DNA of 64,000 bases from assembly GCA_037447605.1 (NCBI GenBank), contig CM074814.1, positions 930,001-994,000 of the forward strand, written 5' to 3'. Source of the stretch: Zygnema circumcarinatum SAG 698-1b. Taxonomy: Eukaryota; Plantae; Zygnematophyceae. Below are positions 1 to 64,000 of this stretch, piece after piece. Under the pieces are notes generated by a model, which did not search any database, had not been told where the DNA came from, and saw only the letters and a program-made list of their open reading frames with translations. The first letter of the stretch is position 1. The number at the start of each line of letters is the position of its first letter. Made by a program: the position numbers and the translations under genes.

Positions 1-515
1 ACAGTTCTTCCTCACATTCTTGGTTTTGGACTGCCCGAAAGCAGGTGACGTCGTCGTCCTCGTCTATTATCCTTGTCTTTCACTCAGTTGTATATGGTCT
101 ACCATTTCACTTTGCTTTAAATGCTTCACAAGACCTTGTATGTATAGATCATAGAGAGAGAACATTATTTATCGAGTTTCAAGTTGCCATCAAGCGAATC
201 CTATTTTTAGTGCTGGGCCTCTCCCATGACTAAGTCGAGACGAAATCGAAAAGTAAGGAAATGCGCGCTAGAAGTGCACAGGATATGGTTTTCAGAACGA
301 TATGTATAAAGCCTTCATTGATTGGCGAGCCTGATAATTCTCCGCTTTTGTTGTTTGCTCAGTTTTGTCGATCAGAATCGTTATCCTCTCCCTCGTTTCC
401 CTCCGTTCAATCGTCTTTTTCTCTGTGTACAGGAAAAGGATCACCTGGTACATGCCATCAGCAACTCTGGCAATCAAACACTGATCTGAAAACTTCTCTT
501 TCTGTACATGTGCAG

Positions 516-2099
516 ATAGAGGAGCTGAAATCAGCCATGAAGGACTCAAATATGCCCTGGCCTGGCGATGAGAGTGAGGAGCGATGGCAGCAGGCCTGGA
601 AAGCAATTACAAAGGTAAGGCCAACCCTTGCAGAACCTTGTTCATGCGGTATGTAAAGGCGAGCATTCAGACTCCAAGCTCAGCTTGTTACTAGTGCTGT
701 TCCTGGCTGAGCCTACCTCAAAGAGCAGATCAAGCTTGCTGGTTTTTGGTTTTGCTCTTTTGGAGAGACAAGAAATTTAGCAATCAGCGGTCAGTGACGG
801 TATTGCATTGTTTTTTTCTTCTTCGTCCTGCTGCAGAAAGTTTTGTCGCTCGTGCTTGTTACTGGTACAATTGTCACGTGTTGTTTTCAGCTGCTTTAGT
901 CCATTGGATATGCTCTGTTTACCTGCAGGCATACTTTTTTTGTCTTTCTATCGATAACCAGTTCTGAGTTCTGTTTGCTGGCGGTTGTGCAGGTCTGGGC
1001 ATCGAAATGGAATGAACGAGCCTATTTCAGCACACGTAAGGTCAAGTTGAACCATGCAGATCTATGCATGGCCGTATTGGTTCAGGAGGTTATCCAAGCT
1101 GACTACGCCTTTGTCATCCACACTACCAACCCGTCAACAGAAGACAGCACTGAGATCTATGCTGAGGTAAGTGGTGGTGATGTTGCTACAGCATTCTTGT
1201 AAAGTACAAGATGTTTAAATGGAAAAAGAGGCTTGGCATCTGGCTGGTAGACAAAGCCCCAGATCAGTGCGTGTTATAATCTGAATGTCTTTTTCTGCAT
1301 TTGCAGGCGGTTAAAGGGCTTGGTGAGACTTTAGTGGGCGCATTTTCTGGTCGAGCCCTCAGCTTCAGCGCTAAGAAGAACGCCCTTGACTCTCCGAAGG
1401 TGTGCATTGGTCTCGGCCCTTGAAACTTCTTCTTTGGTTGTAGACTGCCACCTTGGTGGCTCTGCAATGAGACAAGACATCAAGATGCAGTGTGTGTGCA
1501 AAGTGCCGCATAGTCTTGAAATGACGAACGCAGGTTGACGCTTGGACTTTCAGTTCTAATAAAGAGCACGTTTTGCAGGTCTTGGGCTTCCCCAGCAAAC
1601 GCATTGGACTCTTCATCAAGCAGTCTATTATTTTCCGTTCAGATTCGAATGGAGAAGACTTGGAAGGCTATGCCGGAGCTGGACTGTATGACAGGTCAGT
1701 TCTCATTCCCTTGTCCGTGAAAGCTACTTCTGAATGCTAACTATTAGAAGCTCGAGATTTCTGGCTAAACCAGGCTACGTACTGTTGAACGCTCAACCAA
1801 ACTGAGCACATCCCTTCAAGTCCATGATGCATGCGTCATTCTCTGCACTATCCCTCACTAAGCAATTGTCTGTGTCTGTGTACACTAAATGCAGTGTACC
1901 CATGGACAAGGAGGAGGAAGTGATCGTGGACTACTCTACCGACCAACTTGTCACAGACCTCAAGTTCCAAAACGACATTTTGACGAAGATTGCCAAGGCC
2001 GGGCTTGCCATCGAGGAGGTCCTGAAGTCCCCGCAGGACATTGAAGGAGTCATCAAGAACGGAGAGCTCTACGTTGTGCAGACCCGGCCCCAGATGTGA
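516..2099 (+). CDS. GWD: Alpha-glucan water dikinase (GWD/R1), C-terminal nucleotide-binding domain; 5' part lies upstream of these exons
   Basis: GT-AG exons 516-614, 993-1166, 1307-1399, 1579-1694, 1895-2099 splice in frame to ...MPWPGDESEERWQQAWKAITKVWASKWNERAYFSTRK...DYAFVIHTTNP...KGLGETLVGA...FRSDSNGEDLEGYAGAGLYDSVPMD...PQDIEGVIKNGELYVVQTRPQM*, the characteristic GWD C-terminus. Confidence 0.95.
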
Positions 2100-4853
2100 G
2101 CTACCCGTGTACCATGCCATGACTCACCCTATGGCTTCCACTGGCACGTGAGAAAGCATCACCATCATGGCCATGTACACATCATATAAGGGTATGGTCC
2201 TCTCCCCTGTAAGCCACCGTCCATAGCGTTGTGAGCCTGGAGGGTCATACCGTAGCTCAGATATAGCTCAGGTAGGACTCCTGTCGTGAGACACACTATC
2301 TATGATTGCATATATACACATGTCAGGGTTCAGGATTAGGATTAGGGCTTGTTAGGGTTGTGAGCTCCCTTTTTATTGTACTGAGACCGAGAAGTGAGTT
2401 AATGTTTGGAGTGGAATGAAGCTACTACTACGAACTGCACTTGTGCCGATTGGTTGTGAAACTGACAACTCCTCCTCAACAAGCGACTCCTGTACATGCT
2501 GAGACTATGTGAAGTATGCAAACATACGGTGCTGGCGAGATTACAAAACTCGAAAGAGTTTAGAGAATTCAGCAAATAGCTGGAAAAACAAAAGTTCAAT
2601 GTTCAGAAATTCCTAAAGAAATTAAAAAATGTGGTATTTTGCCTCTGTCAAGCGAAGGGATGTTGCGTGCTGCAATTCACGACGACGGGTGGCAAACCCT
2701 TCACAGCCAATTGACCTCGAAATTGACTTATTGAATTATGATGAGGAAGGGGCAAAGGCGACAGCCAGTGAACTTGTGCCTGTGCCGTGTGTTCGCAAAC
2801 TGAGCGCAATTCGATTTTCATGAGCCTTCTTGAAACTACTTTTGCAATAAATAGATGACAAGTTTTCAATCGGCCCAGCTTTTTAAAGCAACCCGAGACG
2901 CTGTGCTTGACTTGTGGAGTCAATCGTTCGCCAAATGTCAACAACCTTTGACGCGTGCGAACAACCTCTAAGGGTAACATTCATTCGCGTGAGGCCCACT
3001 GAGTGCATTTCAGCACAGGGAGGGGGCTCCTGCAATGCAGCCCAATAGGCGCCACCTGCACATGAAGGGGGCGAAGAATTCCGGACAATCCAGGGAGACG
3101 CAAACTTACTTTTGGGTTCCAGGGTTAGGGCTAGGGTTCAGGGTTCCAGGGTTACTCTCTCGCTCTCCCGTCTTTCCCTCCCTCTCGTCCTCTCCCTCCT
3201 CACCCTCTCTCTCTCTCTGTTACTTTCACTCTCTCTCTCTCTCTCTCTCGCTCTCCCTCTCTCTCTTTCCTTCTCTCTCTCTCTCGTTCTTCCTCTCTCG
3301 CTCTCTTTCTCTTCCTCTTTCTTTCCTTCTCTCTCTCGCCCTCCCTCTCGTCCTCTTCCTCTCCCTCGCGGCGGTCATGGCCTCCTCTCCCCCTCCCTTC
3401 CCTCCACACGTGCCGGAGCACCTTTCGTCACTGCTGCCTCTGCAACCCACATCCAATCACGACTCGCCACGTGTACAAAACGGCCTATGTGGTGAATTTG
3501 ACCGTTGACCGGTGCCACGTTGGCAGTTATTGTCGGTGCCGCGAGCGCGAGCGCGCCGACGTGTACCGTACGGCTTGTCGTGTTCCGTCGGCCCCTTGCA
3601 TGGAGGGCCAGCGCTAGGCTGCGCCTGAGCAGGCCCTGGGGGGGGGGGGAAGGGGGGGAAGAGACAGAGGAGAGTGGGAGGGGAGGGGAGAGGAGAGGAG
3701 AGGAGAGGAGGGGAGGGGAGNNNNNNNNNNGGAGGGGAGGGGAGGGGAGGGAGGGAGGGAGGCTGGAAGCTGGCAGCCCGCAGTCCTGATACTAACCTAC
3801 TACAGCAGCAGCATATTGTTTTGCGTCGATATTTGGTGCAGTGGCAGTATTGATATGTTCTCGGAATAACATATGGTGAGGGGAAAGCGGGGCGGCTCAA
3901 GCTGCTGTTTTTCGCTTCACTGCACTGCACTGCAGCAAGTGGCAGGACTGTGTAAAGGGCGGCTGCTGATTTGAAGCTGGGCCGGAAAGAGTAGGGATCG
4001 AATGACAAGTATTGTACGTCGAAGAGCGTGAGGAGTTCGTTGCTACTGCTGCGACTCCTTTGGCGCGTTATCTTGGCGGCAGGTCGGTGGAATGAGAGGA
4101 TGGTAGAGATAGTTTGAATGGTTGGTCTTACTTTGAGAATGGAAAAGGTAGGAGTTTTGGTTCACTAATGGCAGGAACGTATGGAGCGCTTGGATGCTTG
4201 TTTTGTTGGACAGGAAACGTGGTCAAGGAGGAACAATGTATAAGGTTGACACGAAAAGTCACATTTTTTTTTAATGGTTTATTGTATTTTGAAGATAGGA
4301 GAGGGTAAATTTCTTTTTGCTTTGGATTTAAGTTTTCTCAAATATTTTTAATCTGTTTTATTTAAGCATGAGGTCCATACGATAATCCCGCGCTGCCAGA
4401 TTGCATTCTTAACTTGAGCACTACATAAAGATTTACCTTTGCTTCCATTTTCGTTTGTACATGCTATTCTTTAGTAATATGCTGTCCTTCAGTGATTCGC
4501 TACGAAGCAAGTCACCCGACTTCCCGCCCTTTTCTGCATTTAGAAAAAAAACGGAAAATCTTGATTTTTTTGAAAATCGTTATGCTCTGATACTCGTGTA
4601 GACATTGCGTGTAGGTTTTTTGGATGAATACGTATGCTCGACATCGTGTTCGAGAAGAGATGCGTGCAGGATGTGAAATCACGTAGGCAAAATGTGGATA
4701 AGTGAGCATTTTCGTTGGCCTCATCATGACCAGCTGCCCCTCCATTCGTTTCTATTGATGCAGGATCTGTACACAGCTAATCAGAATAACTTGAAAGGAC
4801 TATGAGGTCTTTCGAGACCTCGCATTACTTATGTATTTTTCAATAGTAGGGAA

Positions 4854-7800
4854 ATGGTGGCGGAGATGAGCTTGAACCACAGAGAAGAATCGGAGGAGCT
4901 CAAACCATCCAATATTGAGGCTTTGGATGGGGAGAGGTACCCTGCAAATGGAACTATCTCGAGCAATAATGGAAATGCCAATGGATCGAATTCAGTGCCT
5001 GGAACTTTGAGGTCAAATGAAGTTTCAAGGAAGAGCGTGGATGATAAAGCGTTGCTTCATTCGATGCCGGAAAGTAGCGCTAGCTTGTTTCACAAAGAAA
5101 GTGGCATACAAGACGTAAATGGTTCGCAAGTGAATGGACCAGGAGTGCATTCGGAATATTATCGCAGAAGTGATGTAGAAGCCCAAAATGTGGATCATGT
5201 TGATGGAGAGGACGTCAATGGAAAGTTTGAAGGCGTATCAACAGGGGCTCTTTTTTGTGGCCCTCCACTCTTCATTGTTCTTTTTATAGTTGGACTGTGT
5301 AAAGGTGAGGACGTTCTGCCCAGTGCGTACGGCATCAAATTCCAGCCATTTCTTTCAGAGGAGCATTGCTGAAATGCTGAAATGCTGTTTGTTCCAGTTA
5401 ACATTGACTTTGTTCCATGTTCATGCTATCTCCTTTTAAGGTCTTGGGGGTGGAAAAGTTAATTTGAGAACTTCATGATTCCTCAGCCACCCACTCGCTT
5501 CAAGATCCTTTAAAATTTCTTGATGAGCATTATCCTGATTCCGACTAACCTGTCTTGTTCGTGCAGCTGTCATCACCGTTTTGCCGACTGTAATTGTGAT
5601 TGTGGTAGGAAACACGGGAACGGTTGTGGGCCTTTTTCCATGGACTGTGTGGTGCACATACAGCGCAGTATGGAGCACCCGTCAGCTGTATGTTGGCCAA
5701 AAGATATCAGCCATGGCACTGCTTCCTTTGCCTCTCTGCATTTGGCCCCTGGCAGTGTTGATGTGCAGCATGATCGGCAGTAAGGCTGCTTTCCACATTG
5801 CTCCAACAGACATTTGCGCCTCCTACCGGCTGAATAGACAAGCTAAGCAAATGTAATTATTGATGTTCAGTTTAGTAAGTTGACTGGATGTCATCCAGCA
5901 AGAACTTGAAGCCAATTTGAAAAGCGATTCTTCATCTACACACAATATGGTCTGGTTAATGACTGTTGCACCTCAGGTTTTGAGCTCAAATCCCACTTAG
6001 CTCGCCACGTTCTATTTTTTTACGAGGGTAATCAAAAGTTGAAGAGGCTGAATAGGGGCATGCTGAAGGTCGCCTGATTGTCTCTAGGGGGGGAATGGCC
6101 GAGTAGTAGAATCAGTCCTTTCCGACTTCTGTGCAGATCCTTAACTCTGACGGGCTCCGCTACTTGCAGGTTTATTGTATGGTTTTTTCAAACCACAGTG
6201 GGCGACCTTTAAGGCGATTCAGAATTATTCACTCGAAGATCGCCCTCTTCACATACTTAAAGTAAGTGACTGTTTGGATTGTCTGACTCGGTCATCACTG
6301 CTTCGATTCGGGTGGTTCATATATTACACTTCGTTACTTCAAGACTCCGTGGCTTTATGGCTTTGACGCATTCTATTCCTACATTTTCTTCTTCAAAGAA
6401 AACGTAATCTAACGAGGATAGATCATAGGCTGATAAAGAGGGACTACTTTTTTCGCCAGCGTCACTCGTTACCCACAATTCCAGGTTTGGAACTTCTGAA
6501 GATGCTTGCGTGCACCGCGAGTTAGAAGGCCCTCTAACATATCCGCTATGGCTGTTGCATTAGCTGCAGCAACCGCATCGTCAGTAATCTTCGTGGTCAG
6601 AATACATTAATGTAGCCCATATGTTTCCATTTTGCAGGATGGAGTCTGGGAAACTTGGGAAGGAGCTGCTTCCGTCGTTCGGGATTTTGCTGACTTCCAT
6701 TTTCACAGTTATGCCTCATATTTGGAATCCTTTGAGAAGAAGGAGCGCGCTCGGAAGCAGCCGCTCAAGTTCAGGTGAGTGACACTCAAAGTGAGATATT
6801 GAGTGAAGGAAATCAGGTGTTGTAATTCCAGACACCAAGAGAATCAGACCTGCTCCCTCTCTAGTCTTACTGATTATGTTTGGTAATCCAACTATGCTAT
6901 ACTTATCCATCACGTGCCCGCACATCTATCTACGGTCTACTCTTGATACACTCTTTTTTACATTTTGAAACCAGTTCAAATCTCAGGCCCTCCTTCCTTC
7001 AACTTATGCTCCTACATGTCTGAAAACCTTTAACACGCCACTTTGCTGCAAACTCTTCTCTAGACTCCTACGGCTTGTCTCACAGGTGTAAAAGTTTTCA
7101 GGGTACCATCAATGTTTCTGCAACTTGTGGTTTCTCTGCAGGCTTTTGCTCATTCCTGGTTGCATCTCTGTAGCGATCTTGGGCATCTGCGTCGACATAC
7201 CTCTCATATCTGTCCTTGCCGTGCTCAAATTCCTTCCTCTCCTCTTCTCTGGGTGGCACACACTCATCCGGAATGTGCTTAATCGAGGGGGCCCTGTGAG
7301 AGTGGGCTTGTGCCTCCCCCTAGCCTTTGTGGCCTTCCTCGCGTGGCCCTGTATGGTGCTGCTCATGCTGCTTTCTGCAGTCTTCTTCAGCTTTGTAGTG
7401 GCGATATACGCAGCAGTGGTGGCTTACCAGGTGAGTGAAATCATGCAGAATAACAACTAGCTCGTCAGGACATGAGAACACAGAACATGGGATGCAGGTT
7501 CGGTTTTGGAGAATCGTCCCTTCTTGTCTCGTAGCCCATGATATGGGTTTGTTTCTGATGGAAACTTTCCAGGCTATTGATGGGTGATGATATCTCCCGG
7601 ACGCTTGTTGAGTTCGGACTGTGATTTCACTGACACTGAAGGGTTGTGTCTATCTCAGGAAAATTCAATATTGAGCGGTGCCCTGTACACCATCGCTGTC
7701 GCTGCAGAGTTTGACGAATTTTCAAATGAACTTATCGGCCATGGCAACTCTTGCTTACCCAGGTAAGTCTACAGAAGGCTTTACATGCTGCTATAGTCTG

Positions 7801-9956
7801 GCTTATTCCAATTTAGAAATATACTTGCATGCCTCAGCCAACATGGTGGACTTGTCTAAGGGCGACACTTACAGTTTCATGTCAAAACCAAACATGGTAG
7901 CTCTACATGAGCTGAAGTCTGTTGCAATCGCCCTTTTCTAAGGACGCAGACCCAATTGAAGCTCTTTGGATACGTTTGTAAACCGTGCTGCTTCTTGCTG
8001 CAGGCCACAATATCGCAGTAGTGCAAGTTTTCGCCAAGGCTCCTTTATTTTCGACACTGAAAGGGGTGAGTTTGCCGATGCGCTTCCTGCAGAGCTCTCG
8101 ATGAATTCATCGAGAACGAGCCGGTCCATAGACAGAGATTCAATCCAGGCAAGCAGCAGGGGTTCAAGAACAGGCGACATTTTGAGACATCTGACGGATG
8201 GCACAATAGTGAGCAATGGTGAAGAACTGCGAACGCTGCAGGTACTCTCCTTGAGGGGCCCTTATCTAGTGTACCAAAACTGTTCATGAAAAGCAGTGCT
8301 TGAAGTTTCTTCTTCTTGTTCGTTGCCAGTCTAGGTTGCCCAGCTGCCTTGCGAACTCACTTGGAGTTGCTTCGTTGCAGACTTGGAAGAGTCTATTTCA
8401 CCACACAAGACAGCAAGGCGAGGAGCTATGCGACAAAGGTATGTTGTCGGAGAGCGACTTGGAGCAGTGGGTTGCCGCCAAAAGGACGACTGGAAGCACA
8501 ATTGCAGGCGCGGGGTTGGTGGGGCTCTGCCTTGTACGGACTGTGCAAAAGTCCCACAAGCAGCTCAGCGAGGGGCTGATGCTCGGTGAGTAGCTGGGTT
8601 TAGAAAGGCGGCATTTCTTGCCTATTAAAGCAAGAGCAAGTGTTCTCTATCGAGGGTTTTTAAAACAGCCGCCTCACGCTCATGTGCATGTCCTTGTCTT
8701 CGTTCTGTGAGCTCTGCATCTAATTGTTGGAACTCCATGAAGACCTTTGAAGTACTACTATGAATAGACGTGAAGCGGCGTATTTCCGCTCAGAACTGAT
8801 ATGACGGTGCCATCACTCTATTCTGCTCTGTACAATAAGCATTCTGAATTGTTCACTGAAGTCGTTATTGTGCCTACAGTTGTGATATCATAACTAATTC
8901 TATCATGCTGCACTGCATATCAACATTCGGACATTCACTTGTGGCAGTTAATGGGGTCTTAATGCAGTTGATGGCACCACGATTGAGTCCCGCAATCACC
9001 CTCGAAGTTCCTTCTTCGATTGGTTTTTGGAGCCGTTGTTGGAGCTGAAGGAACAATTGCGATATGCAGACCTTACCTCAAATGAAGAGCGCTACTTGGA
9101 GGCATGGGTCATCGCCGCAGACGATAGCCGCCGCTTTCAGAGGTGGCTGGATGGGATTGAAGACCCACCTGACAATGCGAGGAAGATGGGGATTCAGAGC
9201 TTTGGTCGCAGGTATGAATGGGCATTGTGACAAGTGGCATCTCTGAATCTAATCACAGCTCTTCCTTTCCTAGCTCTCCTAGCAGACGCATGGAATGAAC
9301 GATGAACTATTGTTGGGTTTTCTCTTAGGAGTAAGTTGCGGAAATTCTGTGCTTTGATGTGGGAGTAGCGGTTTCGACTGAAATATGGCACTCCGAAAGT
9401 GAGTGAACTTTGCTAAAAGTTCACTGTGTAAGAAGGAGATGGGGCAATATCTCAGTCAGTGATAGTCGCTATCACTATGTAAACACCAGTACATTTATGA
9501 ATCGCGCCCCCTCGCATGCTAAATATCCTAGATACGTCGAATGCAAGTCAGCAGAATACTGGTGTACAGATAACGCTGCTCATTGAATTCAGAGTGGAAA
9601 TATATGCCAATGTCTGTATCCTATGCCATTCGATATCACCCAACTAGTCAGTACGCACTTTGTTCCATCTTCTAAGCAGTGCAGTGGATGACCACAGCCC
9701 TCATGAAGCCCCAGTAAGCTGTTGCATCTCCCTCGCTCTCTCACCTCAGCTCCTTGTACTCCCTCACCTGGTCAACCTGACAAATCCTGGGCATGTTTCG
9801 TTCTGCAGGATACAAGGCATGGCAGTCTCAATGACACGATTTCCAACATTCCGGCGTCGGCATCAAGCAGTGATTCAGCACTTGCTGGAGTACACGCGAG
9901 CAGAAAGTGTTGATCTAATGATGAGATCAAAATCTGCGCCTAATTTATTAATGTGA
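4854..9956 (+). CDS. Conserved plant multi-pass membrane protein, At3g27390-like
   Basis: Exons 4854-5304, 5567-5779, 6170-6261, 6638-6774, 7142-7430, 7659-7762, 8004-8241, 8381-8585, 8968-9211, 9809-9956 join in frame. Motifs VRDFADFHFHSY, GICVDIPLISVLA, SCLPRPQYR, FFDWFLEPLLELKEQ, RIQGMAVSMTRFPTFRRR match the family as I recall it. Several hydrophobic helices. Confidence 0.88.
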
Positions 9957-10904
9957 TTATTGAGACATCAGTGGTTGAGGGAACTTGAAGCCGAGTGTGC
10001 TCTGTCTGCCCACCATGCACTGGGTCTCTTTTATGTTTTAATCTGACTGAACAAGGGTGACCTTGGTTAGTCCTCGTTTGCGAAACCTCTCACTTGGCTT
10101 CAGAAAATATATGAGGTGCCACTGGAGAACAGGAGGGCCGTGAGGGCAGTCGGCCAAGTGGCCAGAGGTTCTTTGGAACACGAGTTTCCGTTTTCCGTAG
10201 TTAAGCGTGTCCGTAGAACCTGCTCGTTGTTATTGCTTTGTTCGAAGGGACACTGGGAAGTAAACAAGAACAAAGCACAGTCGTGCATCATGTCCTTACT
10301 TCGTTTTTTGAAGCGGCTTGAAGAGCAGCACACTCGGTTTAACTGGCTTTAGACTTTGCGCTTCCTTAATTTCGGATTGTTGGCTCCAAGTCATTTCTTG
10401 GAATTGGAGTTAGGGAATGGTGAAGAGGAGGGGAACGTGCATTTTTTTTGTTTCTGATAGACCTCCACGAAACTTCAATCCTTCCCTTGAAGAAAGAAGC
10501 GTACTCCCCCGACCATTGTCGTTTTTTGCAATAACTGGTTCAGTATGGCAAGAAAGTGTGCGGATTACCTTCGTTTGGTCAGGAGAGTTTGCTTGATTAT
10601 TACCGTAGCCTCACTTCTGCCAGAATAACTAACCAGAACCACAAATTATGGGAGTAAGACTGCGAGGAACAACACATCTGCACGTGTGCACGTGCAGTTC
10701 GATAGCAGCACGATCGACAGTCATGAAGCGCACAGCAGCAGCTAGAAAGGGCGGTCTCGCACCGCGAACATGGGGGGGTTGGGGGGGGGGGGGGGAGGGA
10801 GGGGATGAGGGCCGTCCCAAGGGGAGGGAGACCGCGCCCTTCCTTTCCGTTCTCTGATTATTATTATGGCGGCGGACCTCTCTGGCACACCCACTTCTTT
10901 ACGC

Positions 10905-11110
<206 letters not shown>

Positions 11111-11305
11111 TAACCTGTAGCCACGTGGAGGAGCGTTACGGTAATGTGCGGCCGCCTGTACGGCTGAGCTTTTTGGAAGCGGCGAGGGTGAACCAGAGAC
11201 GAGGTGAAGTCGGCAGGAGTGGAGGTGAGATCAGGTTAGCTTTGGTAATTAGAAGGATCAGAGGAGGTCATTTCAGTAAGAGGAAAAAGTAGGATTGCTA
11301 AAATA

Positions 11306-11773
11306 TTGTGGAGGTTAGAAAGAGGAGGACGTGCGAAGGGTGGAAGGAAGCACACGACGATGGGTCCATTGATGCAGCAAGAGGGTGACATTGAATATTC
11401 CTGGATGGTGGCTACTGCAGCTTCACATCATGTTTGCGTGGATGCATCGATGTTTGAAGACTTGACACCTTTGAGGGAGGTGGTGACGGTGAGGGTCTCT
11501 GGACTATGTCAAACTCAAGTTACAGCTTCAGGCACAGTCAAGGTCGAGCTTTTGGTTGGGAACAGAAGCGAGATAATTACATTGAGGGACGTGATGTATT
11601 CTCCAACGCTGAACCATAATGTGTTTTCGGTTCCTCTGTTCACACAAGGAGGATATATGGTAATGTTTGCAAAAGGAGTTGTGGTGATAGAAAGAAATTC
11701 GTGTCAGATTGGAGAGGGAGTAGAGAAGGAAGGTCTCTACTTTCTGCGTTCGAGGAAAGGAAAACCTGTTTGA
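11306..11773 (+). mobile_element. Ty1/Copia pol relic: aspartic protease/beta-barrel segment, degenerate
   Basis: WMVATAASHHVC...GTVKVEL...ITLRDVMYSPTLNHNVFSV...GYMVMF...GLYFL follows the Copia pattern WxxDSGAxxH...LxDVLYVPxLxxNLLSV...GLYxL. The catalytic Asp position reads Ala; stop at 11773; no integrase or RT follows. Confidence 0.8.
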
Positions 11774-12762
11774 GCTCCCCATGCAGCAAAGACCAAGGGG
11801 AAGGCGACAAACGCAGCACGCGGCAGAGACTAAGGGAGAAAGCCAATACTGCACGGGAGGGAGGCTAGGACATCTCAGATATACTCGAATGGGAAAAAAA
11901 AACACATATCTACGTTTTCTTTCAACGATTGAGATTATTTGTTTGATGTCCCTTGATCATCGAATGTCTGCTTTCGCACTTGCAATGTACTATTTTGTCC
12001 TCTCTCTTCAATTTTATTTGCGTTTTTGGTTCTTGAATTGTCCTTAATTTGCTTCAGGCGATGTGGACCCTACGAAGATGTCAGACGTTTGATAGAAAGC
12101 TTGTGCTCAACTGCATGTAGTGATGTGGCATGGATGCATTTCCTGTAGAAAATTTAGAAGCAAGTGTCGTGCCATTACATTTTATATTTCTAAAGACCTT
12201 CGGGGAGGTGAACGGTGGGGGGTTGAAAGTATGATGAAGGATTCGAAAGATGCGTCACAAATGAACTCTTAGCCATTGGTTGGTGTGTCACAAACGCGAT
12301 CGCAAAGTGAGCATCATCCTTCAGCCTGGGCTGCTTTGACAGAGAGAGAGGGATAGGAAGAGGTAGAGGGAGAGGGAGAGGGAGAGGGGGAGGGGGGCGG
12401 AGACGGAGACGGAGAAGCGATTTTTGTAAGAGATTAGAGACGGTTGCGGGAGAGATAGAAGCGAGTGAGTCGTAGTTGAAGGATAAATCTCATGAATTTT
12501 AAGGAGTGAAAGCTGACATGAAGATTTATAAATAGAGAGGACGAGGAGGCGGGGGGTGGTGTTTACATCGCGGCAGAGAGAGAGCTTCGGGACATAGTGA
12601 GAGCCGGGGAAGAGACGAGGAAGAAGAGCGACAGGAGGAAGCGGTCCTCTTGTGAGGCTCACTGCTTCTGCGAAGACTCTTACCCTTCTTCCACTCTGCT
12701 GTTTAAAAAAGAAAAAAGAGGAGGAAAGGGGGTGCCCTACCCGTTTCTCTCATCTTAGGGGC

Positions 12763-12888
12763 TATTTACACACCTTTTTTGGAAAGATACACACCTGTTC
12801 TCGGCGGTCAGATTTTATTTTAAAGTTTTTAGGGTCGTGGTTTTTTTTTTTTGAAGGTGTGTATCAAGCCAAAGAAGGTGTGTAAATA
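12763..12888. mobile_element. Small foldback/MITE-like inverted repeat (126 bp)
   Basis: Left TATTTACACACCTTTTTTGGAAAGATACACACCT; right arm reverse-complements to TATTTACACACCTTCTTTGGCTTGATACACACCT. No TSD found. Shares the GATACACACC and CAGATTTT motifs with the 24.5-27.3 kb element. Confidence 0.6.
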
Positions 12889-13442
12889 ACGAGTTCCTCC
12901 CTCCTTTAGCCGGGTATCATTTTCCCTCTTTTAGCCCTACTTTTAGTTCTAAAAGTCCTAGTTTTAGAACTAAATAGAAAAAGAAAAGCTAAAAGGTTGC
13001 ACGTGCGGCTATCCTTGCACAGAACGTGACGGTGGTAGGCGCATTCCAATACCGTTGCGCGCACCAAATAGGATGACCTTTTGCGCCACGTGGCCGATTT
13101 TTTTTATAACTGCCACCGCGAACAAGCCCTAACGGCACACGTCAGCGAAGGTTCCACCAACTCGCCTCCGGGCGGAAAGATCCGTACGAGCAGGGCTTCC
13201 GGGCGGCGGATTTTGTCGTTTGGGAGAAACAATAGTTAATGTTGTATCGAGATATTGTAGACGTATCGGAAGCTACCGAAAAAGCGTACAGCAGCGCGGC
13301 ATCGCCGCTGACGGTGGTCGGTGGCTTCTGATTGGTGAACGGGTTGTTGAACTGACGTTTTACTGTGGCGCAAACCAACTGGAGACTCCTGAAAAAGGTC
13401 GCTCCAGTAATAGAGACACAACAAAAAAGTTTCAAAAAGCAT

Positions 13443-13873
13443 CACAGTTCGGACCAGTGGATCGGCAACCATTGGACAACCATTGGATGGCAATGGTTGG
13501 ACGTCTACTGGTTGCCAACCAGTGGCATCCACTGGTTCCAAACCAGTCGAATGGTTGTTTCGGTTCGCAACCACTGGCTGGCAACCAGTCGAATGGTTGC
13601 CTACCAGTGGATCCACTGGTTGGCAACCAGTCGACTGGTTTGGAACCAGTGGATGCCACTGGTTGGCAACCAGTCGAATGGTTGTTTCGATCCGGCGGCA
13701 CTGGTTGGCAACCATTCGAATGGTTGCCAACCAGTGGATCCACTGGTTGGCAACCAGTCGAATGGTTGCCAACCAGTGGCATCCACTGGTTCCAAACCAG
13801 TCGAATGGTTGTTTCGGTCCGCAACCACTGGTTGCCAACCAGTCGACTGGTTTGTCTAATGGTCCGATCTGTG
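13443..13873. mobile_element. hAT-type MITE (431 bp) with palindromic heptamer interior
   Basis: TIRs CACAGTTCGGACC / GGTCCGATCTGTG; perfect 8-bp TSD AAAAGCAT at 13435-13442 and 13874-13881. 8-bp TSDs are typical of hAT. Confidence 0.9.
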
Positions 13874-14892
13874 AAAAGCATTTACGGAAATGAAAGGTAC
13901 ACAAATTAGTACTCCGCTGTGTGGAAATTTTGATGTCACCAAAATATTTGTTTTGGCTTGAAACGTACGAGAGGACATACTGACGATTTTTAAGTCTGAC
14001 AACCCCAAATTGCAAACTCGGTTTTTCACAGTTTGTACGTCTGACGATCTGGTACGGAATGTTGGTGGGAATATTGAGACTTCGAAGCGACAAATAACTA
14101 ATTTGTCGTATATTTCCCAGTCAAAGCCGTTGAATCCGACCGTCAAATTAGCGGACAAATTAGGCTGGACATCTTACGGCTAAGATTAGGCCGGGCATCG
14201 TACGGCGGCCATGAGTTTGTCCCGTAGCGCCAAGGGAATCGGACTTTCAAATATTTGATGTGCCACGTGTGATCTCGGCGGTGAGTTCACCGACAATCAT
14301 GCCCGCGCGCCAATTGGTCGAGACTGCTCCCTGGCGACGAAATGTCGGTGCATTAACTCGCCCCCAAAGCCGCCATCGAACAGATCCCCGCAGTGCGATT
14401 CTCGGGCAGACAAAAATATTCAAAATAAAATTCAGTCCCCACCATACGGAGAATCTGCCCAAAACAAATCACGTTCTCCCTTTTGAGCCGTCAACGGCAC
14501 GAATAGAAAATTTTCATTGCAGGATCGGCAGGAATATCGAATCTATATAAAAACATTTCCTGCCCGTATGAAACATTTTTTCCTGCCAGAGCTGTATCCT
14601 TCCTGCCGCCATACGTGTCGTCGCCACTTGACTCCCACTCCGCGGCGGAGGCTGGGGGTGAGTGGGAGAGAAAGAGAAAGGGGGCGAGAGAGGTGGGAGA
14701 GGGAGAGAGAGGAGAGAGAGGGGGAGAGGAGCGGTAGAGAGAGGGATAGCAGAGAGAGAAATAGGGAGAGGAGAGGGAGAGAGAGAGGGAGAGCAGAGAG
14801 AGGGGGAGGAGTGGGAGAGAGAGTGGGAGGGACAGAGAAAGAAGAGGAGAGTGAGGGAGGGAGGGAGAGGAGAGGAAGGGGAGAGGGAGAGG

Positions 14893-17718
14893 GAGAGGGA
14901 GAGGGAGAGGGAGAGGAGAGGGAGAGAGGGAGAGGGAGGGAGAGAGGGAGGGAGGGCGAGGGAGGAAAGGGAGAGGAGAGGGGAGAGGAGGAAAGGTTAG
15001 AGAGTAGGGGACAGGAAGGAGGGAGGGAGAGGGCAAGAGACGAGAAAGGTAGGAGTGACTTCAGTGGAGCTGCGAGAGGAGAGTCCGGTGGTTTGGGGGA
15101 GAAGGCGGATATCTTCAGTGATCGGGGGCCTCTGAGAGTGTGGGAGAGCCTGCGAGCGAGAGGATTATGGTGGGAGAGTGTTAGAGAGGTGGTAGGTGGA
15201 AGGAGAGGCAGCCATGGGCGGGGAACACTGGGAAGCTGCTCGGGAGGAGGGGAGCCGGAATGGAGGGAGAGGCTTCATGTCGTGGAGAGGAGTGTTGCGG
15301 ACGATCATGCTGCTACTGGCCACGTCTCTCACAAGGGCGGGTGAGTAGGGGTGGAGGGAGGGAGGCTGTGAGGGAGGGAGGAGGAGGGAGGGAGGGAGGA
15401 GGGAGGGAGGGAGAGAGGGAGAGAGGGAGGGAGGAGGGAGGGAGGGAGGGTGGGTGGGAGGGACGGAGAGAGGGAGAGAGGAGGGAGGGGGGGTGGGAGG
15501 TAGGGAGGAGTTTGGAGAGCAGTGGGAGGGAAGTAGGGTCTCATCGTGGAATATACTGAGCACTCTGAAGAAAATATTTGGCTCTCTTTGCCGGCTTGCT
15601 CCTAAAGCTTGGCATTAGAACTTGATGAGCTCATTCATTTGTACGGAAGTGGTTGTGACACGGAAACGGTGGGAACCCAATGGGGCTCATGTGATTTCTA
15701 TATAAATAAAACCTTGAAACACAATAGCATGACATTTTCTAAAATTTTCAATCTTTACTGTTGACATTGCCTTCCTTTTTCTGAGAATTGTGTTTTTTTG
15801 TGAAGCTCAACGTTTATTAGATAAGTAGCAAATGTTGAGCCAAGTAAGTTAAAAAAAAAAAAAACAATCGTCAATATGGCCAATCAATCAGAGCCGTCCG
15901 AATACATATTATAATCAATGGCAATTCACTCCTTTCCATATCTTGTCACTGTCAAGTACTCTTTACTCACTCTGTACTCAATTTTAACAAGCACTGAAGG
16001 AAACCACATTTACCTTATACCCCTCACTCCGAGAATTGGACTCTGTTCCTGCATTACAATGTTTATATATGTTTTCAATTCAGACTTAAACATTCACCTC
16101 ATCGTTCATTCGCACACTTTAAAGAAGCCTTGATATTGTGTGGTTGCTTATTCTTTAATCCCCTCTTCTCCCGCCTTCCTCCTCCTGCCTCCTTCCTCCC
16201 TCCCCACTCCCCCACCCCCCCTCCCCCCCGTCTTTTCCCTCCTCTCCTCCCCCCTCTCTCCTCCCACCCGCCCCACTCCCCTCCCTCCTCCCTCCTCCCT
16301 NNNNNNNNNNGAGAGGGAGAGGGAGAGGGAGAGGGAGAGAGAGGGAGAGGGGAGGGAGAGAGAGGGAGGGAGGGCGAGGGAGGAAAGGGAGAGGAGAGGG
16401 GAGAGGAGGAAAGGTTAGAGAGTAGGGGACAGGAAGGAGGGAGGGAGAGGGCAAGAGACGAGAAAGGTAGGAGTGACTTCAGTGGAGCTGCGAGAGGAGA
16501 GTCCGGTGGTTTGGGGGAGAAGGCGGATATCTTCAGTGATCGGGGGCCTCTGAGAGTGTGGGAGAGCCTGCGAGCGAGAGGATTATGGTGGGAGAGTGTT
16601 AGAGAGGTGGTAGGTGGAAGGAGAGGCAGCCATGGGCGGGGAACACTGGGAAGCTGCTCGGGAGGAGGGGAGCCGGAATGGAGGGAGAGGCTTCATGTCG
16701 TGGAGAGGAGTGTTGCGGACGATCATGCTGCTACTGGCCACGTCTCTCACAAGGGCGGGTGAGTAGGGGTGGAGGGAGGGAGGCTGTGAGGGAGGGAGGA
16801 GGAGGGAGGGAGGGAGGAGGGAGGGAGGGAGAGAGGGAGAGAGGGAGGGAGGAGGGAGGGAGGGAGGGTGGGTGGGAGGGACGGAGAGAGGGAGAGAGGA
16901 GGGAGGGGGGGTGGGAGGTAGGGAGGAGTTTGGAGAGCAGTGGGAGGGAAGTAGGGTCTCATCGTGGAATATACTGAGCACTCTGAAGAAAATATTTGGC
17001 TCTCTTTGCCGGCTTGCTCCTAAAGCTTGGCATTAGAACTTGATGAGCTCATTCATTTGTACGGAAGTGGTTGTGACACGGAAACGGTGGGAACCCAATG
17101 GGGCTCATGTGATTTCTATATAAATAAAACCTTGAAACACAATAGCATGACATTTTCTAAAATTTTCAATCTTTACTGTTGACATTGCCTTCCTTTTTCT
17201 GAGAATTGTGTTTTTTTGTGAAGCTCAACGTTTATTAGATAAGTAGCAAATGTTGAGCCAAGTAAGTTAAAAAAAAAAAAAACAATCGTCAATATGGCCA
17301 ATCAATCAGAGCCGTCCGAATACATATTATAATCAATGGCAATTCACTCCTTTCCATATCTTGTCACTGTCAAGTACTCTTTACTCACTCTGTACTCAAT
17401 TTTAACAAGCACTGAAGGAAACCACATTTACCTTATACCCCTCACTCCGAGAATTGGACTCTGTTCCTGCATTACAATGTTTATATATGTTTTCAATTCA
17501 GACTTAAACATTCACCTCATCGTTCATTCGCACACTTTAAAGAAGCCTTGATATTGTGTGGTTGCTTATTCTTTAATCCCCTCTTCTCCCGCCTTCCTCC
17601 TCCTGCCTCCTTCCTCCCTCCCCACTCCCCCACCCCCCCTCCCCCCCGTCTTTTCCCTCCTCTCCTCCCCCCTCTCTCCTCCCACCCGCCCCACTCCCCT
17701 CCCTCCTCCCTCCTCCCT
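14893..17718 (+). repeat. Tandem duplication of a 1418-bp unit (about 14893-16300 and 16311-17718), each copy ending at a 10-N gap
   Basis: Identical ORFs at offset 1418 (15165/16583, 15260/16678, 15918/17336); both copies end ...CCTCCTCCCT then Ns. Confidence 0.95.
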
Positions 17719-20700
17719 NNNNNNNNNNCCCTCCCCCTCCCCCTCCCCCTCTCCTCCTCCCTCCTCTCGCCCCCCTCCCCTCCCTCCCTCCCCCTCTTTT
17801 CCCTCCTCCCTTCTCCCCACCGCCCCCCTCTTTTCCCTCCCTCCCCCTCCCTCCTCCCCCCCCCTCACCCCTCTTCCCGCCCCCCCCCTTTTCCCCCCTC
17901 TTCCCTCCCTCCCTGCAGATGTGAGCATATACTACTACCCCGGCATGCAGTTCCTCGGCAGCCGCCCCCTCCTCAACAGCAGCGCGCCGGCCTCCCCCGC
18001 GGAGTGCGGCGCGCTCTGCTCCCTCTACGCGCGCTGCTTCGCCTTCGTGCACTACCCGACCGCGTGCTCGCTCTTGGGGGCGGCAAGCGCGCCGAACTAC
18101 AACAACTCGCTCGCCACGGCGGGAGTAGTGGACCGAGGTGAGAGAGCTACAGGGGAAGGAGGAGAGGAAGAAAAATTGCTTAAGAAGTAAACACAGCTTG
18201 CTAATGTGCAAGCTTGTCCACAACTGCGCTTGACCTCTCTGTCACCTATCTCTCTCTCTCTCTCTCTTCTCTCCCCCAGGGACCAAATACTACACCTTTC
18301 CGAACACGAACTTCATTCTGCAAAACGTTCCGGACATGCGCATTCGCAGTGTGACATCTGTTGCGGAGTGCGCCTCCTACTGCCAAGCGGTGCCGGCCTG
18401 CACCGCCTTCATATTCACCACGAACGACTGGGGGTACAGGGGCTGCTGGCTCAAGTACTTCGGCTTTCCCGACCCGCCAAGGGACACAAATCCTCTGTGG
18501 ACAAGCGGTCAGGTTGTGCGAGGTACGGCCGAGAATGGCCTCCAAATAATGCCCCCTTAACATTTTCTGCAAGACGAGACTCTGCAGGTTGAGGAAGGAT
18601 TTCTGTTCCAAAATCGACAAGGTAGCTTCTATCTCTGTCAGAAAATGCTTCATTGTGATTGACTGGAAGTGAAAAGGAGTATTGCAGTTCCCACTTGGCC
18701 CGACGACATGGCAGCGCTGGAAGCTCTGCAGAACAGCCTCTACTTCTATAATCAAACAGGTGAGAGGAAAATGTGCCAGTCCCTCGCCCCCCTCCCAACC
18801 TCTCTCCCTCTCCCCTCCTCCCGTCTGCCTGTTCCTAACTCCTCTCCCTCTCTCTTTGCAGGACAGAAGACCTCGGGCATACCACAATGGACACAGTTTC
18901 AGGTGGACCCTTGCGCAAATTTGGCGAATTTTCCAGGAATCGTTTGCAACATCCAACAAACCATTAACGGAACCCAATACAGCCGAGTCTCAAGGTGGGG
19001 CTCCTTCGTACGAACACTTCCTCAAACTGGGGTGTTGTCTGAATATTAAAATTGCGCAAATTGACTTTTACAGGCTTACGAGTAACGGCTTTAGCCACAG
19101 GCTTGTATCAGCGTCTGCTAAGCTGATAGGGCTTTACTTGTTTTTCGTTGATTTACAGTATAGACTTCTCCGCAGACTACCCGGGCCAGATCTGGGGCTC
19201 CATGACTCCTGCTTTTCACCTGTCAGCCATCACCAGCTTCAAGCTCAATGTGAGATAGTGCTGAAGGATCAGGAAGCGACCTCTTCTCTCCTGCCCCTTC
19301 TCTTTCCTTCCGCAGCTCCCTCTCCTTCAGTGCAACCCATCTCCTGTCTCTCCCATAAATCAACTTGATGAGTACTCACTAATAGTTGTCAGTACACAAT
19401 GTCTGCAGGGCCTAAATGTGAACCCATTGGTGTCCTGGATTTTTTATAATATGCCGAACCTGTTGAGAGTGAATCTCAACTACACAGTGTTTGCAGGTCC
19501 TTTCCCGCAGTTTAGCGTTTATAATAAGCAGCTGGAGTATCTCAGCATCATAAATCAGGTGAGAGGGGTTTCAACAGATTGGAAGAAATTGGCGCCTGAA
19601 ACTGCTTCACATCTTGACGGAGAACTAATTTTAAGCTAAAAAGGAGATTGTAATAGAGCTCACGTGGCTGCATGCCCTTCCAAATCAAAGTTGATTCTCA
19701 GAACTTCCATGTTGGATAAAAACTGATTCTATGGCGATCCAATCCTGGGCAGGATAACAACCAAACGTTAGCGGGCAGTTTTCCTCCTTTCCTTGTGGAC
19801 CTCCCACTTCAGGTATGACAATGTTTCCTTGCGAGAAAGGACCTTCTGGAAGGTCATAGAAGCCAGAACAGCTCTTTCACTTTTCGATTCCATTCAACCA
19901 CTTCATTTCTAAACAAAACAAATGGGCTGACTTGGTTCAAAACTCTCTGTTGACATATGCCGTTTTGTAATTAGTACTTGGGATAAATTAATCGAACGAA
20001 GATTATTTTCATGCCCGAGTGCAGGTGCTGAAGTTCCGCGGAAACAAATTCTACGGTCCCCTTCCGAACGTCCCAAGGACCTCTCCGTGGCGAGCATATC
20101 TTACAACATTGGACCTTTCGTATAACATTTTTTCAGGTGTGTGAAGACCTCCGTGAACTCTCAGAAGTGCTGCACGAGAAGCTTCCTGCGCATTGCTTTT
20201 CTGTCTCTCCATCTCTCTTCCATCCCCCTTTCACTCTCCCTCTCGGCACATCCCAAACCGCTTCATCTCCAGCCCTCTCTCTCCTTCCCTCCGGACCCCC
20301 TCGTCCTTCGCCCACTTTTTCACTTCCTCTCCCCTCTCCCTCTTCCTCCCTCTCTCCCCCCCCCACTTCCCCATTCCTCCCTCTAACTCCCCCCCACTTC
20401 CCCATTCCTCCCTCTACCCCCCCCCCCCCCNNNNNNNNNNCCCCCCCCCCCCCCCCACTTCCCCATTCCTCCCTCTAACTCCCTCCCTCTCTCTCCAGGA
20501 GGAATTCCCGTGTCCATTCTACGCCTCCCCGTCCTCCAGAACCTTGACCTTAGCTTCAACCGTCTCAACGGCTCCATCTCCACTCCCGTCCCCGGCGCTC
20601 TCTCCGCTTTCATCCTCTCCCACAACTATCTGAGCGGGCCCCTCCCCTCCCTCAACCTCATTCCTGCCCCGATCATCCGCCTCCAATACAACCTCTTCAC

Positions 20701-23159
20701 GGGGCCTCCGCCTTCGCGTCTGTCCCCCACTCTGACCTACCTTTCCCTCGCCAACAACAGACTACAAGGGTCGTTTCCAGGTGAAAGAGAGCAGGGGCAG
20801 GTGGGTAGGTTAGGGTTGATATTAGGATGGGGTTGAAGATTAGAATAGGGGTAGTGTAAGGGTGGGGATTGAGTTAGGGTCAGCATTGGGGTGGGATTGG
20901 GTTGGGTTGAGATATGAGGTTGGGATTGGGATAGGGATTGGAGGCTTGGTGTTTGGGAGTAGAAATGAGTGTTGAGGTTGGGAGGACTTAGGGCCATTTG
21001 CTTACGAAGATGAGGTTAAAATAGGAGGAAGAGAGTAAGCAAGTGTGGGGTGGAAGCGGAAGAAGGAAGGAATGCAACGGTGGTGGGTATGTTTGGGTAA
21101 TGCATGTGCATGCATTTCGATTGGAATTGGATGGCGACTAAGACTGCAAAGAGAATGCTACTCCAACAGGGGATCACTTGAAGCATGCTAAGTCTGGTTT
21201 TCTTCGACTCGGCTGGGCTTGCAGATTTGAGCGCATACAGCTCCCTCACGGTGGTGGACTTTTCTAGCAATGGGATCTCAGGGAATTTCAGCCAGTCCTT
21301 CATCCCCCCCCTGACAACCCTCGTCTGTAAGCATTTTCTCCTACATCTACTCCATGATGCAGGCAATTAGTCATCCTGTCACTGTTTTTGCACAACCTAA
21401 GTACCCCTTTGCCCTTTTCCTTGTTCCAGAGTCTCATTTTTCTCACTTCTTGTGTATTTTAAGTTTTATAACCAGAAATCTTACGCTGTTCTCCTATGGT
21501 GTTCAGTGAGAAAGAACCTCCTATCCGGTCCCCTGCCTCCCGGGCCCCTCCCTCTCAGAAACATTGATCTGAGCTTCAACAAGTTCTCAGGCCCCATTCC
21601 AAGCTCCTTCTTCGGAGCACCTTGCATCTATCGCCCCTACAGATCCTTTTTTTGCGCTCCATGGGCGGGAAGAACCGGATACATGAATATATCACACAAC
21701 CAGGTGAGTCCTGCAAGCACGCAAGTGAAGGTTTGTGAAATTCCAGCGTTCCTGACATGCTGTTTAAATGGGAGGTAGTTCTCTTCTGTCATACAAAGAT
21801 GTTTGACTGCAGATATTCTAATTTTTCTCTGCATTTTCTTGATTTATGTTGATTTATCCAGTTATCGGGGCCCGTTCCCGGAGCAGCTGCATTTATAAAC
21901 ATGTCGGGCCCGGTGGATATTTCATACAACCGGCTTTCAGGGCTCATTCCGGAGGATGTCGGCACAATTCAAAGCAGCCTCTACCTCTCCAACAACTACC
22001 TGTCGGGCCCACTCCCTGGTAGCGTCTCTCTCCCCAGAGGGTCTTAAACCCTAGAATGCTTCCAATGCTCTGCTCTTCACCTCACCTCTGAACCGTTGTC
22101 TGATCCTTCTCACATGTCTTTCATGTTGAAGAGATGCAGAATTTTGGATTGCCATGTAGTGGTCCATCTTTCAGTTTATAATGTTTTTTCTAGCCAAGGC
22201 CAACGGATTTCAACCAGGTCTTTGTGAGGACTATCTCCATTCTGCTTTCAGTAGAACTCACACACCCTTCCCCTCTCCCTCTCTCTCTTTCTCCCCCCCC
22301 TTTCCTGCCAAACAGCTACCTTCTCTCAGTTCCTGGGACAGCAGCTCTATCTCGACGGCAACCGACTCAACGGCACAATTCCTCCCAACCTTCTTTCTAA
22401 CGTGAACAACGCCTTCTTGGACCTTTCAAGGAATTTTTTCAACGGGCACCCTGGTGAGAGATTGCGTTAAAACTGCCCACTTTATTTCGAAAAAGCTTTG
22501 GGCAACCAATTGAGGGAAATCCCTATTTCTATTCAGTTTCTTCTCGAATTTCTTAACTATTTAACCGTTTTGGCACGGGTACAGATTTCTTTGCGCAGTC
22601 AAACTACTTCGCATATGTGAATGTGAGCAACAACCTCCTCTCAGGCAACCTCCGCAATTCGCTTTTCACGCCCAACATCACCTCCCGCCCGCCTTTCACA
22701 GCGGATTACTCAAATAACCAGCTCTCTGGAACCCTAAGGAATTTGGCCGCGCAGGGGAATCTGCTCTTGCAGGTGAGAGCTCATTTACCTGTTTTAGCTG
22801 CTTTTGTAGAGAATTGCAGAAGAAGCTTAGATGAACGACTTTCGTCCACTCCTTCTCAATTACTCGGAATCGCATGGAAGCGAGGGGGGTTTGCAGAAGA
22901 AAGAAAGGAAGTGATGCTGAAAGTAGGTACTTTCTGTTATTGCTCCTATGTCTGCAGGGGAATTACTTTGGGGGTCCGGCACCCAATCGAAACGGTACTG
23001 CTGCTGCTTTCAAGCTCGATCTCTCTCGGAACTGCATTTCTTGGCCCCCTTGCTCGGGTACCTGCGTTTCAACCCCTGGGAGGGCGCCGGAGGAGTGCTC
23101 CCTGTTCTGCAACGCGCAGAGTCTGACGGGCGCCTGCAAGTGAGAGCCTCCCACTGTCC

Positions 23160-23191
<32 letters not shown>

Positions 23192-23803
23192 ATGGCATGG
23201 CATGGGAGATGATAGGTAGATGGGCCTTTTCTATGGAAGTCGGAATGGTTTGCGAGGAGGCTTGACTTTTCGCTGTCCCTACGGCTTCTGACAGGCTGTA
23301 CTCTCAGTCAAGTTGAACAGATGCATCTTGAAATGGAAGAACAGAGAGAGAGGGAGCGAGAGACTGGGAGAAGGGGGAATGGGAGAGGGACAGGGAAAGG
23401 GAGCGGAGAGGGAGAGGGGAGGGGGGGAGGGGCCTCTCTTTTGGTCTGTGGCTTAACCTCCTCCTCGCCCTCGATTGCTGCGCCTTGCTGCAGCGGCAAG
23501 GGCACGTGCTTCTTCAGCGGCGGCCCGGGCAGGAATAACGCGAGCGCCGCCGCGTGCTGGTGCTATGCGGGCTACGGCCCCGCCGCGGATGGGCGGGGCT
23601 GCCTCCCCCTCCGCCCCCCCCCTGCAGCCCCCCCCCGACGCCCTCCCCCTGCAGGCCCTCCCCCTGCAGGTCCCCCCCCTGCAGGTCCCCCCCCTGCAGG
23701 CCCTCCCCCTGCAGGTCCCCCCCCTGCAGGTCCCCCCCCCGCAGGCCCTCCCCCTGCAGGGCCGCCGCCGCTCACGCCTGTGCTGCCTCGCGGCCGGCTC
23801 TGA
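16695..23803 (+). CDS. Predicted secreted protein: signal peptide, 2 PAN/Apple-like domains, LRRNT, about 20 plant-type LRRs, Cys-rich/EGF-like domain, (GPPPA)8 tail
   Basis: Exons 16695-16758 (MSWRGVLRTIMLLLATSLTRA; duplicate at 15277-15340), 17919-18137, 18280-18522, 18688-18759, 18862-18994, 19159-19249, 19409-19558, 19753-19812, 20025-20136, 20501-20780, 21225-21326, 21507-21703, 21862-22018, 22316-22453, 22585-22772, 22958-23139, 23494-23803. All are GT-AG and phase-compatible. PAN-like ECGALCSLYARCFAF and ECASYCQAVPACTAF; LRRs such as LDLSFNRLNGSI; EGF-like CNGKGTC...CWCYAGY...GC. Confidence 0.85.
23640..23772 (+). repeat. 15-bp coding minisatellite (GGCCCTCCCCCTGCA variants) encoding (GPPPA)8
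   Basis: Read directly in the last exon of the LRR gene. Confidence 0.93.
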
Positions 23804-24479
23804 GGGATTTAGGGTTTGTACATGCATGTGCATGCATGCATGCATTCGAGTTTTTGGCCGAGTCCACGGCGCAACAATAACAACAACAGCAGGAGGAGGA
23901 GGAGGACGAGCAGCGCAAAGAGAGCACTGGAAACATGGGCGCACTGCAACTTGCTTGGTAGAAAGGCATGATCTGTTCAATGGGTATTGTTGGCAGAAAT
24001 GGGTCAGGTTAGGTTTTCGGCTTATGTGATTGGACACGTGCTTTGCAGAGTAATAACGGTGGATGGATTCGACTGTCTCATGAGCAGGCTCCTCTTTGAA
24101 AGTAATTCTTCCATTGCTATTTGTTCACCGCCTTAGAACTATGCGGGCAGTTGCAAGGGTGGGGGTCGGACTCCTCCTCCTTCGACGGAGATCAGGGGGT
24201 CGAAGGAGTCCGACCGCCTGATCGGACGGCTCTCGCTGCGCGGCCATCAGCAGGCAGACAGGCACCCCTGCACGCAGACATCCCGACCGACAAACGGACA
24301 GACAAACAGACAGACGTACGGGCAGAAATAAGAAAGGCGTACGGACATTCAGGCCGACGCCCGACGTACAGTACCCCCCCCCCCCCCCCCCNNNNNNNNN
24401 NCCCCCCCCCCCCCCCCCCCAAATATTTTCGCCATGGTATTGGGCGAAAATCTTGGAATTTGCAAATACAGGCTACTCA

Positions 24480-27255
24480 CGTTATAGTGATATTCTTTAT
24501 AATAACACCATGAATATACTGACGTTTTTTCCGGGAACGGAATTGCACCACTGCAGATCCTGCGCCAGTAGTGACGCCATTACGGATATAATGACATTTG
24601 AAAAGCCCTAATTGTTACTATATATTCAAAATCTCGATATTATCCACCCACGTATCGGAATATACGTTAGAAATAGGAAAATTCTATTCTCACACCTTTT
24701 TTGTCTACACACAGGCCTCTTTTCGCCGGGCAGATTTTAAAATAGCACAAAAAAAGAACACACCTTTCACACCTTCTCACCTTTTTTTTTTCACCTTTCT
24801 TTTCCCACCTTTTTGAAATCGATACACACCTTTCTCCATCGGGCAGATTTTACCCCTTCTTGTTTTTTTCAAAGAAAAAAATATCGGCCTGCCCGAATCC
24901 ACTCGGAGCAGAAGATCCGTCCGCCACGAGATCGTTCGCGGGTGGCCGTCCTTCACACGTGCAGAAACAATACACCGTCGATTCTAGAGAAGATCACACC
25001 ACGGCAGATCACCGTTCGATCGGCAGCCGGGCTCGGTTCCAGCGAATGGCACACGCCCACGTGTCCCACCCGAGCAGGCTCGAGGACCGTACACAACTCG
25101 TACGGTCGCAGCTTCGAGGAAAGTCTAAATTCCTTACATTGCGAGCTTGAACCAATCACCATCTGCCGCGTGCTCTTCTTAGACGTGGCAAACTGTGATT
25201 GGTACAGGCACTCAACTTTAATTATTACGTTTTTTGACTTTCCTCGAAGCTGCGGGCGTACGCCTTTTGTACGGTCCTTGGAGCCGGCTTGGGTGGGACT
25301 AGGGATGGCTTAATTACGACTATATAATCCTAAACATCCTTTTCTATAATCTATATTATATTATATAACTGTGACGACTAAATAACGGCTGTTATATAAT
25401 ACTTTACAACGCCTTTACAACACGTACGGTCGTACGGTCATACGACTGTACGGTATTATGCGGTGAAGACAGAGTGAACCAGACGGACGCATTTCGCAAC
25501 GCCAACGCCAAAACGACCTAATTTTGGTATGGTACGACCGTACGAACGTACGAGTACGGCCATACGGTCATTAATTGTTCAAAACGAGTGGGTATAATAT
25601 ATGTAATAAAGTGTTTTACTTTGTACTATATTACTACTTTTAAACCCGTTGTAAAGTATATAATATAGTCGGACTTTATAACGCGGGCCATCCCTAGAGT
25701 AGACTGTACGTGGCATCGCGTCAGGGGAACTTTGTAACTTACGCCCTGGACAAGCAAGGTGTACGGACAGATATGAATGGCGACACGCGAAAGCATCCAA
25801 AATGTCGGTGGTGGATTCGAGCGGGGGGCGGCTCCATGGGCGGCGCGGCAGTTGGACTTTCGGCGGTCAAACTTCCGCGACATCGACTTTGACCGCCGTC
25901 TCATATTGCGTTGTTGTCCGTGTGCTCACGCGAGCCCCAAATGTCGTCCTTGTCCGCGCTCCCTCCGCCCCCGCGAGCCGCCCGCCGCCATTTGTTTTGT
26001 CGCCACGCGCGTCACCACCTCGCGAGGAGGGTCCTACCGAGGCGCTCGCACGTGCGTGACGAGTATGGCGACACGGCGCGGCACGATTTTTCTCATCGGC
26101 GGAGGTGCCTCCAGAGGCACCTGAATTGGGCGTGCGAAATTGGGCCTTTTTTGGCCAATTTGGCATGCACGGAATGCCGTTTTCGTAAGCCCGGAAATCC
26201 CGGAACGGTAAGGTTCGGCGGAGCCGCGGATCCCGACCGAAATTCGTACACGGAAAAAGTGACTTTTCGTATACTGAATTCGGGAATTTCGTAGGAACGC
26301 AAAATGTTGTTAACCATTGAGAGCCTGGACCAATCACAAATTGCCATGTCATATAACACATGGCAGATTGTGATTGGCTGCCACACGAACCGCCGAAGGC
26401 TGGCTGGTCCAGCTCATAATTTCGCCTCGGTTCGTTCTGCGAGAGAATCGACGGTTGCGATTCATTGCATGTGTCAAGGACGGCCACCTGCGAACGATCT
26501 CGGGGTGGACGGATCTTCCGCTCCGAGCGCATTCGGGCAGGCCGATATTTTTTTCTCGCAAAAAGAAAATTCAGGGGAGCGAGATATTCAAAGTGGGGCG
26601 ATGGGGTATCGTTTTCCATGTTTTGCAAAAATAAAATCTGTCCGACGGAAATGGTGTGTATCGATGCCAAAAAGGAGTGAAAAAAGCATTTTCCGTTATT
26701 AATCCTTTTTGAAATCTGCCCGACCGGGAAGGAGTGTTTGGATCCAAAAAAGGGGTGGAAATAACACTATCCCACTTTTTCGCGTCTCGTTTCGTCACGT
26801 CACGGTCCCAAACATACTTGTCACGTCATGTATTGCCGCAACCAATCATGTCACTCCACGTGTTGCGCCCTCAATACTTTGCAGACGCGCGCGCTTCGTA
26901 TGATTCAAATCACCATCCGTACACCCGACGAGAAAAGGTCTGTATCTATTCTACAAAAGTATGAAACAGCATTTTTCGATAACAAATCCTTTGTAAAAGC
27001 TGCCCGGTGAAAAAGTGACTGTAAATACTTTCCTTGTCAATAGTGTGTACGGTCGGAATATATTTGTAGCGTATATTCCGATGCGTGGGTGGATTATATC
27101 GAGATTTTGAATATATAGTAACAACTAGGGCTTTTCAAATGTCATTATATCCATAATGGCGTCACAACTGGCGCAGGATCTGCAGTGGTGCAATTCCGTT
27201 CCCGGAAAAACGTTAGTATATCCACATTGTCATTATAAAACATTGTCACTATAAA
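24480..27255. mobile_element. Non-autonomous foldback/Mutator-like element with long imperfect inverted arms (about 24480-25215 and 26310-27255)
   Basis: Matching inverted blocks: 24510-24672 with 27061-27222 (GGGAACGGAATTGCACCACTGCAGATCCTGCGCCAG...), 24866-24960 with 26466-26560, and 25150-25215 with 26315-26385. No transposase ORF; exact termini and TSD not resolved. Confidence 0.75.
25300..25696. mobile_element. hAT-type MITE, copy 1, nested in the foldback spacer
   Basis: TIR TAGGGATGGC...GCCATCCCTA (Ac/Ds-like); CGTACGG-rich subterminal motifs; flanks GGTGGGAC / GAGTAGAC match poorly (eroded TSD). Confidence 0.85.
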
Positions 27256-27503
27256 GAGACTATACTTTACCGAAATACTCGTAAAAATGGAATAATTTAA
27301 TTTGGCTCGAGGCCGCGCCAATTCAACTGGGAATAAAAAAATGATTCGGTCACGTCACGACAACGAAGCCCTCAACTGAACTCTAGGACCCGCACGTGTC
27401 TGGGCTACTGCCATTCACAAAATGTCAAAAACTAAAAAGCACATGACAACGGACCGTGACGTCATTGTAAGGACACTGGCCAAGACAGGCGAAGTGGACG
27501 AAG

Positions 27504-27868
27504 TAGGGATGGCTTAATTACGACTATATAATATATATTATATTATATAACTGTGACGACTAAATAACGGCTGTTATATAATACTTTACAACGCCTTTAC
27601 AACATGTACGGTCGTACGATCGTACGGTATTATGCGGTGAAGACAGTGAACCAGACGGACGCATTTCGCAACGCCAACGTCAAAACGACCTAATTTTGGT
27701 ATGGTACGGTCGTACGACCGTACGAGTACGGTCGTACGGTCGTTAATTGTTCAAAACGAGTGGGTATAATATATGTAATAAAGTGTTTTACTTTGTACTA
27801 TATTACTACTTTTAAACCCGTTGTAAAGTATATAATATAGTCGGACTTTATAACGCGGGCCATCCCTA
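27504..27868. mobile_element. hAT-type MITE, copy 2 (365 bp)
   Basis: Same TIRs and interior as 25300-25696; perfect 8-bp TSD GGACGAAG at 27496-27503 and 27869-27876. Confidence 0.93.
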
Positions 27869-28710
27869 GGACGAAGTCATCCAAGCCCGCCAAGCCGTTA
27901 GGGTCGGCCCCACGGCTGTCACTACACTAAACGACAAGAATCCCAGGGTATGTGGACAACTGTCGTATTGTACGGCAAATCTAGATGAAATCTACATTTT
28001 GTCATTTTGTGTTGGTTTTGAAGTTCCAACAAGGCCGCTTCACCAACAACCGGCGTGCAATCCAAGAAACAAAATGTTCGTACAGTCCATCAGATTCGCA
28101 AGCCCTCGTGACGCTCCACGTCATTCCTTTCAGATTCTCCCGGATCCACCCCTGACAGCTCCAGCCAATGGGAGACTTCTGGCAAGGACCCTCTAAGCGC
28201 CAAATTTCCACAAAGTCAAGGCATTCGCCTGCCAGCCTATCACAAGGCCTACGAGTCAGACAAATATGTCCGTACGCCTTTTGGCCACCCCCCTTCGCGG
28301 AATTCGATGCCTGTCAGTTCAACTCGGCGGAATTATCTGTCGATGGAGGCTGTTCGGCCAATCCCCTTCCACCACGTAGGCCTCACGTGACAGATTTTGC
28401 TGCCCGGCCCCCGCCCGGACGCAATCCGATCGGCGCCGCCCTTGGGCCCTGCGCGAGCGGCACATGGCACGGCGGCGCCGCGCCGGTGGAAAGGGAGGGA
28501 GAGGGAGGGAGGGAGGGACAGAGAAAGAGAGAGGGAGGAGGGAGGAAGGGAGAGAGGGAGAGGGAGAGGGAGGAGGCCGCAGCTCCGAGAGAGGGAAAGG
28601 AAAGGGGAAAAACAAGAGAGAAGAGGGAGAGAGAAGGAAGAGGCAGTGCGGAGGAGAGGGAGAGCGGGGAAGGGAGGAGGGTTTGTGGAAGGGGAGGGAG
28701 GGCTTCATAG

Positions 28711-29935
28711 ATGGCGGGACTATGGGAGGACGGAGCGGAGGACACCACCGAGTGGCAGGAGATTATGAATCTCTTTACGCCGGCGGAGAAGGAGCTGCTG
28801 GGGGGGGGTCACCCCCTGATCAATCTCCCACTTAGACTTTTGATTGAGCCGCCGGAAGTCCTGCAAAGTACCCCCGTTGAGTGTCTGCTGCAGGAAATTT
28901 CGTACATGGAAAGAGAGAGATACGTTGCAGGTGACCTCGATTTAGTTTTGAATGGCTCGTGGTCTGCAGCCATGGAATGGAACGAAAATGAGCAATTTCT
29001 TCCTGGGAATGGCGACCTCCAGGCGCAGACGATGATGCTGAACATGGATAATCTGCGAAGTTTTGACGAGCTTTTTGAGAATTCGAGATCGAAGGAAGGT
29101 CGAAATCAAAGATATGAAGATGATGACATTCAGGGCTTGAGCACTTTAATAAACGGAGAGGAAGACAACCCTTACTCGGATGGTGAAAATTCCGTGGATA
29201 ATGCAGGCAATGGAGAGGTCACAGAATGTAAGGAAAGCTGGAGCTCGTCTCCGACAACATGTGAAGAGGCGAAATTGGTGGGACATCAGAGCGTGGCCGA
29301 GAGCGAAGGTGCGCGGGAGAGTGAGGCGGTGAAGGAGGAGGACTCGTACCGCTCTTCGTCAACCAGCAACTCGCAAAAGGAGGAGAATAAGAAGAAGGCG
29401 TAAGTAACATATTCTTATGTATGCATGTCTGTAGGATTGAACGATGTGGGGGGATGTAATGGAGCAGCACGGAGATTTAAGGGGTGTCGAATCGCAAGAT
29501 AAGAGGAGGAAGGGTTGCAAAAACCTTGCACTTGAGCACGACTTGCTCAATCTGCGAGTCTTTCGACAAGAATTCTGTATGCAGAATTCAGTGAATTCGG
29601 TGCACATTTTCTGTAGGGAAAACACTTCCTTAGTTGCGAGGTCTGTAAGAGCAGCCTCCGTGTCTGCTCTACGCGTAGCCTCTGTTAAGGGTATGTTTGA
29701 ACTCGCTGACCTCCTCCTCTTAAACTTTTGGTGATGACTAATATATATTTTCTTTCAAATTATTATCCCCAGGGCTGAGGCATGTTCTTCACCTCGTCCA
29801 CCTCCGCGGCCCCGGCCACGTGCAAAGGGGGAGAAGAGGGTGGTAATTCTTGAGTCAGAATTTGAACATCTGAACGATGGGCATCGATGGCGCAAATACG
29901 GTCGAAAGATGGTTAAGAGCAGCCCATACCCAAAG
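28711..29935 (+). CDS. WRKY: WRKY transcription factor A (WRKYGRK variant); zinc-finger exon missing in assembly gap
   Basis: Exon 1 28711-29399 (acidic N-terminus). Exon 2 29773-29935 encodes [33 protein letters not shown] and ends at the conserved phase-2 WRKY intron. A pyrimidine tract ending TTTTTCCTGCA (acceptor minus its G) abuts the gap at 30164. Confidence 0.85.
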
Positions 29936-30263
29936 TAAGTGAAGTTCCCACCCCCCTTCCACCCCATGCATCATATTTCTTCTTACTGTTTCCCAATTCC
30001 CATTCTAAGTCAATCCTCTACCATGTGCGCTTCTCTGGCCACTTCCTCTCTTCTCTTCGGATTGGCCTCCCCTGCTTTTATCTTCTATTTCCCTGTCTCC
30101 TTAGGCTACCTCATTCCTCTTGTCTGTTCCTTCTTGTCCTCTGCCACCCTCCTTTTTCCTGCANNNNNNNNNNNNNNNNNNNNNNNNNNNNNNNNNNNNN
30201 NNNNNNNNNNNNNNNNNNNNNNNNNNNNNNNNNNNNNNNNNNNNNNNNNNNNNNNNNNNNNNN

Positions 30264-33200
30264 TTCTCAGAAGACCGGCTCACATGCTTCAAGCAGGGGC
30301 ACTTGGAGAAGGTGCAGCGATAGTAATGTCTGCACAACAGGAAAAACACAACTTCAATGCACCAGCAGCTTAGAGGGGGAAGTGTATGCTCTGTGGCGGA
30401 TGCAGGTGAGAGTCCAGACCACCTTGCCAGCATGAACATGCCACCGTGGACCGGCCCCCCCGATCGCGCAACCTGGGCTGGGTAGGGAAGGAGGGCCGAG
30501 GAGGGGAGGGGAGGGGGAGGGGGAGGGGAAGGAGGAGGGGGAGGGGGAGGGGAGGGGGAGGGGGAGGGGGAGGGGGAGGGGGAGGGGGAGGGGGGAGGGG
30601 GGAGGGTGGGGGGAGGGGAGGGGGAAGGGGGAGGGGGAGGGGGGGTGGTGGGGAGGGGGAGGGGTGAGGGGGGATTGGGGGGGGGGAGGGGGGAGGGGAG
30701 GGGGAAGGGGGAAAGGAAGCAGGGAGGGGAGGGGAGGGGAAAGAAAGAAGGGAGGCGAGGGGAGGGGAAAGGACGAAGGGAGGGGGAGGGGAGGGGGAAT
30801 GGAGGGGGAGGAAATGGAGAGGAGAGAGGGAGGGAGGGGAAAGGGAGGGGGAAGGGACGGGGAGGGGAGGGGGAGGCGAGGGGAGTGGAGGGGAGGATTC
30901 CTGAGCGCATCACATATGTTGCAATCTGCAGATCTTTTCGAGATTTTCCTTTTCCTTGCAAGCTCTATCTGAGTCCTTTCTCGTCCCCTAAGCACCACAG
31001 CAAGTCTCAAACGAAACAGTTACGACTCTCTTTCAGAGACTCGCAGAAAAGACCATGAACCTGTATGCACACAGTCGTTTAAGGTCGTGTGCTGATCGGA
31101 TTCATATTTCTTTCATGAAAGGGATGCTTTTAATAGCAGCTCGGATCGCTTGACCCCAACATAATTGTGAGCTATATTCTATGCCCTCTTTCCTCAAAGG
31201 GTCTTCTTTTTTAAACCAGCCACACCCATTCGTCCTTCCTCCTTTCATCTGCTTCCTGATATCTCGCACCCACTTTCTCATTGCAAAGCTTGTTCTTTCA
31301 TATCTTACTCGATTTCGTCCGAGGGTCCCAATACTCTTTCTGCTACGGCCTTCCACTTTGTTTTCTCTTTCGTGTCCCACTCGTCTCCTGTTCAATCACA
31401 TCCGACCTCAAGCCGTCTCTTCCCCTATCGTCGCTAGTACCATTCGTCCGCTCGCCTTATGCCAAGGTCATTAGGCTAACGTTCTACACTGTCCATTTCT
31501 CCGTCCTTGTTCACACTTATATCGTTCTGTTCCCCCGTTTCCTCAGAAGGGCAGAAGGGAGGAATCTGTCTCCTCAACTTCAAACTCTCTAATCCCCAAC
31601 ATCGTTCTTGCCCTGTTTTCTCTCGTCTCACCTTCCTTACTGCGCTCTTATCCTCTCATTCGTCCCTTTCACAACTATAACTGCCTTCTGCTCCTCCTTT
31701 AAGCAAAGTAGCCCATGCTGCCTCACGTCCTGCAGCTCCTTACACCGCTGTCAGTGTCCGTTTGCCTTTTGATCTCCACCCCATTTTCTTCCTAGCGTTC
31801 TTGTTCACTGATCCTTTCCGCTTTCTTTCTGTTTCTCAGATTGACTTTCTCTTTCTATCCACCTTTCTTTGCCCCCCAATCCTGGATCTTGTATCTGTGC
31901 CTGGGTCTTATCTCATCTGCTCACTCTGATGTCGCTTTCCTTCTCCGGCTGTCCTCTTCATACAATGAACTCCTCTCCTCACTCTTCCTTCCCTCGATAA
32001 CTCTCCTCTGTTCTCCTCGCTGTGTCCTCCTTGCACTTTTCGCTGTTCCTCCCTTTTGAATACCATTTGCGTATGCACTCTCTCCATCCCTACTCTGCCA
32101 CAAGCCCATTACGTGGTCCAGCCCCTCTCTTTTCCTACTCCCTCCATCGTCTACCTTCCGTTCTCTCTCTGTTTCATCTTTCCTCGGCAGAGCTGACCCC
32201 CCACGCCTTTCCTGTTCAATTTAAGTCTCCCCTACAGCTGAGAGTTGAATTCCTTTCGGTCCCAACTCCTTGCCATATACACCCGAGATTGCCATACGTT
32301 ACCTCGAAAGGCCCATATTCTACCTCGCATAATCGTTGAAGTACCAACCCTAGCAATATCCCTTGAACTCGAAATCTTATGTTTAACCATGTATCCGCGA
32401 TGTATACGATGCAACTTATCTTTGTGCAACACTAATCGACACGATGGAGGTACTCTGAGAGGACCTAGAGTTGGATAGGGAAGAGCGACATACCTTGGAT
32501 ATGGGCTTCCTTTGACAGATTTCTGGCCGTATTTCCTCCAGCGGTACTCATCCATTGCTACCTCTTGCTCAGTTTCCGTGATCACAACTCTTTGTTGGGC
32601 TCTGGGTCCGCGGGCTTTGGGCCGCCTCCTACACTCGAATAACCAATACGATCTTATAAGGAGGGACAAATCGTTATGGAAAGATTCATACATTATGAAT
32701 ATTAACTTCACTAATTTGTTCAATGTTTGAACATAGTTACGTCCTGCCATTGCTAGTCCTACAATCCGACGAAAAAACTAAGATGAATCAGTTTGCTCGT
32801 AGTAGAATCGGTGGATCCGATGGATCCGATGAATCGGATGGATCAAATAGCATTGCCTGCATGCATGTGCTCATAGGTGAAACCTTTGAAGAACGTTAAG
32901 AAAGAGAGAAAACATACGTGTCACCCCTTCCTTCCAATCATATTTAGCTCGAACCCTCCCTTTGCCCTCTCCACATTATTTACCCTCCCACTGCCCTCCA
33001 TCTCCTCCTCCCACCCACTTCACCAACCTCGTCCTCTCCAGCTTCCCGCTTCGTCCTTACTAGCACACTGAGTTCTACCTTCTCTTTCTCTCATATAATG
33101 TTCACAAAGAAAGAAACCCACTAAAGAAACATCCATTTCCCAGTAGAAAAGAGGACGGGAGAGTCTACATTCCCTCATCCTCCCTCAAACCGTCATCTAC

Positions 33201-33980
33201 TTACGGAATCCGAGGACTGGGTGGTACTTCTGCCGACCCCCCTTCTCCCTTCATGTCTCTTAGCGTTTCTTCTTCCGCAGGCCTCTTCCCTCTGCTCTCA
33301 CGAATCGCATCCTCTGCCGCCTCAACTCCACTCCTACCCTCCCCTACTTCCCTCTCTACTGAGTCTACGTTAACTCCCTCAATACCTCCCCCATAGCCGC
33401 CACCTTCTATGTGACTACCCTCCCCCATTTCTCTCCCTCCCCCCACTCGCTTTCCACTGTCTCCCTCTCCGCTCCCTCTGCCGGTCAACGGAGTGGGAGA
33501 CTCCAATTGTTCGAATCCGAGCCCCTCCAAGCGGTACCCAGGAGCTCCCTCCGGAACCGTTAGCAGAGCCCCCTCCTCCTCCTCCTCCTCCGCCTGCCGC
33601 GGCGAGAGACTCTCCAAATGCTCCATCTCGATCCCCAAACGCAGCGGAAACTGCGGCCGCAGAGCCTCCAGGGGGCGCTGCGCGGCCACATTCCCAATCC
33701 GATGATGGGGGAGCTCCGGCGCGCGCTGCGGGGAAGGGGCGCGGGAGGGCTCCCCTCGGGCCCTCACGGGAACCTCCCGCCATTCTACAGGACGCGCCTG
33801 CAGATGGGGGAGAGCGGGGGAGCTCTGCATTCCCGGCGTCCGCCCCTCTTGGCGTGGCACAGCACTTCTCCACGCGCTCTGTAGCATCTGTGCCGCCATG
33901 GCGGGATCCGCCAGGGACGGCCATATCAGGGGCGCTCCCTCGTCCACCTCCTCCTCGGAAGACTCGGAACTGCTCTGCAT
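30264..33980 (-). CDS. WRKY: WRKY transcription factor B (WRKYGQK, CX4C finger; group IIc/I-C-like), 3' end in gap
   Basis: Exons 33980-33205, 32628-32494 (RVVITETEQEVAMDEYRWRKYGQKSVKGSPYP), 30329-30264 (RHYYRCTFSKCPCLKHVSRSSE, running into the Ns); phases compatible. Confidence 0.9.
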
Positions 33981-34019
33981 CTTCCTCCTTCCCTCCCTCC
34001 ACTTCTTCCCAACACCTTC

Positions 34020-34625
34020 CCCTTCCCTTCACATTCCCCTTTCCTTCCCTTTTCCTCCACTCCTTCCCCTTATCCCTCCCCTTCTTTCCGTCCCGTTCTC
34101 CCTCCTCGTCTCCCCTTCCCCTACTCCCTCCCCTTCTCCCCTTCCCCTTCTCCCTCCCCTTCTCCCCTTCTCCTTCTCCCTCCTCGTCCCCCCTTCCCCT
34201 ACACCCTCCCCTTCTCCCCTTCCCCTTCTCCCTCCCTTTCTCCCCTTCCCCTTCTCCTTCCTAGTCTCCCCTTCCCCTTCACCCTCGCCTTCTCCCCTTC
34301 CCCTTCCCCTTCTCCCTTCCCCTTGTCCCCTTCCCCTTCTCCCTCCCCTTCTTTCTCCAGTCCTCCTCTTCCCCTTCTCCCTCCCCTTCTCTCTCCCGTC
34401 CTCCCCTTCACCTTCTCCCTCCCCTTCTCCCCTTCCACTTCTCCCTCCCCTTCTCCCTCCCCTTCTCCCTCCAATTCTCCCTCCCTTTCTCCCTCCCCTT
34501 CTCCCTCCGGCTCTCCCTCCCTCCCTCACTTCCCTCCTGCCCTTCCCCCCCTCCTCTCCCTCCCTCCCTCCCTCACTTCCCTCCTCCCCTTCCCCCCTCC
34601 TCTCCCTTTCCCTTTCCCTTTCCCT
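34020..34625. repeat. About 600-bp nearly pure polypyrimidine/polypurine tract upstream of WRKY-B
   Basis: Almost only C/T on the + strand, with recurrent CCCTTCTCCC units. Confidence 0.9.
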
Positions 34626-37600
34626 TAGTCCCCAAGCACTGTCCTGAGGCCTCTCCCCGCAACCCTAGGGATAGCCCCTAGTTCCTATGCCTACGCGCAG
34701 GCCCTAGGCCTGCGAGGGGGAGAGCGACGCGAGGCGGTGGGGCCCACATGTGCAGTCGCGGCCACATGTTGACTGTACGGACGGGGCCCGGTCGGGCGGC
34801 GCCGCCGAAAGGGCTGGCATACTTGGAGGCGGCGGATCTCGGGGTCGGTGGGAGTGCGACTCGCGTAGGTCAGTCGCTAAAGACGACAAAAAAGTTGATT
34901 GTCGAGGAGCCTAAACGACAAGTAAGAGATTTCATTTTGGGGACTCAGATTCGAAGTAGAATCGTATTTTTTGTCAGTTAGCGGGTGCTGTGTACAAAAT
35001 GTGAGGATCTCTGTCGTTTTCCATTGTTTGAGATTGCGCCAGCCGCGGGATCAGTCGTACGAACACTACAACGCAATAAATTCGTCGGAGAAACGTGCGC
35101 TAAACGCCAATGGACTTGGCAAGCAAGCGCCACGGATTCGCTCGACGACTTGGTTGACTTTTTTTCCTTGACAACGTGTCGTAATTCCATTGGTTTCACG
35201 TTTGACTTTTGTCAGTACTTTGTCGCGAGGTGCATGTCGCCGTACCAAACTTTTCTGAGGTCAAATTGCAATCCGATGCGCTCTTTATTAATCCCGAAAA
35301 GCCCTCCTTGCCCGCATTTTGTCGCGACTGACAATTTGCCGTACGGAAATTGCATGAAGCCCTCTCCACTCGCCAAGTGGCAGCCGCTGCGCGGCCCAGA
35401 CTGCATGGAGGTTGCTGCCAGCTGGCGGCAGCAGATTCGTCGGCTGGCATTCGACGGTACGGCGGCCCTTGGGCTCCTCCAAGCGCCGCGCGCATGCACG
35501 CATGCATGGATGCGGCGATGGCGCGTTACGTGACATGTCGGGGCTTTCTAGGGTTGGGCACCCGCCACTTGCAACATGGGGATGGGTATCGTGATGGTGA
35601 TGATGTTCCCATGTCCGCTCTGGCCATGTGCATGAAATAACGAGGTGCATGGTCAATGTGGGCTTAGATAAGGGCACGCCGCGTTGGAGGGAGCTATTAC
35701 ATGGCGCCTTCGAGTTGAACTCATAGGCGTTTTCAGCGTTTCCTAGCGAGGGGTGTTCGGAAAGCGGATGCATCCATACCTTGCTGATGGCAAGAATCGC
35801 AAAAGGCTACTTTCGCTTCATTCTGGATGGAATTCGTCCAAAAATCAGTCGTATCTTTGCCCTCGCATGCGTTTCCTAGAGGCAGCTGATGATGCCATCA
35901 CATCCTCATGGGAGCAGAATGCGCTTCATGCACATGACAAGCGTTCTCAAAAACACTTTAGAATGCACATGAATGCGTTGACCATGCGTGGCCCATCTCG
36001 AGAACACATGCCATCCTCAGGTACTGTGTAAGAAACTAGCAAAAGGTTACGGAGCGTAATGGCAAGGCAACACCATGGCATGGCATACGTGGGATCAACC
36101 AATGGCATTCATGGCTTATTATGTCGCCTTAGAAGGGGCAGGATGGGGCCGAGTTCCGGCCGAAGGAAAGTGGCAATTTTGGCCAAGTTCAGGGGCGCGT
36201 GTTCCCATTTTTTCTTAGCTGTTTTCACAGCTAGAATCAGTTAGTCTCTAGTCAGATTCGACGAAGTTAAGGCATGTCATATTTTGGACTAAAACGAAAG
36301 TAAAAACTAAGATACGGTTTTATTCGATTCTCAAGCATAATGAAACGGGCACAAAATAAAGTCCTAAGAGTGCTTCTGTTAATCCTGTAGCTAAAATACC
36401 TTGCAGAAAAACACATAGACTGCAAAGAATGTACTCGTAAAGACCGCATAATGGTGGCTGAAAAAACCGCTAGAACAACAATCCATCCGCTAGCAGGAGG
36501 AGGGGAGAGACGAGGAGAATGGGAAAGGGGGGNNNNNNNNNNAGAGGGGAGAGGGGCGAGGGGAGATGGGAGAGGGGAGAGGGAGTGTGAGAGAGTGAGA
36601 GGTAGCGGGAAAAAATGCGGGAACAGAGAGGGAGCCTGCCAAATTCTGAAGTCGAAACTTGATTGGGCGTTCTCGCCCTCTCTCATTTGCACTCGCGTGG
36701 CGCCCTATTTTGCAGATGTGACGGGGTGGAGTTCAGGCCTTTGAGGCGTGTGCAGGACTGGGGGACTTCTGCATCCGTCAGCGCAGCGGGCAGCCACCGA
36801 ATGGGCGCCCCTTGACGTGTTCGCAATCGGTCAGTCGGGGCCGGTGCTCTCTCCGCCCGCGCGCTTCAGTTTGCGGAGTGACACCGGTGACGGTGTCGAG
36901 GAGGCGAATGGCCGGCGGCAATTGCATGGTGGTTTGGTTGTGCACATTGGGAAGATCGTCCGTACGGTATGTGTTGGGTAAGGACTTGAGGTGTTTCCCA
37001 TTGACAGCTACAATTCCAGAATTTCGCAACAACGTGCTATGCAGGTAAAGAAAGGGAATTGGGATTGACTTCACCATGGCGAGGCCGTGAAAGATTCATG
37101 GAAAAATCCAACATGGAGAACCAAGAGGAACCGGTCACAAAAGACCCAAAAATGAATAAAGGGAAAGCTGCGAGCTGAAAGCTACAAGGTTAGGTGTTGT
37201 ATGGAGTATTTGGTGATGTAATCCTTCGGCTTGAGGGGGGAAACATCAGACACTGTTAGCGTAACACGGTTTCAAAATCGTGATTAATGTAATGTTAATT
37301 ACAAAAATAATAATAATTATAATGTTAATTATTATTAATATTAATGTAAATTTTAATGTAATGTAATGTTATATTATGCGTGTTGTCAACACCCGATGTT
37401 GAGGCACGCTCGCTTAACGTGAAGGTATGTTTCAAATCACTTCGATCCTGAGGAGATTCCGAAACGGAGGCAAGAAATGGCTCCATTAAAACAAATGACG
37501 ATGTCCAAACGGGGCACAGAAAAGTCCTCTTCACGGGCAAACGACCCTCGCACCAAACTGAACGAAAGAAAGAAACGAGGAACCACGAAACCACTCAAAG

Positions 37601-38526
37601 CAGTATGCAACGAAACAAAACAAAACCAAATTAAACTTTAAAAAAACTGAAACAATCAGTGGGGGACGAGTGACCGAGGAGCAACGGCGAGGTGGTGTTT
37701 CGGATGGAGTTGAAGGTTATCTTTGGGCCGGACTTGTAGTAACTATGGAGGGGGGCTGCACGCTTTTCAACCCTAAAGTGTCCTTTACACCGCGATACAT
37801 TCATGGGGATACTCAAATGTCATCATGTGCCCAACCCGTATGGCTAAACCTCCATCATGGCCTTGAGGACCTTCGCCGGTTCCTCTGTGCAACGGAGGCA
37901 CAGGATTCAGATTTACCAGAGAAACCCTAAAATCCCAAAAATGAAGCATCTGCAAATTCTCACGCACATTTAGTTGCAACTAGTCGCTTCCTTTAAAATG
38001 AAGGGAAGCAGCATTGGCACTGCAGGGCCTAAATCGATGGCCTTGCGACATTCGTCTTCCTAGTCAACTTCTGTATACTTCACCACTTATTCGACTATCT
38101 TATCCGTCATATCAGGATCCAAACTTTCCAGCAGTCCCACCCATTCAAGCACTCTTAGTTTTTAGTTTTTCTTTACTATTCATATGTGAGTAGCGTACGT
38201 CATCATCTTCACGCATGAGAATTCTCGCTCCGCAACTAACAAGGATTCACATGAATGTTACTACTGCAACTTGCCATCCCATGAGAATGTTTAAACATAA
38301 GCATCCATGAAATCCCATAAACGACATGCCCTACTACACAGACCTGCACTCACCTCACTCACTCCCTTGCTTCCATGCAAAGAACGGCTTCTCACTTTAT
38401 TTTTTAAGAATGAATGAGGCCAAAATTGTGACAGCCAAGCCAAGCGCCGCCTACATAGAATATTCGCCTACAACTTCCTCACCTTCCCCCCACCCCCTTG
38501 CCCCCCCCCCCCCCCCTTGGAGCTGC

Positions 38527-41500
38527 TCATCCTCCCCCCTTAGCCGCCAAACTCCTTCTTTGGCTGTGCTCAGCCACCTTGTAATCCACCACTTGTGAGA
38601 AAAGCTCCGCCGTGAGAACGCTTTCCTTACTGCCATAAACCGCCGCTTGTACGCTCGCCATAAGCTTAGCAATTTCTCGCCCCGAAAAATCCTCCATAGC
38701 TCCGGCAGCCCCCTCCAAGACTTCCTCCGTAATGCCCCTAATCTCTATGCTTGCCTCCTGCTTCCTGCCTCCCCTCAGCAGCTGCTTCCACCACGTGGTT
38801 TCCCCCTGCCCTGCTTGAACTATGTACTTTTGAAGGTACAGTTTCAGCAATTCCAAGCGTTCGGCTTTTCCAGGCAGAGGAAACTCAAGGACTTCATCGA
38901 TCCGGTCAGTGACGGCTGCATCTAAATCGGAGGGACGGTTTGTGGCCAACACCAACACCACATCGCGGGACTGATCGCCTGTACGGAAGAGGAGAGCATT
39001 CAGAGCACTCCGTTGGGCTTCACTCATAGTGATTTTATTTCGCCTGCATCAGCCATCCCGCCAGAAATTCCACCCTTAGAGTATATCTGTACCAGATCGA
39101 GTTCTGTTTACTTCAAAGAAACAGAAAAGGAAGGCTAAGGGAGGTTTACACTGGTCAGCCCTTTTGGGGCGAAATAGCTTTATTTTAAAATTGTCTGTTG
39201 AAAAAGAGAGTTTTGAGTAACCCAACATCTAGCATGAAAATTACTCCACAATTTCTCCAGACAAGTGCTCTCACTCTGTCAGAAATGCGTCCGCTTCATC
39301 AATGAACAGAAGCAGCCCTTTTCTCGTTTTCCCCGCCCAATCAAAAAGTTGATGAATTTTTGTTACTGCCTGAGCGCCAAGTGGCGCCACGTCACCCCCT
39401 GTCATTAGCGCATATTCCAAGCCCTGCCCCCCTCCCCCCCACCTCAAAGAAACCACTCAGAATCAAACTTTATCTTCCAAAAAACCACCCTCCTGCTTTG
39501 CTTTGAATGGACTACCAACCGATTCATTCGCACAATTCTTTCGCCATGAACCAGCAGCGACTTATCATCATAACATCGTCCTTTGCCACGTAATGAAACC
39601 ACCCCCATGCAAATTCCTTGCAAGCAGCTTCAACACAAATAGCCCCTTATTTCCCCTCTCCCCTCTCCACTCACCGAATGCCTTGCAAGCTCCTTTGCAG
39701 CCATAGTTTTCCCTGTTCCAGGAGGGCCGTAAAACAGCATATTCCGAAAGGGGGCTCCATGCTTTTTGGTGTTCGCAGTTGCGGCTGCCAACTGAGAGAT
39801 CCGTGTGTTCAGTTTCGGGTGCAGGACCACCTCTCCCAGCCCCTTCCCCTTCCTCAAAAGGGCATTAGAGTTTTCAGCAGATGCTCCGTTTGCTGGGCTC
39901 TCTCCCCCTCCTGTGAACTTACTCCTCTGGAAAATTCGAGACCACGGATAAGAGCCCCTGGAAGACTCGCGAACTAAAGAGGGTTGCCCGAGAATTCGGT
40001 CCACATAGCCCCACACAACTTTCGCTCCCTCCCTGCACTCACCCATCTCTCACAGGATACTTCAATAAGCACACTATTACTAGGTTTTTGGCTTTATTTT
40101 CTTCAGTTTATACTCGTTTTCATAGCGATATTATGTTGTGAGTGGAAAGGGCGTGTGCGATGTTTGGTGGTTTGTGATCTCACACAGACAGTCTGCTGTA
40201 GGCTGATTCTGTCTGGTGAATGTTTTGTTTTTATTCATCATATAGTTTTGGTCTTTTGGAGATAAAAGTCAGAAGCTTTTCACCTTGTGGTGTACACTCC
40301 CGCTGCAAGAGCCGTCACCCCTCCCACTGCCACCACCAGCTTGTTCTGATCGGTCAGAAGTGCTCGCAAACCACCTGCAACAGAGTTCACAAGTTCACTT
40401 TCACATTAGAGCTCTGCCTCAACATGCCATAAACCTCCGCCTGTTTCCAGAAACCCATCAACTTGTTTCCCCAGTTGCACAGCAAAGGTGTAGCCTGTAC
40501 ACGATCAGATCATATTGAACAGCAAATTCCATGGAGGCTTGTATTCATACCCATCTACTTGCACATGCCTTCCAACAAGAGCTCGTTGTTTGAATGACCC
40601 CAAACAACAAACCACTAGAGGTTTCATCTAGAAGCCCATGTATACCATCCCTCCTCAGCAATCCCCTCTCCCAGCCCCCATACTAATGCAGCAGTATCTC
40701 CACCCTGCTTCACGGTCCCTTCCCCCCTCACCTCCGATATGACCAAACGTCGTATTGATCGCTGCCACCCATTTCTCCGTCTCCGCATTTGCTCTCTCCA
40801 GAAGCATCCTCCTGTTCACATCTTCACTCAGCTTCGCCTCGTGGGCGCGAGCTTCAGCCTCTGCCAGCGCCTTCACTCTCAGGGTCTCTCTCTCTATCTC
40901 CGCCCTCTCTACCTCCGTCTGCCGCTTCTGCTGTTGCACTAACTCCTCTGTTGTGCGCCGAATCTGCTCCTGCCGGACCTGCGACTCCTCCTGCATCTTC
41001 ACGAGCTCCGCATTTCGAGCCCTCTGAGCCTCATGCTCTGCCTGCCCCAAACACCCTCACGTATTAAAAACAGCAAATAAAGGGTCACAAGATCATGCAA
41101 GAGATTCCAGAATGCACAGTTCTACTTCCAACGCATAGCTTGCAGACATTTTTTAAGGAGTTAAAGACATGAAAGCATCACAGTTTGCAATTTACATGTT
41201 CCCATTCGAGAGGAGGGCCACACCTGCATGCGTTTCCTTGCAAGTTCATCCTCGTATCGCGCCAGTTGTGCTTTCACCTGGGCAGCCTGCTGCTGATTTT
41301 TCCGCTGCTCTTCATAAATCACCCTTTGCCTCTCCTGCACAACAACAAGTTACAAAGGTTCACAGTGAAATGGAGAGCAAAATAACTTAATATGCCTGGA
41401 ATGCCCGGATTCGACTGAAGGGCGAGAAAAGTTATCAAACAAGACAGTCAAAAAGCTTCTGTAGAACAAACAATAAACCAAAAAAAAACGATAATTTTTT

Positions 41501-42664
41501 TTTCCTCTTTCGAAGCAAAGCTGTTTTGGCTTGCTTACAAAGCAAAAAGCATGAAGCAGAAAGTGATGGCTGTACTGTTTCATGCTGTGCTTGCAGGGCT
41601 TGGAATTGGCTCGAGCGGGCCTTCTCCTCCGCCTGGCGGGTCTCCTCCTGCTTCTTCATCACCTCGAACACCTGCAGCCATTACAAAAGCATATAATTTA
41701 AACAATTAAGAGTAGCAACGAAAAAAATCTCAAATGGGTCTTCTCCATTTTCATAAATTTCCTCTGGGTCAGTTCTAAAACCAGAAAACGCACATGGGTC
41801 TGATGTAATTTTACAAAATACATAGGGGTCAACTCTAATTTCGTACGTGTTTGGATGCTGAATGAAGAGACGCTGCATGCATAAGCGCAATTCAGTTCAG
41901 AAAAAAAAATCAAGTTTCTCGGGATGGTAAGACTTAAGATTGTGAAAATGAAGGTCCACCAAAAGGAGGGATCTACGAACTACAGCGGATTCAAGTTATT
42001 GAATAGCACACATATTAAGGATAAACTTAAAATAGAAAGAAAAACTGGTAACTAGGTTAATTGTAGCTTCTCAGAGTGCTATACGATGCTTTGAGCACTG
42101 CCACAAGCTTAAACCCTCGTCGTGGAAACGCGGCTTTCAAACAGAATCAACTAAATTCAGAACCAGAAAAAAAATTAAGACCGCGGATTTAAATATCTTT
42201 GCCCTTCTCAGCCAAGTCCATCTTGAAAAGCAAACTCAGGAAAAATCTCAAAATATGCCCTGCGAAAATCCGAGCATCCGATCCCCTCCACCCCCTCCAC
42301 CTGCATCAGACGCTCCCATACCCTAAACAAATAACCCTAATCTCACCCGCTTTGCATGCGCCGATGAGTTTATCTCCCGAAGGGCGCGCGCTCCTCTCTC
42401 CAAAGCCTCCGGATCGAACCCTGCGGCTGTCGTCCGAGGATTGTCATTGCGAGAAGCTCCCTCCCTCTCTCTCTCTTTCTCTCTCTCCCTCTCCCTCTCC
42501 CTCTCCTTCTCCCTCTCCACTCCGCCTGCTGCCGCAGAACCATCCTCAGCCTTCTCCGCTGCGCGCGCCTGCGCGAGTCCGAAGCCGAGCAGAAGGGGCG
42601 ACGAGGCGAGGACGAGGGCGGCTGTCGCAGAATTCACCGCTTTGAAAGAAGAGCGCAGAGCCAT
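38527..42664 (-). CDS. ATAD3: ATPase family AAA domain-containing protein 3 (mitochondrial)
   Basis: Exons 42664-42347, 41671-41576, 41334-41224, 41041-40732, 40374-40284, 40032-39675, 39423-39275, 39043-38527. Motifs [21 protein letters not shown], Walker A GPPGTGKT, Walker [22 protein letters not shown]...DRID. Confidence 0.96.
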
Positions 42665-43618
42665 GGCGGGCGGCCCGAAGGCGGGAGGCTGCCCTCGCCG
42701 CTCTAGAGAGGGAGAGAGAGAGGGAGGGAGGGAGGGAGGGAGGAAGGGACAGCTCGCTGTTGCGGGGGTCGGTTGGGCTGTCGGTGGAGTTCGGGGTTCA
42801 GTGTGAACGAAGGGAAGGGTTGGCCTCGCCAAGAGGTGGGGTTGGAACCATGAGAGCTTGACATTGGGAAATTGGGGAAGTCGCGATGGGCACCGCCATG
42901 CGCTAGAGCATGTTGTTGTTGGAGCAAGATATTTGTGCATGAACAATTTAAAGAACCATCTTACAAAGTAAGATTTCTCGCGCATGGGTCTCACACTCAC
43001 AAATCGCGGACAGACGAGACTAGCAAAGGGTCTCATTCAGTTTGGGAGAAAACAGCGCATGGGCCGACATGGGCCGGATTGCAGTACCATGTCATGGAAT
43101 TTCAGAGCTGGTTTCATGAATGTTGTGACCATGACAGACCCCTTTTTTTCTTTTGTTTTTACCAAAAAAGGGGGAGAAATAAAACAACAAGTTGGGGGAG
43201 GGGGGGAAAAACTAAGCATGTCCTGAAATTTGCTTGGACTCTGCTGCTCCACTCTCTGCCCCTAATTTCCAAATGCTACTATTCACAGCGTGCTGCCGTT
43301 CCATGTGTCTCCATGTTCCGTTTCCCTGAACGCACACGAACAGCAGCAGACTTCACGCAGCCTTCCTTCCCTCTTTTCGCTGCACTTAAATCTCGAAATT
43401 TCTTGCCTGAATGCCCTCTCCCCCCCTCCAAAAAAATGCGCATTTTCTGCCTCACTTCGTTTCCTGAATCCTCTCCTGATTTCTAGAACCTGTCTCTTCC
43501 TAAGCCATCATCTCCTCCCATTCTTTCTTAACTTAAAAGTGACCTAAAGAGTAACAACATCACAATCCAATCGAATGAAAAGAGCATAAGGATGCAACCC
43601 TCTCCCCCCCCCTCCCCC

Positions 43619-46600
43619 CTACAAGAAGATGACTTCCAGCCTTGGGCAGGGAGTGGCCTCCGTATATCGCTGCAGCTGATCGTCCGTACGGAAGGCTCCA
43701 TGGCCCTGCAGGACCATGTCTTGGTTCGCAGAAACTGGATAGATTCGAAATGCTCGGAGGTACACTGCTCCTGAAAGGGACTCGGGGCGGTAATCTGCCC
43801 ATATGGGTTTGTGCCTCTTCGCTTTGAACAAGCGATATACCGACTTCACAAGAGTCATCACTGTGAGCTCAGAAGATCTGCAGAACACATGATATCAATC
43901 AACATCACAGAAGCATGGATGAAAAGCCTTAAAGGAAAGGGAAAAGTGTAGGCTTCTGCAGACTCAGCCCTTTGTAGGGTGAGTAGAGAGGTTTCTGGGA
44001 GACTGTTACCTCAAGAAGAGAGGGAGGAACTTGAACCGCCCTCTTTCTCTCACAAAAATATGGTACACAGTTTGGTTGCGCTCCTTCTCGAAGCATCGAC
44101 AAGGGCGGTGCTGCTGCGATTCCATGGCGCCTGCTATCTGCCAATCAGGCAGCAGCCCTCCCTCTCTCACATGCTCAGCATCACTCCATCGCCTCTCCCT
44201 TCCTGTTCTCATAGAAGCACTATCTGGCAGGAGATAGATTCATTGGAAGGATACTTAAGTTGAAGGTACTATAGGACTGTGAATAGGAGAGAAAAGGGAG
44301 GGTGGGGGGGCAAAAGCGGATATGGGTTTCTTCAACTTTAAAGAGAAACAAGTGTGCATTAGAACCCCAAAGAAAAAACGATCTCAAGATTGCCATTCTA
44401 TGAAGACAAACCACTCGCAAGCCTCCACAATACAGAAAAGATCGTGCGCATTTTTGCTTATACGGAGTGCGCAATCAGATTCTGAGTGATGCTGCTGCTG
44501 CTGCTCTCACTCTTGTTGCCACGTGTATGCAGAGCCTGCATTCACTCCGCACCACCGGCATGTCGAGGAGAGCGAGGAATGCATCCGCTGGCCAGTCATC
44601 CTTCCATCGCAACATTTCGGTGTATGCCTCCTCCACTCGGAGAAGGTAAGAGGCCCACTTCACGGTCTTCTTCACATCGTCCATTTTGGCCACCTGTCGG
44701 CGCAGAGAGAGGAAAAAGGTTCGCCGATTGGCTGAAGGTCTGAGCTTAAGGAGAGATTAAGGAGTTGGAGGTGTTGTGGGTAGGAAGGGTGAGGGGTACG
44801 TACCTTCAAGCAGGCGTTGTCCGCGGGGAGAAACTTGAGATTGTTGGCGAATGTGGAGACAATGATGGGAATTGTGCCTCCTGCCAATGACATCCAGTAA
44901 TCCGGTGACATGTAACCCTGCACCAGAAAATTGCCCATTGAATAAGAGAAAATAAGAGGAAAAGGCCTGGGGAGGGGTGGGAAGAGGGGGGGGGGGGAAA
45001 CCAGAAACCCATTTTTCTACATGAAATGTCCTGACGAAATCTTTGTCGACACAATACTCTCAATACTCTCTACTCTTATGTTTTCATCGACCCACTCGGC
45101 CATGTGATGTGTTGCTGCTCAAAGGAGCCCAATCAGATTAGCTGCATTCATTTTAGGCACATCCCTTGCCAGGTTGAGCCTTCCGCTCACCACTTCCGCA
45201 TAGTCCTCAAATATGAGCGCAAACTTATACCGCGCAATCATTTCTTGGGGCCTTGAAAGTGCGCTCCGGTTGTACAGACACTTCCCAAACACGTCCATCT
45301 TGAACCCTTCTTTCCAGAACTCTCGAATCACATTGTATCTATAAATGTCAACAGCCATCCACTCCCATCTAAATTTTATTAGTCTGCCGACATGCTTTTC
45401 AAAATAAAGCATCTCACACGGTAAGCTATTCAATTTTTTTTTGAGCGTTCAGTCCCTTCACTTCCACAATTTACAACTGCCCCCTTCCTGCATTCCCCTC
45501 TATCGATCTTTACCTCTGTTCAAGCACTTGGCATTTATCATTAACAAGTGCTACTGCAGAAGCTGGTGCCGTTTTGGCCCCAACAGGATTCATGAAGTGA
45601 TAATCGGTCCATGTCGGATGGCCTGCCCTCCCTCCGTTGAAACCACGAGTTGCAAGTTCTTGCTGTCAACATGGTTCACAGTAAACTAATCAACTCATTC
45701 TCTGAGGCTGCTGATATGTTGACAAGATCGCTTGCAGAATAAACAGGAAGAGTCTTGAACAGAGGGACTATTCAACGAAAGATAAACTCCCGTTGGGAGA
45801 CAAAGAGATGAAGGGAGAGCGAAGGGAGAGCGAAGGGAGAGCGGAGAGTGGAGGGGGAGAGAGAAGCTTCCTCTTGCAAGGAATGAGAGGCGCCCACCTA
45901 TGGGAATATCCGAGTCTAATCTTAACCCCATGGTCACAACTTTGGAGTTGTTTCCCTCAGGGAGAGCGTCCTCCGGGCTCTTTAAAGTCACGACTTCATA
46001 CAAGCATTTTGGGTCCTCCCCAGTCGTATCGGCGTCACAATTGCCGTCTGAAAAAATGCAAAATTTTAACACTTCATATCCTTTATGGATCAAAATGTAT
46101 CTCAGACGAGATCCTAACCTTGATGTTCACCAATTAGCTTTTGAATCAAGTTCTTTCCCGGCTTAGATGGGATAGATCGATCGCCTATTGTCCTTATGCT
46201 TTGCTTGATCCATGTAACTTTGAACCAAAATAGCCAACTACATGACTACACATTCAGTCGTCGTTTCACAAAACCAAGCTGAGGAAAAATCTAATCCCCC
46301 TTTTTCTTATTTACAAAAAGACCCACATTTCGCTCGCATCCTGAGCGAGCTCGTCCCAAGTCACTGAATTTATGGCAAGAAACTGCCTTAAAAAAAAAAA
46401 AAAAAAACTTCACAACAGCCTGATGACTGAATCATACTCTCACCTGCGACATGCTTCTCCCAAACGCATCCGACCCCGCATCCGCCATGCACTTTGTCAT
46501 TCCGTGACAAAACCCTAACGGGGAGTTCAGCAAAATTTCTCTCGTCCTTAACTTCGTCTTCCCTTGTCAGCCAGTCTTCACACGTGAGATCATCCACCGG

Positions 46601-46834
46601 CTCTCGCAGCTCCGATGTCCACATAGGCGTGAAGGCCTCGAACTCCCCCTTGCTCCGTTCTCGGGTCGGAGATTCCCCGTAGAAGAACAAGATATTAATT
46701 AAAACGAGCAATAGGAAAACACCCAAAAGACCGTTCTGCCCATATCGCAAGCATTGGAAGAGAATGTTCGGCCGCCTCTGCGGAAGGACCGGCCGCACTG
46801 TTCGGGAGGGCCGCCGCACCTTAAGCGGAAGCAT
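43619..46834 (-). CDS. Glycoprotein core alpha-1,3-fucosyltransferase-like (GT10, FUT11/12 architecture) with divergent donor-binding motif
   Basis: Exons 46834-46444, 46047-45898, 45622-45514, 45338-45191, 44917-44804, 44693-44511, 44137-44010, 43877-43619. N-terminal TM; CEDWLTREDEV, LRWK...FLALLDM...CRLCIHVATR, RPCRC...TVYHIFVRERGRF, PC.RLEVIFL* match plant FucT-A. Confidence 0.88.
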
Positions 46835-46868
46835 ATTCAGTAAATTTTAAATCCTAAGGCTTGGATGC

Positions 46869-46964
46869 AAACCCTAAGGCTGCAGATTTGAGGTGCTATA
46901 ACCTATCCTTACAAAACCAATTTCACGTGACAACAACGCAGAGCCCTTCTGACGTAAACCCTAA
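46869..46964. promoter_or_regulatory. Two telobox motifs (AAACCCTAA) just upstream of the GT10 start; another at 50442-50450 beside the cyclin start
   Basis: Exact motifs at 46869-46877 and 46956-46964; function inferred from land-plant teloboxes. Confidence 0.4.
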
Positions 46965-49271
46965 TCGGCGAAGCTCAACGAAAAGGAAATTAAAGCGAAG
47001 GCCATTGCTTCATTCTATATTTCCGCGTGGTCAGAAGCTTCCCCTTTTTTCTTCTTCGTCAGCTGCAGCGCAGCAGCCCCTCGGCGCTCTGTCAGCCATG
47101 GCGGGCCTTCAGGGAGGGAGGACAGCAGCTGCTCCCGCAGAGCGCGAGTGGGGTCCGTACATATCGTGTATCGTATCGTATCGTAAGCTTCCGTGTCGTA
47201 TCCAGTACGCGAGATACAATATCAATATATATATTTGGATATATTGTAGGTATTGTTATATCGAAGTAGATCGTCACGTATCGTATTGGGTAGATATCGG
47301 AAGACTGCGAGTGACTGCGGGGGGGCCGGCTAGAGCTGGGGGAGGGTGAGGTAGGGAGAGGGAGAAATGGAAGGGAGAGGACGAGGGAGATGGGAGTGGG
47401 AGGGTGGGGAGAGGGAGAGGGAGAGGGAGAGGGAGAGGGAGAGGGATGGGAGAAGTCGCGAGTGGAAGAGAATGGGAGAGGGAACTGAGAAAGGAGGCCA
47501 GACTGAAAGGGAGGGAGGCAGTGAGGTGTGAGTGAGAGTTAAAGTTATAGACTCGGAGGATAAGGGAAGGAGAGCCCCCATGGAGGGGGGCGATGCCGGC
47601 TCACAGGCCGCTGCTTGCTGGTTGATTGCTTGTGATTAGAGCACGGCCGTCTGGCTGGCTGGCAGGCTGCGAGTCTGCTGCCGTAGAGGGGCCGATTGGA
47701 GCTGGAAAAGAGAGGAGTAAGAGATTGCCAGTGCCAAAAGGCTTTTGGTAAGAAAGTAGGGAGCAATCCCTTCCCGGTTCCTATTTTCTCCCCTGCTCTC
47801 TTCTTCTCTCTGTCTCTCGCTCTCTCTCTCTCTCTCTCCTCTTTCTCTCTCTCTCCAAATCACAAGCTGAGCCTCTTGATTGATATTCCTGCAGCATATC
47901 GGGACCTGACAGCTTCGTGTCGGGCGAGTGTTCATTTCTCGGGGAATCAACTTATTAACGTGCTTCCAGAATTGTCTCACTTGACCATCGAAAGCACAAA
48001 AAGATTTGAAAAATAATCTTCTATGATTTCATCTTAAGGTTGGACGGACTTTACAGGACTTCGGGACATGCAAAAGTAAGACAGTCCCAGAAAAAGGGAG
48101 GCACAAAAAGCATATTATACCACATAGCACCCAGTACAAGAAACAACAAAAAAATAAGTGGCCTGCCTCCTTTATTCAATTACATTATTCCTTTGTAGCG
48201 CCACAGTAATCGCTGCTGTGTGCCCGCACTCCTCCTGACAGTGCCCCTATCGACACCAGAAGGTGCAAATATTGTGTACAAAGAGAATTCGGTCTACAGT
48301 TGACCTTCTCCCGCACCTCCTTTCTCTACGCCGAGGTGCTTCACCCGGTGATTTATTCCAGCTGGAATTCAGCCTTTATTTCTTGATCAGTGGCTGCATG
48401 CAGCCTTCACCCAGAACTTTCAGGATGCTTTCGAAAAAGTTGCTTCTTGCTGCTGCTGCTTTCGTAACATTGCTTGGACTCTACAAAGAGCTGCACATCA
48501 GATGTACAAATGTTGACTGAAGGTGTTCCGCCTCCACTGACAGTGAGCGCCTCCCTACAACGCTGACACTGCCGAACTTTGACGTCACGAAGGAAACTTC
48601 ACTTGAGTCGATTCCTGCACAAGAAAAAAAGCATATCGACCCATCAGGATACTTTTCAATTATTGAAATGAACTTCAGAAAAACTGAAAGAAATAATAAA
48701 CGGTGAAAGATTCAAACATTGAACAACGATATTTTCCCGCATCGGCGTCAACAGAAAGAGATAACTGCACTACAATGATCTGCATCATTGCTCCTTGTAT
48801 CACTGCGCGTTGTGGACTCAAAATACAGCTTGTACTTTGAAAATTTGTTGGAGGCTCTGCTTGGCCTTTCAAAACTGGTTTCAATAAACCGTTCCCAACT
48901 ACTATCGACTGTTTTTTTACTCGAGTAGCTACAGTGAGGCGGAGCTTATTGCGTTCAGTAGCTTGCTGCTATAGGAGGAGGAAGAGGAGGAGGAGGAGAA
49001 GGAGGAGGAGGAGTAGGAGGAGGAGGAGGAGGCAGAAGCAGAAGAAGACGAAGGTATGTCCTCTGTCTCAGAAAGTTATTTACAACTTCCTGGCAAGCCC
49101 CTCCAAGGTAAACTCGAAAATTAACCTACAATGCGGTGCAAGCGGTCTAAGTAGATTCGAGATTAATATGGAATTTCATTACTCCGAAACTAACGTCTGC
49201 CTTTTCAAAAAACGAAAAAACTGTAGTGCAGTCACCTCTCCTGCGAAGCTTCGCATTCCTTCTGATGAACT

Positions 49272-50428
49272 TCACTCGCAGAAATAATCCCGTCTAGCAT
49301 ATGGTTCCACTTGGCGAGGAGGTGTTTGCACCTCGCAGTCCATCATCATCATGTCCGATGAGGTCTCTGCTGACAGCGGGCCGGAAGATGGGAAGAAGCC
49401 CGCAGAAGGAGGAGGAGGAGGAGGAGGAGGAGGAGGAGGAGGGTCAGAAATGGTTGCAGCTGCAGCTCCGCCTTGGTCCCTTAAAGACGAGCGGTAGACA
49501 AGCGCAGGCATTTCTGAATGTCCGGAGGAGTCTCCACAATTTGAGGAAGAGTGTAAGGACGAGGAGGCCAGTTCTGAAGTGGAAGTGGAAGGGGCATGGT
49601 CGCCTAAGTGGAGTTTGAGGGGTCGGAGTTGAACAAAGGGGGTTTGCATTTGCCAAATGGTTAGTTCTCGCTCAAAAAGTTTGCAGTAATGCTCGAACAG
49701 AGCGTGGTTGACATTCAAATGGAAGTCGATTCGGAAGAGGAACTCCAGCTCAAGACAGTTCATCTCGGAGGTCGAGATTCCCGCCACTTTTGCGTAATAC
49801 GCATTATTAAAGTACCTGCACAAGTGATTTGAAAGCAAGAGTTAGATAAAGATCTCATATCCGCTCAAACAAATCGCCCCAAAAGATGCCCTGCTACGAA
49901 TGTAGCAATGAAAACAGAGAAGTAGATGCCTATGCAAAGGCGATAACAAAAAACCCAGTTTCCAGTTTTTACTTGTTAGTTTTCAGTTTTTGGGGCTTAC
50001 GCGTCATCTAGGAACTTGGCGGCGAGCATGATGCTGGTCACTAAGAGCCGATGCACGCTTAGGGAAGTCACCGGGAGGTCTCGGTTCTGCTGAATTATTC
50101 GGTCCAAGTAAATATACCCCACAATAAAGCATGCGGGGCTGCAATTTGCGTACTTATATATGCGCTCTAAGTATCTGGGTATACTGATTCCCGGAGGTTT
50201 CAAGCCGTGAAAAATAGTTAGGGGCCTTTCACTACTCTGAGCTTCAAGGAGAGAGGGAGCGGCAAACTGGTCGTTCACTGCAGCCACTCTCTGCAGGAGG
50301 GAGGAGAGAATGAGGAGGACGGGAGGGTAATGGGAGAGAGGCTCCGCGCCGTCTATTTGGAGCACGGAGTAGAGAAGTCTGTGGGAGGACGGGGAGAGGC
50401 CTTCGCTTGAAGCGACTGATAGTTCCAT
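49272..50428 (-). CDS. CYCU: P-type (U-type, PHO80-like) cyclin
   Basis: Exons 50428-50001 and 49815-49272: [38 protein letters not shown]...[46 protein letters not shown]. Confidence 0.93.
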
Positions 50429-52438
50429 GGGACTTCTCTGCAAACCCTAAAAACATCAATGCGCCAGGAGCTCTATGTCTGCGCGATGAAAGAAAAATAC
50501 GCGTCCTTATTTCAAGAGGACCCGCCCTGAACGTTTCTCATCTAGGTAGTCACTACCTATTGCAGCAGTCACTTAGGCGCACTCGAACTATCTTCATCTG
50601 CTGGAAGCTCTGCCCGCTTTCGAGATGCGACAAATTCTCCTTACCCCTCTGCACTTTCCTCTCACTCCTCCCTCCCCGTCTCTCTCCCCCTCTCCCTCCC
50701 TCTCCCTCTCTCTCCCTACCCCTCCCTCCTCCCACAATCCCTCCCTCCTCCCACAATCCCTCCCTCTCTTCCTCCGTCCCTCCCTCTCACTCTCCCGCTC
50801 TCTCGACTTTCTCTCTCTCTCTCTCTCCCTCTCTCTCCCGGGGACGGCGGTACTGCAAGGGCGGGTCGCCCCCACAAATGCATGGCGGGCGGTGCAGGTG
50901 CAGCGGCAGGCGCCCGCGACCGCGAACGTGGCCGCCTGCCGCCCTCCCCCCACCAGGCACCCACATCCGCGACGTGCGCCGCCGCCCGCATGCCCTGCCA
51001 TGGCATGCTCCATGCCATGCCATGCCATGCCGGGCATGGCCTGATGGCGCCCTGACATGGCCCCATGTCGCGCGACATGCGCCGTCACACGGAGTCGTAT
51101 GCTAACGGACTCCAGTTCGGGCAGGAAAAACATCTCCCGGCAAATGGCAGTGAGCTAACACACGTGTACACGGAATAAAATATCTTCCACACGTGTGTCA
51201 GCTCAATGCCAATGAAAAAAAAATAGAGGCAAGCAAAGTTACGCTACAGAGGCAAGCAAAGTTAAGCTGCGACCGCAGGCGTACGGACGGACTGAGAGTT
51301 ACGGATCCGGCCAGATTCGGACCGTGATGATTGACCTTCGTACAGCCGTCCGGCCATTGTGCGTGCGCCACGTTTGCGCCGAGCCGGTCCTGTCCCGTCC
51401 CGGCTCGTTGACTTGACCGCGGACCCGTCGGACCGAACATGGCACGTCGCCGGCGGGTCGTGCGCCAGCTGGCGCCACGTCAGCGGGTCCTGCGCGATAG
51501 CCGGCCAGGCGCGAGGGAGCGCGGCACCTGGGCGGCATCTTTGTCGTTTTGAGGGCCTCCGTGCGAGTGCGCTGATGGGGGCCGGTCGGCAGAGGGGCAC
51601 TGCGCGCTGGATCGCGGTAATTATTTGGAATCCGATAGGGACACCACGGAGAGGCGCTACGCACACCGCTGAATGCAGGGGGCCAGCCAATTAGGAGCCA
51701 CAGACCGTACGCCTGAGGCTTTGGTGAGACGCGGCGCCAAGCTTGGCCCTTGCGAAAAACCAAAAAATAGCGCAATATCGCCCGCGTATCGGATCTGACC
51801 GACAGACGGGCGTACGCTTTTGTAGGGGAGTTCCGCCAGTGGTGGCCGCCGATACTGTCGGTAAATCCGATTTTCTTACCCGATACGTCCGTAAATCCCC
51901 ATGGCGATTTCTCCATGCTTTTTATTCCCAAACAACAAAAGTGGCGGAAAACGACAAGCGCGGACAAGCCGACCATACGGCCGACTGGCGGCCAGTGGCT
52001 CCTCATTGGCCGCCAGATCATGTTTCGCTGTGGAAATAGTGCGTCTGCGCTGTGCCCCTTATGTGGTCCCTATCATTTAATGATTCTTGTTGGGGCGGGT
52101 CCACCGAGGGTAGACCCAAGCGGTCCCCCCGATCCCATTGGCTGATGCGCCAGTGAGGATCCAGTTTCCGAATCTTGCGGCGTGATCTGTGGATTCGAGC
52201 TTGCCGACTATGAGGTCGCCACGTGGCAGTTGGCACGAATATGCGGCAGCCGCCCTCCTGGCGGCCCTTTTGTCGGCTTGGGGGGGTGCTGAGAGCCGGC
52301 CGGGGCACGGACCGACAACTTGCGCCACGTGGCAGCTATCGCAGAACCGCCCCGGCCACCCCCCAGCCGACACTTGCGCGCGCACTCCACATGGTTCTAC
52401 GGATTACTGGAGGTTTCTACGGGCAAATCTCGGACGTC

Positions 52439-53305
<867 letters not shown>

Positions 53306-53401
53306 TCAGCCCTAATTCGGACCTCTGTCACTTTTTTGACGAGCTTTAGGGCAACGCAGAGGCACTTTGTTCCTGGGCTGCAACGTGTCAGCTCCTGCGC
53401 A

Positions 53402-56400
53402 ATGCTCCTCCCTCCCCTGAAGCCATGGCTGCCGCACCCCCTCACAGCAGCCCTCTCCCGCCGCCTTCCTCGCCTCTCACGCAGACCTTTCTCTAACCCT
53501 GAAGATCTTCCCTCGCTTGAAAAGCTGCCCCTCCCTCCTCGCATCTGCCGCATACGCTTTCTGCGCGTCGCTTGTTCCTTCCCAGCAGGTCGAACTAGGG
53601 TTCAGAGAAGTGCATTTCAGAGCAGGGAAAGCGCATGCAAGGTGGTACGGAAGGGTTATGTTGCAGTTTCAAATCTAGGAAATGTTGAAATTATACGGAA
53701 ATTCTCTTCAAGGAATGGCGTTACATCTGTATTTGAAGAGCAGACTAGTTGTGTTCCGCACCTTTCTGAGAAAGAAGAAGGTGAGGGAGGTAAAGAGCCG
53801 GGAAAAAGGCGTAAGAAGAAGGTGGCCATGTGGTTATCGTACAGCGGTAGCGGCTACAGAGGTAAGCAGAGCATGGGAGATGAATGTGAGGACATTGCTG
53901 AGAAAAACGGTTTTTATTGAAGGTGTATGTAAAGTGGAGCAAAAAAAATTACAGTTTTACAACATAGGATGTGGAAGAGGGTCAAAAGCACTGTAGGGGC
54001 AACAATTGTTTCATGGAAATATGGCAAACCTCCGTAGTGCTACTATTGACTAGAACTATTGACTTGGCGTGTCAAAAAAAAAGTCTTTGTTGACTTCAAG
54101 GATGTTCAAAAGGTGAAAATGAAGTCTCCGCAGATAATTTGTATTGATTGGAAAAGTAGTACCATCGGCGGTTGGCTTCAAAGTACAGATATGAAGTCCT
54201 TTACTCGCTTGCATAGAGGTTAAAAATCTTCTAGTTCCAAACAAACACAAACTACACAAACACAAACTACTTCACGTGCCTACAAAAGGGAACCAACAAA
54301 TTCACCTCGAGAACACTTAAACAACAATTACCAAAACAGCTGGCATTTACGACCTCCTTATTATCAATTCGAGTGCTGTTGGCTCCATCCATGATTATGA
54401 TGTGTTTCCGTTGAAGCAAGAGAAACCTGGAGGCGGTTCTTGGACTGGTTGAGCAGAGTTTCAGATGCTTGGGGACGATAGAATAGTGGGAGCAAGATTT
54501 TGGAAGCCAAAATACCCAATGAATATTGAAAGCTGCTCCAGCGTGGATCACATTGCTTTGCAAGTAGCCATAATGACAAAATGCATTAATTGATAACCAG
54601 GAAGCGAGTTCAGGTACCATCATACTCTCTCCCAACTTGGGAGTGTTCAGAACTGACCATCTCCCTCCTTGTTCTGGTATTCTGCCCTCGCAGGACTACA
54701 AATACAGCGGTCTTTATCTGAAGGCCCTCCAAGTGAGTCAAGAATTTCCGTATGTAGGAATGGCGAATTTACCATCCTTACCATTGTTCTCATGTCCATG
54801 CTAAGGGGGCTTGCAGTTATCTCCTTCTCCAAGTCGATGTACAGTCAGCAGCTCTGTCATATAGTCAAACTGTGCCATGGAGAAGAAGAGCAGAAAAGAT
54901 AGTGTTGGAAAGGCAAGGCCCATGGAACTGAGAATTAGACATTTTGTGTTGCAGCTGTAGAGGAGGTGCTGGAGAAGGCCATTTTGGCTGCAGGGGGGAT
55001 GCTGCCCTCGAACTTTGGTAACTTGGCAAAAGTCGGCTGGACCCGCAGCAGCAGGACAGACAAAGGCGTAAGGATTTCTGCGATTACCGTGAATTATATT
55101 CTCAACAACTTTCTATGGGAATATGTTAGCATGTTACCTCTCTAATCTCATCCAAACTGCAACTTTTGCCTAATGTGATTCTATGAAATGCATCCTTCTA
55201 TTGTATGAATAAACTTCTATTGTATGAATAAACATAACGGGAACTCTTGCAATCCCCGACCTACAGCATGCTCTTGTTTCTTCCGTATTGCAGGTGCATT
55301 CAATGGCGACCATTGTATCTCTCCATTTGGAGGTTCCTTTAACTGCATGGGAAGGAGACCCCGAGGGTGCGGAGTTAGCAGCCGATATCAACGCACACCT
55401 TCCCTCAGATGTGCGTGTGTGGAATGTACTCCCAGTTGCAAGGTACATGAACACAAAATAAATCACAGACCATTGTCGTATGAGCTCTTGGCTGCTCTGC
55501 AATGACGTATTCAAAACCCTAAATCCTCCAATCATAAGCTGTTTCTATATGTAGTAGTTCATTTCAGTTTTGTTGGATTTTGGCCGTCGTTTCTTTGCAG
55601 GGGCTTCAGCAGCTCCCGCTCTGTGGCCCCTTGGCAGGTCCTTCTCGGCACGCAAGTTCTGTAAAGCGCGCACCTATCACTATTTGCTGCCAGTTGGCGT
55701 TCTTGGATTGGAGAAGAACTTTTCGGAAGATGACGTGGATCGTACGCTTGACAAGTTGAAGAGCGTGCTCTGTGAGTTTGAGGTGAGTGTTTCTACGCCC
55801 TATTGCGCTGTACAGTTCATACGTGCACTTCTTTGTGTGAAACATACGCATAATACTCTTTACAGGAAGGTTGTTTCTGAGCCTATTATACAAGGCCACC
55901 TATCATAGGTGATTTGTTACAAAGTCTCATCTATACATTTCATCAAAAATGTTTGATAGGCAACCTTTGTTGGAAGGCAAATGAAGCCCACTAGGCAGTA
56001 ACCAGCAGGTATGGTGTTCTGTCTATTGGTGTGCTTGAAACATAAATGCTTATTCGAAGCTGCTTGCCAACCGCGAGCAAGAAAGATGCAGCTAGAATCG
56101 CATTACAATGATGTTAGAGAGCCGAGTTGACAGTGTGGGTATATGCTTATTCATGCTCATTTGCTGTCCTCCTTCCTCGATTTTATGTCTATCCTTTACT
56201 TGACAGCAACCTTTGCAGAGAAGACAATGCAGTCGTTAACCTAAGTTCTGACTGTGCGCACGTAGGATTATTGCTCTGTCATGATGAGGAAGGCTTTGCA
56301 GACCTTTTAATGGCATTTAATGTCAAGCTGAGGCGGGTCTTGGCAGGGAAAACATGCTTTTCATAACTACACTGTGCGCCGACTCTACCGGCCACCACCA

Positions 56401-57570
56401 CCCGGGACACAGGGCTGGAAAAAAGGGAAGAAAAAGCAGAAGTCTAAGTCACAGTCAGGTATACGGAAGGATTTGGATGCTGTGGATGGTGAACCACTAA
56501 GTGAAGGAAAGGAAAATTCCGAAGGAACTAAGGGAGCCCAGAGAAGTTTCAACACATTTGCCGAACCTTTGGAAGGGGCAGTTAACACCCCTGAAACGGA
56601 TGGAAAAGCATGTCATGAAAACGACGCGGACACAGTTGTAGGCAGAGAGTATAGGAGTACGGATGTTCCAGAAAATGGCGAGTGTAAGGATGGTGAAGAT
56701 TTGGAAATTGATGACTTCTGGGGGGATCCGGAAAGTGATGGCGAAGAGGAGGGGGAGCTGCGTAGTGGAGGAGGAGAGGGGCCATTGGGGGAGAGGAAAT
56801 TGAGGGATGAACGAACAGCTTATTGGCTTTATGAGCCGCAAGCAGCAGATAGAGTGGGGTCGGCTCATTTCAGGATCATCAAAGAGTGCACTTGTGGGGG
56901 TGTGGAGGACTTCGAAGGGACCCAGTTTGTGCGAGTAATGCTTACTGGAGAATCCTTTATGTTACATCAGGTCAGTTAGACAGTCTTTCTCTCGGTCTTC
57001 TGTCCTCCTCTCCCCTTCTCTTCACCTCTAGAAAGACGGACTACTATGTGACTGATGCTGATTCATGCGAATTCATTCCTTTTTCAGGTACGCAAAATGG
57101 TGGGGACAGCTGTAGCTGTTGTGAGAGGACAGCTGAAAGCAGAGGTGGTGCCTGTCTCCCTCTCCCGCCACTGCCGCATGGTGTTACCGTTGGCCCCTCC
57201 TGAGGGCCTCCTGCTCTATGGGAGCGAGTTCTTCCCCTTCAGAGCTCCCACACAAGCACAGAAGGAGGCTCAGGGTCTGGTGGAAGGAGGGCACTCTGCA
57301 GGGGGTGTGAGAGATGACAGTGAGGAGTCGCGAATTGTGAGCCTCTCCCGGAGTGCCAAGGAGCGCATGCAGACGTTTTGGAGCAGCGAGGTGCTGCCTG
57401 TCATGCTGCCGTCTCTGAAGGCTGAGGGTGATCCGTGGAGGGAATGGCTGGAACACCTTCACAGGAAACCACTCGTCAGTGAAGGGGAGGCTGCGGCAGT
57501 GCTGAAGGCCTGGGAGGAGCGGCATGCGGAAGTGGTGGCTAGAAAGGCTTCAACCGATCATACCATGTGA
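53402..57570 (+). CDS. tRNA pseudouridine synthase, TruA/PUS1 family, probable organelle transit peptide (At2g30320-like)
   Basis: Exons 53402-53861, 54694-54732, 54955-55067, 55294-55442, 55638-55782, 56347-56970, 57088-57570. Motifs [12 protein letters not shown], catalytic [32 protein letters not shown]. Confidence 0.92.
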
Positions 57571-58081
57571 CCGACCGACGACAATACACAAAGCATTGTG
57601 GATTAAAAATGATTTTCACTTTCATTTTCAGTCACTGCCATAGAAAGTTTTTTTCTATGTGTCCATATCATATTAACTTCTAGGTATGAGTTGTCTCTTG
57701 ACTACTCCATGTAAGTAAGTGGTCATTATCTCGCCCTCAGGCCTCTTTATGGGCCCCATGCCCGTCGAGTCCAACTGTACCGTACGAAGGACAGTCAGCG
57801 AACCTGCCAAGACTGACAGCCCAGTTGACTGTAAAACTTCCCCGTGTGCTTCACCGGCCAAATTATTCAGTTTTCTCCGCCATCGCAGAACCATCATAAT
57901 AAGCAGGCGAAGTGACTCCGTCAAAGTCTCACATGCCCTGTCGATCTCGCGATGGGACTCCCCCCAATGTACACATATCCATGGACAACGACAGGACGAG
58001 GTACCAATGTGAACGAACCACAAATGACCTCTGAACGAACGAAAAGGCGCTGAGCGTTGCCGTACTGTGCTTGCTCTGCCG

Positions 58082-58177
58082 AAGTGGACGTGCCAAAGTG
58101 GACGTGCAAAAGTGGACCTGCTGGAGTAGACCTGCCAAAGTGGACACAGCCAAAGTGGATCTGCCCAAGTAGATCTG
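58082..58177. repeat. About 7 degenerate copies of a ~14-bp unit AAGTGGACSTGCCA
   Basis: Read directly; lies in an intergenic island between the PUS and F-box genes. Confidence 0.8.
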
Positions 58178-59430
58178 TGAACTGTTCCCCGGCACTTGGC
58201 ACCGCAATTTTGCTGCACCATTCGTACAGTTCTGATATGCCACGTGGCGAGCAGCTAGCGCTCGCTAACCGAAATCTGTACGGTCTCCAACGACCGCTAA
58301 TACAACACGGCGTGACCAACAGATCACGACAAAATTTGCTGCAGTTGTCGGTTGGCTGGTAGCCTGCCGCCGGCCCGTTCGTACGGACGACAAAAGCCGC
58401 CGGCCGGCCGACCGTCGGGGCCAGCCGGCGGCCCCGGCCTGTCGGCGGCAGAGCGAAGCCCGTTCCATGCGGGTGGAGGGGGGACTGCAACGGGACGCGA
58501 AACTGGAAACACAGAAACGACGGCGCAATCTGCGGCGGACTTGCCGTTAGGGGCTTGTCAAGGGCGGAAATCCAAATTGGGCACCTCCTCGAGGGGAGGG
58601 AGTGGGAGAGGGAGAGCGGGACCGGGAGGGAGGGAGGACGGGAGGCGATGGCTGTCGAAGCTGAAGGCGGCAAGGCAGGAGCCATGGAGGATAAGGATTA
58701 GGGTTATGACGGGGCCTTTTCAGGTAATTTTTTGCCTTTACTCGGGTGGAGTGTCGTAAGAAAGTGGGGAAAGTGGCAGAAAGTGGGGCATCTTCTGGGA
58801 AACGGAAACACATTGTTTGATTTCTTTTCTCTTTATCTAGGTCTGGAATGGATGGACCTCTGTCTTTCTATGTCGCTTTTTGGTGTGTGTATAAAATCTC
58901 TGAGGAGTTCTAAGCCCTCTCGCTCTTCAAAAAAAAAAGATTGTATACCTTCACTTGACATCATTTGATGAGGATGCGGTGGTTTTGCGGCTGGAAAATT
59001 GCTTTTTTTGTAACTACAAGGGAAGCAGTGACAGCAAGAGTGCAACTGGGCGGGGGTGAAACATAGTGAAAGCATTAGAGAGCCAGAACAGGCTGCAAAA
59101 TTTAACAGAAAAAGGCAGGTTTCATGGGTTTGTGAAATTTTCGAACCATCACATGCAAGCAGTCGATGGTCCCGGCTCTTTCGCACAGCAGAAAACGATC
59201 TTAGGGAGGACACGAAACTATGGCTTCTGTCGTCAACGTGCAGTCAACCACTCTCGTTTAGCGCTCTGAACTGTGTGCTTGCGTTTCAGACAGAGAGACC
59301 TAATGTTCTTTCCTTCTGGCAATCTACAATGTAATCTTCTAAACGCTGCTTTGCCATTTTCCGGACTCATTGCAGTGAAAGAGCTGAAAGGGGTCTCAGT
59401 TGCTGCAATCGCATTTTCCTCGCACAAAAA

Positions 59431-60855
59431 ATGGGGAACTGCGTCACGCCTCAGCACTCGGTTTCGCGAAAGAGTGTTCACACTCGAGGTGGTGGGAAAG
59501 GGCGGCAGTTTGCTCTTAACGCCTTGAATGCTGCTTTACTGCTGGACCACAAATACAGCGACTTTCCGACAGTTTCTGTACGGCCCAGCCGGTCTTCCGC
59601 GAAGGTTGCAAGCAGCACATCTCCCACACAATGCAAGGAGCCCTGCGATGAAGAAACGAGGTGTGCAAAGGAAGCAGCGGAGGAGGAAGAATTAGCGGCA
59701 GTAGAGCAAAGTGAAGTCCTGTTACCAATAGTAGGGGAGCCGAGTCTTGAGGATGAAGAGGAGAATTTCTCACCGTCGACTCCCCTCATCCCGGGTCTAC
59801 CAAATGCAGTATCGCTGCAATGTTTGGGGAGGTTAACTGTTAGACAGCAGCGCAGCATGCTGGCTGTAGATCGACAGTGGCGGGAACTAGCTCTCAGCAT
59901 GGACTTAGTTTCTGTGAGAGCTGAGTTGGGTCTGCTTGAAGAGTGGCTATTTCTCACAAGACAGGAAGAACCGACTGCTGTGAATCGGGTCGCTGGTCAC
60001 ACCGCGCGTCTCGTTTTCAATCTCTATGATGTGAAGAATGGTGACTGGATCGATGGGCCCCTCCCTAATTCAGTAGCTCTCTGCTGCTACGGCCATAAGA
60101 CAGCGGTTGTGGGTGGCAAATTCTACCTCATGACTGGCAGTATGGAGCTCTTAGGAAGCCCCACAAACCAGCTCTGGCAGTTTGACTTGCAGCAATACTC
60201 ATGGCGGCAGTTGGCGAGCATGGGGAGCTCCCGTCTCGGGTTCGGAGTTGGGGTGGCGGGAGGGAAGCTCTATGTGGTGGGAGGACGCAATGAGGAGCTT
60301 TCTGACTTGGACTCTCTGGAGGTCTACGAGCCGCACCTGAATGAATGGAGGCAGCTCGAACCCATGAGCCAACCCCGAGCAAACATAGAAGTGGCTGCTT
60401 TAGGAGGGTGCTTGCATGTGCTGGAAAGAGGGCAATTGGTAGAAGTCTATGACCCAATTGCAGGCGAGTGGATGCCAGGCTCCAGCAGTAAGTGGGGACC
60501 GGCCCTATGCTCGGAAAAGAGCATTTTCAATGTGGTTAATGTAGGGAATGACCTTTTCTGCATTGAGAAAAAAAGCCAGTTCTTCCAAGTCCTGCAGTTC
60601 AAGTGGGGTAAGACGACGTGGGAGGAGGTGGGAGGCTTGTTGGCCTCTGCCCCTACAGGAGATGCGCGGTTGCAGCCTCGCCTCGCTGTGGTTGGTGGGA
60701 AGGTGTTGGCTGTGGGCTCCAACTTTAGCGTGGGCTACTTCCACCCTTCAAATCCTTTGGGCACCCCCTGCCGCCAAATGCTTGATGAAGCCGAGGTCAT
60801 TCCAGGCCGCCTTCTGAGGATGCAGAGGACGGAGCTTGCAGGAGTAGCCTTGTAG
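59431..60855 (+). CDS. F-box/kelch-repeat protein (single coding exon, 474 aa)
   Basis: F-box LIPGLPNAVSLQCLGRL...VDRQWREL; kelch repeats GGKFYLMTG...W, GGKLYVVGG...EVYEPHLNEWRQLEPM. Confidence 0.9.
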   Translation: MGNCVTPQHSVSRKSVHTRGGGKGRQFALNALNAALLLDHKYSDFPTVSVRPSRSSAKVASSTSPTQCKEPCDEETRCAKEAAEEEELAAVEQSEVLLPIVGEPSLEDEEENFSPSTPLIPGLPNAVSLQCLGRLTVRQQRSMLAVDRQWRELALSMDLVSVRAELGLLEEWLFLTRQEEPTAVNRVAGHTARLVFNLYDVKNGDWIDGPLPNSVALCCYGHKTAVVGGKFYLMTGSMELLGSPTNQLWQFDLQQYSWRQLASMGSSRLGFGVGVAGGKLYVVGGRNEELSDLDSLEVYEPHLNEWRQLEPMSQPRANIEVAALGGCLHVLERGQLVEVYDPIAGEWMPGSSSKWGPALCSEKSIFNVVNVGNDLFCIEKKSQFFQVLQFKWGKTTWEEVGGLLASAPTGDARLQPRLAVVGGKVLAVGSNFSVGYFHPSNPLGTPCRQMLDEAEVIPGRLLRMQRTELAGVAL

Positions 60856-61928
60856 GAGGCGTCCCATTCCCCACTCCTCCCTCCTTTCTTGTACCTCACT
60901 CAAGTGCCGTATTTTATTAGAGGGGTGGTCGGTGAATTGGTCAATAGCACAGTGCTGTACAAAGGGTCACGTTCAGAACTAGGTTTTTGGATTCAGGTCT
61001 GTGATGCTAGTCTTTTGCAAATGTAGGGAAAGAGGAGGTGGGGAAGGCCTCTACCGCTGAGGGAGGAGCTCAGGTTTTGGGTTTGTACGGAGTATTACTT
61101 TCATCATCCATCGAGCAAAGGGTTCGTTGCGAGTGATACCCCTCTGCTCGTTTTTAAGGACTGACAAATGTGGCTAGGCTGAACTTAGCTTCCATATTTC
61201 AGTTTGTTAGTCCATCGCACAAGGTAGGGAGAAATTGTTCTAAATTCGAACATTTTCTGATTTATGCATTTCTAGTTGGCAAGTTTGTCTCTTGAATCGG
61301 AGAAGGCAAACAGAACAGAAATAAAAAGGAGATTTTGGTTGCATGTCATGCCCTCAAGAACTGAAAATGGTATTTACATATTTTAAAAAATACAGAAAAT
61401 AAGTCCTCAAGAGGTCACTGCGTTCTTTCTTGCCCTTACATCCTGGCTATGGCCTGCATACATTTGAAGCAGAAATGAACCAGAAGCAGACTGCTCTTTC
61501 TCAATATTATCAAATTGAACTACTGTATAGCTCTCGCCATGGATTGACACGTGCCCCATACAAAGAAGCAGTGAGCTTGAATAGCCCTTATCAAGATACG
61601 GGACCAGAAAGTTGGCATGAATGTAAACTAAAGCCTTTGAGACATTCCCGGTTTTGGAAAATAACACAATTGCTTACGCGGCATGCTGTGGTTTGGACAT
61701 GAGAGTCCACATTGTCCTGTAAACGACTTCGCTGTTGTTTATCTGTAGTTCCGTCATTTGCACCTTAACCGTCCAACCAGTTGCCATCTAGGCGAGGAAT
61801 AGCTTCAACAAGCAGAGCAATTCTCCTTCTCCATTTCCCGTTAACAACAACTAATGTTGATGCGCTGCAACAAGACGATACCGCAATCAACTCTCCGACG
61901 TTGAATAAACGGAAAGCTTCGCATCATA

Positions 61929-62520
61929 TTACAAACCTGCTCTTGGCAGGTTCTGTGCATCAACCAGCAAGTCGGCATACTCCGGGTGACGTGGAAGGAA
62001 GGTATCCTGCAGACAACGAAAGTCGCAATAGATTTGAGCACCAGTCGACTGGCCACCAATCAGAACAGTTTCAATGTCAATGCTATGCCTAAATTGCTAA
62101 ATATTCTAGCATTCAGTGTTAGCAACGTTTGAACCCCTTACAGAGAAAAAAAAAAACCTGAGTAATATGTAACCAAATGAAGTTAAGGCGGCAAGTGTTG
62201 TGCTACCAAGTGGAGATTGGATGAGAAAGAAACCACAGGGTCCAAGGAGAGAACAAGCGGATTAAGAAGCTCACAGAAACGTAGCTGCAAGAAGGCACCA
62301 CTCTCAGGCCCTTCTCCCGAGCGTGTTCCATTGCGGCCCTGCAAAGCTGCCCTGCTACTCCTCCTCCGCGCTTAGTAGGAGGCACATAGGTGTGCCAGAG
62401 GTCAATAGAGGGCGCGCCCGCGGAGGTAAGGCGGTACTGCAAGTAGGCAACGCCGTCTGCCGTGGCGAAGCGCTCCTGCTGCGGCACGTGCAGGACGAGC
62501 CCTGCAGCGGAGGCCGCCAT
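61929..62520 (-). CDS. Small GNAT acetyltransferase, At1g77540-like
   Basis: Exons 62520-62275 and 62006-61929: RFATADGVAYLQY...DLWHTYVPPTKRGGGVAGQLC...VVPSCSYVSDTFLPRHP. Confidence 0.92.
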
Positions 62521-63172
62521 GGCTGCCAAGGCGAGCCGGAGGAAGGACCTGCCCAACCAAATGTGGGCCCCGATACGGCGCTCAAACCGAAAACATATCG
62601 CATCCCGGTATACCATACCCAGATATATCGTACGAATATCGAAAAAAATTCATATCGTATCGTATTTGTTTTCGATACATATCAGATTCTATGTAGATGA
62701 ATTTGGCTACCGTTATTAAATTAAAGTTAATCCATGAGGAAGCGCGATTCTATGCGAACAGTATTTGAAAGAATACCGAAAATTCGCGTCGAATTTGAGC
62801 ATGGAGACGCGGCGAGTGATGCCAGACGGGGGCTGTTTCCACTGCAACGACGAACCGGCGCGGGTATTCACACTGCGCCGACACCGTCAGCGTCCCTGTT
62901 CGCCGGAGCAGTGGGCCCGGCACGTGCCATGGCAGAGGGAGCTGCAGGCGGGGAGGTCTCCTCCATGGCGGCCGCCCTCCTGTAGGCGCTCCTCTCGCCA
63001 AACCTCTCCGGGCAGCTACGCGTCAGGCCGTAGTCCGCTCAAGCTCTTGAAGTTGCCAGTTCCAGACGGCCTCGTCTTTTTACAAGCCGTCTGTTTCGGG
63101 GAGCAGGTACTTGTGATATTTTTCGAAGTTGCTAGAGCTTAGGTATTTTTCTCTCCATTGTGGAGAATATCA

Positions 63173-64000
63173 ATGGCTTCCAAGTCTGATCAGGATCTCC
63201 CCTCGTGGGAGAGCATGTTCCGCGCTCTCAAGAATCCAAAGCTTTCAGCTGAAGGCGAAGGCTCGTTCGATCCTGCTGCTTCTTCTTCGGGTCGTAGCCG
63301 CGTCTCGGCGTCAGTAGCAAGTTCCAACTGGCAGCTGGCAATGTATATCGCTTTGGCGCATGCAGGTGAGAGAATGCAGCACTTTAAGTTTTTTTTTGTG
63401 TTTGGAGTGGAGTGGGTGGTTCGTTTTCTGGGCTCGTCGGAACCATGTTTCCTTCCATTTCATTGATTGGCTCACCTAAGGTAGAACGCATGCATACGGT
63501 TGAAGAGGAGAGGCTGTCTTCCAGTAGCTTCAAAATCTCGCACAAATTCTTATTTGAATGTTGCAATGTAGACTTACAGAAGGAAATCCTCTACATTATT
63601 TCAGTGTAGTGGTTTCATTGAGAGGCCTTGGCTTGCTCTATGATTGTGTGAAAAAAGTTTGCGTGGGTAGCCCCGTAGAGAAGTTTGAATTTGTGGGAAA
63701 TGCATGCATGTATGTTAAAGTCAAGGGTGTGTCCTAGACTTGTCCAAAATATACGTCTGAAAATGCAGAAGCATACCAAGTTGAATCCATGGCGCTCTCC
63801 TCTTCTGTGATCTGCAGACCCTCCTTACAAGTGAAACTTTCTGCCAACAGGTCTTCTCTGCACTGGCGCCATGCTTGTGGGCCTCTTTATCCTCCTCAAG
63901 GACTTCTGGGAGACAATCTTTTGGGCTATCCTCTGCTCCATCCCTCTGCGCAAAGTCCAGGACTCCCTGGTCACCTTCTGGGAGCCCCCTCTGAAGGCCG
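63173..64000 (+). CDS. TMEM245: TMEM245-like membrane protein (At5g55960-like), 5' part, truncated by window end
   Basis: Exons 63173-63365 and 63851->64000: SWESMFR...[11 protein letters not shown]...[26 protein letters not shown]. Confidence 0.85.

Follow-up and report, generated by a model that had tools for sequence, protein, structure and literature searches.

Cell-surface sensing in plants took shape in the algae that are the nearest relatives of land plants. The LRR-extensins (LRX) are wall-bound RALF-binding proteins of land plants, and the S-domain kinases carry a B-lectin, an SLG and an EGF module followed by a single PAN beside the membrane, and have no LRRs. In Closterium, the protein CpRLP1 is 589 amino acids long and has a TM helix in addition to 10 LRRs (PMC5736609), and CRISPR knock-outs are already workable according to the same source (PMC5736609). 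A survey from 2026 has described PAN together with LRR in the ectodomains of chlorophyte RLKs (PMC12757656).

Here, we describe a locus from Zygnema that lies in a 64-kb window, which is the whole stretch of DNA that was analysed. We consider with moderate confidence that the locus is a nuclear gene in intact form, from a streptophyte alga of the zygnematophyte type, and that it encodes a predicted secreted mosaic protein of 899 amino acids with no membrane anchor. The order of the domains from the N- to the C-terminus is a signal peptide, two PAN modules (PAN1 and PAN2), an LRR N-cap, 21 LRRs with one two-Cys loop-out, a Cys-rich cap, an EGF-like module and a tail of some 65 residues that is rich in proline. 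The combination of an N-terminal PAN pair with LRRs, an EGF-like module and a proline tail, but no anchor, appears to be new and would represent a variant among secreted LRR proteins, the function of which is predicted from the sequence.

The gene model with 17 exons that had been proposed in an earlier note was reproduced by an independent rebuild, which gave identical ends, GT-AG borders at all 16 introns and phases that close across the 17 exons (Table 1). The coding sequence of 2700 nt comprises 899 codons and a TGA stop codon, and contains no in-frame stop or frameshift in any of the exons. If retained, 14 of the 16 introns would each introduce an early stop, and the frame stays open with intron 4 (102 nt). 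The spliced protein contains 15 N-glycosylation sequons and an even number of cysteines (22). The CT-rich stretch that precedes exon 2 was rejected as coding for a Pro-rich segment, since its three frames are all open because the DNA there contains no A, and since a strong acceptor comes after it.

Table 1. Coordinates of the gene, its modules and the assembly features around it, given as positions in the 64-kb window.
Feature	Position	Strand	Evidence
Gene for predicted secreted PAN-PAN-LRR-EGF protein	16695-23803	+	17-exon model, rebuilt independently
Second, exact copy of exon 1, within the duplicated block 14916-16300	15277..15340	+	100% identity, offset 1418 nt
Exon 1: N-terminus resembling a signal peptide, with the start codon, ends in phase 1	16695..16758	+	Model and translation
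Assembly gap in intron 1, CT-rich low-complexity flanks	17719..17728	.	Sequence
Exon 2: whole PAN1, divergent PAN/Apple-like, 4 Cys, phase 1-1	17919..18137	+	Pfam, profile, fold search
Exon 3: whole PAN2, PAN/Apple domain, 4 Cys, phase 1-1	18280..18522	+	Pfam, PDB match
Exons 4 and 5: LRR N-terminal cap with Cys pair	18688-18759, 18862-18994	+	LRRNT_2 weak, otherwise by eye
21 plant-type LRRs, exons 6 to 16 (first part)	19159..23032	+	Pfam LRR_1 and reading
Assembly gap in intron 9, poly-C / CT-rich	20431..20440	.	Sequence
22-residue two-Cys loop-out (small island) between LRR 13 and LRR 14	21614..21679	+	Exon 12 translation
Cys-rich cap past the last LRR, 4 Cys	23033..23107	+	Exon 16 translation
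EGF-like module, six Cys, split by intron 16 (coding 23108-23139 and 23494-23602)	23108..23602	+	PROSITE, PDB
Pro-rich tail, PPPAG x8, basic C-terminus, TGA stop	23603..23803	+	Translation, 15-nt tandem repeat

The product of exon 1 is 21 amino acids long and, as judged by eye, resembles a signal peptide, with a basic n-region, a hydrophobic core of 10 residues and the residues T-R-A ahead of the exon junction. The exon is located in a block of 1385 nt that is present twice with 100% identity (14916-16300 and 16334-17718). Both copies stop at a gap of Ns (16301-16310 and 17719-17728), so the duplication is probably an assembly artefact, and the protein sequence is unaffected by it. Exon 1 is thus present twice, and the length of intron 1 is uncertain. 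The join between exons 1 and 2 crosses both the gap and the duplicated block; all other introns are at most 444 nt long in the rebuilt model. Neither of the two gaps, in introns 1 and 9, touches the coding sequence, and the repeat that spans the junction of exons 9 and 10 is a regular LRR with an unbroken register despite the gap in intron 9.

The two PAN/Apple-like modules that had been proposed in the earlier note differ in how clearly they are recognized. PAN2 scores above the Pfam cut-offs for both PAN_4 (31.7 bits, cut-off 27) and PAN_1 (25.3 bits, cut-off 21.4), and it matches the apple domain of MIC4 from Toxoplasma gondii at 3.4e-6. In a search of 1.84 billion proteins with exon 3, every match scanned was a PAN protein, and the same query retrieved PAN clusters from the ESM Atlas with a score of 0.96. 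PAN1, on the other hand, falls below the cut-off of 21.4 bits for Pfam PAN_1 (15.6 bits, E 0.015), and its assignment is backed by its similarity to PAN2, by a custom profile and by a fold search. The two modules are 30% identical with aligned cysteines, and a profile built from the matches of PAN2 placed PAN1 first of 2917 decoys with 13.9 bits, as compared with 10.1 bits for the best shuffled sequence. The AF2 model of exon 2 has a pLDDT of 66, and the top six Foldseek hits to this model are all apple/PAN domains (E 0.08-0.7). Consistently, a VIA search with the model recovered SML-2, a kallikrein apple domain, MIC4 and the HGF N domain at Z-scores of 3.3-4.9, with SML-2 as the best match (Z 4.9).

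The LRR region contains tandem repeats of 23-25 residues with the plant consensus that ends in N-x-L-s-G-x-I-P. The earlier estimate of about 20 plant-type repeats agrees well with the 21 repeats and the cap that were counted by reading, and LRR_1 scores over the Pfam cut-off in four exons (10, 12, 13 and 14). The register of the repeats is unbroken at every exon junction. The N-cap gives a weak match to LRRNT_2 (13.4 bits, E 0.1), and no family match was obtained for the 22-residue two-Cys loop-out. When exon 10 was compared with the PDB, the best match was GSO1 (5.5e-27), followed by HAESA, MIK2, FLS2 and BRI1, while LRX2 (1.8e-10) ranked far lower than the receptor kinases. A total of 75 PDB matches to this exon had E-values of at most 0.01, and nearly all among the 60 matches listed were plant LRR ectodomains.

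The EGF-like module shows a six-Cys pattern with C-x-C-x2-G-Y-x(4,8)-C near its end, of which the first two cysteines are placed at the end of exon 16. Exon 17 contains the PROSITE patterns EGF_1 and EGF_2 and has weak matches in the PDB to EGF modules of LRP4 (1e-3) and factor X (about 0.1), whereas no Pfam EGF match was obtained with exon 17 by itself, which holds only a part of the split domain. The proposed EGF-like module is thus seen in its signature and its PDB matches but not by Pfam with the exon 17 part alone. The Pro-rich tail, also foreseen in the earlier note, follows the module as eight PPPAG repeats. It contains seven exact GPPPA codon units, and all three variable sites are at codon position 3 and synonymous. 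Both Ser and Tyr are absent from the sequence after the EGF-like module. As a short tandem repeat, the tail is of a kind that is collapsed by assemblies, and its true length is uncertain.

No relative with the combined architecture was recovered in the database searches. An exhaustive HMMER search with exon 3 against 1.84 billion cluster representatives returned no self match and no match above 35% identity; the matches were multi-PAN proteins of a generic kind from oomycetes, apicomplexans, annelids and dinoflagellates, and no plant-type LRR or EGF motifs were present among them. Word searches with exon 10 and with residues 1-45 of exon 17, which reach only proteins of exon-like length, were blank. 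A metagenome scan with exon 10 identified nine LRR loci of a generic type (28-40% identity), with no PAN or EGF exons near any of them, and in the ESM Atlas exons 3 and 10 retrieved generic PAN clusters and generic LRR clusters, respectively, with no cluster that combines the two. In all, the exon-level searches yielded neither an annotated protein nor a transcript fragment of the gene, and they recovered no relative close to it. Similarly, no description of the order PAN-PAN-LRR-EGF-Pro was found in the literature or among the database proteins searched. The suggestion that no protein with this domain order has been described thus stands as far as the full order is concerned, but PAN combined with LRR has already been reported for chlorophyte RLK ectodomains (PMC12757656).

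In agreement with the earlier proposal that the protein has no TM helix, GPI signal or kinase, none of these was found in the gene itself or in roughly the next 8 kb of the + strand. The highest mean Kyte-Doolittle value over 19 residues in any exon is 1.24, which gives no TM helix, and the 899-residue protein has no hydrophobic C-terminus that could serve as a GPI signal. Between 23.8 and 32 kb, the + strand carries no kinase motif, and the ten longest open segments downstream on this strand contain no Pfam family up to 29.4 kb. A six-frame motif scan of the whole 64-kb window was negative for papain and LysM motifs, and it identified no hydrophobic run downstream on the + strand. These results bear on the possibility that one end of the gene is missing from the model and that the real product has another N-terminus or continues past the proline stretch with a longer rod, a TM helix and kinase, or a papain-EGF-LysM arrangement. 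In that case, collapse of the repeat or an overlooked splice would account for both the stop and the shortness of the tail. The 15-nt tandem repeat of the tail does hold several AG|GT and CTGCAG|G sites, exon 1 is located within a probably artefactual duplicate, and the exon-level searches gave no cDNA support for the gene model. However, the downstream sequence is devoid of the expected modules within the limits given above, the other introns of the gene are short, the tail has no internal gap, and the frame is ended by a clean stop after a basic C-terminus that is not repetitive. We therefore regard an incomplete model as unlikely.

A recently shuffled duplicate that has kept its open frame and is silent or decaying would account for the absence of the product from the 1.84 billion cluster representatives (exon 3 query) and for the failure to find an orthologue. 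Yet, the 17 exons contain no stop or frameshift, the splice sites are all canonical, the LRR consensus and the Cys patterns are kept, and the variation in the tail is synonymous only. Moreover, absence from databases is weak evidence and the expression could be stage-specific; a silent or decaying duplicate is in our view unlikely. The start of translation also deserves attention, as there is an in-frame ATG at 16632, located 21 codons upstream of 16695. A start at this codon would add 21 charged residues to the N-terminus and could leave the hydrophobic stretch uncleaved as a signal anchor, so that the product would be a membrane-held surface protein of type II. This is highly improbable, because the hydrophobic core of about 10 residues is too short to span a membrane and is followed by the small-residue T-R-A motif of cleavage type. 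The intact gene for a secreted protein without an anchor remains the interpretation that we prefer.

Should the gene be expressed, its product would be expected to act as an LRR binder, either soluble or held in the wall, whose head resembles a lectin, and would be a testable candidate for the capture of wall-integrity, mucilage or mating signals. The mature protein may be released into the wall or the mucilage, where the PAN pair could bind a glycan or a protein, by analogy with apple-domain lectins, and the LRR coil could bind a ligand that is a peptide or a protein. As a stiff polyproline segment, the tail may serve as a spacer or provide a weak contact with the wall, and any signalling would require a partner in the membrane. 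The roles suggested in the earlier note, a wall-tethered ligand or pheromone co-receptor or a soluble decoy, are conjectural. Taken one step further, the protein could be a free-standing extracellular co-receptor invented independently by the zygnematophytes, in which the PAN pair docks on a glycan of the wall or mucilage while the LRR coil captures a secreted peptide or pheromone and presents it to a membrane kinase. We raise this idea as speculation and think it distinctly unlikely to hold in full; if true, it would represent a functional parallel to LRX-RALF-FERONIA that is built from different parts. Exon shuffling is the probable origin of the gene itself. Since the exon for the signal peptide ends in phase 1 and the PAN modules each occupy a single phase 1-1 exon, heads could be slotted in ahead of an LRR-EGF body. 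The gene thereby illustrates exon by exon how the assembly of surface sensing may have gone, with whole binding modules on phase 1-1 exons placed between a signal-peptide exon and an LRR body of the receptor type.

Compared with known systems, the resemblance to the LRX proteins that had been pointed out in the earlier note is loose. LRX proteins are secreted, as is predicted for the Zygnema protein, and both have the order of LRRs, a Cys-rich segment and a Pro-rich C-terminus, with no TM helix or kinase. However, LRX proteins have about 10 LRRs as compared with 21 in the Zygnema protein, and contain neither PAN nor EGF, of which the Zygnema protein has two and one, respectively. The LRX tail consists of Ser-Pro(3-5) repeats with Tyr cross-link motifs, whereas the PPPAG tail of the Zygnema protein, about 65 residues long, contains no Ser-Pro(n) and no Tyr, and is therefore not an extensin. 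Membership in the LRX family is ruled out by the composition of the tail and by the LRRs, which are of the receptor-kinase type and in exon 10 more similar to GSO1 than to LRX2 (see above). CpRLP1 of Closterium is likewise ruled out as a counterpart, as it has 10 LRRs and a TM helix but no PAN or EGF (PMC5736609). The S-domain receptor kinases have the PAN fold in common with the Zygnema protein, but the PAN module is membrane-proximal in the former and N-terminal in the latter. Since no exon matches B_lectin or S_locus_glycop in Pfam and the PAN modules are N-terminal, membership among these G-type lectin receptor kinases is also ruled out.

Both PAN exons match best to the apicomplexan apple/PAN lectins SML-2 and MIC4, which share the PAN fold and contain no LRRs. 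The combination of PAN and LRR modules in a green-algal surface protein is shared with the chlorophyte RLKs, but these are TM kinases, whereas the Zygnema protein has no TM helix or kinase and contains an EGF-like module and a proline tail, and it is set apart from them on the basis of their description (PMC12757656). The best sequence matches to its LRRs are the ectodomains of plant LRR-RK/RLP proteins (GSO1, HAESA, MIK2, FLS2 and BRI1), with which it shares the 24-residue plant LRR, the N-cap, a small loop-out and a large number of N-glycosylation sites. In contrast to these receptors, the Zygnema protein lacks the TM helix, cytoplasmic tail and kinase, and has gained a PAN-PAN head and an EGF-like module.

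Rebuilt independently from the raw sequence, the gene has 17 exons on the plus strand, identical to those of the model in the earlier note. All introns are GT-AG, each with a pyrimidine-rich acceptor, and the exon phases close over 2700 nt (899 codons and a stop). Retention would introduce a stop within 26 codons for 14 of the 16 introns. Intron 15 has no stop, but its retention causes a frameshift, and intron 4 (102 nt) is the only one whose retention keeps the remaining protein in frame. If intron 16 is retained, the protein ends one codon later and loses the remainder of the EGF module and the tail. Many of the introns end in long, stop-free CT-rich tracts; ORFs through these tracts are meaningless and could pass wrongly for Pro/Ser-rich coding sequence. 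The gene looks real and intact, with the architecture claimed in the earlier note.

Both flagged assembly gaps are intronic. The junction between exons 9 and 10 restores a regular LRR, and therefore the coding frame and its continuity are unaffected by the gap located there. The 1385-nt block that contains exon 1 is present as an exact direct duplicate, offset by 1418 nt, and each copy stops at a gap of 10 Ns; the duplicate is probably an artefact of gap filling or scaffolding. Exon 1 is present twice because it lies inside this block, and the length of intron 1 in the assembly is thus not reliable. The same protein is obtained from either copy.

Features in and around the gene (window positions)
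Position	Strand	Feature	Remark
10742-11098		Long 6-nt microsatellite	Reads (HA)n, (GM)n or (AW)n by frame and strand
11306-11773	+	ORF	By eye, resembles a Copia-type retroelement (gag/pre-integrase region)
13220-14093	both	Overlapping ORFs	Repeated short peptide motifs; palindromic MITE-like element
14916-16300, 16334-17718		Duplicated block
15277-15340, 16695-16758	+	Exon 1, two copies
16695-23803	+	Gene	ATG at 16695, TGA at 23801-23803
17719-17728		N gap	Intron 1, within CT-rich low complexity
17919-18137	+	Exon 2	PAN1
18138-18279, 18760-18861, 20137-20498, 22019-22315		Introns	Each ends in a stop-free CT-rich tract
18280-18522	+	Exon 3	PAN2
20431-20440		N gap	Intron 9, within CT-rich low complexity
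24813-25313	+	ORF	Near-identical peptide stretch KKYRPAR..SE.KIRPPRDRS.VAVL shared with 25867-26670
25867-26670	-	ORF	Shares this stretch
32232-32750	-	ORF with WRKYGQK motif	Probably, from its motif, a WRKY transcription factor exon

The domains were tested exon by exon, on single-exon translations. Of the two PAN modules claimed earlier, the one in exon 3 (PAN2) passes the Pfam threshold (PAN_4, 31.7 bits; PAN_1, 25.3 bits) and matches the apple domains of MIC4, an apple/PAN lectin of Toxoplasma, at 3.4e-6, while the one in exon 2 (PAN1) falls below it, with 15.6 bits (E 0.015). The two modules are 30% identical over 77 residues, with four of four cysteines aligned. A profile built from the PAN2 hits only ranked PAN1 first against 2917 decoys, with 13.9 bits compared to 10.1 for the best shuffle. 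The AlphaFold model of PAN1 has a mean pLDDT of 66 (78-87 in the core), and its top six matches in Foldseek are apple/PAN structures, at weak E-values of 0.08-0.7. The top four in a Foldseek-independent structure search are also all apple/PAN domains, with the apicomplexan lectin SML-2 as the best match (Z 4.9, rmsd 2.3 over 46 residues), followed by kallikrein, MIC4 and HGF. From its sequence and predicted fold, PAN1 is accepted as a putative, divergent PAN module.

As read from the translations, the LRR region has 21 repeats between an N-cap and a Cys cap, in agreement with the roughly 20 plant-type repeats of the first reading, and LRR_1 of Pfam passes on four exons. The repeat register is continuous over all junctions, which is good internal evidence that the splice sites are correct. 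A loop-out of 22 residues with two cysteines is located between repeats 13 and 14. Among solved structures, exon 10 is most similar to the plant receptor-kinase ectodomains GSO1 (5.5e-27), HAESA, MIK2, FLS2 and BRI1, in that order, and far less similar to LRX2 (1.8e-10). The EGF-like module, which is interrupted by intron 16, is supported by the PROSITE EGF_1 signature in exon 17 and by weak matches to the solved EGF domains of LRP4 (1e-3) and factor X (about 0.1); exon 17 alone gave no Pfam EGF hit. A 15-nt repeat encodes the eight PPPAG units of the tail. The units vary at three sites, all third codon positions, as fits coding in the called frame. The predicted protein has 15 N-glycosylation sequons and 22 cysteines. 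It contains no hydrophobic window of membrane-span strength and its C-terminus is basic rather than hydrophobic, consistent with the proposed lack of a TM helix and GPI signal.

The proposed lack of a kinase also held: downstream on the plus strand there is no kinase motif to 32 kb, and up to 29.4 kb none of the ten longest open segments matches a Pfam family. The six-frame motif scan revealed no hydrophobic run downstream of the gene on the plus strand, and no papain or LysM motif in the whole window. Just downstream, the peptide stretch shared by two ORFs, neither of which matches a Pfam family, points to two copies of a repeat element in inverted orientation. On the upstream side, nothing but low complexity, a MITE-like element and a retroelement-like ORF is present. 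The window contains no paralogue of the gene. A search with PAN2 against 1.84 billion representatives gave 76 hits from scattered eukaryotes, the best 35% identical, and 13 of the 14 hits scanned with Pfam were PAN proteins. These hits contained neither plant-type LRR nor EGF motifs, and no close relative of the gene, nor its own product, was found among the representatives. Exons 10 and 17 gave no hits in word searches, for which the candidates were limited to proteins of exon-like length, and the LRR loci obtained in a metagenome scan were all generic. Hence, the exon-level searches and the metagenome scan identified no orthologue, and the sequence searches returned no product match as evidence of expression.

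Judged from its parts, the product would be an extracellular binder and not a transducer. In the best-matching proteins, the apple/PAN domains are lectins that bind galactose or modules that bind proteins. The LRR coil, of the peptide- or protein-binding receptor type, would take a ligand, and the EGF module and polyproline stretch may serve as spacers. With such parts, the protein would be expected to be released into the wall or mucilage, linking a glycan or protein bound by PAN to the ligand of the LRRs, and any signal would be relayed by a separate membrane partner. Phase 1-1 module exons are classically associated with extracellular modules that spread by exon shuffling. Since exon 1, with the signal peptide, ends in phase 1, exon 2 starts in phase 1 and each PAN module is a single phase 1-1 exon, the exon structure makes shuffling a likely route of origin. 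An earlier proposal already invoked gene shuffling for the receptor genes of early streptophytes (Sasaki et al. 2007, as cited in PMC10868138).

The resemblance to the land-plant LRR-extensins (LRX) suggested in the earlier note is loose. The tail lacks Ser-Pro(n) and Tyr, there are 21 LRRs compared to about 10 in LRX, and the sequence similarity of the LRRs is weak; LRX identity was therefore rejected. An LRR receptor-like protein or kinase was rejected because there is neither a TM helix nor a kinase, and an S-domain protein because the B-lectin is absent and the domain order is different. The receptor-like protein CpRLP1 of Closterium is a TM protein with 10 LRRs (PMC5736609). PAN and LRR have been reported together in the ectodomains of chlorophyte receptor-like kinases (PMC12757656), and so the pairing is not new in itself. 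As the first reading had supposed, the literature searched contained no description of an anchorless PAN-PAN-LRR-EGF protein that ends in a proline tail, and the product is placed among the secreted LRR proteins as a new variant.
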